Shown here: one piece after another, positions 1 to 64,000 of the stretch
Numbering within the stretch: position 1 is the stretch's first letter
Layout of the letters: every line of letters starts with the position of its first letter
Made by a program: the position numbers and the translations under genes
Notes under the pieces: model-generated
The model's input: the letters and a program-made list of their open reading frames with translations, nothing else
Told to the model about the DNA's origin: nothing
Database searches by the model: none
Assembly: GCA_965203355.1 (NCBI GenBank)
Contig: OZ241889.1
Span: forward strand, 1,120,001 to 1,184,000
Length of the DNA: 64,000 bases
From: Candidatus Latescibacterota bacterium
GTDB lineage: Bacteria; Latescibacterota; UBA2968; UBA8231
Direction: 5' to 3'

Positions 1-1470
1 TGGGGACAGGTGGACCTGCGGATTTCCGACGACGAGACGCCGAGCACGTCTCTGGTGCTGTCGGTGACGCCAAGTACGCTCAGCGAGTCGGCGGAATTGA
101 CGGAAGTAATGGTCATGGCCGCGCTGGACGGCAAGCCGCTGGCCGAGGATGCCACCGCGACCGTCTCGATTGATGAGGTAGCTTCGAGCGCCCTGCGCGA
201 CACCGACTACTCGGCACTATTCGATCCGATCATCACCATTGCCGCCGGTTCGATTATGGGTTCGACGCGCCTGTTGGTCGATCCGACAGCCGACGGTATG
301 GCCGAAGGCGACGAGACGATCATCCTCAACGCGATGCTGCCGGGCTTGACTTCGGGTTCGGCGACACTGGTGCTGACCGACATGGATAGCGGCATGATGG
401 ACGGCGATGAGGATATGACGATCTCCTTGGCGTTCGTCGAGGGCACTTCGGTCGCCGCACACACCTACACGGCGGGCACGGCGATTACGCCGTTGGTCCT
501 GCCGATGGCGATGGGCGGCGAGGGCTCCATCACGTACAGCGTGTCGGGGCTGCCAGCGGGGCTGTCGTTTGACGCGGCCACCCGGACGATTTCGGGTACG
601 CCGGACGCGGCGACCGATGGTGCCGTTGAAGTCACCTACACGGCGACGGCTGGCGCCGAAAGCGTCTCGCTGACGTTCGCGATCACAATCAACGCGATGC
701 TGGATTTTGTCGACCTCGATTCGTTGTTCGGTCGGTTCAACAGCGGGGCCGGCAAATCGGTGCCGCTGCGGGCCGGGCTGAATGCGGATGCGCGGCTGTA
801 TCTGGATGCGCCGACAGCCCTGCCGAGCGTAGGCGAAGAGTTCGTCGTCAATGTGCGACTGACCGACTTCGTGGCGGTCAAGGGCTACGGCTTGCAGGTG
901 GCGTATGACGCCGACCAGCTAACCTTCGTCGAGGCGCGGACCGATCAGCCGCTGGGCGGGAGCGCGTTTGCTACGCCGCAGGTGCTGGCCGATCAGGCTG
1001 GCGTGTTGACGGTAGCCGCCCACGGTGACGTCGTTTCCGACGGCGAGTTGATGTTGCGCTTGGTCTTCCGGCCGACGACCGAGATCGAGCACACGACCCT
1101 CGAAATCACCGACAACCGGACCTGGGACCAGGCGTTGGGCTTCAACCGCTTGGCATTGCCCGCGCCAGTGTCGTTACAGACGCGCCCAGCCGTGTTCTCG
1201 CTGGCAGCCAACTATCCGAACCCGTTCAATCCGCAGACGACGATTCAGTATGCGTTGCCGCAGGCGGTGGACGTGGGGCTGACGGTGTATAACGTGTTGG
1301 GTCAGCCGGTGCGGACGCTGGTCGCCGAGCATCAGGCGGCGGGTCGCTACGCGGTGGAGTGGGACGCGACCAACGACCGCGGCCAGAGCGTGTCGTCGGG
1401 GATGTACTTCTACCGCTTGCAGGCGGGCGGTGATTTCCTCGCGGTCCAGAAGATGCTGCTGCTCAAGTAA
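1..1470 (+). CDS. Large surface/secreted protein, 5' end outside the window: Calx-beta-like repeat, putative Ig domain, cohesin-like domain, FlgD-Ig/T9SS-type C-terminal sorting domain
   Basis: Frame open from base 1. Motifs RDTDY, LPAGLSFDAATRTISGTP and NYPNPFNPQTTIQY...SSGMYFYRLQAG...KMLLLK. Near-identical to the C-terminal part of 26261..30565. Confidence 0.85.
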   Translation, partial: WGQVDLRISDDETPSTSLVLSVTPSTLSESAELTEVMVMAALDGKPLAEDATATVSIDEVASSALRDTDYSALFDPIITIAAGSIMGSTRLLVDPTADGMAEGDETIILNAMLPGLTSGSATLVLTDMDSGMMDGDEDMTISLAFVEGTSVAAHTYTAGTAITPLVLPMAMGGEGSITYSVSGLPAGLSFDAATRTISGTPDAATDGAVEVTYTATAGAESVSLTFAITINAMLDFVDLDSLFGRFNSGAGKSVPLRAGLNADARLYLDAPTALPSVGEEFVVNVRLTDFVAVKGYGLQVAYDADQLTFVEARTDQPLGGSAFATPQVLADQAGVLTVAAHGDVVSDGELMLRLVFRPTTEIEHTTLEITDNRTWDQALGFNRLALPAPVSLQTRPAVFSLAANYPNPFNPQTTIQYALPQAVDVGLTVYNVLGQPVRTLVAEHQAAGRYAVEWDATNDRGQSVSSGMYFYRLQAGGDFLAVQKMLLLK

Positions 1471-1677
1471 CACACGCGACACCGCGTACAGCGAGTTACG
1501 GAAATGGGACCCTGATGTTCGGGGTCCCATTTTCTTTTTCTTTATGAACGTCCGATCGACAGCTTACAGGCCCGCTTGCAGGTCGGCGAAGCGTTCCTCG
1601 CCGTCAAGATGCTGCTACTGCTCAAGTAGCACCCACGACACCGCGAATCACGAAAATGGGACCTCAATTTCTGGGAT
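1413..1677 (+). repeat. Tandem unit of ~159 bp (gene 3' end + stop + hairpin + linker), 2 copies
   Basis: ccgcttgcagg...ctgctcaagta(a/g)...aaatgggacc occurs twice, with stops at 1468-1470 and 1627-1629. Confidence 0.9.
1502..1543 (+). terminator. Intrinsic terminator
   Basis: aaatgggaccc/gggtcccattt stem followed by a T-rich tract. Confidence 0.75.
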
Positions 1678-2023
1678 GTCCATGTCGGCAACTACCCTGC
1701 ACCGCCAAAGCGGGATTAGACCAAATCATTCGGTCGCGGTGCGTTTTCGGTCGGGCTTGGGGTGCCGGGGTTCAGGCGGAGCCGGGGCGACCCGTTCAAC
1801 GGGAGTAAAGCTAAATTTCAAAATGTGCCACTATCTGATTCCGGCCCGCCTCGATCTAGCTTTCGACCCTCGAGTCGCCGCCTTCTTCGGCGTTTTCTTG
1901 GGGCGTACTCACAAGCCGCCGCCGCGTCAGGACGACTAAGAGGAGGCCCGCCGCCTGCCCCAGGCTTCAAAAGAGATGCGCCGGTGAGGCGAGGTTTTCG
2001 CGGAACCTCATAGCGCGATTGCC

Positions 2024-2674
2024 TCAGCGGCTGGCCCAGAGCATGCCGCGCCGCTGGATCTCGCGCGCTTCGGGCACGTCGAAGTCCCGCGCCACGTGAC
2101 CCAGCGACGAGTAGAACACTCGACCCGCTCCCCACCTGCGCTTCCACACCACCGGCATGACGGTTCCGTTCACCCAAGGCGCACTTTGACGCCCTTCTAG
2201 GGTTGTCGTGGCCAGCACCTGATTGCTTGGGTCCGTGTGCATGTAGTACTGTTCGGAGCGCATCTGAAAGTCGTCGAGACCGGCGACAATGGGGTCGTCT
2301 GGGGCCGCGATGTTGACCGCGTAGTCGATGATGCCGTCGGGATGGGCGACAAACTGGCCGCCGACCATGAACTGATAGGTGGTATTGTTGCGGAACGAAT
2401 CGGCCATGCCGCCGTGCCAGCCAGCCACGCCGCTTCCGCGCTCAACGGCCGCGAGCAGCCCTTGCTCCTGCTCGCCTTCGATCTGGCCCATCGTCCACGT
2501 TGGCACCACCAGATCCTGCTCGGCCATGAGATCGCGATCTTTGTAGGTGTCGAGGGTATCCGAAATGGTTACTGCGAACCCTTCTGCTTCTAAAATGGGT
2601 GCGAAAATATCGACGCACTGCTTGGGCTCGTGCCCTTCCCAGCCGCCCCAAACCACGATTGCTTTTTTGCCCAT
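2024..2674 (-). CDS. ThuA (trehalose utilisation) domain protein
   Basis: [21 protein letters not shown] and [10 protein letters not shown] motifs. Confidence 0.85.
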
Positions 2675-2689
2675 GACGCTCCTTTTGGG

Positions 2690-3445
2690 TTATCTGGCGC
2701 CGCGCGCCAGCTCGTTGCCAACGAGGTATTGATAGCTTTTTTCTACGGCTTCCATCATGTCGGTCGCACAGCGGTCCAACTCGACGACCAGCCAGTCGCA
2801 GGTGCCGTGGCTGGCCGCGATAATGGACGGGATGTCCATAGTGCCTTCGCCGACGGCGAGCATGTCTTGCGCGGGGTCGCACGGGCCGTCCTTGATGTGC
2901 AAAATCGGCACTCGCTCGCCCAGTTTCTCGACGACCTGCACCGAGTCGCCGCCGCCGGTATTGACCCAATAGGTATCGACCTGAAAGAAGATGGACTCGT
3001 CGAGCGCTTCGACTAAGTACTCGAAGCCCGGACGCCCTTCTACTTCTTGGAACTCCCACCAGTGGTTGTGCAGGCCCAACTCCAAGCCGTTTTCGGCGGC
3101 GATCTCGGCCGCTTGGTTCCAGCGGCTACACAGCGCCTTGAGCGCGTCTGCGCTGGCGAAGGCCTCACGCGGCGTGGAACTCACCACGCGGGTGGCTTCC
3201 AACTCGTGGGCTAGTTTGATGACTTGGTTTTTTTGCTTGCCCAAGGGTAGTTGCGTATGCACGCTGCACACGTCTAACCCGAGATCGGCAAATAGGTCGC
3301 TGGCTTCATCTACACTGATGCCGGGGAATCCAGCCGTCTCAACGCCCACGTACCCTATCTCGGCAATCCGGGTGACCACGGACTTGAAGTTTTGCGCGAG
3401 CGCGTCGCGGACCGTGTAGAGTTGCAGCGCTATGGGGGCAGTCAT
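2690..3445 (-). CDS. Sugar phosphate isomerase/epimerase (xylose isomerase-like TIM barrel)
   Basis: LQLYTVR, HNHWWEF, QVDTYW, HIKD and VELD motifs. Start moved to the ATG after the aaggaag RBS. Confidence 0.85.
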   Translation of the reverse strand: MTAPIALQLYTVRDALAQNFKSVVTRIAEIGYVGVETAGFPGISVDEASDLFADLGLDVCSVHTQLPLGKQKNQVIKLAHELEATRVVSSTPREAFASADALKALCSRWNQAAEIAAENGLELGLHNHWWEFQEVEGRPGFEYLVEALDESIFFQVDTYWVNTGGGDSVQVVEKLGERVPILHIKDGPCDPAQDMLAVGEGTMDIPSIIAASHGTCDWLVVELDRCATDMMEAVEKSYQYLVGNELARGAR

Positions 3446-3660
3446 TGCTTCCTTCCTTGTGGGGTGAGGGATGTGAAAGTTAAAGCGATAGCTAAGGCGG
3501 GCGGGCAAATGGTCAGGCCTCGAGAGGCGATGGGTAACGTTAGATAATTAAATTAAAAAAAAAAACTAAGCGGATGGGCAAATCAATTTCTGATTACACC
3601 GCACTTGTTGCGCCGTTTGTGCGCTCCTACATTAGCCGCTCCAACTAAGGAGCAACGCCA

Positions 3661-4734
3661 ATGAGCATCCAACATAAAGTGCGCCTCGGGTTTATCGGCG
3701 CTGGCTGGTGGGCCACTAGCAACCACATGCCCGTTTTTGCCGCCCGCGACGACGTCGAACTGACGGGCGTGTGCCGATTGGGCCGAGCCGAGCTGGAAAA
3801 GGTGCGCGATCACTTCGGATTCGCGTTTGCCACCGAGGACTACCGCGCGTTATTGGCCCAGTGCGAACTCGACGGAGTAGTAGTGGCCTCGCCGCACCCC
3901 CTGCACTACGAACACGCCCGCGCCGCCTTGGAGGCGGGCCTGCACGTGATGTGCGAAAAGCCGCTGACCACCCGTGCGGCCCATGCGCGCGAATTGGTGC
4001 GCCTCGCGGCCGAGCGGGACCGCCATTTGCTCGTGCCCTACGGCTGGCACCACAAGCCTTTTATCCAGCGGGCCAAGGCGCTGATGGACGAGCAAGCCAT
4101 CGGCGCGGTCGAATTCGCGCTCTGCCACATGGCCTCGCCGATCCGCGCCCTGCTTTCGGGGGCGGAGGTCGATGTCTCCGACATTTCTGGACAGGACAGC
4201 GCCAGCCTCTTTGGCCCCACACCTTCTACGTGGGCCGATCCCGCCATGGCCGACGGCGGCTACGCCCACGCGCAAATATCGCATTCCTCGGGGCTGCTGT
4301 TTTGGCTGTCCGGGTTGCGCGCCGAGCGCGTCTTTGCCGCCATGAGCGCGCCCGGGGCTGAGGTCGAGTTGTACGATGCGCTGACCGTGCGCTTTACTTC
4401 GGGAGCCATCGGCGCGGTCAGCGGCGCGGGCACTGTGCCCACAGACCAGACCTTTCAGGTTGATGTGCGCCTGTTCGGCTCGGAGGGGATGCTGCTCGTT
4501 GATTGCGAACGCGCGCGCATGCACTTGCGCCGCCACGACGGCCAACACGTCGTCGCGGAAGTCGCCGAGGACGCGGGCTCCTACGAGTGCGATGGTCCGC
4601 CCAACAACTTTGCCGACTTGATCTTGGGCAAAACCGACGTGAACTGGACCCCGGGCGAAGCGGCCATGCGCGGGGTGGAGATGCTCGACGCCGCGTACCG
4701 CTCAGCCGCTTCGGGCCAAGAAGAGCAGGTGTAA
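3661..4734 (+). CDS. Gfo/Idh/MocA family oxidoreductase
   Basis: GFIGAG Rossmann motif, HVMCEKP, aaggag RBS. Confidence 0.9.
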   Translation: MSIQHKVRLGFIGAGWWATSNHMPVFAARDDVELTGVCRLGRAELEKVRDHFGFAFATEDYRALLAQCELDGVVVASPHPLHYEHARAALEAGLHVMCEKPLTTRAAHARELVRLAAERDRHLLVPYGWHHKPFIQRAKALMDEQAIGAVEFALCHMASPIRALLSGAEVDVSDISGQDSASLFGPTPSTWADPAMADGGYAHAQISHSSGLLFWLSGLRAERVFAAMSAPGAEVELYDALTVRFTSGAIGAVSGAGTVPTDQTFQVDVRLFGSEGMLLVDCERARMHLRRHDGQHVVAEVAEDAGSYECDGPPNNFADLILGKTDVNWTPGEAAMRGVEMLDAAYRSAASGQEEQV

Positions 4735-4758
4735 CATCGGTCCTTCTCGCCGGCGGTA

Positions 4759-5664
4759 ATGGCCTTTCTGCTCGACGTCATTGCCCCGCTTTTCCTGCTA
4801 ATCGGCTGCGGCTATCTGTTAGGACGGCGGCGCTCTGTTGACCCGGCTTCTTTGGCCGATGTGGCCATTTACATCTGCCTACCCTTCTTGATGTTTGCGG
4901 CGCTGGTGCGCCATCCGGTCACCGGCGCAGCGGCCGTCCAGGCCTTCGCTTGGCAGGTTGGGATGTACGCGGTCAGCATACCCGTCATCGCGCTCGTCGC
5001 GCATCTCGTCGGCTGGGACAAACCCACGCGCAGCGCGGTCACCCTCTCCTTGCCCACGGTCAACATCGCCTCGTATGGCGTGCCTGTGGTGCTCTTCGCA
5101 TTTGGCGACGAGGCCCTGGCGATCGTCATGCTGCTTTTTGTGTACGGCAATGTTATGGCCGCGTCGCTGGGCACCTACATTGCCGCGGGCGGGCGGCAAA
5201 GTCCGCTGCAAGCGTTCAAGAGCATTTTCAGGCTGCCGCTGATTTATGCTGCGGCCTTGGCCTTAGCCATCAATGCCCTCGCCGTGCCGGTCCCGGTTTC
5301 CATGCTCGTCGCCGCCGATCTGATCGGCAAAGCCGGCCCGATCCTCGCTATCATCCTTCTCGGGGTGCAAGTCTCGCACATCCCCCTCCGCGGCCGCCGC
5401 TCGGCGGCTCTGTACGGCGGCATTGGGGCCAAGGTTCTGCTGGGGCCGGCGATTGGCATCGGCCTGACGCTGCTCATCGGGGCGCAAGGTGCGGTGCGCG
5501 ACGTGCTGCTGCTGTGTTCCTGCCTACCTACGGCCATCAACGCCCTCATCCTCACGGTGCGCTTTGACGCGCGCCCTGATCTGCTCGGCGGCATTCTCAT
5601 CGGCTCGACTTTGTGGAGCCCGCTCGGGCTGTCGATGCTGCTCTATTGGATCGGTGGTCAGTAG
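4759..5664 (+). CDS. AEC (auxin efflux carrier) family transporter
   Basis: Many TM helices, N..YG.P and LPTAIN motifs. Confidence 0.8.
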   Translation: MAFLLDVIAPLFLLIGCGYLLGRRRSVDPASLADVAIYICLPFLMFAALVRHPVTGAAAVQAFAWQVGMYAVSIPVIALVAHLVGWDKPTRSAVTLSLPTVNIASYGVPVVLFAFGDEALAIVMLLFVYGNVMAASLGTYIAAGGRQSPLQAFKSIFRLPLIYAAALALAINALAVPVPVSMLVAADLIGKAGPILAIILLGVQVSHIPLRGRRSAALYGGIGAKVLLGPAIGIGLTLLIGAQGAVRDVLLLCSCLPTAINALILTVRFDARPDLLGGILIGSTLWSPLGLSMLLYWIGGQ

Positions 5665-5790
5665 CCAGTGGTCAGTGGTCAGTAGCCAGTGGTCAGTGGT
5701 CAGTGGTCAGTAGCCAGTCCCCCGATCTCTTCTGGGGGTGGATTGGGACAGGCCACCGGCCAGTGGTCACTGACCACTGAAGGCCACTGA
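5654..5790. repeat. Heptamer short tandem repeat (CAGTGGT/CAGTAGC) with an inverted arm
   Basis: About 9 direct units at 5654-5718 and inverted cactgaccactga units to 5790. It supplies the AEC stop codon. Confidence 0.9.
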
Positions 5791-5902
5791 CGAAAAAATT
5801 TTCGCATCCCCTTGACACTGTTTTACGCCCTCTCGTTTCTAGATTTATAGGGCACACGACAGGCTCCACGACGCTTTTAAGAGCGCCTACAGGAGAATGA
5901 AA

Positions 5903-6052
5903 ATGATAGGTATACATCGCTTCGACATGTGCGGGAGGCCGAGCATAGCTGCCGGGGGAATTCTAGATGGTGGAGGCACCTATCTAACTGCCGCTGTGCC
6001 GCTCAAAAACATCCTATTCGCGCCGAGAGGACGGGGTTGTAGCCCCGACTGA
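5903..6052 (+). CDS. Putative 49-aa small ORF or leader peptide (MIGIHRFDMC...RGRGCSPD)
   Basis: AGGAG RBS 7 nt upstream and a terminator downstream. No recognisable family. Confidence 0.35.
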   Translation: MIGIHRFDMCGRPSIAAGGILDGGGTYLTAAVPLKNILFAPRGRGCSPD

Positions 6053-6081
6053 GGCTCGCCTTTGCGAGAAACTCAACATGG

Positions 6082-6126
6082 CAAGAGGCCGCGGCGCGAA
6101 AGACAATGCGCTGCGGCCTTTTTTTG
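6082..6126 (+). terminator. Intrinsic terminator
   Basis: aggccgcggcgc/gcgctgcggcct stem plus a T run. Confidence 0.75.
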
Positions 6127-6436
6127 TGAAAAATGCTTGACATTGTATCGGGATTATGCTGAACTTTTGTTCAGGTAAAAAGCGATAAACAGAACCATGA
6201 AGACCAACGAAAAAACACGACACAGCAACACCGTCCCTTGGGCTTTTGCCCACGGCGGTGCCAAAATGCGCGTTGCGACCAGGGCCGGCCGGGTCATCGA
6301 CGTGCGACAGCGCTTCGCCGCTTTGCGGCGCGGCTTAGATAGCGGGGCGTTGCCGCCCACCCCGGGCGGACGGCAGCGGGTCTGCGCGACATTCACCCAG
6401 CCAACCAAGGACCTCATCGCAAGGAGCAATTACACT

Positions 6437-6529
6437 ATGCGACGCGAGATCATCAACCAAGGGCTGATGTACGTAATCATCAGTCTCTTTGTATTCGCGA
6501 TGATGCCGCTCCTGCGCTTCCTCAGCTAA
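6437..6529 (+). CDS. Putative 30-aa single-TM peptide MRREIINQGLMYVIISLFVFAMMPLLRFLS
   Basis: aaggag RBS, hydrophobic core, downstream hairpin at about 6560-6595. Confidence 0.45.
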   Translation: MRREIINQGLMYVIISLFVFAMMPLLRFLS

Positions 6530-6633
6530 TGGCTCTTTGACGCGCAGCGGCATTGCGAAACGGCCTGGGGCAGCGGCAGCGACCGCTACCCCAGGAACAT
6601 CAACCCCCTCGACTTAGGACACAGAGAAACAAC

Positions 6634-9111
6634 ATGCAAAGCTACCAGAAAAACAACGTACGAAACCGCAATACAAACGCGTGTTCTCGGCTGCTTAACT
6701 GGCTGTATTGCTTGGCATCGGTGGCCTATGCGGTTCTCGGCCCCCGCGTGCTGTACGCCCATCAAGCGCCGGACCGCACGCTAGACGCCGTGCGTACCGA
6801 AGGCCTCCGCCCGCAGATCGACGGCGTACTCGACGATTCGGTGTGGCAACAGGCTCCGATTTTTACGGGTTTCGTCCAGCGCGAGCCCGAGGAAGGGCAG
6901 CCAGCCAGCGAAAGGACCACTGTACAGTTGGCGTACGACGACGAGGCACTCTACGTGGGGATCATGGCCTACGATTCAACGCCCGAGCAGATCGTCTCGC
7001 GCTTGGTCCGCCGCGACCAGTGGACCGAAGCCGATTGGCTCCAAGTCAGCTTGGACACCCATCACGATCACCAGACGGGCTACGCCTTTATCGTGTACGC
7101 TGGCGGGTCGATCTACGACGCTGTAATCAAGGACTATGGCTGGGACAACGACACGTGGAATGGCGTGTGGGAGTCCGCGCACGTCATCGGCGCAGAGGGA
7201 TGGAGCGTGGAGTTTGCCATTCCGTTCCACAACCTCCGCTTTAGCCAAGGCGGGGGCTGGGGCATCAACGTAGCCCGCTACATCAGCCGCAAGAAGGAAC
7301 AGGCTTTCTGGGTCATGGTCCCGCGCAAGGAGAGCGGCTCGGTCTCGCGCTTTGCCCACTTAGAGGGCTTGGCGAATATCGAATCTAAGCGCGTACTGGA
7401 GCTTTTGCCCTACTCGGTGGGCCGCTCCACCGTGGCGGATGCGCACGAATTATTCGGCAATGTCGGGGCCGACTTGCGTTATGGGCTGTCGTCGAACATC
7501 TCGCTCAACGCCACGATCAACCCGGATTTCGGCCAAGTGGAAGCCGACCCGGCCGAACTCAATCTCTCGGTCTTTGAGACGTTCCAAGAAGAGCGCCGCC
7601 CCTTCTTCGTGGAGGATGGCGAGGCGTTCGACACGCCCATCAACCTGTTCTACTCGCGGCGCATCGGTCGCCAGCCCGGCTATCGCGAACTGCCCGATGG
7701 CCACGACAAAATCGGCGAGAGCGAACCCACCACCATTCTGGGCGCGGCCAAGCTAACGGGCAAGACCGCGGCCAAGACCACCTTTGGCCTGCTGACGGCG
7801 CTGACGGCTCAAGAGTACGCGCGGATTGAGACGACCTTGGTGCGCGAGGGGTCCGGCGAAAAGTACCAAGAGCGCCGCGACTTTCTCGTTGAGCCGCGCA
7901 CTCACTTTCTCGTCGGCCGCGTCAAACAAGATCTATTTGCTGGCAACTCGCACGTCGGCCTTTTGGGCACGGCTGTGCAGCGCGACCGCGCGCAAGACGC
8001 CTATACCGGCGGCGTGGACTGGACCCTCAAGTGGCGCGACAACGGGTACACCTTTTGGGGCCAACTCGCTGGCAGCCGCGCCACAGTGGATGACCAACGC
8101 CGCAGCGGTTTGGGCAATATGGCGGTCTTGAGCAAAAACAGCGGCTGGTTGCGCGGCGAGCTTTGGTGGGAGGCCTATTCGCGACATTTCGAGATCGACG
8201 ACCTCGGCTTCCAATGGCGCAGCGACTTTTACAATCCTTGGCTCTGGATCCAGCTGCGCAAGGAAGAAGACTGGGCCATTTTCCGCCGCAATTTCTACAA
8301 CTTCAACCGCTGGGGCACGTGGAACTTCGACCGCACCAACCTGCAAAACGGCTTTGACTTCAACACGCACCACCAGTTCAAAAACTACTGGTGGGTCCAC
8401 TTCGACTACTACCACATGTGGCGGTCCTTCGACGATCTGGACACGCGCGGTGGTCCCCCCATCGCGCGGCCGGCCAGCGATGGCTTTGAGATTGAGTTGG
8501 AAAGCGATGACCGCTTCATGGTCAGTGGTTGGGTTGAGTTTGAATGGGAGGACAACTCGGTCGGCAGCACCCGCCGCGAAGTTTCCGGCCGCATCCGCGT
8601 CCGGCCGACCTCGCGGTTCGAGATCAGTCTGCGGCCGCGCTATAGTTGGAATTTCAACCATGCCCAATGGGTCGAAAACTTCGACGTGGACGCCGACGGC
8701 GAAGACGATCAATTCGTGTACGGAGAATTAGACAGCCAAACCCTCGACCTGACGACGCGGGCTAACATTCTCTTCAGCCGCGACTTGAGCTTGGAGGTCT
8801 ATCTCCAGCCTTTTATTAGCGCGGGCCAATACGCCAACTTCAAGGCGTTAGCGCGGCCGCGCTCCTACTCGTTTGTCGCGCATCCCGGCCCCGAGGAAAA
8901 CCCCGATTTCCGCAACCGCTCGCTGCAAAGCAATGTCGTCCTGCGCTGGGAGTACAAGCCGGGCAGCACGCTTTTCGTGGTCTGGTCGCAGTTCCGCGAC
9001 GACGAGTCCGATTTGGGCGCATTTCGCCCCGGGTACAATCTGCGGCGCAGCTTTTTGGACGATGGGACCAACATCTTCTTGGCGAAGCTCAACTACTGGC
9101 TGAATATTTAG
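6634..9111 (+). CDS. Carbohydrate-binding family 9-like / DUF5916 outer-membrane protein
   Basis: IDGVLDD..W, YDDEALY, NPDFGQVEAD, EERRPFF and LFYSRRIG motifs. Beta-barrel-like C-terminus. Confidence 0.8.
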   Translation: MQSYQKNNVRNRNTNACSRLLNWLYCLASVAYAVLGPRVLYAHQAPDRTLDAVRTEGLRPQIDGVLDDSVWQQAPIFTGFVQREPEEGQPASERTTVQLAYDDEALYVGIMAYDSTPEQIVSRLVRRDQWTEADWLQVSLDTHHDHQTGYAFIVYAGGSIYDAVIKDYGWDNDTWNGVWESAHVIGAEGWSVEFAIPFHNLRFSQGGGWGINVARYISRKKEQAFWVMVPRKESGSVSRFAHLEGLANIESKRVLELLPYSVGRSTVADAHELFGNVGADLRYGLSSNISLNATINPDFGQVEADPAELNLSVFETFQEERRPFFVEDGEAFDTPINLFYSRRIGRQPGYRELPDGHDKIGESEPTTILGAAKLTGKTAAKTTFGLLTALTAQEYARIETTLVREGSGEKYQERRDFLVEPRTHFLVGRVKQDLFAGNSHVGLLGTAVQRDRAQDAYTGGVDWTLKWRDNGYTFWGQLAGSRATVDDQRRSGLGNMAVLSKNSGWLRGELWWEAYSRHFEIDDLGFQWRSDFYNPWLWIQLRKEEDWAIFRRNFYNFNRWGTWNFDRTNLQNGFDFNTHHQFKNYWWVHFDYYHMWRSFDDLDTRGGPPIARPASDGFEIELESDDRFMVSGWVEFEWEDNSVGSTRREVSGRIRVRPTSRFEISLRPRYSWNFNHAQWVENFDVDADGEDDQFVYGELDSQTLDLTTRANILFSRDLSLEVYLQPFISAGQYANFKALARPRSYSFVAHPGPEENPDFRNRSLQSNVVLRWEYKPGSTLFVVWSQFRDDESDLGAFRPGYNLRRSFLDDGTNIFLAKLNYWLNI

Positions 9112-9194
9112 GGCGGGGATGTGGCGGCCTTGTCGTGCCGAGAAATGAGTGTGGCACAACATACAAGCCCTTTTTGCGCCGCCAACGCATCTAA

Positions 9195-9337
9195 GAAGCG
9201 TTTTTAAAATTCTCGTTGGACTCCTTCAACGGGCCGTCGAGAGGTTCCTGGAGCGGGCGTTTTCCACGGGCGAGATTCCATTGCTACTAGGCTTTTTGGG
9301 GTTCAAAAAACAATAAGAATAATTTTAAAAAGGCTTC
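9195..9337. mobile_element. MITE copy 1 (TIR GAAGC[G/C]TTTTTAAAA, TAA target duplication)
   Basis: taa-gaagcgtttttaaaa...ttttaaaaaggcttc-taa. Related copies at 9341, 23175 and 44152. Confidence 0.75.
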
Positions 9338-9340
9338 TAA

Positions 9341-9453
9341 GAAGCGTTTTTAAAACTCTCGTCGCCCGCTGCAAAGGCGGTCGGGCGTTTTCCGCGGGCG
9401 ATAGATTGTTTTATTAACGCAAAGGGCCATAAGAGGAATCTTAAAAACGCTTC
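9341..9453. mobile_element. MITE copy 2, tandem with copy 1 and sharing a TAA
   Basis: gaagcgtttttaa...ttaaaaacgcttc-taa. Confidence 0.75.
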
Positions 9454-9529
9454 TAAAACCTTGTGTCCATGGCCCGCGTCGCGTCGTGCGGTTTTGAGAG
9501 CGACCGCAAAATGCAGATATTGTACCGCC

Positions 9530-10480
9530 ATGCGCTCTCTATTGCTGTTATTCGCCCTCATTATGGCGGGCTGCTATGCGGCCTCGCTCGGGCCAGACCC
9601 CTTGGGCCCCTTTGCCGCGCGCACCGACCACCTCCACCGCCTAGAACCGCTCGGCGAGCGCATCTTGCACGGGGCCGCGCTCAGCTTTGGACCGCTCGAT
9701 TCCGAAGATCGCTCGCGCCCGCTGGTCTATGCCGTGTACTACGCGCTCCACGACCTGCCCTACGACTGGCATCTAGCTGTACGCACGCATCTGGACCAAC
9801 ACGCAGGCTACGGTCTGCCGCAAATCGACCTTGGTTTTAACGCGGCCGGCCAGCCCTACGAGGCGGCCATTGCCGCAGGCCAATTCGACGAGGCGATTGA
9901 GCGGCTCTGCTGGGGGTTACAGCAGCTAGATCGCCCGGCCCTGCTGCGGTTGGGCTATGCGTTCAATAGCTCTTGGCGTGCCTATGAGGCGACGAGCTAT
10001 GTCGAGGCTTGGCAGCGGCTAGCGCAAACGCTGCGGGGTCGCTGGGGCTTGGACCACGTCGCGCTGGTTTGGACGCATAAGAACGATGGCGGGTCCGATT
10101 ACTTGGCCTACTATCCGGGGGATGAGTACGTCGATTGGTGGTCCGTTGACGTGGCGGCACCGCAAGACCTGCGGCTCAGCCGCGCCTTTGTCGAGGCGGC
10201 GCGGGAGCGCGGCTATCCCGTGCTCGTCGGCGTGGTCTCGCCTACCGACTTAGGCCGGGCCGAGCAGGCGTGGTCTCATTGGTTCATCCCCTTCCTCCGC
10301 TTTTTGCGTCACCACCCCAACATCAAGGCGTTTACTCACATAGATTGGGACTGGTCGCAAGCGGAGCGCTTTGTCGATCCCATACTCTTTGCGCGCTACC
10401 GCAGCGAGTTGACGCACCCGATTTACCAACACGTGGTCTCGCCCGCCGATTTGCACTGGCACCTAAATCTCGATCCTTAG
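9530..10480 (+). CDS. GH26-like lipoprotein, probably catalytically inactive
   Basis: Lipobox IMAGC and YYPGDEYVDW motif. LRLGYAFN and VLVGVVS lack the catalytic Glu residues. Confidence 0.65.
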   Translation: MRSLLLLFALIMAGCYAASLGPDPLGPFAARTDHLHRLEPLGERILHGAALSFGPLDSEDRSRPLVYAVYYALHDLPYDWHLAVRTHLDQHAGYGLPQIDLGFNAAGQPYEAAIAAGQFDEAIERLCWGLQQLDRPALLRLGYAFNSSWRAYEATSYVEAWQRLAQTLRGRWGLDHVALVWTHKNDGGSDYLAYYPGDEYVDWWSVDVAAPQDLRLSRAFVEAARERGYPVLVGVVSPTDLGRAEQAWSHWFIPFLRFLRHHPNIKAFTHIDWDWSQAERFVDPILFARYRSELTHPIYQHVVSPADLHWHLNLDP

Positions 10481-10529
10481 AGAAAGGGCGCCGGAGATGG
10501 AGCAAGGATAAAGAGGGGGTTGTAGTGCG

Positions 10530-11759
10530 ATGAAGCGAGCGGAACTTCTCGAACTGATAGCGGGCGGCGAGAACTCTGGAGTGGAGTTCAAGCGGGATGA
10601 TTTGCGGCCAGAGCAACTGGCGCGAGAGGTGGTGGCACTCGCCAACTTTCAGGGAGGTCGCGTCCTCCTCGGAGTAGAAGACGACGGCACCATCACCGGC
10701 ATCCAGCGGGACGATCTCGAGCAGTGGGTGATGGATTCTGTGTTTGGGCGGGTGGTGCATCCGATGATACTGCCGTTCTACGAGGAAATTCCGCTAGATG
10801 ATGTTCGCCGCGTTGCGGTTGTTACTGTCGCGCAAGGTGCTACTAAACCGTATGTCGTCCGGTATCGCGGGCGGGAAGACATCTACGTCCGGGTCGGCAG
10901 CACCGCTCGGCTGGCTTCGCGCGAGCAGCAGGCGCGGCTTTTTGCCGCTGGTGGGTTGATCCACACGGAGCTGTTGCCGGTTTCCGGCAGTGGCCTGTGC
11001 GATTTGAGTCGGGAACGGCTGGCGGACTATCTCACTGCCATCGTCGGCGACCGAGAAGTGCCGAAGACCGAGGAGGCGTGGAACGAGCGGCTTTGTGCGC
11101 TGGGGTTCATGGTCGAGCGGGCAGACGGGCCGCCCACCTGTACGATCGCCGGATTGATCTTGTTTGGCTATCGACCGCGCCGACTGTTGCGCCATGCTGG
11201 CATCCGCTGGATGTGCTTTGAGGGAGCGGAGAAAACCTACGATGCCATGGACGATCAAGTGCTCGAAGGGCCTCTGGTCGATCTGTGGCAGGTGCTGTCC
11301 GGGGGACGTGAACGGGTGGAAAAGGGGCTGATTGAACGCCTGGCCGATACCATGCGGCCGTTCGTGTCCGAGGAGGCGGAGCAAGTAGAAGCGTCTATGC
11401 GTCGAGAACGACGTTGGCACTATCCGCTCGAAGCACTGCGCGAAGGCGTTGTCAATGCGTTGACGCATCGGGACTGGACGCGGTACGAGGAGATTGAGGT
11501 GGTTCGTTATGCGGATCGGATAGAGATACTCAGCCCTGGTGCCTTGCAAAACGGCATGACGATTAAAAAAATGATCGCGGGCCAGCGAGTTCCGCGCAAT
11601 CTGCTCATCTCCGAGACGTTGCGGGATTATAGGTACGCGGATGCACGCGGTATGGGAGTGAGGAACAAAATTATTCCGTTGATGCGGGCGCACAACGGGA
11701 TTGACCCCGAATTTGAGGCGACAGAGGATTACTTGCGGTTGACGCTGCGCCGCGGCTGA
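10530..11759 (+). CDS. AlbA_2/Schlafen-like domain + RecG-C/HATPase-like domain protein
   Basis: GENSGVEFK, VALANFQGG..LLGVEDDG, ALREGVVNALTHRDW and RIEILSPG motifs. Confidence 0.8.
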   Translation: MKRAELLELIAGGENSGVEFKRDDLRPEQLAREVVALANFQGGRVLLGVEDDGTITGIQRDDLEQWVMDSVFGRVVHPMILPFYEEIPLDDVRRVAVVTVAQGATKPYVVRYRGREDIYVRVGSTARLASREQQARLFAAGGLIHTELLPVSGSGLCDLSRERLADYLTAIVGDREVPKTEEAWNERLCALGFMVERADGPPTCTIAGLILFGYRPRRLLRHAGIRWMCFEGAEKTYDAMDDQVLEGPLVDLWQVLSGGRERVEKGLIERLADTMRPFVSEEAEQVEASMRRERRWHYPLEALREGVVNALTHRDWTRYEEIEVVRYADRIEILSPGALQNGMTIKKMIAGQRVPRNLLISETLRDYRYADARGMGVRNKIIPLMRAHNGIDPEFEATEDYLRLTLRRG

Positions 11760-11850
11760 GGGATTGTAGGGTTGCCGCTGGAATGGACCGTGCGCCATTG
11801 CACGTACCTACCAAGCCAGCTAGTTTTCATCACATCAGAAAGGAGAGATC

Positions 11851-12648
11851 GTGACGTCAGAATACAAGGTTTTGCTCATCGGCGGGCGCGGCGCGATTGG
11901 CTCGGGCCTGCGGACCTATATGCCGCGGCTTGACTCGCGCTACCGCATGGTTTCCGTGGATTTGCCCGGTGCGCCAGACAAGGCGACCGAGCCAGATGCC
12001 GGAGGGGATTTTATCGACCTCGATATCATGGCATCGCCGGATGAATTCCGCGCCCTGATCCCCGGGTGCGACTTGGTCGTCTATCTGGCCCGCTGTGGCG
12101 GCTTGGCGGCCATGAACGAGATGACCGATTTGGTTTTTGAAGCACTATTAGCCCAAGACGAGCCGCCGATGATCGTTGGCTCCAGTTCAGTACACGCGGT
12201 TGATGGACTGTACGACTTTAACCAGCCGGGCTTCTTTTGGACGTTGGCCGAGCGGCAGTTCGACGCGATAAGCGAGTGGCCCGAGCGGATTTCCGCGGCC
12301 GTGCCGGCGCATCCGATCAACGACTACGGACGCGAAAAAGCCCACGTAGAGGCGTGGGTGCAGAAGGTCGCCGACCAGGGCCACAGCGCGGTTGCCATGC
12401 GCTGGGGCGGCGTCAACCCGCGCAATGCCGTCCGCGTAGCGGAACGGGGTTACTTTGCGGTCTGGTGTCACCAAGAGGACGCCGCCCGCTTGGTCCACGC
12501 CTGCTTCCAGCGGCATTGTGCTGGCGACCTGCCCAGCGGTGCCCACTACTTTGCGATCTCGGACAACACCTATAACATCTTTGACATTGAAACGCCCCGG
12601 CGCGAAGTCGGCTACGATCCAGTACACAACGCGGAGACGTATTACTAA
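11851..12648 (+). CDS. NAD-dependent epimerase/dehydratase family protein
   Basis: GGRGAIG, SSS and YGREK (YxxxK) motifs. Confidence 0.75.
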   Translation: MTSEYKVLLIGGRGAIGSGLRTYMPRLDSRYRMVSVDLPGAPDKATEPDAGGDFIDLDIMASPDEFRALIPGCDLVVYLARCGGLAAMNEMTDLVFEALLAQDEPPMIVGSSSVHAVDGLYDFNQPGFFWTLAERQFDAISEWPERISAAVPAHPINDYGREKAHVEAWVQKVADQGHSAVAMRWGGVNPRNAVRVAERGYFAVWCHQEDAARLVHACFQRHCAGDLPSGAHYFAISDNTYNIFDIETPRREVGYDPVHNAETYY

Positions 12649-13485
12649 ATGAACGACACAGAAAAATTTCTCTTTGATCTCCAGGGCTTCCTAAAGGTCC
12701 CCGGTTTCCTCGCGGCGGGCGAAGTTGATGCACTCAACGCGGCCTTTGACGCCAATGAAGACAAGCGCGGCGAAGACGGCAATCACAATACCGGCGGCAG
12801 CGACGCGCTCGGGGGCCGCCGACGCGGCATGTTCACGGGGATGCTCGAATGGGAAAAACCCCACTGCTTGCCCTTCCGCGCCTTATTGGCGCACAAAAAG
12901 CTCATCTCCTATCTCGACGCGCTCTTTGGTCGCGGCTGGAAGATGGATCACTCGCCCTTCATGCTCTGCGGCGGCAAGGGATCCGCGGGCCTAATCCTCC
13001 ACGGCTCGACTAGCCGCCACTTCAATGGCGCGCAGTACTATGCGTATGCCAACGACCAGATGCGCTGCGGCATGATCGTCTGCCAGTTCCAGCTCGCCGA
13101 CGTCGCCGAGGGGGACGGTGGGCTGTGCGTGATCCCAGGCAGCCACAAGGCCAACTTCCCGCTGCCGGAAAAAATTCGCCACTGGCAGGAGCACCGCGAG
13201 ATTGTGTACAACGTCCCCTGCAAGGCCGGCGACATGGTCATTTTCAACGAGGCGACTCTACACGGTACGCTCCCGTGGACGGCCGAGCATGAGCGGCGTG
13301 CGCTGCTCTACCGCTACTCACCTAAGTACCTGCACTTTGCCGGTGGCACCTATCAGACCAGCCAGCCGGAATGGGTCCGCGAGTTGACCGCGGCGCAACA
13401 GGCCGTGCTCGAACCGCCCTATATCTACAACCGGCCACTGGTGGAAGCCGATGGCGAAAGTGTGGTGCGGCCGCGGACGGGCTGA
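12649..13485 (+). CDS. Phytanoyl-CoA dioxygenase (PhyH) family Fe(II)/2OG enzyme
   Basis: FDLQGFL, GGLCVIPGSHK, AGDMVIF, HGT and RRALLY motifs. Confidence 0.85.
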   Translation: MNDTEKFLFDLQGFLKVPGFLAAGEVDALNAAFDANEDKRGEDGNHNTGGSDALGGRRRGMFTGMLEWEKPHCLPFRALLAHKKLISYLDALFGRGWKMDHSPFMLCGGKGSAGLILHGSTSRHFNGAQYYAYANDQMRCGMIVCQFQLADVAEGDGGLCVIPGSHKANFPLPEKIRHWQEHREIVYNVPCKAGDMVIFNEATLHGTLPWTAEHERRALLYRYSPKYLHFAGGTYQTSQPEWVRELTAAQQAVLEPPYIYNRPLVEADGESVVRPRTG

Positions 13486-13528
13486 TCGCTCTATTCGCGG
13501 ATGTGGCCCTAACTCAGAAAGGACTCCT

Positions 13529-14542
13529 ATGCCAATCATTGCTGCCAACGATCCCCGCCTGACGTGGAGCGGTGCGATTTCACTTAAAGAAGGGCCGGGC
13601 TGGGCCAAGCCTTGGCGCATTCCCCACGGGGATTTGGACTTGTACTCGCCCGGAGAGAGCGGCCTTGCCGAGCGCGCTGAGATGCCTTCGGGTGTGCGCG
13701 TGCGCTTGGCTACGGATGCTGAGGAATTGGTCGTCGGCTGCGAGCCGCTAGCCGAGGACGGCTGCTTTGACCTGTGCATCGGTGGGCAGATCGCAGCTAC
13801 CGCCCCGTATGCGGCCGGCGCGACTGAGGTGCGCTTTGCGGGCGTACCGGCGGGCGAGAAATCCGTGGAGATTTGGCTGTCGCCAGCTATGCCCGTGGCC
13901 GTGCGCCACCTTGCATTGCCCGAGGGAACACATGGCGAAAAAAGCGAGGACACTCGGCTGAAGTGGGTCGCGTATGGCAGCTCGATCACCCACTGCCGCA
14001 CCGCGGGATCGCCCGCCACCACTTGGCCTGGGGTGGTGGCTCGCGCCCGCGACTTCAACCTCACGTCGCTGGGCTTCGGCGGCCAATGCCACGCCGACCC
14101 GTTCATTGCCCGGCTGATCCGCGACCAGCCCGCGGACTTTATCTCGGTCAAGGTCGGCATCAACATCTACGGGGCCGCCAGCCTCGGCCCGCGCGCCTTC
14201 CGCCCGGCTGTCCTCGGCACCATTGCCACCATCCGCGACGGCCATCCCCACACCCCGTTTGTGGTCTGCTCGCCGATTTGGGGCCACGACCGCGAGGCTA
14301 CGCCCAATGCGGTCGGCCTGACGTTGGAGCAGATGCGCGTCGAGGTTGCAGAAGCTGTGGAGGCGTTCAAAAGGCGCGGCGATGAGAACATCTACTACCT
14401 AGACGGCCTCAAGCTCTTTGGCGAAAGCCTCGCCGAGTATCTGCCGGACAACCTTCATCCAGACGCGAACGGCTACGTGCGGATGGGAGAGAATTTTCTC
14501 GCCGAAGTGTTTGGGGTGCAGGGGGTGGAGGTGGGAAACTAG
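13529..14542 (+). CDS. SGNH/GDSL hydrolase
   Basis: YGSSIT, LGFGG, GIN and DNLHP motifs. Confidence 0.85.
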   Translation: MPIIAANDPRLTWSGAISLKEGPGWAKPWRIPHGDLDLYSPGESGLAERAEMPSGVRVRLATDAEELVVGCEPLAEDGCFDLCIGGQIAATAPYAAGATEVRFAGVPAGEKSVEIWLSPAMPVAVRHLALPEGTHGEKSEDTRLKWVAYGSSITHCRTAGSPATTWPGVVARARDFNLTSLGFGGQCHADPFIARLIRDQPADFISVKVGINIYGAASLGPRAFRPAVLGTIATIRDGHPHTPFVVCSPIWGHDREATPNAVGLTLEQMRVEVAEAVEAFKRRGDENIYYLDGLKLFGESLAEYLPDNLHPDANGYVRMGENFLAEVFGVQGVEVGN

Positions 14543-14563
14543 AGAGCGGAGATATATTTTGCT

Positions 14564-14788
14564 ATGGCCCTGCTCATTCCCATCTTTGCTCTCTTGGCGG
14601 CTTGGACGATACTGCTCTACGGGTTCTGGCAGTACAAGCGAAGCCAAGCCTTGAAGCCATACACGCCCAAACGGGAACGCGCCCGCGGCATCTGCCCTCG
14701 ATCTTTCCCGAAAACACCAACTGGACTTCAGGCTCGACCGGGAACTCAACGCCCTAGAGCGCCAGCGCGGAATGCGCGTTCCCTATAA
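14564..14788 (+). CDS. Small hypothetical membrane protein
   Basis: N-terminal TM helix, basic tail, ggag RBS. Confidence 0.4.
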   Translation: MALLIPIFALLAAWTILLYGFWQYKRSQALKPYTPKRERARGICPRSFPKTPTGLQARPGTQRPRAPARNARSL

Positions 14789-14859
14789 CCAGCGGTGGTT
14801 GGCGTCAACGGCTTCAGTCGCCGGGTCAGGTGCTCAGCTCTCTTGGCGTCCCGGCTGCT

Positions 14860-16110
14860 TCACGGCCCGTAGTTGATCTTCCACTTGCTCAAATCCGGTC
14901 GGTGCGCTCGTTGTCGTTCTAACTCGTGCGCGTAAATAACCCGGCCTAGTTCGGCCAAAAACGGCAGCCCCACCTCGTCGTACTCGTAGGCCCCATCGTT
15001 AAAAATGCCGTTGTCGTTTACCAACGCCACGGCCGTCAGCAAAAACTCGACCCCGCGCTCAAAATCGACGATATAAGCGTTATCCGTCACATATCCGTAA
15101 GCCAGCCCCACCTTGTTGAAAATCCGCACTGAGTCGGGCATGGGGGCCTTGCTGTCGCCGAACATGAAAAACTTTACGTAGCTGTCGTAGTACTTTTCCG
15201 GGTCGTACTGGGGCTGGGGACACTCGTGCGGCAGCATGGACATGGCGCGGTAGAGGAAGCGGTAGTCGTCGGGCCGCAGGCCGAAGCGCTGTTCTGCGGG
15301 CAACGCCTCGGGGAAAAACACGGCCATGAGCAGGTCTTGCAGCACTCCTACCGACATGTAGTTCGAGCCGGCGAAATCCTTGGGCGCGGCCACTAGTGCT
15401 CCGCCTTGGATGTGTCCCTCGCCCTTGAAGATCGGTGCCGGCGCGCGCCACGTATGCGGATTGACTAGCATGGGCTGTTGGTAGAGGACGTGGTCGCCTC
15501 GGTAGAACGCCAGCGGATTTGTGTGCCGGTTTTCCTCGGGCGAGTGCGCGATGGCGAGCCGGTGCGTCAAGCGCACGTCCCGGTAGCCCTTCTCCCATAG
15601 CCCTTCGTTCATCCGCTGCTGCCCCACGAACTCGTAGAGCCGATTGTACGCGTCGTTGTCGCTGACGGCGAAGAGCTTGCGAATGTAGTGGGCGATGGTG
15701 GGCAGCCCATCCGGTGCGGTTGGATCGGTACGCACGGCGGTCTGCCCGCTGAAGGTGCTGTCGATGCGGACGGGCGTCTGCCGGTCCACGCCCGCTACGC
15801 CTAGTTGATTGAGCTTTTCCAGCGCCAGCAGGGCACCCGCTAGCTTGATCGTGCTCGCCGGATAAAAATAATCCTGCGGATTGACGCGGTACTCGTGGCG
15901 GGTAAAGCGCGGTCGGTTGTCGGCGTCGCGGTCAATTTGCGTATAGAGGATCTGCACCTCGTGCTTGGCCGCCGCCGCGAGCACGGGCGCGCAGATGGGA
16001 TTGGAGCGCAACAAGGATTCGAGCAAGGTTTCTCCGTTTCCGCAGACCGCAGCCGGATAGATGAAAGTCGCAAAAATCGCAACGACTGCGTTGGCTCTAT
16101 TTTTAAGCAT
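14860..16110 (-). CDS. Class A beta-lactamase-related serine hydrolase, secreted
   Basis: YPASTIK (SxxK), SDN and NKVG motifs, signal peptide. Confidence 0.8.
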   Translation of the reverse strand: MLKNRANAVVAIFATFIYPAAVCGNGETLLESLLRSNPICAPVLAAAAKHEVQILYTQIDRDADNRPRFTRHEYRVNPQDYFYPASTIKLAGALLALEKLNQLGVAGVDRQTPVRIDSTFSGQTAVRTDPTAPDGLPTIAHYIRKLFAVSDNDAYNRLYEFVGQQRMNEGLWEKGYRDVRLTHRLAIAHSPEENRHTNPLAFYRGDHVLYQQPMLVNPHTWRAPAPIFKGEGHIQGGALVAAPKDFAGSNYMSVGVLQDLLMAVFFPEALPAEQRFGLRPDDYRFLYRAMSMLPHECPQPQYDPEKYYDSYVKFFMFGDSKAPMPDSVRIFNKVGLAYGYVTDNAYIVDFERGVEFLLTAVALVNDNGIFNDGAYEYDEVGLPFLAELGRVIYAHELERQRAHRPDLSKWKINYGP

Positions 16111-16139
16111 GGGCGAAAAGGTAGAACCGGCGCATTCGC

Positions 16140-16850
16140 TTATTCAGATGGCGGGAGTGCGCTTTGGCCGATGGTCTCGATGAAGACTCCGACGAATATC
16201 CAGACTAGCCACAAAAGCCCAAGTGAGAGGGTTGCCTTGCGCACGGGCGCGTTGGCCAGCGCACTTAACCCGACGCCCATGATCCCAATTTGCCACAGGT
16301 CAAAGAGATTGAGGGCCGCAAGAATCCGGCCGCCAAACGTGGCGGCGGCTTCCTCGGATAAAAAGAGGCCCAGCCCCAGATGCGCCCCCATGTCGCCGGT
16401 TGCCAGCACCAGCACCACGCGCACCACCCACTCGATGGCTACCACCAACAGCGCATACGCTTTGACGATCAGCATTTGCCGGTAGCTGACCTCGGCTTGG
16501 AAAGCGGAACGCGCCAGCAGCAAAAGCACGCCTCCGACCGCGATCAGTGAGAAAAAAAGCCCCACCGGGACCACCATCCAGCCATGCGCTTGGAAGGCTT
16601 CTGCTTGCTGCCGCTCGGCCTCGTCCAAGCGTTCTAGCTGCTCTTGGATGGCCGGTGCCCCTACATCGAGGGTCAGGTTGTAGCAGCCAACTCCCACCGC
16701 GCAAACCAAGAGGACTGGTAGCAACCAGTCGTGGGCGCTTTCTTGGCCGCGCACCGCGTCAAAAGCGGTGCGCGGTGCGTAAAAAACGCGCTGCATCCGT
16801 GCGAAAAGGCTTAGGTCTTCGGCGGCAAACCCCGGTCCGGTTGCGCTCAT
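16140..16850 (-). CDS. Yip1 family membrane protein
   Basis: VFYAPRTAF, 5 TM helices, NLFDLW. Confidence 0.75.
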   Translation of the reverse strand: MSATGPGFAAEDLSLFARMQRVFYAPRTAFDAVRGQESAHDWLLPVLLVCAVGVGCYNLTLDVGAPAIQEQLERLDEAERQQAEAFQAHGWMVVPVGLFFSLIAVGGVLLLLARSAFQAEVSYRQMLIVKAYALLVVAIEWVVRVVLVLATGDMGAHLGLGLFLSEEAAATFGGRILAALNLFDLWQIGIMGVGLSALANAPVRKATLSLGLLWLVWIFVGVFIETIGQSALPPSE

Positions 16851-17037
16851 GGGCTGTTTATCTCCATCTATTCCTATTGAATTCCTTTAATATAGAAGCC
16901 GTCGTGCCCATGCCAAACGAAGAATTAGAGGATTAGTTGCTTGTGTTACGGCTGAGATTGACTATATTTAGCCTTTCGTTTGTCTCTGCAATAGTTGTAG
17001 GGGCGTTCAGACCACGTTGGCAGTCGTTCGGATTCGC

Positions 17038-17103
17038 GTAGATTCCTACCCCCGGGCCAGATGTAGTTCTCCTACCGAAAAGCCTGAAGCAGTAGATTCC
17101 TAC
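17038..17103 (+). promoter_or_regulatory. Three GTAG-loop-CTAC mini-hairpins in the csp leader
   Basis: gtagattcctac at 17038, gtagttctcctac at 17063 and gtagattcctac at 17092. Confidence 0.5.
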
Positions 17104-17156
17104 TCAAAGTTATTCGCACGTCCTGCTATAACCGCACATTGCAAAGGATTTTACCC

Positions 17157-17366
17157 ATGGCAGATCGCGAGAAGGGAACCGTAAAGTGGTTCAACGACGC
17201 GAAGGGCTTCGGATTTATTGAGCGCGAGAATGGCGAAGATGTTTTCGTCCATCACAGCGCGATCCGGTCCGAGGGTTTTCGCACCTTGTCCGACGGGCAG
17301 CAGGTGGAATTTGAAGTCGTTCAGGGCAAGAAAGGCCCGGCGGCTGAGAGCGTCGTAGCACTTTAA
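17157..17366 (+). CDS. cspA: Cold-shock protein
   Basis: [15 protein letters not shown] and DVFVHHSAI motifs. Paralog identity within the Csp family is uncertain. Confidence 0.95.
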
Positions 17367-17385
17367 GCCGTAGTCTTATAAGTGC

Positions 17386-17419
17386 AAAGGGGATGATGTA
17401 CACTGCATCATCCCCTTTT
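17386..17419 (+). terminator. Intrinsic terminator
   Basis: aaaggggatgatg/catcatcccctttt. Confidence 0.75.
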
Positions 17420-17433
17420 ATTTTGGAGTTTAG

Positions 17434-17700
17434 ATGAAGATTCGCGTTGATAATTTAGCGACTGACGTTACTGAAGACGACCTCCGCACGTTGTTTGAGT
17501 TGTTCGGGGCGGTCGCCGCTGCCACCATTGACCCGCGCCGCCGCTGGGGCCAAATCGACATGCCCAGTAAGGCCGCCGCCCGCGAGGCCATCGACATGCT
17601 CAACGGGCAAAATCTCAAGGGTTTAGACATGATCGTTGAGGAAATGGCCGAGCGGCCCACGCGCCCGCGCGGCAGGCCCCGCCGAGGCCGACGGCGCTAG
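17434..17700 (+). CDS. RRM RNA-binding protein
   Basis: KIRVDNL...TEDDLRTLFELFGAV...AREAIDMLNG, Arg/Gly-rich tail. Confidence 0.85.
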   Translation: MKIRVDNLATDVTEDDLRTLFELFGAVAAATIDPRRRWGQIDMPSKAAAREAIDMLNGQNLKGLDMIVEEMAERPTRPRGRPRRGRRR

Positions 17701-17703
17701 CCC

Positions 17704-18240
17704 TTACTCATACCATTGAGCTTGTAGGCTTAACAAGCGGCTGTACTCGCCGCCTTGGCGCATCAGGTCCTCGTGCGTCCCCGCCTTGATGAGCTGTCCC
17801 CCCTTGAGCACCAAAATCCGGTCGGCGATCCGTGCGGCACCGAGTCGGTGCGAAATCAACACTGAGGCTTTGCCTTGGGTCATCTCCCCAAAGTGCCGAT
17901 AGACTTCGGCTTCGGCTTTGGGGTCCAGGGCTGCGGTCGGCTCGTCTAGCACCACAAACTCAGCGGCCCGCACCAGGGCCCGCGCCATCGCCAGCTTCTG
18001 CCACTGTCCGGTCGATAAATCGGTGCCCCCCAGTTCCTTGCCCAGTAGCGTCTCGTACTGATTGGGAAATTCGGCGATAAACTTGGCCGCCCCCGCCCAT
18101 TGAGCCGCCTGCTCGACAGCCGCCTGTTCGCCCCAAGCCCCGAAGGCGATGTTGTCGCGCACTGAAAACTGGAAGCGCACAAAGTCTTGGAAGACGGCCG
18201 CAAAAAGCCGCTGGACCTGCTCCCGCGGCCATTCTGGTAG
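17704..18240 (-). pseudogene. 3' remnant of an ABC exporter ATPase gene
   Basis: AVFQDF Q-loop, LSTGQWQK, VLDEPT and ISHR present. No Walker A or TM domain, and an in-frame stop lies just upstream. Confidence 0.75.
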
Positions 18241-18414
18241 GGATGTTGGGGGCGTTTTGATTCACGTTTAAGGCACTGCCGTTTCAATTAACGCACGAAC
18301 ATGCACGATTACCACCCCGAAGCTCCCCAGTGCCATTTTGCCGCTGTACGCATAATTCCTTTTTATTTTTTCAGCTTCATCAATTAAAACAGTCAACGCG
18401 CAGGGACGCTGCTC

Positions 18415-20970
18415 ATGCACAATATATTGCTCGATTTACTCATCTTGCTCGCCGGGATTTGGCTGGTGGCCGTGACCTTGCGGCCGCTGGGCCTGCCGAC
18501 GGTGATGGGCGAATTGATCGTCGGAGTCTTGGTCGGGCCGGCGGTTTTCGGCTGGATCGAGCCGGACGAGGCCATTCAGTTGTTGGCCGAGATCGGCATC
18601 TTCTTTCTGATGTTCCACGCTGGGGTGGAGACCCAACCTAACGAGTTTTTCGACGCGCTCAAGCGCTCGCTGGGGGTGGCGCTTGCCGGGGCGGCCGTGC
18701 CCTTTGCCGTCAGCTTTGCGGTAGCCCAATTCTTCGGGCTGGATCTGGCGGCCTCCATCTTTGTGGGGCTGATCATCGGAACCGCTACCGCCGTCGTAAT
18801 CACCCTCAAAAGCCTCAAGGACTTGGGGCTGACCGATACCCGCATTGCGCGGATCATCATCGCTAGCTGCATCATCAACGACCTTTTGACCTTGATCTTT
18901 TTTAGCCTAGTAACTGGCGCGCTCTCCAGCGGCACCTTTGCTCCCTTGGACTTAGTAATCAACTTGGGCAAAGTGGTGGGTTTCTTCGCGGTCGCGCTGC
19001 TGTTGGGCACCTTTGTCTATCCCCGCCTCACCCTGCCCTTCCGCGCCGAAGGCGGCAAGGGCTTCACCTTTGTGCTGCTGGCCGCCATTGCCGCCGGTCT
19101 TTTTGCCGAGGCCATTGGGCTGCACATGATCTTGGGGGCCTACTTGGCGGGTCTGTTCTTTGAGGAGCGCGTCGCCCACCCCAACCTAGTCCGGGTGGTG
19201 AACGACCGCGCGTACGGCATTGCCTATTCGTTCCTTGGGCCAATTTTCTTCATCTCACTGGGCTTTTCCATTTCGTTTGACATCAGCGCGTCGGGTGTGG
19301 CGTTTATCGCGCTTTTAGCGGTGACGGTCATCTCTGGGCAGGTGCTCAGTGCCGGTGGTATGGCGCGGCGCATTGGCATGTCTTGGCGCGAGGCGCTGAC
19401 GGTGGGCGTGGGCATGTGCGGTCGCGCTGAGATGGCGTTTATCCTGGCCGCGCTGGCTTTAGCTCAAGGAGTCATCGGTCAGGAGACCTTTAGCGTTTTG
19501 ATCTTCACCGCATTCCTGTTAAATCTTTTCACGCCGCTGGCACTCAAGGGCTGCGCTGTGCTCCTAAAAGGCCGGGTGGCGCATGGGGGAGACACCAATC
19601 TCGGGGTGTTGCAGATCGACAAGTTCAACACCCCACTCGTCGATGAAAACCTAGCGGACCGCGCCCTGCCCGCGGTGGAGGACGCGGTGGTCATCTATGG
19701 ATACGGGCCAGAGGTCGAGACCCTAATAGACGAGCTGGCCAGTCGGCATTTGCCAATGGTGGTCATCGAAGAGGACGAGGCGACCGTGCGGCAACTCCAG
19801 ACGAGCTCTGAGGTACAGGTCGTCCAGGCACACCTAGCAGGGGAGACGCTGGACCTGCGGCCGTTGACCAAGGCCAAGGCGCTGGTGGCCAACGGCCCAG
19901 ACGACGACAACGCCCTGTTCGCGCTCAGTGCCCGCGAGGCCGGTTTTGCCGGTCCCATTGTGGCGATGATCGAACATCCCCAGCGCCGCGGCCCCATGCT
20001 GCTGGCGGGCGCGACCACAGCCTTTACCCCCAACCACGTTCTCGCGGCGGCGATCGCGGTCCGCGCCAGCGCGAAGATCGGGCCGCGAGTGGCCGGGGTT
20101 GAGCCGCTCGACTCGTTGCTCGAAGTGGCCGAACTGCGCGTTCACGACCAAAGCCCGCTCGCCAATCGCAGCTTGGCCGAGACCGAGCTATACACTCGGA
20201 CTGGTGCCCATATCGTCGGGCAATGGGCAGACGACGCGCTCGGCTCGCCACCAGCCGCCGGTGAAAAGCTCCAGCCCGGCGCCATTTTGGTGGCGGTCGG
20301 TACGCCCGAGAGCATTCACAGGTTGAACGACATGGCCCGGCCGATTACTCAGCAGGGGCCGATTGTGGTGATTGGTTTTGCCGATGTCGGGCAAAAGCTG
20401 GTCGAGATTCTCCGGGCGGCGGGCGAGGATGTGCGGGTCGTTGATGCGGTTGAAAGCACGGGAGTCGATGTGGTCGGCGATGTGCTCGACGTGCGCGTTT
20501 TGGACCGTGCGGCCATTGCCGAGGCGCGGGTTGTCATCCTCGCCCTAGACAGCGACGGGGCCGCCCTGTTTGCGGCGGCGGTGGTGCGCGACCACGTCCC
20601 GGAGATTCCGCTGTTGGCCTGCGTGTCCCACGTTGAAAACGCCGACCGGGTGCAGCGGGCTGGTGCTGATTTTGCGCTCTCGGTCAGTCAGGTCGCCGGC
20701 CAGTTGCTGGTCCACCACGTCCTCGGCGAGATGGTTTCGCACAAGCCCCGGATCAAAATGGTCAAGCTGCGGCCCGGCCCCTTGGCCGGGTGGCATCCGC
20801 TGGCGGCGCGCATCCGCGAGCGCACGGGCTGCTCGGTGGTGGCACTCGAGCGGGCTGGCGAGGTAATCATGGAGATCCCGGCTTCGTTCACCCTCTTGCC
20901 CGACGACGCGCTCTACATCTGCGGTACGCCCGCGGCCTTTGACCGCTACTACGAGGAATTTCCGACTTAG
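18415..20970 (+). CDS. CPA2 cation:proton antiporter with two TrkA-N/TrkA-C (RCK) pairs
   Basis: KefB-like TM region (GELIVG, LGAYLAG, GRAEMA) followed by IYGYG and VIGFADVG RCK domains. Confidence 0.85.
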   Translation: MHNILLDLLILLAGIWLVAVTLRPLGLPTVMGELIVGVLVGPAVFGWIEPDEAIQLLAEIGIFFLMFHAGVETQPNEFFDALKRSLGVALAGAAVPFAVSFAVAQFFGLDLAASIFVGLIIGTATAVVITLKSLKDLGLTDTRIARIIIASCIINDLLTLIFFSLVTGALSSGTFAPLDLVINLGKVVGFFAVALLLGTFVYPRLTLPFRAEGGKGFTFVLLAAIAAGLFAEAIGLHMILGAYLAGLFFEERVAHPNLVRVVNDRAYGIAYSFLGPIFFISLGFSISFDISASGVAFIALLAVTVISGQVLSAGGMARRIGMSWREALTVGVGMCGRAEMAFILAALALAQGVIGQETFSVLIFTAFLLNLFTPLALKGCAVLLKGRVAHGGDTNLGVLQIDKFNTPLVDENLADRALPAVEDAVVIYGYGPEVETLIDELASRHLPMVVIEEDEATVRQLQTSSEVQVVQAHLAGETLDLRPLTKAKALVANGPDDDNALFALSAREAGFAGPIVAMIEHPQRRGPMLLAGATTAFTPNHVLAAAIAVRASAKIGPRVAGVEPLDSLLEVAELRVHDQSPLANRSLAETELYTRTGAHIVGQWADDALGSPPAAGEKLQPGAILVAVGTPESIHRLNDMARPITQQGPIVVIGFADVGQKLVEILRAAGEDVRVVDAVESTGVDVVGDVLDVRVLDRAAIAEARVVILALDSDGAALFAAAVVRDHVPEIPLLACVSHVENADRVQRAGADFALSVSQVAGQLLVHHVLGEMVSHKPRIKMVKLRPGPLAGWHPLAARIRERTGCSVVALERAGEVIMEIPASFTLLPDDALYICGTPAAFDRYYEEFPT

Positions 20971-21791
20971 CTTTTGGGTGGATAGGCTCGGAACAAATCC
21001 CGCTGTGCTTCGGTGAGGCGGGCGAAGGTCTGTGGGGTGATGTGCTGTTTTTCGTCCATGGTGGCGATGTTTTGCGACATCATCCAATGCGGCCCATAGC
21101 CCACGTGCAGGGTCTTGCGCGTCTGCTCGGAGTGGTTGGTGAAGCCGCCGTGGCGCAAGTTTTCGGTGAAAAGGATCGCGTCGCCGGCCTCGACCGCTAG
21201 ACCGATCATGTCGGGGTCTTCGTCCGGGTCGTTGCTGTGAGGCGAGGGCAGGTTGGTCTTGTGCGTCCCCGGCACCACGCAAAAGGCCCCCTGTTCGTTG
21301 GTGCAGTCGTGGATAAAATAGATCATCCGCACCATCATGCAGTCAATGCCGTGGGCGGTGTAGCTATAGCGGTACTTTGGGCTGGCCGAGACCGTGCCGC
21401 CGTGGGAGCCGGTGGCGTTGCCTTGGTAGCGGATGCGGATTTCGGAGTTGTTGATCGTCGGCCGCTGTTTGACGATGCCGTGGATGTAGTTCATCGTAGG
21501 TTGGTGAGCGAGCAAGATGTCAAAGGCCGGGTTGGCGTTCCAGAAGTCTTCGATGATGAGGGTTTTGCCCTCGGCCCGCTCGCCGTTGGCGTGATAGCCA
21601 CGCTCGGGATTGGCGTGGTAGTTGGCTCCCCAGCCGCTTTGCTTGCGCGGTGGCTGGGTCACATGCGCGAGCGCGTGTTCTTCTAATTCATCCACGGCCG
21701 CGGCCAGCACGGCCACTTGGGTTTCGTTCAGCAACTGTTCAATGACGATGTAGCCTTGGCGGTCGAATTCAAAGGTTTCGATTTCGTTCAC
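20967..21791 (-). CDS. PhyH family Fe(II)/2OG enzyme
   Basis: FDRQGY, GAFCVVPGTHK, AGDAILF, HGG and RKTL motifs. Confidence 0.85.
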   Translation of the reverse strand: MNEIETFEFDRQGYIVIEQLLNETQVAVLAAAVDELEEHALAHVTQPPRKQSGWGANYHANPERGYHANGERAEGKTLIIEDFWNANPAFDILLAHQPTMNYIHGIVKQRPTINNSEIRIRYQGNATGSHGGTVSASPKYRYSYTAHGIDCMMVRMIYFIHDCTNEQGAFCVVPGTHKTNLPSPHSNDPDEDPDMIGLAVEAGDAILFTENLRHGGFTNHSEQTRKTLHVGYGPHWMMSQNIATMDEKQHITPQTFARLTEAQRDLFRAYPPKS

Positions 21792-22022
21792 GTGTTGTTC
21801 CTCCTCGTTATTGGAACCATCGCGCTTTAGGCGTCCGAATATCAGTCGGTGGTCGTCGCCATACGGACGCCGCCTCTAGGCCCTGCAAACTGCAAGTAGG
21901 TCGCCAACGGGTCTGGGGATGCAAGGGTGGGCATTTCACTCGACGATCATGGGGTGATCTGCGCGTACAGGGCAACAGTAGCGCGACGCTCCGCCCCTGT
22001 CAACCGGCTCTGCCGCAGCATC

Positions 22023-22051
22023 TTGACAATACAGTTGGGGGATTCTATTTT
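22023..22051 (+). promoter_or_regulatory. Sigma70-type promoter of the tRNA
   Basis: TTGACA-17 nt-TATTTT. Confidence 0.6.
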
Positions 22052-22077
22052 TTGGGACTGAGCTGAAAACAAATTTT

Positions 22078-22153
22078 GGCCCGTTCGTCTAGAGGCCTAG
22101 GACGCCGGCCTCTCACGCCGGTAACACGGGTTCGAATCCCGTACGGGCTACCA
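22078..22153 (+). tRNA. tRNA-Glu (CTC)
   Basis: Acceptor stem GGCCCGT/ACGGGCT, anticodon arm ccggc-ctCTCac-gccgg, GGTTCGAATCC T-loop, encoded CCA. Confidence 0.97.
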
Positions 22154-22161
22154 ATTATTTT

Positions 22162-22197
22162 CCCCAGGTTGGCTACGCTGACTTGGGGTTTTCTTTT
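22162..22197 (+). terminator. Terminator after the tRNA
   Basis: ccccaggtt/gacttgggg stem plus ttttctttt. Confidence 0.6.
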
Positions 22198-22384
22198 GCC
22201 AGTCCGCTAGGCCGCCGCGACTTATGGAAGACGACGCTAGCTCAGCATCCGCATTTGATTTCGGTCCCGGACTGGGCCTTGTCGCCAGCGGTAGCGTTTC
22301 CACCAGTCGAGTCCGCCGATTAATTCGCGCACGAGTAGGCGACAGGCGGGCGTTATGCCGTGTGAAACGCAGGCCCACCCGCTC

Positions 22385-23140
22385 TCAACCTCGCCCGACA
22401 AACGGCATTTTCGTCGCCATGATGGTCATAAACAGCACATTGGTGTCCAGCGGCAGTTCGGCCATCTGCACGACGGCGCGGGCCACGTGGGCGACTTCAA
22501 AGCGCGGCTCGACGAGCTTGGAGCCATCGGCCTGCGGTACGCCATCGCTCATCCGCTGCGTCATATCGGTCGCTGCGTTGCCAATGTCGATCTGGCCGCA
22601 GGCAATGTCGTATTTGCGTCCGTCGAGCGAGGTCGATTTGGTGAGTCCGGTAATGGCGTGTTTGGTGGCGGTATAAGGGGCGGAATTGGGTCGCGGGGCC
22701 GCGGCTGAGACCGAGCCGTTGTTGATGATCCGCCCGCCGCGAGGGGCTTGATCCTTCATAAGGCGGAAGGCCGCTTGAGTGCAGAGGAAGGGGCCCGTCA
22801 GGTTGACGGCGACGACCTTCTGCCACTGCTCGTATGCGAGATCTTCCAACAGCACGGCTGGTGCTCCGGCCCCGGCGTTGTTGAACAGCACGTCGAGCCG
22901 GCCAAAGTGCTCGGCGACTTGGGCGAACAGCGCGTCAACGGCTTGGGGATCGCCGACGTCGGTGGGCACCGGCAACATGCGGGCATCCGTTCCCGCTAGC
23001 GCGGCCGTTTCCGCTAGGGCCGCTCGCCGCCGGCCCGCTAGGGCAACCGCATAGCCAGCCTCGGCCAAGGCCAAGGCACTGTGGCGACCGATGCCGCTGC
23101 CGGCCCCGGTGACGAGGGCGACTTTTGTACGCGCTTTCAT
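22385..23140 (-). CDS. SDR family oxidoreductase
   Basis: [12 protein letters not shown] and YTATK motifs. Confidence 0.92.
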
Positions 23141-23174
23141 TTTTCATCTCCTTGAATTTGAAGGGTGGCTCTAA

Positions 23175-23300
23175 GAAGCGTTTTTAAGATTCCTCTTATG
23201 GCCCTTTGCGTTAAAAAAGAACCTAGTAGCAATGGAGTCTCGCCCGCGGAAAACGCCCGACCGCTTTTGCCGTGCTCGACGAGAATTTTAAAAAGGCTTC
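23175..23300. mobile_element. MITE copy 3, opposite orientation
   Basis: Same TIRs and TAA flanks. Its junction forms the glcB stop codon. Confidence 0.75.
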
Positions 23301-25486
23301 TAAGCGGTTCGTCGGGTGGCTTTTGCCTCTCGCCGCCGCTTGTGCAACACGTTTTCCGTGTATCCGTTCGGCTCGGTGCGCCCGTTGAATACCAAGTCCA
23401 GTGCTGCTTGGAATTCGACGCTGGTGTCGAGGTTGGGTGCCATAGGGCAGTACGCGGGGTCGCCGCTGTTTTGCGCATCTACTACGGTTGCCATGCGAGC
23501 AAAGGTCGCCCGCACCTGCGCTTCGTTAGTGATCCCGTGGTGCAACCAGTTGGCGATGTGCTGGCTGGAAATTCGCAAGGTGGCGCGGTCTTCCATTAGG
23601 CCGATGTGGTTGATGTCCGGCACCTTGGAGCAGCCAATGCCCTGGCCGACCCAACGCACCACGTAGCCTAAAATGCCCTGGGCGTTGTTGTCTAACTCTC
23701 GCTGAATTTCCGCGGGGCTGAGCGGGTGATCGAGCACTGGCGGGCTGAGGATCGCGCCGAGTGAGGCCCGCGCTCGTCCGGCTAGCTGGCCGAGGCGGTC
23801 GAAGACATTGACTTGGTGGTAGTGCAGCGCGTGCAGGGTGGCGGCCGTGGGCGAGGGGACCCAAGCCGTTGTCGCGCCAGCTTGGGGGTGGCCGATTTTG
23901 GTCTCTACCATGTCGCGCATTCGCTCTGGCATGGTCCACATTCCCTTGCCGATCTGCGCTCGTCCCACTAAGCCGGTTGCCATGCCAATATCGACATTCC
24001 AGTCTTCATAGGCGCTGAGCCAAGGTTGATCTTTGATTTTTAGCTTGGGCAACATGGGGCCGAGCTCCATGCTGGTGTGGATCTCGGCGCCAGTGCGGTC
24101 GAGAAAGCCCGTGTTGATGAAGACGACGCGTTCGGCAGCGCAGCGGATGCACTCGCTGAGATTGACCGTGGTGCGGCGCTCTTCGTCCATGATGCCGATT
24201 TTTAGCGTATTGTGCGCCAGCCCGAGCGCCGCTTCCACTCGCGTGAAAAGCTCGACGGTCGCGGCGACTTCGTCCGGCCCGTGCTGTTTGGGTTTTACCA
24301 CATAGACGCTGCCGATCTTGCTGTTGCGGTAGCGGCCGCGGCCCTTGAGGTCGTGGATCGCCGCTAAGCTGATGACCATGGCGTCGAGAAACCCCTCGGG
24401 GATTTCCGCGCCGTCGGCCGTGGTCACCGCGTCTGTGTACATGTGGATGCCAACGTGGCGCACGAGCAACAAGCTGCGTCCGGGCAGGGTCAAGGTGTGG
24501 CCGTTGGGGGTGGTAAAGGTGCGGTCGGCGCACAAGCGGCGCGTCCGGGTCTGCCCGTCCTTGACAAAGGTTGCCTCCAGTGTGCCCTGCATTAGGCCGT
24601 TCCAGTTGCCATAGACGAGGACTTTGTCCTCGGCATCGACCGCCGCCACGGAATCCTCGCAATCTTGGATGGTGGTAATGGCCGCTTCTAAGAGCACGTC
24701 TTTGACGCCAGCGGGGTGCGTGCGTCCAATGGGATGGCTGCGGTCGATTTGGATTTCGATGTGCAATCCGTTATGGCGGAGCAAGACGCTGCTCAGTGGG
24801 CTGCTCTCGCATCCATAGCCGACGAATTGCCCGGCGTCTTTGAGGCCGACTTCGGCGCCGCTTGCGAGGCGGGCGCGCAAGGTTTGTCCGCCAGCGTCCT
24901 CGCGCAGGAAAAACGCCACCACTTCCCGGTGCGATCCTTGTTGGAGGCTGGCGACCGCGTCGAGAAACGCCTCGCTGCGTGCGATGACTTGGGCACCGCG
25001 CTCGGCGTCGTACTCTGCGCTCGCCGCGCCGGGTATCACATCCGTGCCGTACAGGGCGTCGTACAAGCTACCCCAGCGCGCATTTGCCGCGTTGAGCGCG
25101 TAGCGCGCATTGTCCACTGGGACGACTAGCTGGGGGCCGGCTAGAGCGGCGATTTCCGGGTCGGTGTTTTCCGTGCGGATCGGCTGGGCGTCGCCCGTGG
25201 GCAGCAAGTAGCCGATTTCTTGGAGAAAGGCCCGGTAATTTGTGGGGTCTAACGGCTGGCCGCGCCGCTGTTGGTGATAGGCGTCGATCTGGGCCTGCAA
25301 GGCGTCGCGCCGCTGAAGTAGCTTTCGATTCTTTGGCCCCAAGTCTTGGATGATCTTCTCCAGCGCCGCCCAGAAGTGATCGACATCCACGTCCGTCCCG
25401 GGTGCGATTTGCTCGGCGACGAGGGCGTATAGCCGTTGATCAATGTGTAGTCCGCCGCGGACGATTTTTCTTGTTTGTTCTGCCAT
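23300..25486 (-). CDS. glcB: Malate synthase G
   Basis: [41 protein letters not shown] and [13 protein letters not shown] motifs. Confidence 0.97.
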
Positions 25487-25757
25487 GATTTGCTCCGTTT
25501 AATTTTGCCGAGCAAGAGTATAACTATCTTGCGGCGTGTGCAACCAGTGGGCAGGATTGGCTAGCTTGTAGGCGCGAGCGCATGACAACGCTATCGCAGG
25601 AGGCGACCATGCCAACGCACCTTTGACTGCGAGCCGGAGGTCCTCGCATCGAAAATCAGCTCGGGGCGTCGGATGGCTTTGACGCGGAGGAAGGCTTGGC
25701 GGCGAGACAATATGGATGGGTATGTGCGTTGAATGGTCGGCGGGGACACGGACGTTA

Positions 25758-26318
25758 ATCCCAGAACATCGGGGTCCCATTTTCGTAACTCGCGGTGTCG
25801 TGGGTGCTACTTGAGCAGTAGCATCTTCTGCACGGCGAGGAAATCGCCGCCCGCTTGCAAGCGGGCCGGTAGGCGGGCGATCTGAACGTTCATAAGGAAA
25901 AGAAAATGGGACCCCAGGAAACTGAGGTCCCATTTCCGTAACTTGCGGTGTCGTGGGTTTTACTTGAGCAGCAGCATCTTCTGGACGGCGAGGAACGCTT
26001 CGCCGACCTGCAAGCGGGCCTGTAAGCTGTCGATCGGACGTTCATAAGAAAATGGGACCCCAGAACATCGGGGTCCCATTTCCGTGCCTTGCGGTGTCGT
26101 GGATGTTACTTGAGCAGCAGCATCTTCTGGACGGCGAGGAACGCTTCGCCGACCTGCAAGCGGGCCGTAGGCTGTCGATCTGACGTTCACAAGGAAAAGA
26201 AAATGGGACCTCAAACCGAAAATTGAGGTCCCATTTTCGTGCCTTGCGGTGTCGTGGGTGCTACTTGAGCAGCAGCATCTTCTGGACGGCGAGGAAATCG
26301 CCGCCCGCTTGCAAGCGG
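25758..26318 (-). repeat. Tandem units of ~150 bp (gene 3' end + stop + hairpin + linker), 4 copies
   Basis: Stops at 26261, 26106, 25960 and 25807, giving periods of 155, 146 and 153 bp. Confidence 0.92.
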
Positions 26319-29300
26319 TAGAAATACATCCCCGACGACACGCTCTGGCCGCTGTCGTTGGTCGCGTCCCATTCCACCGCGTAGCGACCGGCACTCTGAT
26401 GCTCGGCGACCAGCGTCCGCACTGGCTGACCCAACACGTTATATACGGTCAGTGCCACGTCCGCCGCTTGCGGCAACGCATACTGAATCGTCGTCTGCGG
26501 GTTGAACGGGTTCGGATAGTTGGTCGCCAGCGAGAACACGGCCGGGCGCGTCTGCACCGACACCGGCGCGGGCAAGGCCAGCCGGTTGAAGCCCAATGCC
26601 TGGTCCCAGGTCCGGTTGTCGGTGATTTCGAGGGTCGTGTGCTCGATCTCGGTCGTCGGCCGGAAGACCAAGCGCAACATCAACTCGCCGTCGGCAACGA
26701 CGTCGCCGTGCGTGGCCACCGTCAACACGCCCGCTTCGGCCAGCACCTGCGGCGTAGCGAATGCGCTCCCACCCAGCGGCTGATCGGTCTGCGCCTCAAC
26801 GAAGGTCAACTGATCGGCGTCATAGGCTATCTGCAAGCCGTAGCCCTTGACCGCCACGAAGTCGGCCAGTCGCACATTAACGACGAAATCCTCTCCCACG
26901 CTCGGCAGGGCTGTCGGCGCATCCAGATACAGCCGCGCATCCGCATTCAGCCCGGCCTGCAACGCCACCGGCTTACCAGCTCCGCTGTTGAACCGACCGA
27001 ACAACGAATCGAGGTCGACGAAATCCAGCATCGCGTTGATTGTAATTGTGAACCTCAGCGAGACGCTTTCGGCGCCAGCCGTTGCCGTGTAGGTGACTTC
27101 AACGGCCCCATCGGTCGCCGCGTCCGGTGTGCCCGAAATCGTCCGGGTCGCCGCGTCAAACGACAGCCCCGCTGGCAGACCCGACACGCTATACGTGATG
27201 GAACCTTCGTCGCCCATCGCCATCGGCAGGACCAGCGGCGTAATCGCCGTGCCCTCCGTGTAGGTGTGTGCGGCGACCGAAGTGCCCTCGACGAAAGCCA
27301 AGGAGCTCGTCGTATCCTCATCGCCATCCATATCGCCGTCCATCATGCCGCTATCCATGTCGGTCAGCACGAGTGTCGCCGAACCCGCTGTCAAGCCCGG
27401 CAGCATCGCGTTGAGGATGATCGTCTCGTCGCCCTCGGCCATGCTGTCGGCTGTCGGATCAACCAACAGGCGCGTCGAACCCATAATCGAACCGGCCGCA
27501 ATGGTAATCGTCGGATCGAACAGGGCCGAGTAGTCCGTGTCGCGCAGGGCACTCGAAGCCGCCTCATCAATCGCGACGGTCGCCGTGGCATCTTCGGCCA
27601 ACGGCTTGCCGTCCAGTGCGGCCATGACCATCACTTCCGTCAATTCCGCTGACTCGCTGAGCGCGCTCGGCGTCACCGACAGCACCAAAGACGTGCTCGG
27701 CGTTTCATCGTCGGAAATCCGCAAGTCCACCTGCCCCCAACCGCCCGAAGCCGCCGCCCGAATACCCAAGAACTTATGACCGTCCGCCGAAGCGTTGTCA
27801 ATCGGCGACAGGAAAAGCGTCGTCCAACCCGCCTTTTCCCCGGCCGCAATGGTGATCGTCCCGGCTAACGCCGCCGTGTAATCCACGTCGCGAGTGGCCA
27901 TCGCGCCGCTGGCCGGCGGCACAATCGTGAAGCGGACCGTCTCGGTCGCCGGTGCCGCGCCCGACAAGGTCGCCGTAACCCGGATTTCGGTCGTCTCGCC
28001 ATTTTCGCGCACGGCCGACTGCGAAGCCATCACGCTGGCGACGCCCACGGTGACCGGCGCGGCCTCGCTGATGGTGATGGTGATGGTTTTTGCCCGGGCA
28101 TTGTCGGCGTCATCAAACGCCATATAGACGACCGAGGCCATGCCTGCCAGCGTCGGCGTCCCGGAAAGCGTCCGCGTCGCCGCGTCAAACGACAGCCCCA
28201 TCGGCAGGCTCGACGAGACCCGGTACCGCAGCGTTCCTTGGCCGCCCGTCGCCGCCGGCAACACCTCGCTGAACGCCTGACCTACCGTCGCTTCAAAGGC
28301 TAATGCGGCCGCACCGAAACTCGGCCCTCCCGTGGCCGCGGGCGTATCCGAAGAACCAGAATCATCCATCTTCGCCGCGTCTTTCAGCGTGATCTTCGCA
28401 GTGCTGACCGTGATCTTGTCTTCGTCTTGGTTCTTGAGATTGTCCGTCAACTGCTTGATCGTGATCGTCTCGTCGTTGTCGGCGGTCCCATCGTTGACCG
28501 GCGTGATCGTGATCGTCGTTGAGCCGGTGATCGCGCCGCGTGGAATCGTCAGCGAGCTAAGCGCTGCCGTGTAATCCACGTCCCGCGTCGCCGACTTGTC
28601 CGGCGTCCGATCCACGACCAACGTGATCGTCGCATTCGCGTCGAGCACTTTGCCGTTTAACGTGCCCGTCACCGTGACCGTCGTTGCTCCGGCGTCCTCT
28701 TTGATTTCGCTCGGATTGACCGACAGCGTAATGTCATCGCTCAGCGTCTCATCGTCCGTGATCTCGAACGGCGCATCCTTCATCTGAGATGCGTCATCGC
28801 CGACTTTCGCTTGCACCGTGAACGTCCACGGATTATTCACACCGCTGTTGTCGACCGGCGTGACGCGCAGCATGGCCGTGCCTTTGGTGTCGCCGGCCGG
28901 GATCGTCAAGCCTTCAATCACCTCCACTTCGTAATTCACATCGCGCGTCCCGGAAGAACCCGGTGTAATCTGGAAGTCCACCGCCTTCGCGCCGGTCAAG
29001 GCTTTTTCCAATTCAACTGTCATCGCAACGTCGGTCGCGCCAGCGGCCTCGCGGATCGTCGCCGGACTCAGCGTAAAATTCTTGATCTGCGCGACGGCGA
29101 CGTCCTCGACCGTGATGGTGGCGGGGCTGAACTTAATGGCGGCAGAGACAAAAGAGTCCGCATACTTTAAGGTGGTCAACGCATCACTGAAGTCACCATC
29201 GCCGTTAAAGTCGATACCAAGAAAGAGGGCCTTTCTATTAGCCCAAGGACGCTGCGTGTCCGTTTTATGGAAAAGGTAAGGACCTATATCCGTTAATACG

Positions 29301-30565
29301 CTATCGGCGGGCACCACATAGGTATCCAAAAAATCGTCATCCCCGAAAAAGTCGATCCCCAAGTCTTTTTCTACCAAGACGGTCCCCCCAGGTGCGAAGT
29401 CGGCGTCTCTAAAATGAAAACTGCCGTTAAGGTCAATCCCAACAATTCCATCGTCCTCACTCGGTGGGTTTGTTCCAATAGTCCCATCGCCGTCGAAGTC
29501 CACTCCGAGTGACACTTTATCCGCGTTTGTGCGCCTCTCAGGTAATGCGGCGTCGCCTGGGGCGAAGCTCCCACCATCGGCTTCAAAGGTACCATCAGGA
29601 CCATAGTCGATCCGGACTTGCTTACCCGCGCTATTCATCCGTTTTGATATTATCTTCACCGTCGCCCCCCCACTGGCCCCCAGCACGATCTTGCCCGCCT
29701 TATTACCCGGATCGACGGTGATCGTCGTCGTCGCTTCGATCTGCCCCTTCGGAATGGTCAGCTTCCCCAAGCCCCTAATCGAGAAATCCACATCGCGCGC
29801 CAACGTATCGCTGGTAGCCCCCTTGCCCTCAACAACAACCAGTTGAGTTTCAAAGTCGCGGCTCGTCCACTCGCTGTTAGCCCACGCCGCCGTCACTTTG
29901 ATCGGAGTCGCACCCGCCTGCTTGCTGAGCTTGGAAGGCGAAAAAGACAGGTTGATCTGGGGGACGAACTGATCGTCGTCAAGCAGCTCAATATAGAAGA
30001 CGCCAGTAACATTACCAGTCTCAGTATAGGCCGGGGTGGTTTGGCCTTTGAGGGCAATGTTGCCAGTAGAACCCCCTACATCAATAACGATAGGAATATT
30101 AAGCGTCTTGAGAACCGCCGCTGTATCGACCGTACCCGTTATGGCCACGATAGCAACATCATCAATATCCTTTGAAACGGTGCCGCTACTCGGCGTGCTC
30201 GGTGTGCTCGGCGCGATAGGGCCGCTCCAAGCATTGTCTTTCGGGGTTATGGTGATAGTCCCGGTGGCCTTGCGCTCATCCTTCTTAATCACCAAAGAGG
30301 GGAAGGATATGGTGAATAAATCGTTGAGATAGCGGGCGGTGACACCAACGAGACTCAGCGGAAGATAAAGATCGACCTCCGCCTTCGCGTCCGCGTCGCG
30401 TAATTCGGCTGTTATCGTAATATCTTGCGCTCCCCCATCCTCGCGGACGGAACGCCGGTCCAAGGATATGTCGATGTCCTCGGTCTGAGCCGGGGCTTCC
30501 CCCGCCAACATTAAACTGGCAATAAGCAAACAAGGAAAGGTAAAAAGCCGCGTGTGCTTAATCAT
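26261..30565 (-). CDS. Large surface protein: signal peptide, Calx-beta-like repeats, DxDGDG-rich insert, two putative Ig domains, cohesin-like domain, FlgD/T9SS-type CTD
   Basis: aaggag RBS before MIKHTRLF, repeated RDVDY, GLSFDAATRTLSGTP and NYPNPFNP...KMLLLK. Confidence 0.88.
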   Translation of the reverse strand: MIKHTRLFTFPCLLIASLMLAGEAPAQTEDIDISLDRRSVREDGGAQDITITAELRDADAKAEVDLYLPLSLVGVTARYLNDLFTISFPSLVIKKDERKATGTITITPKDNAWSGPIAPSTPSTPSSGTVSKDIDDVAIVAITGTVDTAAVLKTLNIPIVIDVGGSTGNIALKGQTTPAYTETGNVTGVFYIELLDDDQFVPQINLSFSPSKLSKQAGATPIKVTAAWANSEWTSRDFETQLVVVEGKGATSDTLARDVDFSIRGLGKLTIPKGQIEATTTITVDPGNKAGKIVLGASGGATVKIISKRMNSAGKQVRIDYGPDGTFEADGGSFAPGDAALPERRTNADKVSLGVDFDGDGTIGTNPPSEDDGIVGIDLNGSFHFRDADFAPGGTVLVEKDLGIDFFGDDDFLDTYVVPADSVLTDIGPYLFHKTDTQRPWANRKALFLGIDFNGDGDFSDALTTLKYADSFVSAAIKFSPATITVEDVAVAQIKNFTLSPATIREAAGATDVAMTVELEKALTGAKAVDFQITPGSSGTRDVNYEVEVIEGLTIPAGDTKGTAMLRVTPVDNSGVNNPWTFTVQAKVGDDASQMKDAPFEITDDETLSDDITLSVNPSEIKEDAGATTVTVTGTLNGKVLDANATITLVVDRTPDKSATRDVDYTAALSSLTIPRGAITGSTTITITPVNDGTADNDETITIKQLTDNLKNQDEDKITVSTAKITLKDAAKMDDSGSSDTPAATGGPSFGAAALAFEATVGQAFSEVLPAATGGQGTLRYRVSSSLPMGLSFDAATRTLSGTPTLAGMASVVYMAFDDADNARAKTITITISEAAPVTVGVASVMASQSAVRENGETTEIRVTATLSGAAPATETVRFTIVPPASGAMATRDVDYTAALAGTITIAAGEKAGWTTLFLSPIDNASADGHKFLGIRAAASGGWGQVDLRISDDETPSTSLVLSVTPSALSESAELTEVMVMAALDGKPLAEDATATVAIDEAASSALRDTDYSALFDPTITIAAGSIMGSTRLLVDPTADSMAEGDETIILNAMLPGLTAGSATLVLTDMDSGMMDGDMDGDEDTTSSLAFVEGTSVAAHTYTEGTAITPLVLPMAMGDEGSITYSVSGLPAGLSFDAATRTISGTPDAATDGAVEVTYTATAGAESVSLRFTITINAMLDFVDLDSLFGRFNSGAGKPVALQAGLNADARLYLDAPTALPSVGEDFVVNVRLADFVAVKGYGLQIAYDADQLTFVEAQTDQPLGGSAFATPQVLAEAGVLTVATHGDVVADGELMLRLVFRPTTEIEHTTLEITDNRTWDQALGFNRLALPAPVSVQTRPAVFSLATNYPNPFNPQTTIQYALPQAADVALTVYNVLGQPVRTLVAEHQSAGRYAVEWDATNDSGQSVSSGMYFYRLQAGGDFLAVQKMLLLK

Positions 30566-30757
30566 GATACTCACTCCTTTAGAAAAGGGAAAAGTGACAG
30601 AAGAAAATGGACTTAGTCTTATCACTAAGCCGTTGCGTTCTTGCGTTTTTGCTACCGTTAAAAAAGACGAATGCCGCGCGGCGAGAGCTAGGGCTACGAC
30701 GTTGCCCGCCGATAATCGCGAAGCTGCCGAGAAGAGGTTGCGTTTGTGATGTGGATG

Positions 30758-30810
30758 GGTGGCCACTGACCACTGACCACTGACCACTGACCACTGGCCG
30801 GTGGCCGGTG
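30758..30810. repeat. Heptamer tandem repeat (CCACTGA)n
   Basis: Same family as 5654-5790, reverse orientation. Confidence 0.85.
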
Positions 30811-30923
30811 GGGCTTCCCGACGCGGCCGAGCAGAGCAATGCCGCTTCCCGCTTCCGTAGCGGAAGGGGAGTGAGGCGAATAGATTGGCGAGTGAAGCTA
30901 GGGCTTAATGCCCAAGAAAATTC

Positions 30924-30936
30924 GGGGGGGGGGGGG
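30924..30936. repeat. Poly-G tract (13 G)
   Basis: Counted directly in the sequence. Confidence 0.85.
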
Positions 30937-31305
30937 TAAGTCATTGTTTTTTAACGACTTGCGTAAATTAAGATTCGGCGTTGTCGCAAGCATAGAACAA
31001 GGCACCGCGCCCGGCGATGGTGTTCTTCGTGATATTGACGCTGTGCCCATGTCCTGTTAATCCGACTAAAAGTGCCGCAAACGGCGGAGGTTCTATAACC
31101 CAAACGCGCCGCGCCGCTCTGTGAATTGCAACGCATATTTTATGAATTTCAGTAAAGGCGTGTCAAGCGCGGACTTTTTTCGCAGCATCATAAAAATGTA
31201 TTTTCGCCCCAATTTAGCCGATGAACCGCAACGCAAACACCGTCCGCACCCCCGGTTCCGAGCATGACACTGTCGCCTGACCACTGATCACTGCCCGCTG
31301 TCGCT

Positions 31306-31815
31306 TTACTTTTTTCGCTCCTTGTAGCGGCGGCCTCGGTCTGCTAGGCGGCGCTCGCGCACTAATTCCATTACCGGAACGCCGTAGCCGCAGCTAGTAC
31401 CGGTCAGCTCGACTTCGACTTCGATTACCTGGCGTTTGGTGCGCAGGTGTTGGGCTTCCGTTTGCAGGAGCAAGGCGGCGTGGGGCGATTCTGCGAGCGG
31501 GGTGACTGTGGCTTTGCCGTAGAGGCGGATGATGCCGGCGTCTTTTCCTGCAAAAGAGCAGACCATGACGGTGATTGGACCGCCAGCCGTCGCATGACGC
31601 GCTGTTTCGTTGCCGCTGCCCAAGTAGTCGAGGAAGGCCACGCGGTTGGGATCAAGCACGTGCAGCGGTACGCCGCCCTTGGGCGAGAGGTTCACCGCAC
31701 CAATGCCCGCGGGGCCGGGCGCGAGCGCGGGGTCGGCAGAAGCGACAAAGAACAACGGCGCGTTGTGGATCAGCGCGGCTTGGGCGTCGGTGATGAAGGG
31801 ATAATAGGTGGCCAT
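31306..31815 (-). CDS. Pyridoxamine 5'-phosphate oxidase-related FMN-binding protein
   Basis: FFVASA, NLSPKG, GSGNET and SCGYGVP motifs. Confidence 0.85.
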   Translation of the reverse strand: MATYYPFITDAQAALIHNAPLFFVASADPALAPGPAGIGAVNLSPKGGVPLHVLDPNRVAFLDYLGSGNETARHATAGGPITVMVCSFAGKDAGIIRLYGKATVTPLAESPHAALLLQTEAQHLRTKRQVIEVEVELTGTSCGYGVPVMELVRERRLADRGRRYKERKK

Positions 31816-32018
31816 AGGTCTTTTCCTGGTTGGAAGCTAGGGGCGTGTCACGCGCTGGCCGTGTTGAATGACTTGGCCGTGTTCTGTTTGATCGCCCAAC
31901 CGGGGAAGACCAAATGGCGCGTTTAATCCCAAGCGGTACGCGGTTATTTTCGCTAACTATGCCAGTCGGTAATCGGCCTACAACCTGCACGAGAATTTCG
32001 CTGGCTTCGATAGGACCG

Positions 32019-33785
32019 CTAGGCGAGTTGCAACTGATGCAGACGGGCGTAGATGCCGCCTTGGGCCAACAGCTCTTCGTGGCGGCCTTCTTCGCGCAAC
32101 TGGCCCCGGTGCAACACTAAAATTTTGTCGGCGCTGCGGATGGTGGAGAGGCGGTGGGCAATGACGATGGAAGTGCGGTCGCGCATCAGTTTTTCCACGG
32201 CCTCTTGGATCCAGCCTTCGGTCTCGGTGTCGATGTGGGCGGTGGCTTCGTCCAACACCAAAATATCCGGGTCGGCGGCTAGGGCGCGGGCCAGGGACAA
32301 AAGCTGACGCTGACCGGCCGACAGGGATGCGCCGCGCTCTTGCACGTCGTGCTGGTAGGTGCTGGGCAGGCGGTCGATGAAGCGGTCGGCGTTGACATAG
32401 CGGGCCGCTTGGGCGACGGCTGCGTTCGATAGCTCGGGCGCACCGAAACGGATGTTACTGGCAATGTCGCCGGCAAAGAGAAAGACGTCCTGCTGCACCA
32501 GACCGAAGCGCCGCCGCAGTGCTTCCACATTCCACGTGCGGATGTCGATCCCATCGACTAGGATCTGCCCTCGTTGAATTTCGTAAAAGCGGCACAGCAA
32601 GCTGACGATGGTAGTTTTGCCCGAGCCGGTGGCTCCAACTAGCGCGAGGCTCTGGCCCGGCTCGACGCAGAAGGAAACGTCGCGCAGGACCCATTCTTCA
32701 TCTTCATAAGCAAACCACACGTGGCGGAACTCAATGGCCCCGGCGATGCGGCCTTGGCGCACGGACCCGCCGATAGGCTCTGGCTCGGCGTCCATCAGTT
32801 CAAAGATGCGCTCGGCGGAAGCCATAGCCACCTGCACGGTGGCGTATTCCTCGGCGAGGTTGCGGATGGGCATGAAGAAGCGGGGCACGTATTGCAGCAT
32901 GGCCACCAAAACGCCCCAAGCGATTTCCTCGCGCAGCACTTGGCCGACGCCGTACCACAGCACCAGCGCCATCAGGGCCGCACCGCACAATTCCATGAAG
33001 GGAAAGTAAGCCGAGTGGTACAGGGTGCGGACTAAGCGGGCGTCGAGGTATTCGTCGGTGCCCTCGTTAAAGCGGCGGGTGCTGCGCGGCTCGCAGTTGA
33101 ACAGTTTTACTACTTCTATACCCGACAAGGTTTCTTGCAAATCGGCACTGAAGCGGGCAAAGTAGGTACGGGCTTGGCGGAAGGCTTGGTAGGTGCGGTT
33201 TTGCAGCCACAGGGTGGCGGCGAAAGCCACCGGCAAAAAGGCGCAAGTGAGCAGGCCCAATTCGACGTCGAGGTAGTAGAAGATGTAAAACAGAATGGAG
33301 GCGATGGTGACCGCTTCGGTTACTAGGGAGACCGCGCCGTAGGTGAAGAATTCGTTGAGCGCATCGACATCGCTGGTGTTGCGCGCCATCAGCCGACCGA
33401 TGGGCGTGCGGTCGAAGAACTTGAGCGGCAGGCACTGTAGGCGGGTGAAAATGTCGAGCCGCACGTCGCGCATGGTCCATTGGCCGACCATGCTGGTGAT
33501 CCAGCCCTGGGCATAGCCAATGGCAAATTGAGCGACCAGCAGTGCGGCGAAGAAAAGGACGAGGGTGCCTAGGCCGTCTAGATCGCCGGGCACGATGTGC
33601 TCGTCGACAGCTATTTTGGTCAGCACGGGACCGGCTTGGCGGGCCAGCGAAGCCGCGAGGATGAGCAACAACGTCGAGGCCGCCCAAGGCCAATAGGGCC
33701 GCAAGAAACCCAACAGCCTGGCCATTAGGCCGAGGTCAATGGATTTTTTGTCGATTTCCTGCTCGTCGCGGACGGTCGGTGGCAT
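32019..33785 (-). CDS. ABC exporter (TMD + NBD), MdlB-like half
   Basis: GATGSGKT, LSAGQRQ and LVLDEAT motifs. Start set at MPPTVRD. Confidence 0.9.
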   Translation of the reverse strand: MPPTVRDEQEIDKKSIDLGLMARLLGFLRPYWPWAASTLLLILAASLARQAGPVLTKIAVDEHIVPGDLDGLGTLVLFFAALLVAQFAIGYAQGWITSMVGQWTMRDVRLDIFTRLQCLPLKFFDRTPIGRLMARNTSDVDALNEFFTYGAVSLVTEAVTIASILFYIFYYLDVELGLLTCAFLPVAFAATLWLQNRTYQAFRQARTYFARFSADLQETLSGIEVVKLFNCEPRSTRRFNEGTDEYLDARLVRTLYHSAYFPFMELCGAALMALVLWYGVGQVLREEIAWGVLVAMLQYVPRFFMPIRNLAEEYATVQVAMASAERIFELMDAEPEPIGGSVRQGRIAGAIEFRHVWFAYEDEEWVLRDVSFCVEPGQSLALVGATGSGKTTIVSLLCRFYEIQRGQILVDGIDIRTWNVEALRRRFGLVQQDVFLFAGDIASNIRFGAPELSNAAVAQAARYVNADRFIDRLPSTYQHDVQERGASLSAGQRQLLSLARALAADPDILVLDEATAHIDTETEGWIQEAVEKLMRDRTSIVIAHRLSTIRSADKILVLHRGQLREEGRHEELLAQGGIYARLHQLQLA

Positions 33786-33787
33786 TA
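33729..33787. repeat. 59-bp direct repeat, left copy
   Basis: gccgaggtcaatggattttttgtcgatttcctgctcgtcgcggacggtcggtggcatta, identical to 38155-38213. Confidence 0.95.
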
Positions 33788-33799
33788 TATGCGTCCTTG

Positions 33800-36391
33800 T
33801 CAACCCCTTCTCAAATACTTCGGCAGCTTGGTCTTCCATTCACTCATCAGGATCAGAGTGCCTTGCACCGTCTCGCCGTTGCTTTGGATAAGCTCCAGCT
33901 CGCCGGCTGGGGTAAAATCGCTCCAACCGAAGTTGTCGGACAGGAAGGATAGGACTTCACGCTTATAGGCCGTGTCGAGATGGTCGAGATGGTCGCCTTT
34001 GGTCTCAAGGACGGTGACTCCTTTACCTCGAACGGCGAAGATGAAGTCGGGATAGATTTTGGCTTTCTTCCAAGCCTGAATGCCGTACTGAGTACGCGCA
34101 ACGTTGCGATGCCACCATGAGAGTGCGTCTTCACTGTCTAGGTAGATCGCAACATCGCGCTCGTCTCGGTTAAACTCGTTTTCGTACATCGGTGCGAAGA
34201 GGCTCTTTTCCAACGGCCCACCCGTCGTGCTCACAAGCTGACGGGCATTCTCGGGCTCCATCGTCTCCGTTATAAACGGCATGCGCCAATTGCGACCGTC
34301 AAGACGCAGTCGGAACTGAATCCGGCCCCCCTTCACCTCCGCCTTGAATAAGGCTTCGGATCGCACGGTGCGCTCGGTATCCAAGCCCTGGCGCAGTTCC
34401 TCGACGATCAGACTGGCAAGCCCACCAAGTTTGGCCTCATCGAAGCCGCGCACTTTCAGGGCAGACAAGAGCTTGCCAACGATTTCCCGCCCGACGAATG
34501 GATTGGGCACAATATCCGATATCATCCTAACGACATACGCTGGGTCAAGGGCGAGAGTCTCGGCATTTTCACCAACCGTCTCACCGACGAACAATTCGTC
34601 CCCGTCATCGCTGAGTTTGATACGCTGAAGTTGGCTCTCGGCAGCTTGGGCATTGTCGGGAATACGAGTCGAGATGTCCTTCGGGTCGTAGCCACGCCAG
34701 TCAATGCACGACAACACATCAGTTTCATAGTCTAGATCGCGTGCCTCGGCTCCGTCCACAATCATGACCTTGGGCAGATAGATTTCCGTTGAAGCAAAAG
34801 CCGGTCGCCGATCGATTTTCCTTGCCACCCGCCCGCCTCCTGACGTGTCGTCTTGGGAGACCTGTAAGACCAGATCGCCGAGACCATCTTTCTCAAGACC
34901 ATTCTTGATAGCCTCCACGACTTTCGCAGTATTAGTGCGATGGGTTATGACGTGGCATTCGTCCAGTGCCGGCACCTCGGTCTTGATCGCACCCGGCTGA
35001 CGGAGAATTCGCCCTACGAGCTGGGTCATAGCCTTCAGGTTGGAATTGGCGGCTAAGGCACAAAGTAGATAGGCGAAGGGGCAGTCCCAGCCTTCTTGAA
35101 GCGCCTGCTTGGTGATGATGAAGCGGACGCGGTTCGTTGGCGACAGAAGATTCTGGTTTTCTGGCTGGTTCAGGTCGTTCTGTTCAGCCGTCTTGATTGC
35201 GATTTCCGCCTCGTCAAAGCCCGCCGTTAGAAGCCAGTCCTTTACGTCCTCTGCATGGATCTGCCCGCTTTTGCGTTGATCCGTGCCAGTGCGCTCTACC
35301 TGTATCAGCATGATGGGCCGAATGTAGTACCCCGTGTCGGCCTGGAGCTTCCGAGCCTCATTGCCGAGATCGCAGAGCTTGGCGACAGCGGCGTTCAAGG
35401 TCGCCTTCCAGTCATTGCCTTGCCGGGGATCGAGATTGAGAGGCATCTTGATCATGCCCTCACGGTCCAGATCGCGCCCCGTCACTTCAACCAGAACATT
35501 CGCATATCGACCTGCATGGGGGTTCCTGCCGCCACGAGGCTGTACGTCTTGGGGCGTCGCCGTGAGTTCCAGCACGAAGCACGGGTTGAAATCGTAGAGC
35601 GTCCGAAACGCCAAATCGGTAATAGCCCGGTGTCCCTCGTCGAGCACCACGACGGGGCGTATGATTCGCAGGGCGTTCCCGAGCGAATCCTTTACCATCG
35701 GGAATATGTCGTTATAGCCATCTAGGTTGGGTGTCTGATCAAGTGCCACCTTGTGGGCGTACTGTTCCCCCTCGGGGGGGAAGAAGCCATACACATCGCC
35801 GCGATCCTGAAACATTTTCAGCGAGTCCCGGTTCTGTCGGTTCGAAGATTGCAGCATCAAAAGCATGACGCAGAGATTGGTTTCCACATCGCGGGCATTG
35901 AGGGGGTCGGTCTTCTCCATAATCCGCACCCGGCCGGCGGCGGCGCGATCAAGTGCCTGCCGGTAGGGGTGTTGGCGGTCCTTCAAATGCTTCAGCGTCT
36001 GGGTATAGATCGCTTCGTTGGGGACGATCCAGAGCACAAAGCCCGTGTTGCGGTTGAGATAGCGGCCCATAATCCGCGAAACGGCAGAGATCGCGAGATA
36101 GGTCTTGCCACCGCCCGTCGGGACCTTCAGGACGGCGTTTGGTACAGGCCGATTGCATCCGTCCATGCGGGGCGAGAAAGGAATCGCTGCACGGGAGGCC
36201 GGGAGTTTGTCGTTTACTTTCAGGGCTTCCCATGCCTCCTTGGCGAAATCCGGGATCGGGAGGTCGAGATCGGGTCTTTCTATGGTAAGTGCGGCGATCT
36301 GGTCGGAGCGGCTCTTTTCTTTTTTTAGAAGATCGAGATGAACGTCAATGGCCGTAAGGACGCGGTCTTGGTAGTCGAGTTGGCGGAACAT
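33800..36391 (-). CDS. Type III restriction enzyme Res subunit-like (SF2 helicase + PD-(D/E)xK nuclease)
   Basis: VPTGGGKT, LDEGH, EGWD, QLVGRILR and YPDF...LETKG motifs. Confidence 0.85.
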   Translation of the reverse strand: MFRQLDYQDRVLTAIDVHLDLLKKEKSRSDQIAALTIERPDLDLPIPDFAKEAWEALKVNDKLPASRAAIPFSPRMDGCNRPVPNAVLKVPTGGGKTYLAISAVSRIMGRYLNRNTGFVLWIVPNEAIYTQTLKHLKDRQHPYRQALDRAAAGRVRIMEKTDPLNARDVETNLCVMLLMLQSSNRQNRDSLKMFQDRGDVYGFFPPEGEQYAHKVALDQTPNLDGYNDIFPMVKDSLGNALRIIRPVVVLDEGHRAITDLAFRTLYDFNPCFVLELTATPQDVQPRGGRNPHAGRYANVLVEVTGRDLDREGMIKMPLNLDPRQGNDWKATLNAAVAKLCDLGNEARKLQADTGYYIRPIMLIQVERTGTDQRKSGQIHAEDVKDWLLTAGFDEAEIAIKTAEQNDLNQPENQNLLSPTNRVRFIITKQALQEGWDCPFAYLLCALAANSNLKAMTQLVGRILRQPGAIKTEVPALDECHVITHRTNTAKVVEAIKNGLEKDGLGDLVLQVSQDDTSGGGRVARKIDRRPAFASTEIYLPKVMIVDGAEARDLDYETDVLSCIDWRGYDPKDISTRIPDNAQAAESQLQRIKLSDDGDELFVGETVGENAETLALDPAYVVRMISDIVPNPFVGREIVGKLLSALKVRGFDEAKLGGLASLIVEELRQGLDTERTVRSEALFKAEVKGGRIQFRLRLDGRNWRMPFITETMEPENARQLVSTTGGPLEKSLFAPMYENEFNRDERDVAIYLDSEDALSWWHRNVARTQYGIQAWKKAKIYPDFIFAVRGKGVTVLETKGDHLDHLDTAYKREVLSFLSDNFGWSDFTPAGELELIQSNGETVQGTLILMSEWKTKLPKYLRRG

Positions 36392-36395
36392 GTCA

Positions 36396-38009
36396 TCAAC
36401 TCTGGTCTATGCGATAGAGTGCGTAGGGCAGGGGCACAAACTCCACGGGGATGTTCTGCTCGGTCAGCATCTTTTGGCTCACGAAGCGGGTAGAGGCAAA
36501 GACTAGGTGGCGTTTGTCCGGGACCGTCTCCGCAAATTCCTTGGCACGTGTGAGTGTCAGCGCGGAGTCAGGTGACTTCAGCCAGTCGAGATCGGGTTTG
36601 TAGATCAGCCAGACATGCTGGTCCTCGGTCGCGCCGAGATAGAAGTCCGCCTCGCGCACGGTCGCGGGAGTGAGGGCACTGTTGGTCGCCATGTGGAAAA
36701 GTGGTGCAGCAATTCCCAAATAGGAAGGCAGTGTTTCGCCGTTCAGTACCTTGTCTAGTTCGACCGGTGTACCTAGGGTGTAATAGGTGAAGGTGCCGCC
36801 CAGCCCTTCCCGCAAAGACTGAGCCGACGGAACGCCCTTGATGACGTGGCGCACTCGCTCGGCGGTAGTTGTGTCGGCGTATTTCTCACACTCCACCAAG
36901 ATAAACCTGCGATTGCCGCCATCCTCTTTATTGAGTGCCAAGACGGCGTGGGCGGTGGTGCCGCTGCCGGCAAAAGAGTCGAGAACGATAGCGTCTTTTC
37001 TACGCAATATTGCCAGCAAAAACTTCACTAGCTTTGTCGGTTTGGGTTGCGGAAACACTCCCCCCCTGCCGAATAGATCTTGAAGCTCTCGTGTGCCGTC
37101 CTTGTTAAACCCTACCTCTTCTGGCGAAAGAATCGCGTCAGGCGGTTGCCCTTCTTGGACTTCGTTCAGATACCGCTTTGCTTTGGGTTCTCTGCCGGAG
37201 AATACAATGCGATTCCCCTGTTCCATTTCTCGCAGTTTGCATTTCGAGTATCTGGGGTAGCTTCCAGTGGGAGGCTGCCAAATGGTACCATTTGCGAAGG
37301 TGAATATGTAAGGTTCGTAATAGTTTCTTGCATGGATAGGATCAAGCTTGTACTTACCGCGCCCATCATTGTCATCATGCGGATACTTGCTTGCCTTGTC
37401 GGTAATGTGTCGAATGTAACGGGCCTTTTGTGAACTAAACCATGTCTTATCCTTTGCATACGCGAGAACATAGTCAGCGTTGAGGTTAAAGTCCTTGCTG
37501 GAATTGCGGACGGTGTGCATTGCTCTTCTCGTGAGAACAGTAAAAAAATTGATGTCTCCGAAAATTTCATCCATCATCATCCGTAGATGGTGCTGTTCGT
37601 TATCGTCAATAGATACGAAAATCACGCCGTTATCGGCCAGTAATTCCCGCAGTAATCGCAGACGGGGCCACATCATTGCACACCACTTGTCGTGGCGCAG
37701 ACCGTCCTCAATCCCTACCGGGTTCGAATCGAGCCACTCCTTGATCATCGGAGAATTTACGTTGTCGTTATAGCACCAGCTTTCGTTACCGGTGTTGTAA
37801 GGCGGATCGATGTAGATGCAGTCCACCTTGCCCGCGTAGAGCGGCAGAAGTGCCTTGAGGGCGTGTAGGTTGTCGCCGTGAATGATCAGGTTGCCGTCAA
37901 GCGCGACCGGGCCAATGCCCTTGGTCTCGTCCGGGACGAGTGGACGGAAGGGTACGGCGAGGTGATGGTTGTAGACAAATTCCTTGCCTTTGAAATTCAG
38001 ATCGGTCAT
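36396..38009 (-). CDS. Type III R-M Mod subunit (adenine DNA methyltransferase)
   Basis: GDNL, IYIDPPY, FVSIDDNE and DSFAGSGTT motifs. Lower-GC central target-recognition region. Confidence 0.9.
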   Translation of the reverse strand: MTDLNFKGKEFVYNHHLAVPFRPLVPDETKGIGPVALDGNLIIHGDNLHALKALLPLYAGKVDCIYIDPPYNTGNESWCYNDNVNSPMIKEWLDSNPVGIEDGLRHDKWCAMMWPRLRLLRELLADNGVIFVSIDDNEQHHLRMMMDEIFGDINFFTVLTRRAMHTVRNSSKDFNLNADYVLAYAKDKTWFSSQKARYIRHITDKASKYPHDDNDGRGKYKLDPIHARNYYEPYIFTFANGTIWQPPTGSYPRYSKCKLREMEQGNRIVFSGREPKAKRYLNEVQEGQPPDAILSPEEVGFNKDGTRELQDLFGRGGVFPQPKPTKLVKFLLAILRRKDAIVLDSFAGSGTTAHAVLALNKEDGGNRRFILVECEKYADTTTAERVRHVIKGVPSAQSLREGLGGTFTYYTLGTPVELDKVLNGETLPSYLGIAAPLFHMATNSALTPATVREADFYLGATEDQHVWLIYKPDLDWLKSPDSALTLTRAKEFAETVPDKRHLVFASTRFVSQKMLTEQNIPVEFVPLPYALYRIDQS

Positions 38010-38154
38010 CTCGTCTCCTCGCCTTGTTCTTTGTTTGCCCGAGCGTCATTTCGCCCTTTGCTGGCATCTATTTCAAAGTCGCGATTATCATCGGCGGGAA
38101 CCGACGGTGCGCTATTCCTAGCATATACGCAGGCTGCCAAACCTCGTCAAGTAA

Positions 38155-38213
38155 GCCGAGGTCAATGGATTTTTTGTCGATTTCCTGCTCGTCGCGGACG
38201 GTCGGTGGCATTA
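38155..38213. repeat. 59-bp direct repeat, right copy
   Basis: Identical to 33729-33787. It contains the TAATG stop/start overlap on the minus strand. Confidence 0.95.
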
Positions 38214-39956
38214 GAGGTCGCTCAATTCCTCGGTGAGGTGCTGGCGGCGGTACATGTCGGCGTACAGGCCATCGTGCGCGAGTAATTCGGCGTGGGTGCC
38301 CTCTTCGACAATGCGCCCTTCGTCGAGCGCGATGATGTGGTCCGCGTCCATGACGGTGGAGATGCGATGGGCAATGAGAATGGTGGTGCGCTCGGCCATG
38401 ATGTTGCGCAGGCGCTTGAGGATTTGCTCTTCGGTGCGGGTGTCGACGCTGGCCAAGGCGTCGTCGAGGATGAGGATTTTCGGTTGTCGCACAACCGAGC
38501 GGGCGAGGGCTGTGCGCTGCTTTTGCCCGCCCGACAGGGTGACGCCGCGCTCGCCGACGATGGTGCCCAGCCCTTGGGGAAAGGTCTCGAGGTCCGCGGC
38601 TAGTTGGGCCACCTCAAGGGCGCGTTCAACGTCGTCCGCGGTGGCCGAGTCGAGGGCGATGTTGTCGCGGATGCTCTCGGAGAACAGGAAGGTGTCTTGC
38701 GGCACGTAGCCGATGGCGTCGCGAAAGGTGCGCAGCGACATTTGTTCAATGGGTTTGCCGTCAATGAGCACTTGGCCCTCGCCGGCTTGGATGAGGCGGG
38801 GGATGAGCCGGGCGAGGGTACTCTTGCCCGACCCGACCCGACCGACGATGGCTAGGGTGCTGCCAGCCGGAATGTGGACCTCTATATCGCGTAGCACGGC
38901 TTGGCCGTTATAGGCAAAAGAGGCGCGGCGAAATTCGATTTCGCCTTGGATCGCCAAGCCGTCGCTTGGGTGCTGGTCGGGCTGGGACTTTTCTTTGAGC
39001 ACGGACTCAATGCGCAGCATGGAAGCCATGGCGCGTTGGTATTCATCGACGATGCGGCCCATCATCATCATCGGGCGGCTCATGCGGATCAAGTAGGCGT
39101 TGAAGGCGACAAAGGCGCCCAAGGTGAGCGTCCCTTCGACGACGCGGATGCCGCCCAGCCACAAAATGAACACCATGGACAGGCCGCTGATGAGGAAGGT
39201 AAAGGGGAAAAACGTGCTGTAGAGGTAGATTAGGCTGCGGTTGCGCTCGACGTATTCGTCGTTGAGCTGGGTGAAGCGGTCGATCTCGCCGCGTCGGCGG
39301 GCAAATGCCTTGACCACGCGCACGCCCGCGAGGTTTTCCTGTAAGCAGGTGCTAATGGCGGCAAATTGCTCTTGTACCAACTGATAGCGTCGGCGTACTT
39401 TGCCGCCTACCAAGCGCAAGATCGCGGTCATAATGGGCATGGGCAACAGCGCGTACAGGGTCAGTTGCCAGTCGTACAGGCACATGGCTGCCATGCTGAA
39501 GCTGAAGCCGAGCAGAGCGCTGAGGAACATGCGGAAGCCATGGCTGAGGTAGCGCTGGACGGCTTCGACGTCGTTGGTCGCTCGGGCCATTAAATCGCCG
39601 GTTCGGGCTTGTTGGAAGTAGCCCAAGGGCAAGGTGAGCAGGTGGGCGAAATAGCGCTGGCGGATGTCGCGCTCGACTCGGTACGAGGTGGCGGCTAAGT
39701 GCCAGCGCATACCAAAGGCCATGCTCCACTGTACCAGCCCCAAGCCGACGATGAGTGCCGCGTAATACGGCAGAAAAGTCAGGTCCGGCACCGTTTGATC
39801 TAGGCTGGCTCGGGCTTGGTTGATGACGCGTTCGAGGACGAGGGGGATGGAGACGGAAGCGAGCTGTTCGCCGAGCAAAAAGGCTAAGCCGACGACTAAG
39901 GCCCAGCGATAGGGGCGAAGGTGCGCGGCAAACGGTTTGAAGGGATTGAGGCTCAT
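38211..39956 (-). CDS. ABC exporter (TMD + NBD), MdlA-like half
   Basis: GRVGSGKS, LSGGQKQR and LILDD motifs. Confidence 0.9.
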   Translation of the reverse strand: MSLNPFKPFAAHLRPYRWALVVGLAFLLGEQLASVSIPLVLERVINQARASLDQTVPDLTFLPYYAALIVGLGLVQWSMAFGMRWHLAATSYRVERDIRQRYFAHLLTLPLGYFQQARTGDLMARATNDVEAVQRYLSHGFRMFLSALLGFSFSMAAMCLYDWQLTLYALLPMPIMTAILRLVGGKVRRRYQLVQEQFAAISTCLQENLAGVRVVKAFARRRGEIDRFTQLNDEYVERNRSLIYLYSTFFPFTFLISGLSMVFILWLGGIRVVEGTLTLGAFVAFNAYLIRMSRPMMMMGRIVDEYQRAMASMLRIESVLKEKSQPDQHPSDGLAIQGEIEFRRASFAYNGQAVLRDIEVHIPAGSTLAIVGRVGSGKSTLARLIPRLIQAGEGQVLIDGKPIEQMSLRTFRDAIGYVPQDTFLFSESIRDNIALDSATADDVERALEVAQLAADLETFPQGLGTIVGERGVTLSGGQKQRTALARSVVRQPKILILDDALASVDTRTEEQILKRLRNIMAERTTILIAHRISTVMDADHIIALDEGRIVEEGTHAELLAHDGLYADMYRRQHLTEELSDL

Positions 39957-40243
39957 GCGTTGTTTGGTGGAACGCTAATAACCCACTTAGACTAATACAT
40001 TTATAACCCGTGTCAAAGCACAAAGGCGATCCACTCGATGAATGCTTTCAGCGTGATTCTCGACGGAATCAAGCGTTGGGAGGGCGATGGGTGTTTTGTA
40101 CGCGAAGCGGTCTTTTCGCACGAGGAAAACGATCTTCTGTTCATAGATCACAGAATAGTGGTCAACGGTAGCGCGGGATTTGTTTGAAGGATACGAAATG
40201 GTCCGGGAGCGACCGGCCAGCCAACGCGAAAGAGAGAGGAACC

Positions 40244-41137
40244 ATGGGAAACTTGACTAAACGCACCCTAGGCCGCACGGGGATTGAGGTCACCCAACTC
40301 GGCTTTGGAGCAGCCGAGCGCGGCCTGCCAGATGAAGCCGAGTACGACGCCCGCGCCGGCAGCGTATTAAATGCGGCGCTCGATGCCGGGATCAACCTCG
40401 TTGATACGGCCCCGGATTACGGCGCGAGCGAGGAGCGGATCGGCCAGTATCTTAGCCATCGCCGCGCCGAGTTTTTTTTAGCTACCAAGTGCGGTTGCAA
40501 CATTGACGAGGATGGCAACAGACTGGCCCCAAGCCACTTGTGGACGGCCGAGCGCTTGCGCACCAACATCGACCAGAGCCTGCGCCGCCTAAAGACCGAC
40601 TGCGTAGATCTGCTCCAGATGCACAATCCCACCGTGGAAGATGTAGCGCTGGGCGGGCTGATCGAAGTGCTCGAAGATATTCGACAGAAGGGCAAGACCC
40701 GTTTTATTGGCGTGTCTTCCACGCTGCCGCATTTGGCCTCATTCGTGGAGTCGGGTGCGTTTGATGTGTTTCAGATTCCCTACTCCGCGCTGGAGCGCCA
40801 GCACGAGCGGATTATTCAGCAAGCAGCCGACGCTGGGGCGGGCATTCTCATTCGCGGCGGCATCAGCTTGGGGCACCGAGCCAATGAGGAGCGCCAGTCG
40901 AAATGGGAGCGGTCTGGTCTCGACCGACTCACCGGCGAGATGAGTCGCCACGAGTTTATCTTGCGCTTCACCCTGGCGCATCCAGCGTGTCACACGACGA
41001 TTGTCGGCACGACGAATCCCGAACACATGAAGGCTAATGTCGCTGCGGCCTTGGCGGGGCCATTGCCCGCGGATCGCTATGCAGAGGCGAAGGCCAAGCT
41101 GGCGAGTATTGGCGAGGAGCCGGACACACGCGATTAG
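40244..41137 (+). CDS. Aldo/keto reductase
   Basis: LGRTG, DTAPDYG..EE, SLRRLKTDCVDLLQMH and IGVS motifs. Confidence 0.9.
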   Translation: MGNLTKRTLGRTGIEVTQLGFGAAERGLPDEAEYDARAGSVLNAALDAGINLVDTAPDYGASEERIGQYLSHRRAEFFLATKCGCNIDEDGNRLAPSHLWTAERLRTNIDQSLRRLKTDCVDLLQMHNPTVEDVALGGLIEVLEDIRQKGKTRFIGVSSTLPHLASFVESGAFDVFQIPYSALERQHERIIQQAADAGAGILIRGGISLGHRANEERQSKWERSGLDRLTGEMSRHEFILRFTLAHPACHTTIVGTTNPEHMKANVAAALAGPLPADRYAEAKAKLASIGEEPDTRD

Positions 41138-41141
41138 GGCT

Positions 41142-41588
41142 TCACGCTGGTGCTGGTTTCAAGCGGTCCAGTGCTGCTTGGATAGCGGCGGTCAGGGCCT
41201 CGGGCTCGTCCGTGCCAATGCGGCAGGTCTTACCGCTCTTCATTTTTAGCTCCACGGCCTCCAGTCCCGAAACATTGTAGAGCCAGCCGTGGGGCGTCAG
41301 GCGAATGCCCCAGCCGTAGATCCAAGCGTTTTTCACCGGCCGGCAGGTGTCGATCTGAGCGAGCGGGAAGCGCTTGCGGATCAGGCCGATGCCAAAGCGG
41401 ATGCGGAGATGCTCGGCGTTGATCTCGACCGTCAGGCTGGCAAACAGCGCTAGGGCTGCGGCTTGGACTGCTACTATGCCGCCTAGCAGCGGGATGGTGG
41501 CTATGTTGCCTCCCCACAGTATGACGGCCGAGGCGATGACGATTACGATGCCTACCTTGCCGAACTGGGAGTGGCGATAGGTGTTCAC
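41142..41588 (-). CDS. Small membrane protein with PH-like C-terminal domain
   Basis: Two TM helices followed by YGWGIR and IGTDEP. GTG start inferred. Confidence 0.7.
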   Translation of the reverse strand: MNTYRHSQFGKVGIVIVIASAVILWGGNIATIPLLGGIVAVQAAALALFASLTVEINAEHLRIRFGIGLIRKRFPLAQIDTCRPVKNAWIYGWGIRLTPHGWLYNVSGLEAVELKMKSGKTCRIGTDEPEALTAAIQAALDRLKPAPA

Positions 41589-41739
41589 TGCATCTATTCC
41601 TGCGAGGGTTTGATCCACAGGCCCGACAGCTTGCCGTCGTGCTCGAGGACGAGGTGATGCGGTACTGTACCGGCCTTTGCAGCGGTGGATAAGTAGGTGC
41701 GGAATACACACCGCTAAATCGTAATAAAAGGAGAATCAC

Positions 41740-43119
41740 TTGACGAATATACCTCCTTCCTCGCCAGAGGAAGCCTTGGTCGAAGGGGAAGTGCAGGAGC
41801 GGAGGGCCGCGCTCCGGTACACGGTTCAAGAAGCCTTTGCGGCCGAGGATGTAAGCACCCTGCGTCTCATCCTCAACGACTATCATCCTGCGGACTTAGC
41901 CGATTTGTTCCGCTATCTAAACGACGAGGAGCAGCCCGTCGCATTGCAGGCGTTGGCTGAGCCGCTGGCCGCAGCGGTCTTGGCCGAGATGGACGCGGAT
42001 GTCCTGCGCGAGGTGGCCGAGGATATACCGGCTGACGATTTGTCGGGATTGGTTGACGAGATGGCTCCCGACGATGCGGCCGATGTCTTGGGCGGCCTGT
42101 CTGAGGAGCAAAGTGCCGAAGTCCTCAATTTGCTCGTCGGCGAGGAAGCCGGTCAGGTGCGCGCGTTGTTGGCTCACCCCGAGGATACGGCCGGCGGGCT
42201 GATGACCTCGCGCTTTATCGCGGTGTCCGAGGATATGAGTGCCGGTCAAGCCATAGAGCAGGTGCGGGCTTGGGCCGAGGACGAAGACGAGGTGTTCTAT
42301 CTCTACTTGATCGACCAAGAGGGGCTGTTGAGTGGCTTGGTGCCGCTCAAGCGGTTGTTGTTGGCCGCGGCCGATGTTTTGGTTGGCTCCTTGGCCAAGC
42401 GCAATCCAATTGCCGTGCGCAGCGATATGGACCAAGAGGAGATCGCCTATATCTTCGCCGAGTACGATCTGTTGGTATTGCCGGTGGTGGATGATGTGGG
42501 GCGCTTGGTGGGCGTGGTTACTGTGGACGACATTTTCGACGTCCTCGAAGAGGAGACCACCGAGGACCTGTACGAGATGGCGGCCATTTCCTCGGAGGAG
42601 CGCACGGATCGTCCGGCTGTAGGCGTACTGCGGCTGCGGTTGCCATGGCTGTTGGTTTGCTTGGCGGGCACGTTGCTCGCGGGCGCGGTGATCAAGCACT
42701 TTGACGATACGCTTGCCCAGGTTCTTGCGCTGTCTTTTTTCGTGCCAGCGGTCATGGCCATGGGCGGCAATACGGGCATCCAGACCGCTACGGTGACCGT
42801 GCGGAGCTTGGCCATTGGTCAAGGGCAATGGGGTTTGGTGGGACGCGAACTGCGGGTGGCTTTAGGCTTGGGGAGTATGCTCGGGGTTTTGTCTTGGGGT
42901 GTGGCTAGCGGATGGACCGGCGACATGCGCTTGGGGGGATGCGTGGGGTTGGCGATGGGAGCGGCGGTGGTGCTGGCGGCGGTGATGGGTGCGGTGGTGC
43001 CGTTGGTTTTCCGTCGCATTGGGGTTGATCCGGCTGTGGCCTCGGGGCCGCTGATCACCACGCTCAACGACGGGTTGTCGCTGCTGTTGTATTTTGGCAT
43101 CGCGGCGTTTTTCTTATAG
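41740..43119 (+). CDS. mgtE: Magnesium transporter MgtE
   Basis: HPADLAD, TAGGLM, CBS pair, GGNTGIQ and DPAVASGPLITT motifs. Confidence 0.95.
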   Translation: MTNIPPSSPEEALVEGEVQERRAALRYTVQEAFAAEDVSTLRLILNDYHPADLADLFRYLNDEEQPVALQALAEPLAAAVLAEMDADVLREVAEDIPADDLSGLVDEMAPDDAADVLGGLSEEQSAEVLNLLVGEEAGQVRALLAHPEDTAGGLMTSRFIAVSEDMSAGQAIEQVRAWAEDEDEVFYLYLIDQEGLLSGLVPLKRLLLAAADVLVGSLAKRNPIAVRSDMDQEEIAYIFAEYDLLVLPVVDDVGRLVGVVTVDDIFDVLEEETTEDLYEMAAISSEERTDRPAVGVLRLRLPWLLVCLAGTLLAGAVIKHFDDTLAQVLALSFFVPAVMAMGGNTGIQTATVTVRSLAIGQGQWGLVGRELRVALGLGSMLGVLSWGVASGWTGDMRLGGCVGLAMGAAVVLAAVMGAVVPLVFRRIGVDPAVASGPLITTLNDGLSLLLYFGIAAFFL

Positions 43120-43172
43120 CCAGCTATGAACGCGACTATCAAAGCAATGCCGGGCCGCGGGATGGAGCGCAA

Positions 43173-43856
43173 GTGAAACTAATCGTTACCAACGACGACG
43201 GCGTCGAAGCAGAGGGGCTGCAAACCCTAGTCCGTCTGGCGTCGCGGTGGGGCGAGGTCGTCGTCGTCGCGCCGGCCGAGCCTCAGTCCGGCGTTGGACA
43301 TCAGTTGACGACCGATAGGCCCATTCGCGTTGACAAACTGACAGAAGCACGCTACCGGATATGGGGAACGCCCGCCGACTGTTCTCGTCTGGCCCTCAAC
43401 TGCCTAGCGTCCGACGGCGACTGGGTGCTTTCTGGGATCAATCACGGCGGCAATCTGGGGGTGGATGTGTACGAATCCGGCACGGTAGCCGCCGCCAGAG
43501 AGGCGGCCATTCACGGTTGTAAGGCTGTCGCCTTGTCCCACTATACCGTAAAAGGTCGGTCGGTCGATTGGCCGTTGGCCGCCGAGCGGCTCCGGCCGGT
43601 TTTGGACGACTTGCTGAACGGGCCGCTGGAGTCTGGATATGTTCTGAACGTGAATCTGCCCCATCCCGAACACGACCGGACGTGCCTTGAAACGAAACAC
43701 GCCCCGGTGGACCCAAGCCCCCACCGAACCACATTCTCGCAAACCGATGCTGGCTTTTTATATACGGGAATCTATCAGGAGCGCTGGAGACAACTCGGCA
43801 GCGATGTGGATCTCTGTTTCAAGGGGCATATCTCGCTGTCGAAAATCGCCGTTTGA
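43173..43856 (+). CDS. surE: 5'/3'-nucleotidase SurE
   Basis: TNDDG, GTPADC, SGINHGGN and SGTVAAA motifs. Confidence 0.92.
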   Translation: MKLIVTNDDGVEAEGLQTLVRLASRWGEVVVVAPAEPQSGVGHQLTTDRPIRVDKLTEARYRIWGTPADCSRLALNCLASDGDWVLSGINHGGNLGVDVYESGTVAAAREAAIHGCKAVALSHYTVKGRSVDWPLAAERLRPVLDDLLNGPLESGYVLNVNLPHPEHDRTCLETKHAPVDPSPHRTTFSQTDAGFLYTGIYQERWRQLGSDVDLCFKGHISLSKIAV

Positions 43857-43948
43857 ATGCGTCTCATGCTTTGGCAGCCAAGCAACAGAGCGTATGATAG
43901 CTATCGAAGCGCGTGCGTCCGCGCACCGGCGCAAAGGAGATGAGAATA

Positions 43949-44164
43949 ATGCCACGGCGAATTGCCATTGTGGGTGGAGGCATTTCAGGGCTGGGTGCCG
44001 TATGGGCACTGCACCAGCCCCCGGACCGTTTTGATTTCCGACTGTTCGAGGCTAACGAACATATCGGCGGAAACGCCATTACCGCCGATATGCCGCCAAA
44101 CAGCGGCGGCTCAATCTCCTTCGACATCTCGGTGACCGCCTGCATCCCTAAGAAGCCTTTTTAA
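43949..44164 (+). pseudogene. N-terminal fragment of an FAD-dependent oxidoreductase, cut by a MITE
   Basis: IAIVGGGISGL...FEANEHIGG, then the frame runs into the MITE TIR and stops. Confidence 0.75.
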
Positions 44165-44250
44165 AATTCTCGTCGGACTCCTTCAACGGGCGTCGAGAGG
44201 TTCCTAAGTCGGGCGTTTTCCGAGCGGCTTTAAACAAGTAAAAAGGCTTC
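44152..44250. mobile_element. MITE copy 4
   Basis: taa-gaagcctttttaaaa...taaaaaggcttc-taa. Internal sequence matches copy 1. Confidence 0.75.
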
Positions 44251-44332
44251 TAACAAACCTTAGCGGTTGCCTGAACACGCTAAAAAGCCACCTGAATTTA
44301 GGTTGATCGACAAAACACGGCGGAGCAAAGCG

Positions 44333-45505
44333 ATGAAAATAGCCGATGTCAAAGCGTTCCCATTGCGGATTAGTAAACAGGCCGATGAGCAATCGGCGGG
44401 GCTCTCGCGGCCACCGACGATCGAGGTCGGCGATTACTTTGTGGATCGCACGGCGTTCACGACGATCTACTCGCCCCATCACGAGACCACCGTTATCCGG
44501 GTTGAAACGGACCATGGGCTCGTCGGGTGGGGTGAAGCGCAGTCGCCGGTGTCGCCGAATACGACTGCGACAATAGTGCGCGAATTGGTGCGACCCTTGG
44601 TGGTGGGACGCGATCCGTTCGACATTGAGGCGATTTGGACGCGCAACTATGGGGCGATGCGAGAGCGCGGACATCCGACGGGTTTCTACATTGACGCGCT
44701 CGGCGGGACGGACATCGCGTTGTGGGACATCGTGGGCAAGGCCGTCGGAAAGCCGGTACACAAAATTGCGGGTGGGCGCTATCGAGATGCGATCTTGCTC
44801 TACGCGGGGATTGGCGGCACGGATCCAATGAAGGTTGCAGACGCGGCTGAGGAGCATGTGGGCTATGGGTACAAGGCGCTGAAGTTGCATTTGTTGTTGG
44901 ATGTGGAGGGCGTCGTGGAGATTTGCCGTGCCGTGCGGCAGCGCGTGGGGCCGGGCATCATGCTGATGGTCGATACGCACATGCGGCAGACGGTCGCTAG
45001 CTCGATACGGCTGGGCCGCGAGTTGGAGAAGCTAAACTTCACTTGGCTGGAGGCACCGATCGTACCGGACGATATACCGGGTCAGGCGGAGATAACTCGA
45101 GCGTTGGACATGGCGGTGGCGATAGGGGAATGGACGCGCACTCGCTATGAGATGCGAGAGCAGTTTGAGCGTCGAGCGTACGACATTTTGATGCACGACA
45201 TCGCGCGGACGGGGATTACCGAGGGGCACCGGATTGCGACGCTGGCCGACACCTACAACATTCCGGTCGCGCCGCATGTCGGAGGGGGTGGGATCCTGTC
45301 GGTGGCGGCAACGGTCGAATGGTCGGCATCGTGTCCAAATTTCGCGATCATGGAGCACAGCCACCACGCCAACGCGGTCAAGAGTCAAATACTCAAGGAG
45401 CCGTACGAACCCGAAAACGGCTACTACAAGGTTGCGGATCGGCCGGGTTTGGGGGTTGAGGTGGATGAGGCGGCGTTGGCGACGTACGCGTTTCCGGGGA
45501 GTTGA
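44333..45505 (+). CDS. Mandelate racemase/muconate lactonizing enzyme family protein
   Basis: GWGE, DIALWDIVGK, LMVD, WLEAP, GE and PGLGVE motifs. Confidence 0.9.
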   Translation: MKIADVKAFPLRISKQADEQSAGLSRPPTIEVGDYFVDRTAFTTIYSPHHETTVIRVETDHGLVGWGEAQSPVSPNTTATIVRELVRPLVVGRDPFDIEAIWTRNYGAMRERGHPTGFYIDALGGTDIALWDIVGKAVGKPVHKIAGGRYRDAILLYAGIGGTDPMKVADAAEEHVGYGYKALKLHLLLDVEGVVEICRAVRQRVGPGIMLMVDTHMRQTVASSIRLGRELEKLNFTWLEAPIVPDDIPGQAEITRALDMAVAIGEWTRTRYEMREQFERRAYDILMHDIARTGITEGHRIATLADTYNIPVAPHVGGGGILSVAATVEWSASCPNFAIMEHSHHANAVKSQILKEPYEPENGYYKVADRPGLGVEVDEAALATYAFPGS

Positions 45506-45617
45506 GCTTGGCCCGCTGACTGGTGCTTCGCGAAAAAAATGGTACGACTCCAAAGCCGAAGCCCCTGGTCGGCAGCCTTGCGAGGCCGTGCCCGCAACGA
45601 ATTAAAAAAGGAGAAGT

Positions 45618-46421
45618 ATGGAGGATTTAAAGGCTCTAATGATCGTTTTTGCCGGCTGCGTTATGCACGCCGTCCCCGGGCTGGCGCGGTCGGCTGATGA
45701 TGAGAGCGAGGGATACGTCGGCACTATGGTGGCTGTCATTTTGGGTCAGGACCTGCACCATAAAACGGCTTTTATCACCCCTGATAGTACAGAGTTGACG
45801 GTTTCGAGCCATCTCGTTATTGATTACGGAATTGGGTTTGCGGCCGTTGCGGGAAAAGGCATTTCCGATTACACGGCACTTGAATTTACCGGCTCTTGGG
45901 CGAGGCTGCCATCCCATCTCGACGTTCCCCTTCCCTTGCCGCCCCTGTTTGCCGAAGGGCTCTCCCAAAATGGTTTTGAGCTACCTAGCGGTTTCAACTA
46001 TGACGGGAAAACAGTGATACTACAGTCGAAGGTTGATCTTTTGCTTTTCCCGATAAAGATGGCCACGAGTCCCAGCGATGGCGCGAAGCCTTACTTGGGG
46101 GGAGGCTTGGGAATCGTGCGATCGCACCTAGATTTGGATATTGAAAAGGAGGGGTCGCAGGCCGTTATCGAGGCTTTAGGGGAGTTTGCCGAATTGATTG
46201 CCGAAAATCTCGCCAGACACATTCCCGAAAATCTCGCGGAACTTATTCCCGAAAAGATAGACGAAAAAGAAATCGATTTTCAATTGACCCTGCGCGCAGG
46301 TGTAAACATGCCTTTCAACAACATGGACTTAGATTTGGGATGGCAGTTTTATAGAACGTACGTTAATGGAGAAGACAACAACTCCCATGTGGCGAGCGGC
46401 ATCCTGAAGTACGTTTTTTAA
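45618..46421 (+). CDS. Outer-membrane beta-barrel protein (OmpA/opacity-like)
   Basis: Signal peptide, PYLGGGLG, C-terminal Y-x-F. Confidence 0.65.
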   Translation: MEDLKALMIVFAGCVMHAVPGLARSADDESEGYVGTMVAVILGQDLHHKTAFITPDSTELTVSSHLVIDYGIGFAAVAGKGISDYTALEFTGSWARLPSHLDVPLPLPPLFAEGLSQNGFELPSGFNYDGKTVILQSKVDLLLFPIKMATSPSDGAKPYLGGGLGIVRSHLDLDIEKEGSQAVIEALGEFAELIAENLARHIPENLAELIPEKIDEKEIDFQLTLRAGVNMPFNNMDLDLGWQFYRTYVNGEDNNSHVASGILKYVF

Positions 46422-46460
46422 GCGGCTGCGATCTCTGCGCCTTGAAATGATTGAAGTGAT

Positions 46461-46673
46461 GGACGCGCATTGCTCCGAGTGAGAGCTCGGCCTATATTGG
46501 TAACAGTAGCGAGTATATAACTTCCGTTGGGGGTGGTCCGATGGCGGGCCTGAGATTGAGACCCTTCGAACCTAAACTGGATCGTGCCAGCCTAGGGAAA
46601 CGGATGCCGGACGCACCGCTGGCCCATCTGGGGCGAGCGGTTTTTTATGCGCCTGCGACGGAGTCATTCCGCA
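46461..46673 (+). repeat. Duplicated promoter-riboswitch-terminator leader, copy 1
   Basis: Aligns with 48891-49111. Contains TTGCTC-17-TATATT. Confidence 0.9.
46523..46604 (+). ncRNA. TPP riboswitch, variant copy
   Basis: P1 tccgtt/aacgga, GGGG..CTGAGA..ACCC..ACCT(A)..GCCAGC(C)TAGGGAA. Terminator at 46615-46646. Confidence 0.8.
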
Positions 46674-46782
46674 AGGCACCTTTTCTTGCAAACTGGGGCG
46701 ATAAGTGTGTATCATCCGAGCCTTCGTCGCTCCTACCGACGAAGAGGTTGCTTTATATGCCTTAATTAGTGATAGGATTCAG

Positions 46783-47820
46783 ATGATGATAAAAAAGCAA
46801 GCTACCATTAAAGATGTTGCACGGGAGTTGCAGATTTCGCATTCAACCGTCTCACGGGCACTATCTGCGGATCGGAAGGTGTCGGCACTAGTGAAGGAGG
46901 AGACTCGAAAACGGGTGCAGCAAGTAGCCGCCGAGCTTGACTATATTCCCAATTTTATAGCGCAGGGGTTTGTAACGGGGAAGACGGGTACCTTGGGTCT
47001 GCTGACCTATCAGATTTCCCTAGAGATGTTTGGCCGTCAGACTAATCAGATTTTGCAGGAGGCTGATAAGCAGAAGTATCGCATTCTGATGGGCATGGCC
47101 CCTAACCGGTTTCAGGAGTTGCCACTAGAGGATCAAACTTTGCAGATAAAGCAGTTGCTTTCCCGGGGCATAGACGGACTCTTGATTCACACCCGGGGCG
47201 ACCGAGGAGAGGCCGAGCGCATTTTAAGCACCGTGCAGGGACGAATGCCGGTGGTGACTTTTACCGATCCGATTCAAAGTTTGAGTGGAGTCGTGTTGGA
47301 AGAGATAACGAGTTTTTGCGAGGCCACCGAGTATTTGATCCGTCTGGGGCACGAGCGGATCGGGTTTATCGGGACGGACTGGAGTAAGAACCTCGTGGGT
47401 TCAGCCAAGGGCAAGGGGTATATGCTAGCGATGCAAAAGCACGGCTTGACTCCCAAACGCATACCTAGCAAAACCTTTCCCAAAAAACCGACACATCGCT
47501 TAGGGGAAAGGCTGGGCGACCGATTTACAGCTCTTGTGTGCCGAAACGATTACGAGGCCATAATCGCTTGTCACGGACTAAGGGCAGCGGGCTTTCGCGT
47601 CCCCGAGGATGTAGCTGTGGTGGGAAACGGCGATCTGGATTTGGCAGCGTATGTGACACCGGCACTGACGACTTTGGCAATTCCCTACGCGGCGATTGCC
47701 CAGGCGGCGATGGAGTTAATGCTGGAACAGCTTGCAGGGAAGCAGGACGAGCCTCGGCAAGTAGTCTTGAAATCGTCGCTGGTCGTGCGGGAATCTTGTG
47801 GGGCGAACAACAAGAAATAA
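46783..47820 (+). CDS. LacI family transcriptional regulator
   Basis: TIKDVARELQISHSTVSRAL HTH, VPEDVAVVG and LVVRES motifs. Confidence 0.92.
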   Translation: MMIKKQATIKDVARELQISHSTVSRALSADRKVSALVKEETRKRVQQVAAELDYIPNFIAQGFVTGKTGTLGLLTYQISLEMFGRQTNQILQEADKQKYRILMGMAPNRFQELPLEDQTLQIKQLLSRGIDGLLIHTRGDRGEAERILSTVQGRMPVVTFTDPIQSLSGVVLEEITSFCEATEYLIRLGHERIGFIGTDWSKNLVGSAKGKGYMLAMQKHGLTPKRIPSKTFPKKPTHRLGERLGDRFTALVCRNDYEAIIACHGLRAAGFRVPEDVAVVGNGDLDLAAYVTPALTTLAIPYAAIAQAAMELMLEQLAGKQDEPRQVVLKSSLVVRESCGANNKK

Positions 47821-47973
47821 GCGGAACACTAACTTGACACGGTAGAGTGAAAGGATAGATTTATCGCTCTAAATGCAAACGTGTGAATATAAGAATATCA
47901 TTCGATTGCTGAGTTGAATATTGATATTGACATGGTGTTACCCTCCGGGGACTTTTTTTAGTACTGAAAGCCG

Positions 47974-48912
47974 ATGAAGCCAGTCAATATGCTTGCAGTA
48001 AATGGTCGGATCCATAAAGGAGTTTTTAGCCAGTTGATAACGCAAGGGATTGTAACAGAGAGGACGGGTACTTTAGGTCTGCTGGCCTGCGAGGTTTTCG
48101 GATCTGTGTTAGGCCGGCAGATCGATCACATTTTGCAGGCAGCGTACAAGCGGAACTATCAGGTCGTGATGGGCCCGATGCATCTGACCCGATTGGACGA
48201 CCAGGCCATACAGGTCGAGGAATTGCTTTCCCAAGGCATAGACGGATTCTTGATTCGGACGCGGGGTGCCAAAGGAGAATTCGCGCACATTTTGCAGACC
48301 ATAAAGAGGCGTGTGCCGGTGGTGACGTTTCACAATCCAACGCAAGTGAGTGGAGTCGTGCTGGACGATACAACGAGTTTTTGCGAGGCCACCGAGCATT
48401 TGATCCGGTTGGGGCACGAGCGGGTTGGGTTTATCGGTGCCGATTGGGACCAGAGCCGCACGGGGTCAGCCAAGGGTAAGGGGTATCTGCTGGCAATGCA
48501 AAAGCACGGATTGATTCCCAAACGCATACCCAGCGAAATCAGCACAGAATCGGGGTATCGCTTGGGCAAAAGACTGGGCGATGGTCTTTTTACGGCCCTT
48601 GTGTGCCGGAACGACTATACGGCGATAGGCGTTTGTCGCGGGCTACAGGAAGCAGGGATTCGCGTACCCGAGGATGTGGCTGTGGTGGGGAGTGGTGCTA
48701 TCGACATGGGGGAATATGTGACACCAGCGCTGACGACCTTGGCGACTCCTTATGAGGCGATTGCCGAGGCGGCAATGGAGTTGATGCTGGAACAGCTTGC
48801 GGGGAGGCTGGATGATCCGCGGCAAATAACCTTGAAATCGCCGCTGGTCGTCCGGGAATCCTGCGGGGCACACCAAAAAAATAATCGCAAGGACGCGCAT
48901 TGCCCCGAGTGA
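47974..48912 (+). CDS. LacI paralog lacking the N-terminal HTH (possible pseudogene)
   Basis: Aligns with the upstream LacI only from QG.VT..TGTLG onward. Confidence 0.7.
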   Translation: MKPVNMLAVNGRIHKGVFSQLITQGIVTERTGTLGLLACEVFGSVLGRQIDHILQAAYKRNYQVVMGPMHLTRLDDQAIQVEELLSQGIDGFLIRTRGAKGEFAHILQTIKRRVPVVTFHNPTQVSGVVLDDTTSFCEATEHLIRLGHERVGFIGADWDQSRTGSAKGKGYLLAMQKHGLIPKRIPSEISTESGYRLGKRLGDGLFTALVCRNDYTAIGVCRGLQEAGIRVPEDVAVVGSGAIDMGEYVTPALTTLATPYEAIAEAAMELMLEQLAGRLDDPRQITLKSPLVVRESCGAHQKNNRKDAHCPE

Positions 48913-49111
48913 GGGCGTGTTCTATATTGTAGAGACATTGAATATAGCTTCCGTTGGGGGTGGTCCGATAGCGGGCCTGAGATTGAGACCCTTCGAACCT
49001 GAACTGGATCGTGCCAGCGTAGGGAAACGGATGCCGTACGCACCGCGTACGCACCGCTGGCCCTTCTGGGGCGAGCGGTTTTTTTGTGCCCTTCGACGGA
49101 GTCATTCCGCA
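48891..49111 (+). repeat. Duplicated promoter-riboswitch-terminator leader, copy 2
   Basis: Aligns with 46461-46673. Contains TTGCCC-17-TATATT. Confidence 0.9.
48950..49031 (+). ncRNA. TPP riboswitch, canonical
   Basis: CTGAGA, ACCTGA and GCCAGCGTAGGGAA. Terminator at 49053-49085. Upstream of thiamine-related genes. Confidence 0.93.
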
Positions 49112-49135
49112 GATGAAAAACGAGGGAGCCTATCC

Positions 49136-51487
49136 ATGAAAATTTCACTATCATCGGTCCGCTTGCTGGCCGGTTTATTGACGCTGTCGGCGTTGTCGCT
49201 GGCGCAGGCCGAGGAAGTGCCCGGCCGAGTGTTGGACGCGGCCACCGGGCATCCTTTGGCCGGGGCCAATGTGCAGGCCGGGAGCGCGGCTACTACTACG
49301 GATGCTCAGGGCCGCTTCAAGGTGGAGGCGGCCTTGGGCGATTCTATTACCATTTCCTACATCGGCTACCAGCGCGTGCGAGTGGCGGTCGTCTCGCCCT
49401 TGGTCGTGGCCTTGGAGCGCGAAATTTTGCCAGCGCCTGAGGTGGTAGTCGAAGGCGGTTTGGTGCGCCAGCGACTCGACCGCTTAGCCGCGAGCGTCAC
49501 GGTGGTAGAGGGGGACCGCTCGCGGACTAGCGGGGCCGGTCACTTGCAAGACGCAACCCATGCCGTGCCCAATTTGAATTGGGCTGGCGGCTCATCGCGG
49601 CCGCGCTATTTCCAGATCCGGGGCATTGGCGAGCGCAGCCATTACGCGGGCGAAGGGCCGCCCAGTTTTTCAGTGGGATTCGTCATGGACGACGTCGATT
49701 TGAGCGGCATGGGCACGGCCGGGTTGCTCTTTGACGTCGATCAGGTCGAAGTTTTCAAAGGCCCTCAGTCGACCATTTTTGGCCCCAACGCCTTGGCCGG
49801 ACTGATTAACTTGCGCTCGGCCGACCCCCAGCCGGAGTTTGCCGGAGCGGGCAGTGCCGAGATGGGCAGCGATGGTTTAGGGCGTTTTTCCGGGGCGGTC
49901 AACCTGCCAGTAGGCGCCGATTTGGCGCTGCGCGTGGGGTACGAGAACGGCCGGGCCAACGGCTTTCGCTCCAACGCTTTTCTCGATGCCGACGATACCA
50001 ATGCCCGGCGCGAGCAGTTGCTGCGCGCCAAGGTCGGCTGGACCCCAGCGGTTGGTCCCGAGGTGTTAGGTACCTTCTTTTGGGCTGATATGGATAACGG
50101 ATACGACGCTTGGGCACCCGACAACAACGAGGATTTGACCACTTACGCTGACAGGCCGGGCAAGGATCGCCAGCAGACGACAGGGGCCTCGCTCAAGAGT
50201 GCTTGGGAGCTAGGGGCGACCGGGGCTGAGTTCGTCGCGATTACCGCATTTTCGCGCAGCAAGTTGGAGCACAGTTTCGACGGCGATTGGGGCAACGACG
50301 AGTACTGGCTGCGTGCGCCGTACGAATTCGACCCAGCAGTCGAGGGGTGGAGTTACGACTTTTTCGACCGCAATGGGCGCGACCGCACGGTGGTGAGCCA
50401 AGAGGCCCGGCTCTTGGTCGAGGAACTGGTGGTAGGGGCCTATTGGAAGCGGCTCGAAGAGGAAGACCAGGCCGAGGGCTATTTGTTCGGCGGCGACGCC
50501 ACCGAGCTGAACGGACGCTACGAAATCGACAACCTCGCTTTTTACGGTCAGTACGGGTTGGCCTTGGGCGAAAAGTTGCGGCTGGAAGTCAATGCGCGGC
50601 TCGACCGCAACGACACGGCCTATGAAGGAACGACCGCGAATGACGGCGCCGATAGCACCAGCACTGCGTTCGCCGTTGATCAATGGTTGGGCGGCGGCAA
50701 AGCGGCCCTCAGTTACACTTGGCGTTTGGGCCATACTTTATACGCTTCGGCCTCGCGTGGCTACCGCTCGGGCGGGGTCAACCAGCATCCGTACTTGGCG
50801 GCGGCGAACCGCCCCTACGACCCCGAGCACATCGTCAATCTCGAACTCGGCTGGCGGCTCAGCGGGCCGCGCTCTTCCATCGGACTGACTCTGTTCCACG
50901 CGCTGCGCTCGGACCAGCAGGTCGAGCTGTCGAGCCAGCAGGATCCGGGCGACCCCAACAGCTTCTTTTACTTTACGGCCAATGCCGGCAAAGGCCGCAA
51001 CAGCGGCTTGGAATGGGAGCATACTGTCCGCCTCTTGCCCCAAGTCGAACTCTTCGGCTCAGTGGGCTTGCTCACTACGCACGTTGATACGTACACCTTC
51101 CCCACGGAAGATGGGGCAGTAACGCTGGGGGACCGGGCCGCCGCCCACGCGCCCAACTACACCTTCAGCGTGGGCGGTGCCTATCGCCATCAGTCGGGTT
51201 TGGGGGCGCGCTTGGTCCTGACCGGCATGGACCAATTCTTCTACTCCGATAGCCACGACCAAGTCTCGGAGCCGTACCAATTGGTCAACGCCCATATTGC
51301 CTACGAGCGGGAAGCGTGGTCTGTGCAGCTATGGGGCCGCAACGTGCTCGACAAGCGCTATGGGGTGCGGGGTTTCTACTTTGGCTTGGAACCGCCGGAT
51401 TATGCTGACAAGCTGTACGAAACCCATGGCGATCCGCGCCAAGTCGGCGTGCGGCTGACGACGCAATTTTCTTCTTTGGGGAACTAA
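49136..51487 (+). CDS. TonB-dependent receptor, probably for thiamine
   Basis: Signal peptide, plug motifs FQIRGIG and EVFKGPQSTIFG, WGRNVLD. TPP riboswitch upstream. Confidence 0.88.
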   Translation: MKISLSSVRLLAGLLTLSALSLAQAEEVPGRVLDAATGHPLAGANVQAGSAATTTDAQGRFKVEAALGDSITISYIGYQRVRVAVVSPLVVALEREILPAPEVVVEGGLVRQRLDRLAASVTVVEGDRSRTSGAGHLQDATHAVPNLNWAGGSSRPRYFQIRGIGERSHYAGEGPPSFSVGFVMDDVDLSGMGTAGLLFDVDQVEVFKGPQSTIFGPNALAGLINLRSADPQPEFAGAGSAEMGSDGLGRFSGAVNLPVGADLALRVGYENGRANGFRSNAFLDADDTNARREQLLRAKVGWTPAVGPEVLGTFFWADMDNGYDAWAPDNNEDLTTYADRPGKDRQQTTGASLKSAWELGATGAEFVAITAFSRSKLEHSFDGDWGNDEYWLRAPYEFDPAVEGWSYDFFDRNGRDRTVVSQEARLLVEELVVGAYWKRLEEEDQAEGYLFGGDATELNGRYEIDNLAFYGQYGLALGEKLRLEVNARLDRNDTAYEGTTANDGADSTSTAFAVDQWLGGGKAALSYTWRLGHTLYASASRGYRSGGVNQHPYLAAANRPYDPEHIVNLELGWRLSGPRSSIGLTLFHALRSDQQVELSSQQDPGDPNSFFYFTANAGKGRNSGLEWEHTVRLLPQVELFGSVGLLTTHVDTYTFPTEDGAVTLGDRAAAHAPNYTFSVGGAYRHQSGLGARLVLTGMDQFFYSDSHDQVSEPYQLVNAHIAYEREAWSVQLWGRNVLDKRYGVRGFYFGLEPPDYADKLYETHGDPRQVGVRLTTQFSSLGN

Positions 51488-51490
51488 ACC

Positions 51491-52156
51491 GTGGGCGGTC
51501 GGTCTGCGCTGGTCGTCGGCAATGGCGAGCCACCTTCCCGAGCATTATTCGCTGCCTGCGCGCAAGAAGCCGAGCTGATCTTGTGCGCCGATGGCGGAGC
51601 CAATACCGCCTCGGCGTACGGATACGCGCCCGATTACGTCGTCGGCGACCTCGACTCGGTTAGCCGCCAAAGCAAGGCTGCCCTCGCCGCCGACCGCTTC
51701 ATCCTCGTTGACCCCGAGGGCCATGTAGGCACAGATGGCCAAAAAGTCCTCAACCACGCCGTCGCCTTGGGCGTTACTGAAGCCGTGCTCGTCGGTTTTA
51801 CGGGGCGGCGCACCGATCACTTGTTGGGCAACTTGAGCCTGCTCAAGACATTTGCCGACCGCCTCGCCCTGCGCCTAGTGGACTCCTACTGCGACATCCG
51901 CCTCATTGACCGCCGCATTCGCTTCCGCGCCGTTATGGGTCAGAAAATTTCCCTATGCCCACTTAACGGGGCGGTGGAAGGTATTGAGACGTTTGGCTTA
52001 AAATGGCCCTTGCGGTCTGAGAGCCTCATTCCGGGTGTGCGCGACGGCATCTCCAATGAAGTGGTAGCCAACCCCGTCGAAATTCGCGTCGAGCGCGGCG
52101 ATCTGCTGTTGTGTGTGCAGCGGGAGGGAAGTGCTGGCGAGATTGTGGTGGAGTGA
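51491..52156 (+). CDS. thiN: Thiamine diphosphokinase
   Basis: CADGGAN, GDLDS, TD, GRRTDH and GISN motifs. Confidence 0.9.
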   Translation: MGGRSALVVGNGEPPSRALFAACAQEAELILCADGGANTASAYGYAPDYVVGDLDSVSRQSKAALAADRFILVDPEGHVGTDGQKVLNHAVALGVTEAVLVGFTGRRTDHLLGNLSLLKTFADRLALRLVDSYCDIRLIDRRIRFRAVMGQKISLCPLNGAVEGIETFGLKWPLRSESLIPGVRDGISNEVVANPVEIRVERGDLLLCVQREGSAGEIVVE

Positions 52157-52190
52157 GTAGGTTGTCTTTTGCATCGAAAGGAGAACCACC

Positions 52191-53267
52191 ATGAAGAAGC
52201 ATACAGTAGCGATCATCGGCCTCGGACGCATGGGCAGTACCATTGACGACGAAGGGCACGGAGACTTGCCCTATTCGGTTGCGGCCGCGACGAGGGCGAG
52301 CGAGCGGCTGGAACTCGTGGCTGGGGCCGATCTCTTGGCGGATAAGCGCGATGCCTTTCAAAGCCGTTGGGGAACAGCCGTGTACGAGGATTTCCGCGAC
52401 ATGATCCGCCGCGAAAAGCCAGACATTGCGGCCATCTGCACGGCGGCCTGTTTGCCCAAGCCCGCCCGAGAAGCTCCAGACGCGAATTTTCGCGGCGACT
52501 CGCACGCCGACTTAGCGGTAGCGGTGGCCGACATGGGTGTGCCGATGATCTATCTCGAAAAGGCCATGGCGAGCTCAATGGAGCGTGCCGACGAAATCCG
52601 CGATGCGGTAAAGCGCAACAACGCGCTCTTTAACACGGGCGTCCTGCGCCGCTTTGACAATCGCTACGAGGTGGTCAAGGACGCGGTCGCCGCCGGTCAA
52701 GTCGGCGCGGTGCGGGCCGTGATTCACTACGCGAGTTCCAGCCTGATGCACGGGCACATCCATTCGATCGACACGGTGTCCTATCTCATCGGCGACCCGG
52801 CGATTAAAGCTGTGCGCGGCGAGCTTTTGCCCGGCGGCTTGCAAGTCGAGGGCAATCACATTCCGTCCGATCCCTTGGCGACCTATCAACTGCGCTTTGC
52901 CAACGGCATTGAGGCGTGGTCCATTCCAGCGGCCCCGTGGGAATTTGAGGTCATCGGCTCGGAGGGCGCGATTCGCTCGTGCAACAATGGAGCCAGCGTT
53001 TTGCTGCGCCAGCCCGGCCCGGTGCAAGGGCGGAACGCCTTGTGGGAGGAGGTACCGATCGAGCCGGTGACGCCGCGCAGCACGACCCAGTGCTGCCTGG
53101 AGGATTTGGTCGCAGCGCGCGAATCCGGCCAACGCACGCGCGGCCACATCGACGTGACGCACCACATAACAGAAGCCACCATCGCCGTTGCCGAGAGCCA
53201 TCGTCGGGGCGGTGCTTGGGTGGAGTTGCCGCTGCCGGCGCGCGACTTGTACATTTTTCACGTCTAG
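52191..53267 (+). CDS. Gfo/Idh/MocA family oxidoreductase
   Basis: IIGLGRMG and YLEKAM motifs. Confidence 0.85.
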   Translation: MKKHTVAIIGLGRMGSTIDDEGHGDLPYSVAAATRASERLELVAGADLLADKRDAFQSRWGTAVYEDFRDMIRREKPDIAAICTAACLPKPAREAPDANFRGDSHADLAVAVADMGVPMIYLEKAMASSMERADEIRDAVKRNNALFNTGVLRRFDNRYEVVKDAVAAGQVGAVRAVIHYASSSLMHGHIHSIDTVSYLIGDPAIKAVRGELLPGGLQVEGNHIPSDPLATYQLRFANGIEAWSIPAAPWEFEVIGSEGAIRSCNNGASVLLRQPGPVQGRNALWEEVPIEPVTPRSTTQCCLEDLVAARESGQRTRGHIDVTHHITEATIAVAESHRRGGAWVELPLPARDLYIFHV

Positions 53268-53282
53268 CGACAAAACACCTAC

Positions 53283-53306
53283 GGGTACCCACGAGGGGTG
53301 CCCTAC
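53283..53306 (-). repeat. GTAG-type REP-like palindrome
   Basis: Minus strand GTAG-GGCACCC-ctcgt-GGGTACC. Single copy in this window. Confidence 0.4.
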
Positions 53307-53329
53307 CACTTACAACTAAAAGGATACAC

Positions 53330-54106
53330 GTGTTAAAGGCAGGCATATTTCTCGATATGGAGAATCTCAACCGCTGCGGCGGCCACACCATCCAGTTTCG
53401 CCAGATCAAGGCCCTGGTGGAGGCGCAGCAGGCGGTGGTGGTGCGGGCCAATGCCTACATGGCCGTTGACCGCGCACGCGAAAGCGCAGACGCAGAGTAC
53501 CGCCAAAAGAGGGAAACGTATCGCAATCGAGCACGGCGGGAGGGCTATCACCTAATTCTCAAAGAAGTGCGGCGCTATCTGACTTCGGAAGGCGAGACCA
53601 TCGTCAAGGCCGACGCGGATTTAGAGATGGCGATCGATGCGCTGTTGCAGTCGGAGAATTTGGATTACGCGCTGTTGGGCACGGGCGATGGCGATTTTGT
53701 GCGCTTGGTGCGCGCCTTGCAAAACCGGGGCAAGCGGGTTGATCTGCTGTCTTTTATGAACACCAGTACCGCGCTGCGCCAAGAGGTAGATTACCATTTT
53801 TACGGGTACTTGGTGCCCGGCATTCTGTTCCCGCCAACCGAGCGTCTGCGCGGCATTCTCCACGCGGTCAACGAAGAGAAGGGCTACGGGTTCTTGACCG
53901 CGCAGACCGACTTGGGGCTAGACACCGTACGCGAGGACATTTTTCTGCACATTACCGACCTGCGTACGGCCAGAGGCAGGCCGGTGTCTAACGCGGAATT
54001 TGCCCAGTTCAGGACGAGCGGCGCGATCATCGAGTTTGAGGTGGAAGACGATGGCGAACGGCAAAAGGCCGTCAACGCCGTGGAGTTTCTGCCGGAACTG
54101 CTGTGA
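53330..54106 (+). CDS. NYN (LabA/DUF88) domain protein with C-terminal cold-shock domain
   Basis: FLDMEN, KADADLEMAID, TGDGDF, then KGYGFL..DIFLHI. Confidence 0.85.
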   Translation: MLKAGIFLDMENLNRCGGHTIQFRQIKALVEAQQAVVVRANAYMAVDRARESADAEYRQKRETYRNRARREGYHLILKEVRRYLTSEGETIVKADADLEMAIDALLQSENLDYALLGTGDGDFVRLVRALQNRGKRVDLLSFMNTSTALRQEVDYHFYGYLVPGILFPPTERLRGILHAVNEEKGYGFLTAQTDLGLDTVREDIFLHITDLRTARGRPVSNAEFAQFRTSGAIIEFEVEDDGERQKAVNAVEFLPELL

Positions 54107-54112
54107 GGTGCG

Positions 54113-54520
54113 TTATTCGCAGTACACTCGGACCTTGTCGGCCCCGTCTTGGACGTGGACCTCGATCTCGCTTAGGGCATCAATGAGCTGCTCTAGATCC
54201 TCGGGGCGCAAATTGTCAATATCAACGTTAATGCCGTTGTCCTGTAGAGCCGTGTTGATTCCCGTCGTGGCTTGTGCCGGGAGCAGGGTGTGCAGCTTGA
54301 CTCCGGCCTTGATCAGCGCTAGTGGCACCCGGACATCGACGTGCTCATTCCCGTCTCCGGCGACGGTAACTCTCAGATAGCGACGGGCCGATTCCGCGTG
54401 TGAAGGTGCTAGCGGCGCCGCTGGCTCCTCGTCGACGAGGGAGAGCAGGCGCTCGGCCTCATCGACCGAGACCTTGCCTTCGGCTAGCATCTCTAGTACG
54501 CGTCTGCTGTTTTCGTTCAT
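54113..54520 (-). CDS. SHOCT-like / YvlB-type protein
   Basis: RRVLEMLAEGKVSVDEAERLL and VDVRVPL motifs. Confidence 0.7.
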   Translation of the reverse strand: MNENSRRVLEMLAEGKVSVDEAERLLSLVDEEPAAPLAPSHAESARRYLRVTVAGDGNEHVDVRVPLALIKAGVKLHTLLPAQATTGINTALQDNGINVDIDNLRPEDLEQLIDALSEIEVHVQDGADKVRVYCE

Positions 54521-54530
54521 GGCGGTCCTC

Positions 54531-55454
54531 CTATTGAATTGTGATGGAGCCGTTTGCGGTTTTGGCGATCAATTCGGCTTCGCCTGCGCCCACTGTTCCC
54601 TTGAGCTTGTGGCGCTTCTCGACCGACGCGACGAAGCCCGGCACTTCGCAGCGGACGCGCCCATTGACCGTTGCAGCTTTTAGCTTGAGGCTCGGGTCGG
54701 TGCCCATAGCTACTTTGATGTTGCCGTTCGTGGTGGATAGTCTATTGATTTTTTTAGGCTCGATACGGCCCTGAAATTTTATCGACCCATTGGTCGTCTG
54801 CACATCAAAGTGGCCGTATGCGTCCTCAATGGATACGCGGCCGTTCGAAGAAGAAAGCTCTGCCGAGCCAGCGAGCGTCTTGACCGTGATCGGGGCGTTC
54901 TTGGTGGCTGCGTTCAGGTCGCCCTTGAAATTTTCAACCCGTATAGGCCCGTTCTTGGTCTGCATCGCCCCACGGCCTTCGGTTCCTTGGAGTTCTACCG
55001 GTCCGTTGCTAGTCGCCAAGTCAACGCTAGTCGCGACGGGTACCGTCACTTCTATGTTTGCGCCGACGTGCTGGCGGGAGAATCCAGGCGGGAATCCCTC
55101 GGGCTGGTGCTCCGGCTTGACTTCGACCGCGATGAGGTCGCCTTCCTGTGTGGCGTTGTACTTGATCTCGTGCGGTTTTTTTAGCCTCGCCCGCACGTGA
55201 ATTGATCCGGGTTCGCCCGCCTGGACCCGGATGGGACCATTAAAGCCGCGCACCACGAGGCGCGGATGGTCGCCCACGGCGAACGTGTCGTCGCGCCTGG
55301 CGGTTTTGTCGTTTTTGTCGCGGGCCCCGGACCGGGATTCTTCGAGTCCTGCGAGGGGGCCTTGCAGCACCTCCAAAAGACGCTCGGCCTCTGCTACCGT
55401 TACCTTCCCGGCCGAAAGCATGTCGAGAATTCTGCGTCGCTCTTCAGTCATCAC
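54531..55454 (-). CDS. SHOCT-like + DUF4097 beta-strand repeat protein (YvlB/LiaX-like)
   Basis: RRRILDMLSAGKVTVAEAERLL and repeated T-x-NG motifs. Confidence 0.8.
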   Translation of the reverse strand: MMTEERRRILDMLSAGKVTVAEAERLLEVLQGPLAGLEESRSGARDKNDKTARRDDTFAVGDHPRLVVRGFNGPIRVQAGEPGSIHVRARLKKPHEIKYNATQEGDLIAVEVKPEHQPEGFPPGFSRQHVGANIEVTVPVATSVDLATSNGPVELQGTEGRGAMQTKNGPIRVENFKGDLNAATKNAPITVKTLAGSAELSSSNGRVSIEDAYGHFDVQTTNGSIKFQGRIEPKKINRLSTTNGNIKVAMGTDPSLKLKAATVNGRVRCEVPGFVASVEKRHKLKGTVGAGEAELIAKTANGSITIQ

Positions 55455-55460
55455 AGCCTC

Positions 55461-55736
55461 CTAATCGATTGAAATGAATACGCGATCCTCGCCGGCCGCG
55501 ACGTTGCAGCGCAGGCCGCGCAGCGAGGCAAGCACGTATAGAAGCAGGGGGCCGGCCAGCAGGACGGAACGGCTTCGAGCGCGGTGCCCCGAGCGCGCCG
55601 CTATCAGTATGGCAACAGGCGTCCCCAGCAGCACCGCGACAAAAATGACCGGCCATAGCACTATGAGCGGGATCCACAGCCGAATGCGCCGCTTGTCGTC
55701 TTGAACCCGCAATCGCAGGAGCATCGGGGGCCGCAT
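55461..55736 (-). CDS. Small membrane protein of the DUF2089 operon
   Basis: RLWIPL + TM segments. Overlapping stop/start with the upstream gene. Confidence 0.7.
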   Translation of the reverse strand: MRPPMLLRLRVQDDKRRIRLWIPLIVLWPVIFVAVLLGTPVAILIAARSGHRARSRSVLLAGPLLLYVLASLRGLRCNVAAGEDRVFISID

Positions 55737-56119
55737 CAGGAGAGCCTCCGCAGCGCTTCCTCGACGTCGATTTCGCCGCGTTCCAAGCTGTCGAGTACTG
55801 CGGCCGATTGGGGATTTGAGCGCGGGGTGCTAGCGGCTCCCTTTTGCACGGTCTCGACCAACGGTAGCTGCTCGGCAATGGCATCCAGTCGGTTTTTGAC
55901 CGTTGGATAGCTGATGCCAAAGATGCGCTCCATTTCCTTGATCGAGCCGTGGACTTGGACGAAGGCCATTACGAATACTTGGTCCTCGGCGGCAAGACGC
56001 GCGAGAACGGGCGGCTCGAATTGCCCTTCGATCGCGAGGGTGCTGTCCGGCAGAGAAACCCGCTCGACCACGATACGCGCCCCTTTCGTCAGATTGGTTA
56101 GCTCTTTCCAGTCTTTGAT
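55736..56119 (-). CDS. DUF2089 family HTH protein (probable ATC start)
   Basis: GSIKEMERIFGISYPTVKNRL. GGAGG lies 7 nt before ATC. Confidence 0.8.
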   Translation of the reverse strand: MKDWKELTNLTKGARIVVERVSLPDSTLAIEGQFEPPVLARLAAEDQVFVMAFVQVHGSIKEMERIFGISYPTVKNRLDAIAEQLPLVETVQKGAASTPRSNPQSAAVLDSLERGEIDVEEALRRLS

Positions 56120-56152
56120 GGCTAAACCTCCAAATAATTAAATTTAGATGTA

Positions 56153-56197
56153 ATTATAGCTATATAAATTGAAAAAGTCAATCGTAAAATTGAAAAA
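56153..56197 (-). promoter_or_regulatory. Sigma70 promoter with direct-repeat operator candidate
   Basis: TTGACT-17-TATAAT. AAATTGAAAAA occurs at 56166 and 56187. Confidence 0.75.
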
Positions 56198-56238
56198 TTT
56201 AATTTTGAATTAAATAAAACTCAGCGGAGATTTGGACG

Positions 56239-57348
56239 CTATTCTTCCACGGCGGCCGACACCGCGTTGGATATCCGCCGCAACAAGCTCCCGTTGGCGA
56301 CCATTTGGTTGGTCAGCACCACGCAGCTTAGCTGGTGTGCTGCGTCCGCCCACGCCACAGTGCCAGTCGCCCCGGTGTGGCCGAAGGTGCGCGGCGATAC
56401 CAGATCGCCCCAAAAGGCCCACACCCGCGCCCCACACACGCCCCAGCCAAGGCCCCACGGCGCGTTGAGTGTGCCGTTCTGATCGCTCGTCATCGCGGCG
56501 ACCGCGGCGCGGCTGAAGATGCGCTGGTCTCCGTACGCGCCGCCGTTGAGCATGGTTTGCAAGAGGATCGCCAGATCGCGTCCGGTACTGTGCATGCCGC
56601 CCCACGGCGCCCCAAAATCGCGCCAGTACGGGGAATTCCACCCCCAACTTCGCAATTCTTCGTCTTCTTCGGGGTCCGTCCCGCACCACACGGTATCCCC
56701 AATGGCCCAATCGCCCATGCCCAATGCGCTGCGCTCCATGCCCAGCGGCGCGAAAATTTCCTCGCGTTCAAAGTCGCGTAGCCGCTGGCCGCTGACGCGC
56801 TCGACAATCGCGGCTGCCAGCAGGATGCCCTTGCTCTGGTAGCGGAAATCGGTCGCTGGTTTGTAGAGCAGAGGCGTCTTGAGCGACCGCTCGACAAAGG
56901 CTTCTACCGGCTCGTGCGCCCGCCGCAGATTGGTGTTTTCGGGGAGCATGTCGGGCATGCCCGATATGTGCGACAGCAGGTGGCGGACCTTGATGGCGGG
57001 CCGGTCGCCGCCGGTGAACTCAGGCAGGTATTCGACGGCTGGGTCTTCGAGCGAGATCAGCCCGCGATCCACGAGGATCATCAGCGCACAAGCGGTGATC
57101 GGCTTGGTGATCGACGCGAGGAGAAAGATCGAATCGGCATCGACCGGCGGGCCGCTGCCGGGTTTTCGTTGGCCAACTCCACGGGCAAAGACCTCTTTGC
57201 CGCGTCGTGCCACGGTCAGCGAGGCCGCGCTGATTTGGCCCGCTTCAACCGCCGCCGCGAGCAGGCCGAAGGCTCTTTCGAGCTGGGTGGCCGACAGGCC
57301 GACAGCCGCTGGATCGCCCATTTGCAAAACCGTTCCGTCCGTTGTCAT
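56239..57348 (-). CDS. Serine hydrolase, beta-lactamase (AmpC-like) family
   Basis: ASITK, LLSHISG, FRYQS and FGHTG motifs. Confidence 0.88.
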   Translation of the reverse strand: MTTDGTVLQMGDPAAVGLSATQLERAFGLLAAAVEAGQISAASLTVARRGKEVFARGVGQRKPGSGPPVDADSIFLLASITKPITACALMILVDRGLISLEDPAVEYLPEFTGGDRPAIKVRHLLSHISGMPDMLPENTNLRRAHEPVEAFVERSLKTPLLYKPATDFRYQSKGILLAAAIVERVSGQRLRDFEREEIFAPLGMERSALGMGDWAIGDTVWCGTDPEEDEELRSWGWNSPYWRDFGAPWGGMHSTGRDLAILLQTMLNGGAYGDQRIFSRAAVAAMTSDQNGTLNAPWGLGWGVCGARVWAFWGDLVSPRTFGHTGATGTVAWADAAHQLSCVVLTNQMVANGSLLRRISNAVSAAVEE

Positions 57349-57362
57349 CGCGTTTCCTTTCT

Positions 57363-58070
57363 TTAGTCAACTAACTCGACCACTTCCCTTAACTCCGACA
57401 CCACTCGTACGCCGTCTGCCAGCCAGCCAGCCGCGTCGAGCGACCGGCTAATCAACACCGGCCGCAGCCCCGCCGCCTTTGCTCCCGCTACGTCGTCTTG
57501 GGGTGAATCGCCGACGAAGAGCACTTCGTCCGCTTCCAACCCGGTCTGGGCCAAGGCCGGGGCAAAGATCGCCGGGTCGGGCTTGTTGACGCCGACATCG
57601 CCGGAGATGATCACGGCGTCGAAAAAGGGCCGCAACGCCAGATCGTCTAGCAACCGATGGACGTGCGGCGGATGATCGAAGTTGGAGATCAACGCCAGCT
57701 TGCAGCGGCCTTGTAACTCGCCGAGTACGCTTTTGGCCTTTGGGTCGAGCCGTGTATGGGCGTGCCACGCTGCGATGCTTGCCGCGCTGATCCGGCGCAA
57801 CTCCTCCAACGCCAACGCCAAACCCAACTCCCGGACTAACGCGCGGAGGCGACGCTCGTACACGGTCAGTCCGTCGTGCTGTGCCGGCGGCTCGGGTTGG
57901 CGCAGGAATTCCTCGCATAGCCGGATCAATGTTGCTTCGTCAAACGCATGGTTGCCAGCCAGCAACGCGCGGCGGATGGCGCGGTGCCAGCTTTCTCCTG
58001 CGGCCTCCATGTCGCCGTAGCACAGCAAGGTGCCGTATAGGTCGAAGAATACGCCTCGTATTTCAGTCAT
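57363..58070 (-). CDS. HAD family hydrolase
   Basis: FDLYGTL, ISN, KPDP and VGDS..DD motifs. Confidence 0.9.
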   Translation of the reverse strand: MTEIRGVFFDLYGTLLCYGDMEAAGESWHRAIRRALLAGNHAFDEATLIRLCEEFLRQPEPPAQHDGLTVYERRLRALVRELGLALALEELRRISAASIAAWHAHTRLDPKAKSVLGELQGRCKLALISNFDHPPHVHRLLDDLALRPFFDAVIISGDVGVNKPDPAIFAPALAQTGLEADEVLFVGDSPQDDVAGAKAAGLRPVLISRSLDAAGWLADGVRVVSELREVVELVD

Positions 58071-58098
58071 GTTAATTCGGCTTAGGCCCGCCGCTCAA

Positions 58099-58734
58099 TC
58101 ACAACCTTTTACCCACCCACAGGGCACCTCGGCGCACCACTTCTTGGAAGGAGGGATTTTCCAGCACCGCGTTGTCGTGGCCCAAGGCAAAGAAGAATAC
58201 CCGGCCCTGACCATAGGTATGGTGATAGGCCATGACGTGGGTTTCGTCGCGGCCGGGGTCGTAGGCGTGCATGAGGGGATGCGAGCGGCTGGGATCGCGT
58301 TTGAGATAGTGCAACTCGTCGGTCACGGCAAAGTCTTTGAGGCCCGCCGCAATGGGGTGGTCGGCGTCGGAGATGGCAACGGTAAAATCCATGTACGGGC
58401 TGTGGCCGTCAAAAAAGCCGTTGAGCATGTGGTGATAGCCGGCGTTGTCGCGGAAGGAGGCGTCTGCGGTGTGCAGGCCGAAGAAGCCGCCGCCGCGTTC
58501 GATAAAGTGCAAAAGCCCCTGTTCCTGCGCTTGGGTGAAGTGGCCGACATCCGTGAAGAAGAGGGTGGCGTCGTACGCGGCGAGGCCGTTGACCATCACT
58601 TCGTAGTCGCGCGCGAAATCGGCCTCGATCTGGTCATTTTGGTTGAGCAGGTCGGTCAGAAATCGGCCCTGGCCTGCGTGGTCGTGGTAGATGCCTTCGG
58701 TGCCGACGAATACCAAAAGTTTAAGGGGAGCCAT
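58099..58734 (-). CDS. ThuA domain protein
   Basis: GGGFFGLH, DELH and GRVFFFALGH motifs. Confidence 0.85.
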   Translation of the reverse strand: MAPLKLLVFVGTEGIYHDHAGQGRFLTDLLNQNDQIEADFARDYEVMVNGLAAYDATLFFTDVGHFTQAQEQGLLHFIERGGGFFGLHTADASFRDNAGYHHMLNGFFDGHSPYMDFTVAISDADHPIAAGLKDFAVTDELHYLKRDPSRSHPLMHAYDPGRDETHVMAYHHTYGQGRVFFFALGHDNAVLENPSFQEVVRRGALWVGKRL

Positions 58735-58857
58735 GGCGGGATTCTCCTGTTGTCATTGGGTTTGTTGGGCATGGCGGCAGCGTCCACTCCTGATGATCGC
58801 GCTCGGTCCGGGCCGAACTGCATCAAGATAAATAAGGAGCCTCGCACCGCAGTCAAG

Positions 58858-59661
58858 CTAGCTTCCCGTAGAGCGGTAGTGCCGCACGCCCACTTGCCAG
58901 ACGCGCAGACAGATCGCGAAAAAAAGCAAGCCTACGATGGGGGCCAGCCATTGGAATAACGCCCCTGAACCCAAAGGATCGGGACGCTCCAAAATCCCCA
59001 GTGCTGGGTAGTAGCTGACGCAGGCGAGGGGGATGACGTAGGTGAAAAAGCGGCGGAACCACTCGCGGTAGATAGCCAATGGATACTGGGCTGTCTCCAC
59101 GCCGCCGTAGGTTACGGCATTGACGATTTCCAAGGTCTCGATAGTCCAAAAAGCCAGCGTTGCCTGCAAGACCAGGAGGCCGTAAAACAGGCAAGCACCC
59201 CCGAGGATGGTGAGCGCGGCGAGGAGCAGTTTGTCAGGGGTCCAAGCGAGGTCCAGGGCATGTGAGGCCCATAGCAGGACGACCAAGCCTTGGGTGAGGC
59301 GGCCGATGCGTTTGAGGGTGAGTTCTTGTCCGGCCAGTTGCAAGGCTGTGCTGCGGGGGCGCAGCAGCAGGCGGTCGAAGTCGCCGCTTTTGACCGTGGC
59401 GGCGAATAAGTCAAAGCCGCGCGAGAAGGCGTCGCACAGGGCGAAGGCGATATTGATTAGGCCGTAAAAGAAGGCTACTTCGGGCAGACTCCACGTATCG
59501 AGCGCGGCAAAGCGGTCGAAGAGCACCCAGATGCCCAAGAATTCCAAGCCGGTCATCGCGCCGTGGCCCAAAGACAGCATGATGAAAGAGGCCCGGTACT
59601 GCATTTGGCTGCGGAAGGAAATGCCGATATAGCGGCCGTACAGGCGCAGTCCATCGAGCAC
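58858..59661 (-). CDS. ABC-2 family permease (DUF990-like)
   Basis: QMQYR, GDFDRLLLRP, YPLAIY and YRSTGS motifs. Confidence 0.85.
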   Translation of the reverse strand: MLDGLRLYGRYIGISFRSQMQYRASFIMLSLGHGAMTGLEFLGIWVLFDRFAALDTWSLPEVAFFYGLINIAFALCDAFSRGFDLFAATVKSGDFDRLLLRPRSTALQLAGQELTLKRIGRLTQGLVVLLWASHALDLAWTPDKLLLAALTILGGACLFYGLLVLQATLAFWTIETLEIVNAVTYGGVETAQYPLAIYREWFRRFFTYVIPLACVSYYPALGILERPDPLGSGALFQWLAPIVGLLFFAICLRVWQVGVRHYRSTGS

Positions 59662-59665
59662 AGCT

Positions 59666-60460
59666 TCAGCCTCCTTGGACGACCAAGCGGCGGGTGCCTT
59701 GGTAGAGCAGGAAGCGGCCTAGTCCCACCAGCGCTAGCGTCCACGCGAGTTGATGCCCCACCACCGACCAGACTTGCGCCGCGGGAATGTGCCCCATGTA
59801 CAGGCGAAAAGGGGTGTCGGCTAAGCCGCGGAAAGGCAGGAAGTTGAGTATGGGTTGGAGCGCGTCGGGAAACAGCGGCAAGGGGACCACCATGCCCGAA
59901 AACACGTAGATGCACACCGCCAGTATTTGCGTGGAACCCTCTCCGGCGATGGTCCACAGCAAGGAGATGTTGACCAAGTTGGCCAAGGCGCCCCCGAGCA
60001 GGATAGCGCCCACCGTGGCCAAGGCCCAAGCCGCCGCGGCCGCCGGAGACGCGGGCGCTTGTAGGCCGAAGAAGAGGAAGGCTAGGCAAAACAACGGCAC
60101 CGAGCGCAGCAGGGTGGGGGCGATGCGATTGGCGAGGGCGCGGCTGTACCAGAAGCCATACAAATCGACGGGCCGCACTAATTCGTAGGCTACGGTGCCC
60201 GTGCGCACCAGGGTGCGCACGTCGTTGTCGGGTTGCCAAGGCAAGAGGGCGAACAGGGCCTGACCAAGCCAGACATAGTTGACCACCTCGGCGTAGGTCA
60301 TGGGGTGCGCTTGGGTCGCCGTGCGGTAGAACGCTTCGAAGATCATCACCCGAATGAGTCCCCAAAATAGCTGGGTGCTCATGCCGGCTAGGGCTGCCGC
60401 TCGGTACTGCAGCAACATGCGGATGCGCGCGCTGAGGACGGACAGGTAGGGCCGCATCAA
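59666..60460 (-). CDS. ABC-2 family permease
   Basis: [14 protein letters not shown] and VVQGG motifs. Confidence 0.85.
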
Positions 60461-61437
60461 GGGCGATCTCGGTAGAGCTGGGCGATGACTTCCTCAATGG
60501 GCGGGTTTTCCACAAAAAGGTCGCGCACCTCGTGGCGAGTGGTGATGCGGCTGATGAGGGCCGGGGCTGAAATGCGTTCGGGCGCAAAACTGAGATGTAC
60601 GCGGTGGCCATCGCGCTGCACGACGCGCGCGGCTTCGTCTTCGATAATCGCCTCGGCATCGACTAAATCGACGATGAGGCGGCGCTCGGACGAGACGCGG
60701 GTGCGCAGGTCCGCGAGGCTGCCGTCGGAGAGGATGGAGCCGTCGCCGATGACCAGGACCCGGTTGCACAGGGCTTCGATATCGTCCATGTCGTGGGTGG
60801 TCAGGATGACGGTGGCGCCTTCTCGGCGATTGAGTTCTTTGATAAAATCGCGCATCGCCAGTTTGGAGACCGCGTCGAGACCAATGGTCGGCTCGTCCAA
60901 AAAGAGCAGGCCCGGGCCGTGGAGCAGGGCCGCCACCAGATCGCAGCGCATGCGCTGGCCCAAGCTGAGCTGGCGCACGGGCACGTCGAGAAAGGAAGAG
61001 AGTTCCAACATGGCGATGAGGGCGTCGCGGCGACGGCGATAGGCCGCGTGGGGGACTTTGTATATGTCGCGCAGCAGATCAAAGGATTCAATGGCCGGCA
61101 GGTCCCACCACAACTGGGTGCGCTGGCCGAAGACCACGCCAATGCGGCTGACGTGGCCAATGCGGTCCGCCCAAGGGACGCGGCCTTGGACCTCGCAGCG
61201 GCCCGAATCCGGGACGACGATGCCGGAGAGAATTTTGACCGTAGTGGATTTGCCCGCTCCGTTTGGCCCGATGTAGCCGACGAGTTCGCCGGCTTCCAGC
61301 GAGAAAGAGATGCCGTCCAACGCCCTGATTGTGCGGTGCGAGCGCTGCACAATGCCCCGGAAGGCGCCCCAAAGACCGGGCCGGCGCTCGGCAATGCGAT
61401 AGGTTTTGACGAGATTTTCAACGACGATTTGGGGCAT
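60457..61437 (-). CDS. ABC transporter ATP-binding protein
   Basis: [16 protein letters not shown] and LDEPT motifs. Confidence 0.92.
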
Positions 61438-61632
61438 AGACCCTAATAACGAATACTAGTTTAACGAGGGCCATTCCTAGGCGGGAGCCGGCGCGGATTT
61501 TTCTCAAACATAGGACCTTGCCAGCGCCCTTGGATACTCCCGATAATTAACCTATCGACAACACACCAACACCGGCAGAAGGCCAACGCCAGCCGCGGAG
61601 ACCACCTCTCTACACTCTCAGGAGACAAGACA

Positions 61633-64000
61633 ATGGCCAACAACAAGCATACTCATCGCGACCGCCAAGGACCACGGCAATACACCATCGCCCAGATCAC
61701 TGAGATGTTGCGTTCACAGGGAGCCGATCTCAACGCCAAAGACCAAAACGGCATGACTCCGTTGCACTGGGCATTGGCCAAGAATTACCCCTCCGAGATC
61801 GCTGAGAGGTTGCTTGCCCAGGGAGCCGATGCCAACGCCAAAGACCAAAACGGCATGACCCCGTTGCACCGGGCATTGGCCAAGAATTACCCCAAGATCG
61901 CTGAGAGGTTGCTTGCGCAGGGAGTCGAGGTCAACGCCAAAGACAACAATGGCATGACTCCGTTGCACCGGGCATTGGCCAAGAATTACCCCAAGATCGC
62001 TGAGGTCTTGCTTGCGCAGGGGGCCGAGGTCAACGCCAAAGACCACAATGGCAGAACCCCGTTGCACGAGGCCGCCGCCAAGAATTACGCCGAGATCGCT
62101 GAGGTCTTGCTTGCGCAGGGGGCCGAGGTCAACGCCAAAGACCACAATGGCAGAACCCCGTTGCACGAAGCGGCCAAGAATTACGACGACGCCAAGATCG
62201 CTGAGGTCTTGCTTGCGCAGGGGGCCGAGGTCAACGCTAAAGACCACAACGGCAGAACCCGGTTGCACGAGGCCGCCGCCAAGAATTACGCCAAGATCGC
62301 TGAGGTCTTGCTTGCGCAGGGAGTCGAGGTCAACGCTAAAGACAAAGACGGCAGAACCCCGTTGCACGAAGCGGCCAAGAATTACGCCTCCGAGATCGCT
62401 AAGATGTTGCTTGCGCAGGGAGCCGAGGTCAACGCCAAAGACCACAACGGCATGACCCCGTTGCACGAAGCCGCCAAAAATTACGACGCCTCCAAGATCG
62501 CTGAGGTCTTGCTTGCGCAGGGAGCCGATGCCAACGCCAAAGACAAAGGCGGCAGAACCCCGTTGCACTGGGCAGTGGCCGAGAATTACGCCAAGATCGC
62601 TGAGGTCTTGCTTGCGCAGGGAGCCGAGGTCAACGCTAAAGACAAAGGCGGCAGAACCCCGTTGCACGAAGCGGCCAAGAATTACGCCTCCGAGATCGCT
62701 AAGATGTTGCTTGCGCAGGGAGCCGAGGTCAACGCCAAAGACAAAGGCGGCAGAACTCCGTTGCACGAAGCGGCCAAGAATTACGCCTCCGAGATCGCTA
62801 AGATGTTGCTTGCGCAGGGAGCCGAGGTCAACGCCAAAGACGACAACGGCAGAACCCCGTTGCACGAAGCGGCCAAGAATTACGCCTCCGAGATCGCTGA
62901 GGTCTTGCTTGCGCAGGGAGCCGAGGTCAACGCCAAAGACAAAGGCGGCAGAACCCCGTTGCACGAAGCGGCCAAGAATGCCGCCAAGATCGCTGATATG
63001 TTGCTTGCGCAGGGAGCCGAGGTCAACGCCAAAGACAAAGGCGGCAGAACCCCGTTGCACGAAGCGGCCAAGAATGCCGCCAAGATCGCTGATATGTTGC
63101 TTGCGCAGGGAGCCGAGGTCAACGCCAAAGACAAAGGCGGTAGAACCCCGTTGCACGAAGCGGCCGAGAATTACGCCTCCGAGATCGCTGAGGTCTTGCT
63201 TGCGCAGGGAGCCGAGGTCAACGCTAAAGACGACAACGGCAGAACCCCGTTGCACGAGGCCGCCGCCGAGAATTACGCCTCCGAGATCGCTGAGGTCTTG
63301 CTTTCACGGGGAGCCGAGGTCAACGCTAAAGACAAAGATGGCAGAACCCCGTTGCACGAGGCCGCCGCCAAGGATTACGCCTCCGAGATCGCTAAGATGT
63401 TGCTTGTGCAGGGAGCCGATGCCAACGCTAAAGACGACAACGGCAGAACTCCGTTGCACGAAGCCGCGGATAGTACCGCCTCCGAGATCGCTAAGATGTT
63501 GCTTGTGCAGGGAGCCGAGGTCAATGCCAAAGACAAAGATGGCAAAACCCCGTTGCACGAAGCCGCCGCCAAGGATTACGACGCCGAGATCGCTGAGAGA
63601 TTGCTTGCGCAGGGAGCCGATGCCAACGCTAAAGACGACAACGGCAGAACTCCGTTGCACGAAGCGGCCAAGAATTACGATGAGATGTCTATTTTTTCCC
63701 TCCCAATCATCGTTGAGTTCCCATTCCTAATCCCAAATCGTCGCCTTCATGCCTCCGAGATCGTTGAGATGTTGCTTGCGCAGGGAGCCGAGGTCAATGC
63801 CAAAGACAAAGATGGCAAAACACCGTTGCACTACGCAGCACAAGCAAAGAAGGCCGCCTCCGAGATCGCTAAGGTCTTGCTTGCGCAGGGAGCCGAGGTC
63901 AATGCCAAAGACAAAGATGGCAGAACCCCGTTGCACGAGGCCGCCGCCAAGAATCACGCCATTCTCGCTGAGATGTTGCTTAAATATGGAGCCGACCCAA
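61633..64000 (+). CDS. Ankyrin repeat protein with at least 22 repeats, 3' end outside the window; missed by the ORF track
   Basis: aggag RBS and ATG at 61633. Frame is open to the window end with repeats of GAEVNAKDxxGRTPLHEAAKNYASEIAEVLLAQ. Confidence 0.92.
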   Translation, partial: MANNKHTHRDRQGPRQYTIAQITEMLRSQGADLNAKDQNGMTPLHWALAKNYPSEIAERLLAQGADANAKDQNGMTPLHRALAKNYPKIAERLLAQGVEVNAKDNNGMTPLHRALAKNYPKIAEVLLAQGAEVNAKDHNGRTPLHEAAAKNYAEIAEVLLAQGAEVNAKDHNGRTPLHEAAKNYDDAKIAEVLLAQGAEVNAKDHNGRTRLHEAAAKNYAKIAEVLLAQGVEVNAKDKDGRTPLHEAAKNYASEIAKMLLAQGAEVNAKDHNGMTPLHEAAKNYDASKIAEVLLAQGADANAKDKGGRTPLHWAVAENYAKIAEVLLAQGAEVNAKDKGGRTPLHEAAKNYASEIAKMLLAQGAEVNAKDKGGRTPLHEAAKNYASEIAKMLLAQGAEVNAKDDNGRTPLHEAAKNYASEIAEVLLAQGAEVNAKDKGGRTPLHEAAKNAAKIADMLLAQGAEVNAKDKGGRTPLHEAAKNAAKIADMLLAQGAEVNAKDKGGRTPLHEAAENYASEIAEVLLAQGAEVNAKDDNGRTPLHEAAAENYASEIAEVLLSRGAEVNAKDKDGRTPLHEAAAKDYASEIAKMLLVQGADANAKDDNGRTPLHEAADSTASEIAKMLLVQGAEVNAKDKDGKTPLHEAAAKDYDAEIAERLLAQGADANAKDDNGRTPLHEAAKNYDEMSIFSLPIIVEFPFLIPNRRLHASEIVEMLLAQGAEVNAKDKDGKTPLHYAAQAKKAASEIAKVLLAQGAEVNAKDKDGRTPLHEAAAKNHAILAEMLLKYGADP

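Follow-up and report, generated by a model that had tools for sequence, protein, structure and literature searches.

The window analysed here, a stretch of 64,000 nucleotides from the genome of a marine Candidatus Latescibacterota bacterium, contains two thiamine pyrophosphate (TPP) leaders that lie as direct repeats on either side of a LacI cassette, upstream of a putative thiamine receptor–kinase operon (Table 1). From 5′ to 3′, the order is a 267-aa ORF, a variant leader, a full-length LacI-family gene, a LacI-family ORF without a helix-turn-helix (HTH), a canonical leader, a TonB-dependent receptor gene and a thiamine diphosphokinase gene. The two leader copies are offset by 2427 nt with two ORFs between them, and a separate promoter-like site precedes each. 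The survey of TPP leaders in this strain covered the 64-kb window. The nearest relatives of the receptor are 86–91% identical to it, and their records are mostly titled Ca. Latescibacterota.

Table 1. Coordinates of genes and leader elements around the LacI cassette (window numbering).
Feature	Position	Strand	Details
267-aa ORF	45618–46421	+	ORF call; 5′ of the variant leader
5′ copy of the duplicated thiamine leader, with promoter, aptamer, platform and terminator	46461–46674	+	Direct repeat to the left of the LacI cassette
Promoter-like site of this 5′ copy, TTGCTC-17-TATATT	46470–46498	+	Read from the sequence; under scan threshold
TPP-aptamer variant	46519–46615	+	RF00059, 61.0 bits; G60A (46574), G78C (46592), A>G (46543), G>A (46520)
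Broken expression platform (predicted)	46599–46625	+	Antiterminator hairpin lost through an 11-nt deletion; weaker hairpin, independent of P1, from T>G at 46610
Intrinsic-terminator-like hairpin and T run, intact	46616–46646	+	−18.3 kcal/mol (folding)
Promoter-like site of the LacI gene, TTGCAA-18-TATCAT	46686–46715	+	Promoter scan; 3′ of the terminator
LacI-family regulator, full length (HTH and sensor domain)	46783–47820	+	Pfam PF00356, PF13377
Second LacI-family ORF, without HTH	47974–48912	+	
Canonical thiamine leader, right direct repeat	48900–49085	+	Promoter-like site 48900–48928, aptamer 48946–49042, antiterminator hairpin, terminator 49054–49085
TonB-dependent receptor	49136–51487	+	Pfam PF00593, PF07715
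Thiamine diphosphokinase	51491–52156	+	TIGR01378 over cut-off; PF04263, PF04265

The 267-aa ORF has no match in Pfam or NCBIfam, and its homologues occupy the same place in many relatives at 54–83% identity, in two apparent allele groups. It is probably a barrel-like outer-membrane protein, as its signal-peptide-like start and terminal Phe suggest. The TonB-dependent receptor presumably transports thiamine, judging from the riboswitch in front of it and the gene that follows it. An NCBIfam search with the full-length LacI-family regulator gave no equivalog over the cut-off. The HTH-less LacI-family ORF is kept open over about 286–314 codons in the window and in 14 relatives (L006–L009, L011–L014, L016, L018, L019, L021, L022 and L024) and is frameshifted in L003. 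As a guess, an HTH-less LacI sensor beside a full LacI protein could act as an effector sink or a dominant-negative partner. Elsewhere in the window lie a tRNA gene at 22078–22150 on the forward strand and, on the reverse strand at 36396–38009, a 537-aa ORF with a DPPY motif, which we take to be DNA adenine methyltransferase-like.

An earlier note on this DNA described the upstream leader as a duplicate of the downstream riboswitch that differs at only three positions in the 82 nt of the aptamer and has lost two pyrophosphate-sensing guanines, G60 and G78 in the numbering of E. coli thiM. The comparison with the RF00059 covariance model that it proposed places both copies above the gathering score of 54.3 bits (68.2 bits at 48946–49042 and 61.0 bits at 46519–46615). 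Exactly three differences are found in the 82 nt, namely A>G at 46543 in the P3 loop, G>A at 46574 and G>C at 46592, and the thiM numbering is right, with 46574 directly after the 5′ strand of P4 (U59) and 46592 two bases before A80. Outside the 82 nt the description is incomplete. Two more substitutions, at 46520 (G>A) and 46610 (T>G), escaped it, as did an 11-nt deletion, which alignment to the downstream copy reveals as a missing unit between P1 and the terminator. The UGAGA loop, P1 and terminator are intact as described; the promoter, also called intact, falls below the scan threshold but has hexamers that match those of L010. The pyrimidine pocket (J3/2 UGAGA) and the P1–P5 fold are retained together with L5, and the pyrophosphate–metal site (G60, C77 and G78) is not complete, carrying G60A and G78C. 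The available text of PMC3764141 places G60 in J4/5 and C77 and G78 in J5/4 at this site, and that of bioRxiv 10.1101/2025.01.21.634073 also places G60 and G78 there. From this structural role of the two guanines we infer that the variant has lost TPP binding. A literature search gave no usable direct data on point mutants of G60 or G78.

Near-identical repeats are a setting prone to assembler error, and the two leader copies form such a pair. An assembly or sequencing error in the repeat, which the earlier note had named as a possible refutation, is nevertheless hardly credible. Run X4, which comes from a different study, carries 46382–46799 within one contig with 0 differences, G60A and G78C included, and run X1, possibly the source run, carries the entire 4.2 kb in one contig. 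The longest identical stretch between the two copies is 30 nt. Run X7 holds short low-depth pieces only, none of which covers the variant.

What looks like an 11-nt repeat in the canonical leader is predicted to fold as a hairpin that extends into the antiterminator, in which the 3′ strand of P1 pairs with the 5′ arm of the terminator. Across 27 aligned leaders, 95.9% of the cells pair in this antiterminator, compared with at most 60% when the strands are slid. Covariation amounts to one pair with a two-sided change, and 20 of 500 shuffles score as high. The antiterminator pairing can be regarded as well predicted by folding and weakly proven. The terminator consensus scan listed the terminator hairpin of neither copy, and the terminators are predictions by folding, as is the loss of the antiterminator in the variant. 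The predicted pairing probability between the 3′ strand of P1 and the terminator arm is 0.02 in the variant and 0.57–0.99 in 28 other leaders, and the expression platform of the variant is therefore predicted not to be coupled to P1.

Alternative helices are predicted in the variant despite the lost pairing between P1 and the terminator. T>G at 46610 yields a local hairpin of −7.6 kcal/mol in the folding and a long-range helix across the terminator arm. This long-range helix is exclusive with P2/P3 at nearly equal energy (−0.5 kcal/mol), and the terminator 5′ arm is paired at 0.88 via alternative helices in the folding intermediate of the variant. Refolding into the long-range helix requires about 19 kcal/mol, compared with about 10 kcal/mol for the native antiterminator in four other leaders. 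A plain constitutive terminator was considered as a reading of the variant and was softened, as equilibrium folding gave no stronger terminator state (cost of opening 8.9 kcal/mol, within the range of 4.8–12.2 kcal/mol for 26 others). Folding does not settle whether the variant leader mainly stops or mainly leaks.

The promoter-like site of the upstream copy fails the scan threshold that the site of the downstream copy passes. Its hexamers are the same as in L010, L012 and L013, and the sole leader of L010 drives the receptor gene. The promoter-like site of the LacI gene itself recurs in L006, L012, L013, L018 and L024, and only its −10 half is present in L003. It persists in L006 and L024 after the loss of the riboswitch. 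In a survey of 18 loci, no LacI site passed the threshold in eight, and a different site passed in three. Between this LacI site and the start codon lies a hairpin at 46722–46744, kept with changes in several relatives, which could be an operator palindrome or a stem in the 5′ leader.

Among 55 loci of relatives, 39 were mapped, the set ending before the distant partial matches L040–L055. Of these, 23 (L003–L024 and L038) form a close group, in which a LacI gene before the leader is absent in four (L010, L017, L023 and L038), one or two LacI genes are present in 18, and L005 is not scorable at its contig end. Both leaders are found in three of the 18 scorable cassette-bearing loci (L012, L013 and L018), and the other 15 have the downstream leader alone. 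Whole-genome RF00059 searches in five of these relatives gave the same leader counts as locus mapping, and RF00059 scans of eight loci and five genomes found no copies besides those mapped. Four of the 15 junctions without an upstream aptamer keep leader pieces with differing breakpoints: both flanks in L003, the 3′ tail in L006, the T run and tail in L024, and the terminator and tail in L014. In the last (L014, 5170–5240), the aptamer is gone and the 3′ strand of P1, a single-unit platform like that of the window and the terminator are left, that is, a riboswitch cut down to a bare terminator. When 25 segments of promoter plus leader were placed on a tree, all four copies from the upstream position joined the sole leader of the cassette-less L010 (92/95, below the starred level). 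The receptor-gene tree is mostly unresolved, with 13 of 23 inner branches open, too open to root the history.

The upstream leaders of L012 (5366–5515), L013 (5366–5515) and L018 (182–331) are fully canonical TPP leaders with an antiterminator, directly 5′ of a LacI pair. All three, which belong to other species, retain G60, G78 and the 11 nt. They show one or two differences in 138 nt, as few as the downstream leader, and the four-fold sites of the LacI genes in the same loci differ at 8–11% (13/171 to 19/168), far above the upstream leader (p 7e-5 to 0.003). Compared with their own flanks, these leaders carry marginally fewer changes (p 0.03–0.15). Such a pattern suggests that the upstream leader in these loci may be under selection, perhaps as a working TPP switch, or that the segment was recently shared. 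Gene conversion was rejected as the main cause of the intact upstream copies, which differ from one another by 1–2 changes and from their own downstream copies by 3–5.

Run X5, labelled as a sponge metagenome, contains a strain about 95–97% identical to the one in the window. Contig ends fall at 46550 and 48977 and contig starts at 49017 and 46593, the last with three letters that do not align. A further contig, 99 nt long and of raised depth, corresponds to 48948–49046 (0 differences). All five values are precisely those to be expected if both copies of that strain share the canonical 99-nt core and the upstream copy is already without the 11 nt, a reading that is built on contig ends rather than printed letters and that gene conversion in the X5 strain could mimic. 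The platform deletion apparently preceded the aptamer changes in this lineage.

The variant is probably a stranded duplicate leader under relaxed selection, which was uncoupled and then drifted and which is at most a TPP-blind terminator or attenuator. In the simplest history, a two-gene LacI cassette would have come to lie between two direct leader copies and would have stranded one of them before LacI genes with their own promoter; the arrangement is seen in the window, and we infer its direction. Relatives show that the upstream copy is dispensable: it was repeatedly lost by deletion among them, and one retains the terminator alone. As contig geometry and folding suggest, a slip deletion of 11 nt would have taken the antiterminator, so that P1 would no longer compete with the terminator and ligand binding would not be passed on. 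Once the aptamer was no longer under selection, G60A, G78C and two further changes may have accrued at roughly the rate of the background. If the leader still functions at all, it most likely terminates or attenuates transcription, blind to TPP, in the interval from the upstream gene to the LacI promoter. The variant lacks three traits of a working RF00059 member (the pyrophosphate site, a coupled platform and a thiamine gene downstream) and is therefore not classed as a functional TPP riboswitch.

Relaxed selection is consistent with the number of changes. With flanks that have diverged by 3.5%, four changes are the load to be expected in 99 nt (Poisson p 0.46; p 0.10 on the assumption that a single branch carries them all), and the difference between 4/99 changes in the upstream copy and 0/99 in the downstream copy is not significant (p 0.06). 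The position of the changes counts against plain decay. The two pyrophosphate guanines took two of the three aptamer changes (post hoc p 0.0009, 0.003 and 0.009 for targets of 2, 3 and 5 bases), although p is 0.93 when the test is run on the 68 positions that do not vary among 26 other leaders. Such clustering would be expected if selection had removed unwanted TPP control of the LacI genes or, after the deletion, a constant stop. G60A and G78C would then abolish TPP sensing, and the helices made by T>G at 46610, both the local hairpin and the long-range one over the terminator arm, would hold that arm open without P1 and allow constant read-through. In three related species the upstream leader also seems to be under constraint and therefore in use, and many relatives have removed it outright. 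However, the deletion had apparently cut the link between P1 and the terminator while the aptamer was canonical, which would have left the aptamer changes little to influence; the long-range helix faces the higher refolding cost given above; a promoter-like site of its own precedes the LacI gene; and the total change is at the background rate. Selection for a deaf leader is accordingly unlikely, though it deserves to be kept in mind. The earlier suggestion of a leader selected to ignore TPP is probably right as to the outcome, TPP blindness, in which selection could have had a part (post hoc p 0.001–0.009).

The pair G60A/G78C has been found in this strain and in run X4 only. Among 167 genomes of the phylum, a pattern left free at positions 60 and 78, which recovers both copies of the window including the variant itself, matched 110 times in 91 genomes, and all 110 have G at both positions. 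With a tolerance of one mismatch, so that a single one of the two changes would also be picked up, the variant pattern matched 0 of the 167, and the exact lineage motif found three loci in metagenome contigs, all canonical. The general G60A/G78C pattern gave 0 stretches in viral contigs and none in 401 sampled genomes from the phylum of G168; these two results are weak because canonical copies were left uncounted there. The collections hold one genome per species, many of them incomplete, and further carriers are possible. The earlier note had proposed a search for the pair upstream of LacI genes in relatives, with decay in its place speaking against a functional change. The pair occurs in 0 of 3 orthologous copies and 0 of 167 phylum genomes, and the relatives largely show the latter course, with deletions of the copy.

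These counts bear on the possibility that the variant, with an intact pyrimidine pocket, no longer discriminates the pyrophosphate and senses thiamine, TMP or an HMP-like compound, with the LacI genes controlled via the new long-range helix in competition with P2/P3. The intact UGAGA loop and P1–P5 and the near-equal energy of the helix exclusive with P2/P3 are in line with such a switch. It also has a precedent in kind: the available text of PMC5473149 and PMC9481103, both citing unpublished work, describes natural P4–P5 variants of the TPP riboswitch that do not discriminate thiamine, TMP and TPP, sensing thiamine about as well as TPP. Engineered thiM mutants of the pyrophosphate site, as described in the available part of bioRxiv 10.1101/2025.01.21.634073, fold and bind synthetic ligands of the pyrimidine site. 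In the present case, however, the pair is confined to one strain and absent from the three orthologous copies, which keep the guanines; most relatives deleted the copy; the native platform is gone, apparently from before the aptamer changes, and the refolding barrier is high; neither LacI-family gene matches a thiamine-linked family in Pfam or NCBIfam; and loss of contacts would be expected to weaken binding rather than retarget it. The specificity switch put forward in the earlier note is therefore very improbable. Equally slight is the chance that the riboswitch is changing its job, a TPP leader co-opted before the LacI pair with its native antiterminator swapped for the helix competing with P2/P3 and with sensing of thiamine, TMP or an HMP-like ligand.

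As a stranded duplicate, the variant descends from a terminating TPP riboswitch of the type that precedes thiamine transport genes (RF00059, E. coli thiM numbering), and P1–P5, the UGAGA loop, L5 and the terminator are present. It differs from RF00059 members in the replacement of G60 and G78, in the deletion of the antiterminator and in the LacI genes that stand downstream instead of a thiamine gene. With the P4–P5 variants it shares changes in the pyrophosphate core and a canonical copy in the same genome. However, those variants are a large collection in many bacteria according to the available text of PMC5473149 and PMC9481103, whereas this one is from a single strain and has a broken platform. 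The comparison is by description, as that text does not give the exact substitutions, and a literature search found no paper with the substitutions of thiamine- or TMP-sensing P4–P5 variants among the matches listed.

Tandem TPP riboswitches (PMC9481103, available text) likewise place two TPP-class elements near each other in one genome, but the two stand in one leader before one ORF, whereas the copies here are far apart, with two genes between them and separate promoter-like sites. The HMP-PP riboswitch (thiS motif; PMC6478431) senses a thiamine precursor, a ligand that the earlier note had proposed, but is a separate fold embedded in a terminator, and in the present case Rfam found RF00059 only. 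The engineered thiM mutants A61U and A61U/C63U/G78U likewise change the pyrophosphate site with the pyrimidine site intact, and their TPP response is reduced (bioRxiv 10.1101/2025.01.21.634073, available part). They are laboratory selections for synthetic ligands with other substitutions, G60A and G78C not being among those described there. A search of the literature for a TPP riboswitch together with LacI or Latescibacter showed no such link among the matches listed.

A decaying duplicate alone is of little importance. The close relatives, however, supply a natural series in one genus, from an intact copy through a platform deletion, a deletion with aptamer changes and a terminator alone to full loss, which shows the stepwise loss of a spare riboswitch and can be assayed step by step. 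The case also calls for caution with Rfam matches, because altered contacts to the ligand, even together with a different gene downstream, do not by themselves establish a new ligand class. TPP control of LacI regulators by the intact upstream copies in three species, if real, would be a link seldom seen in gene regulation. A response of the variant to thiamine or HMP would make it a rarely caught case of changing specificity, with its ancestor close by, and a true change of job would tie a carbohydrate-type regulator to free vitamin B1.

Several further rearrangements are seen in the relatives. L001, a 1008-nt metagenome contig, runs from a LacI 3′ end through a canonical leader and about 75 nt of the receptor gene into a new LacI start; either the unit has been duplicated once more or the contig is misassembled. 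L001 and L014 suggest that the repeat may once have extended into the start of the receptor gene. In L015 (6400–6750), the first codons of the single LacI gene are replaced by another stretch, which reads like what is presumably the 3′ end of an IS5-type transposase. Extra 3′ ends of thiamine diphosphokinase genes lie 1–2 kb downstream in L011 (12977–13099), L016 (13171–13299) and L020 (12161–12280), and short local duplications therefore appear to be common in the genus.
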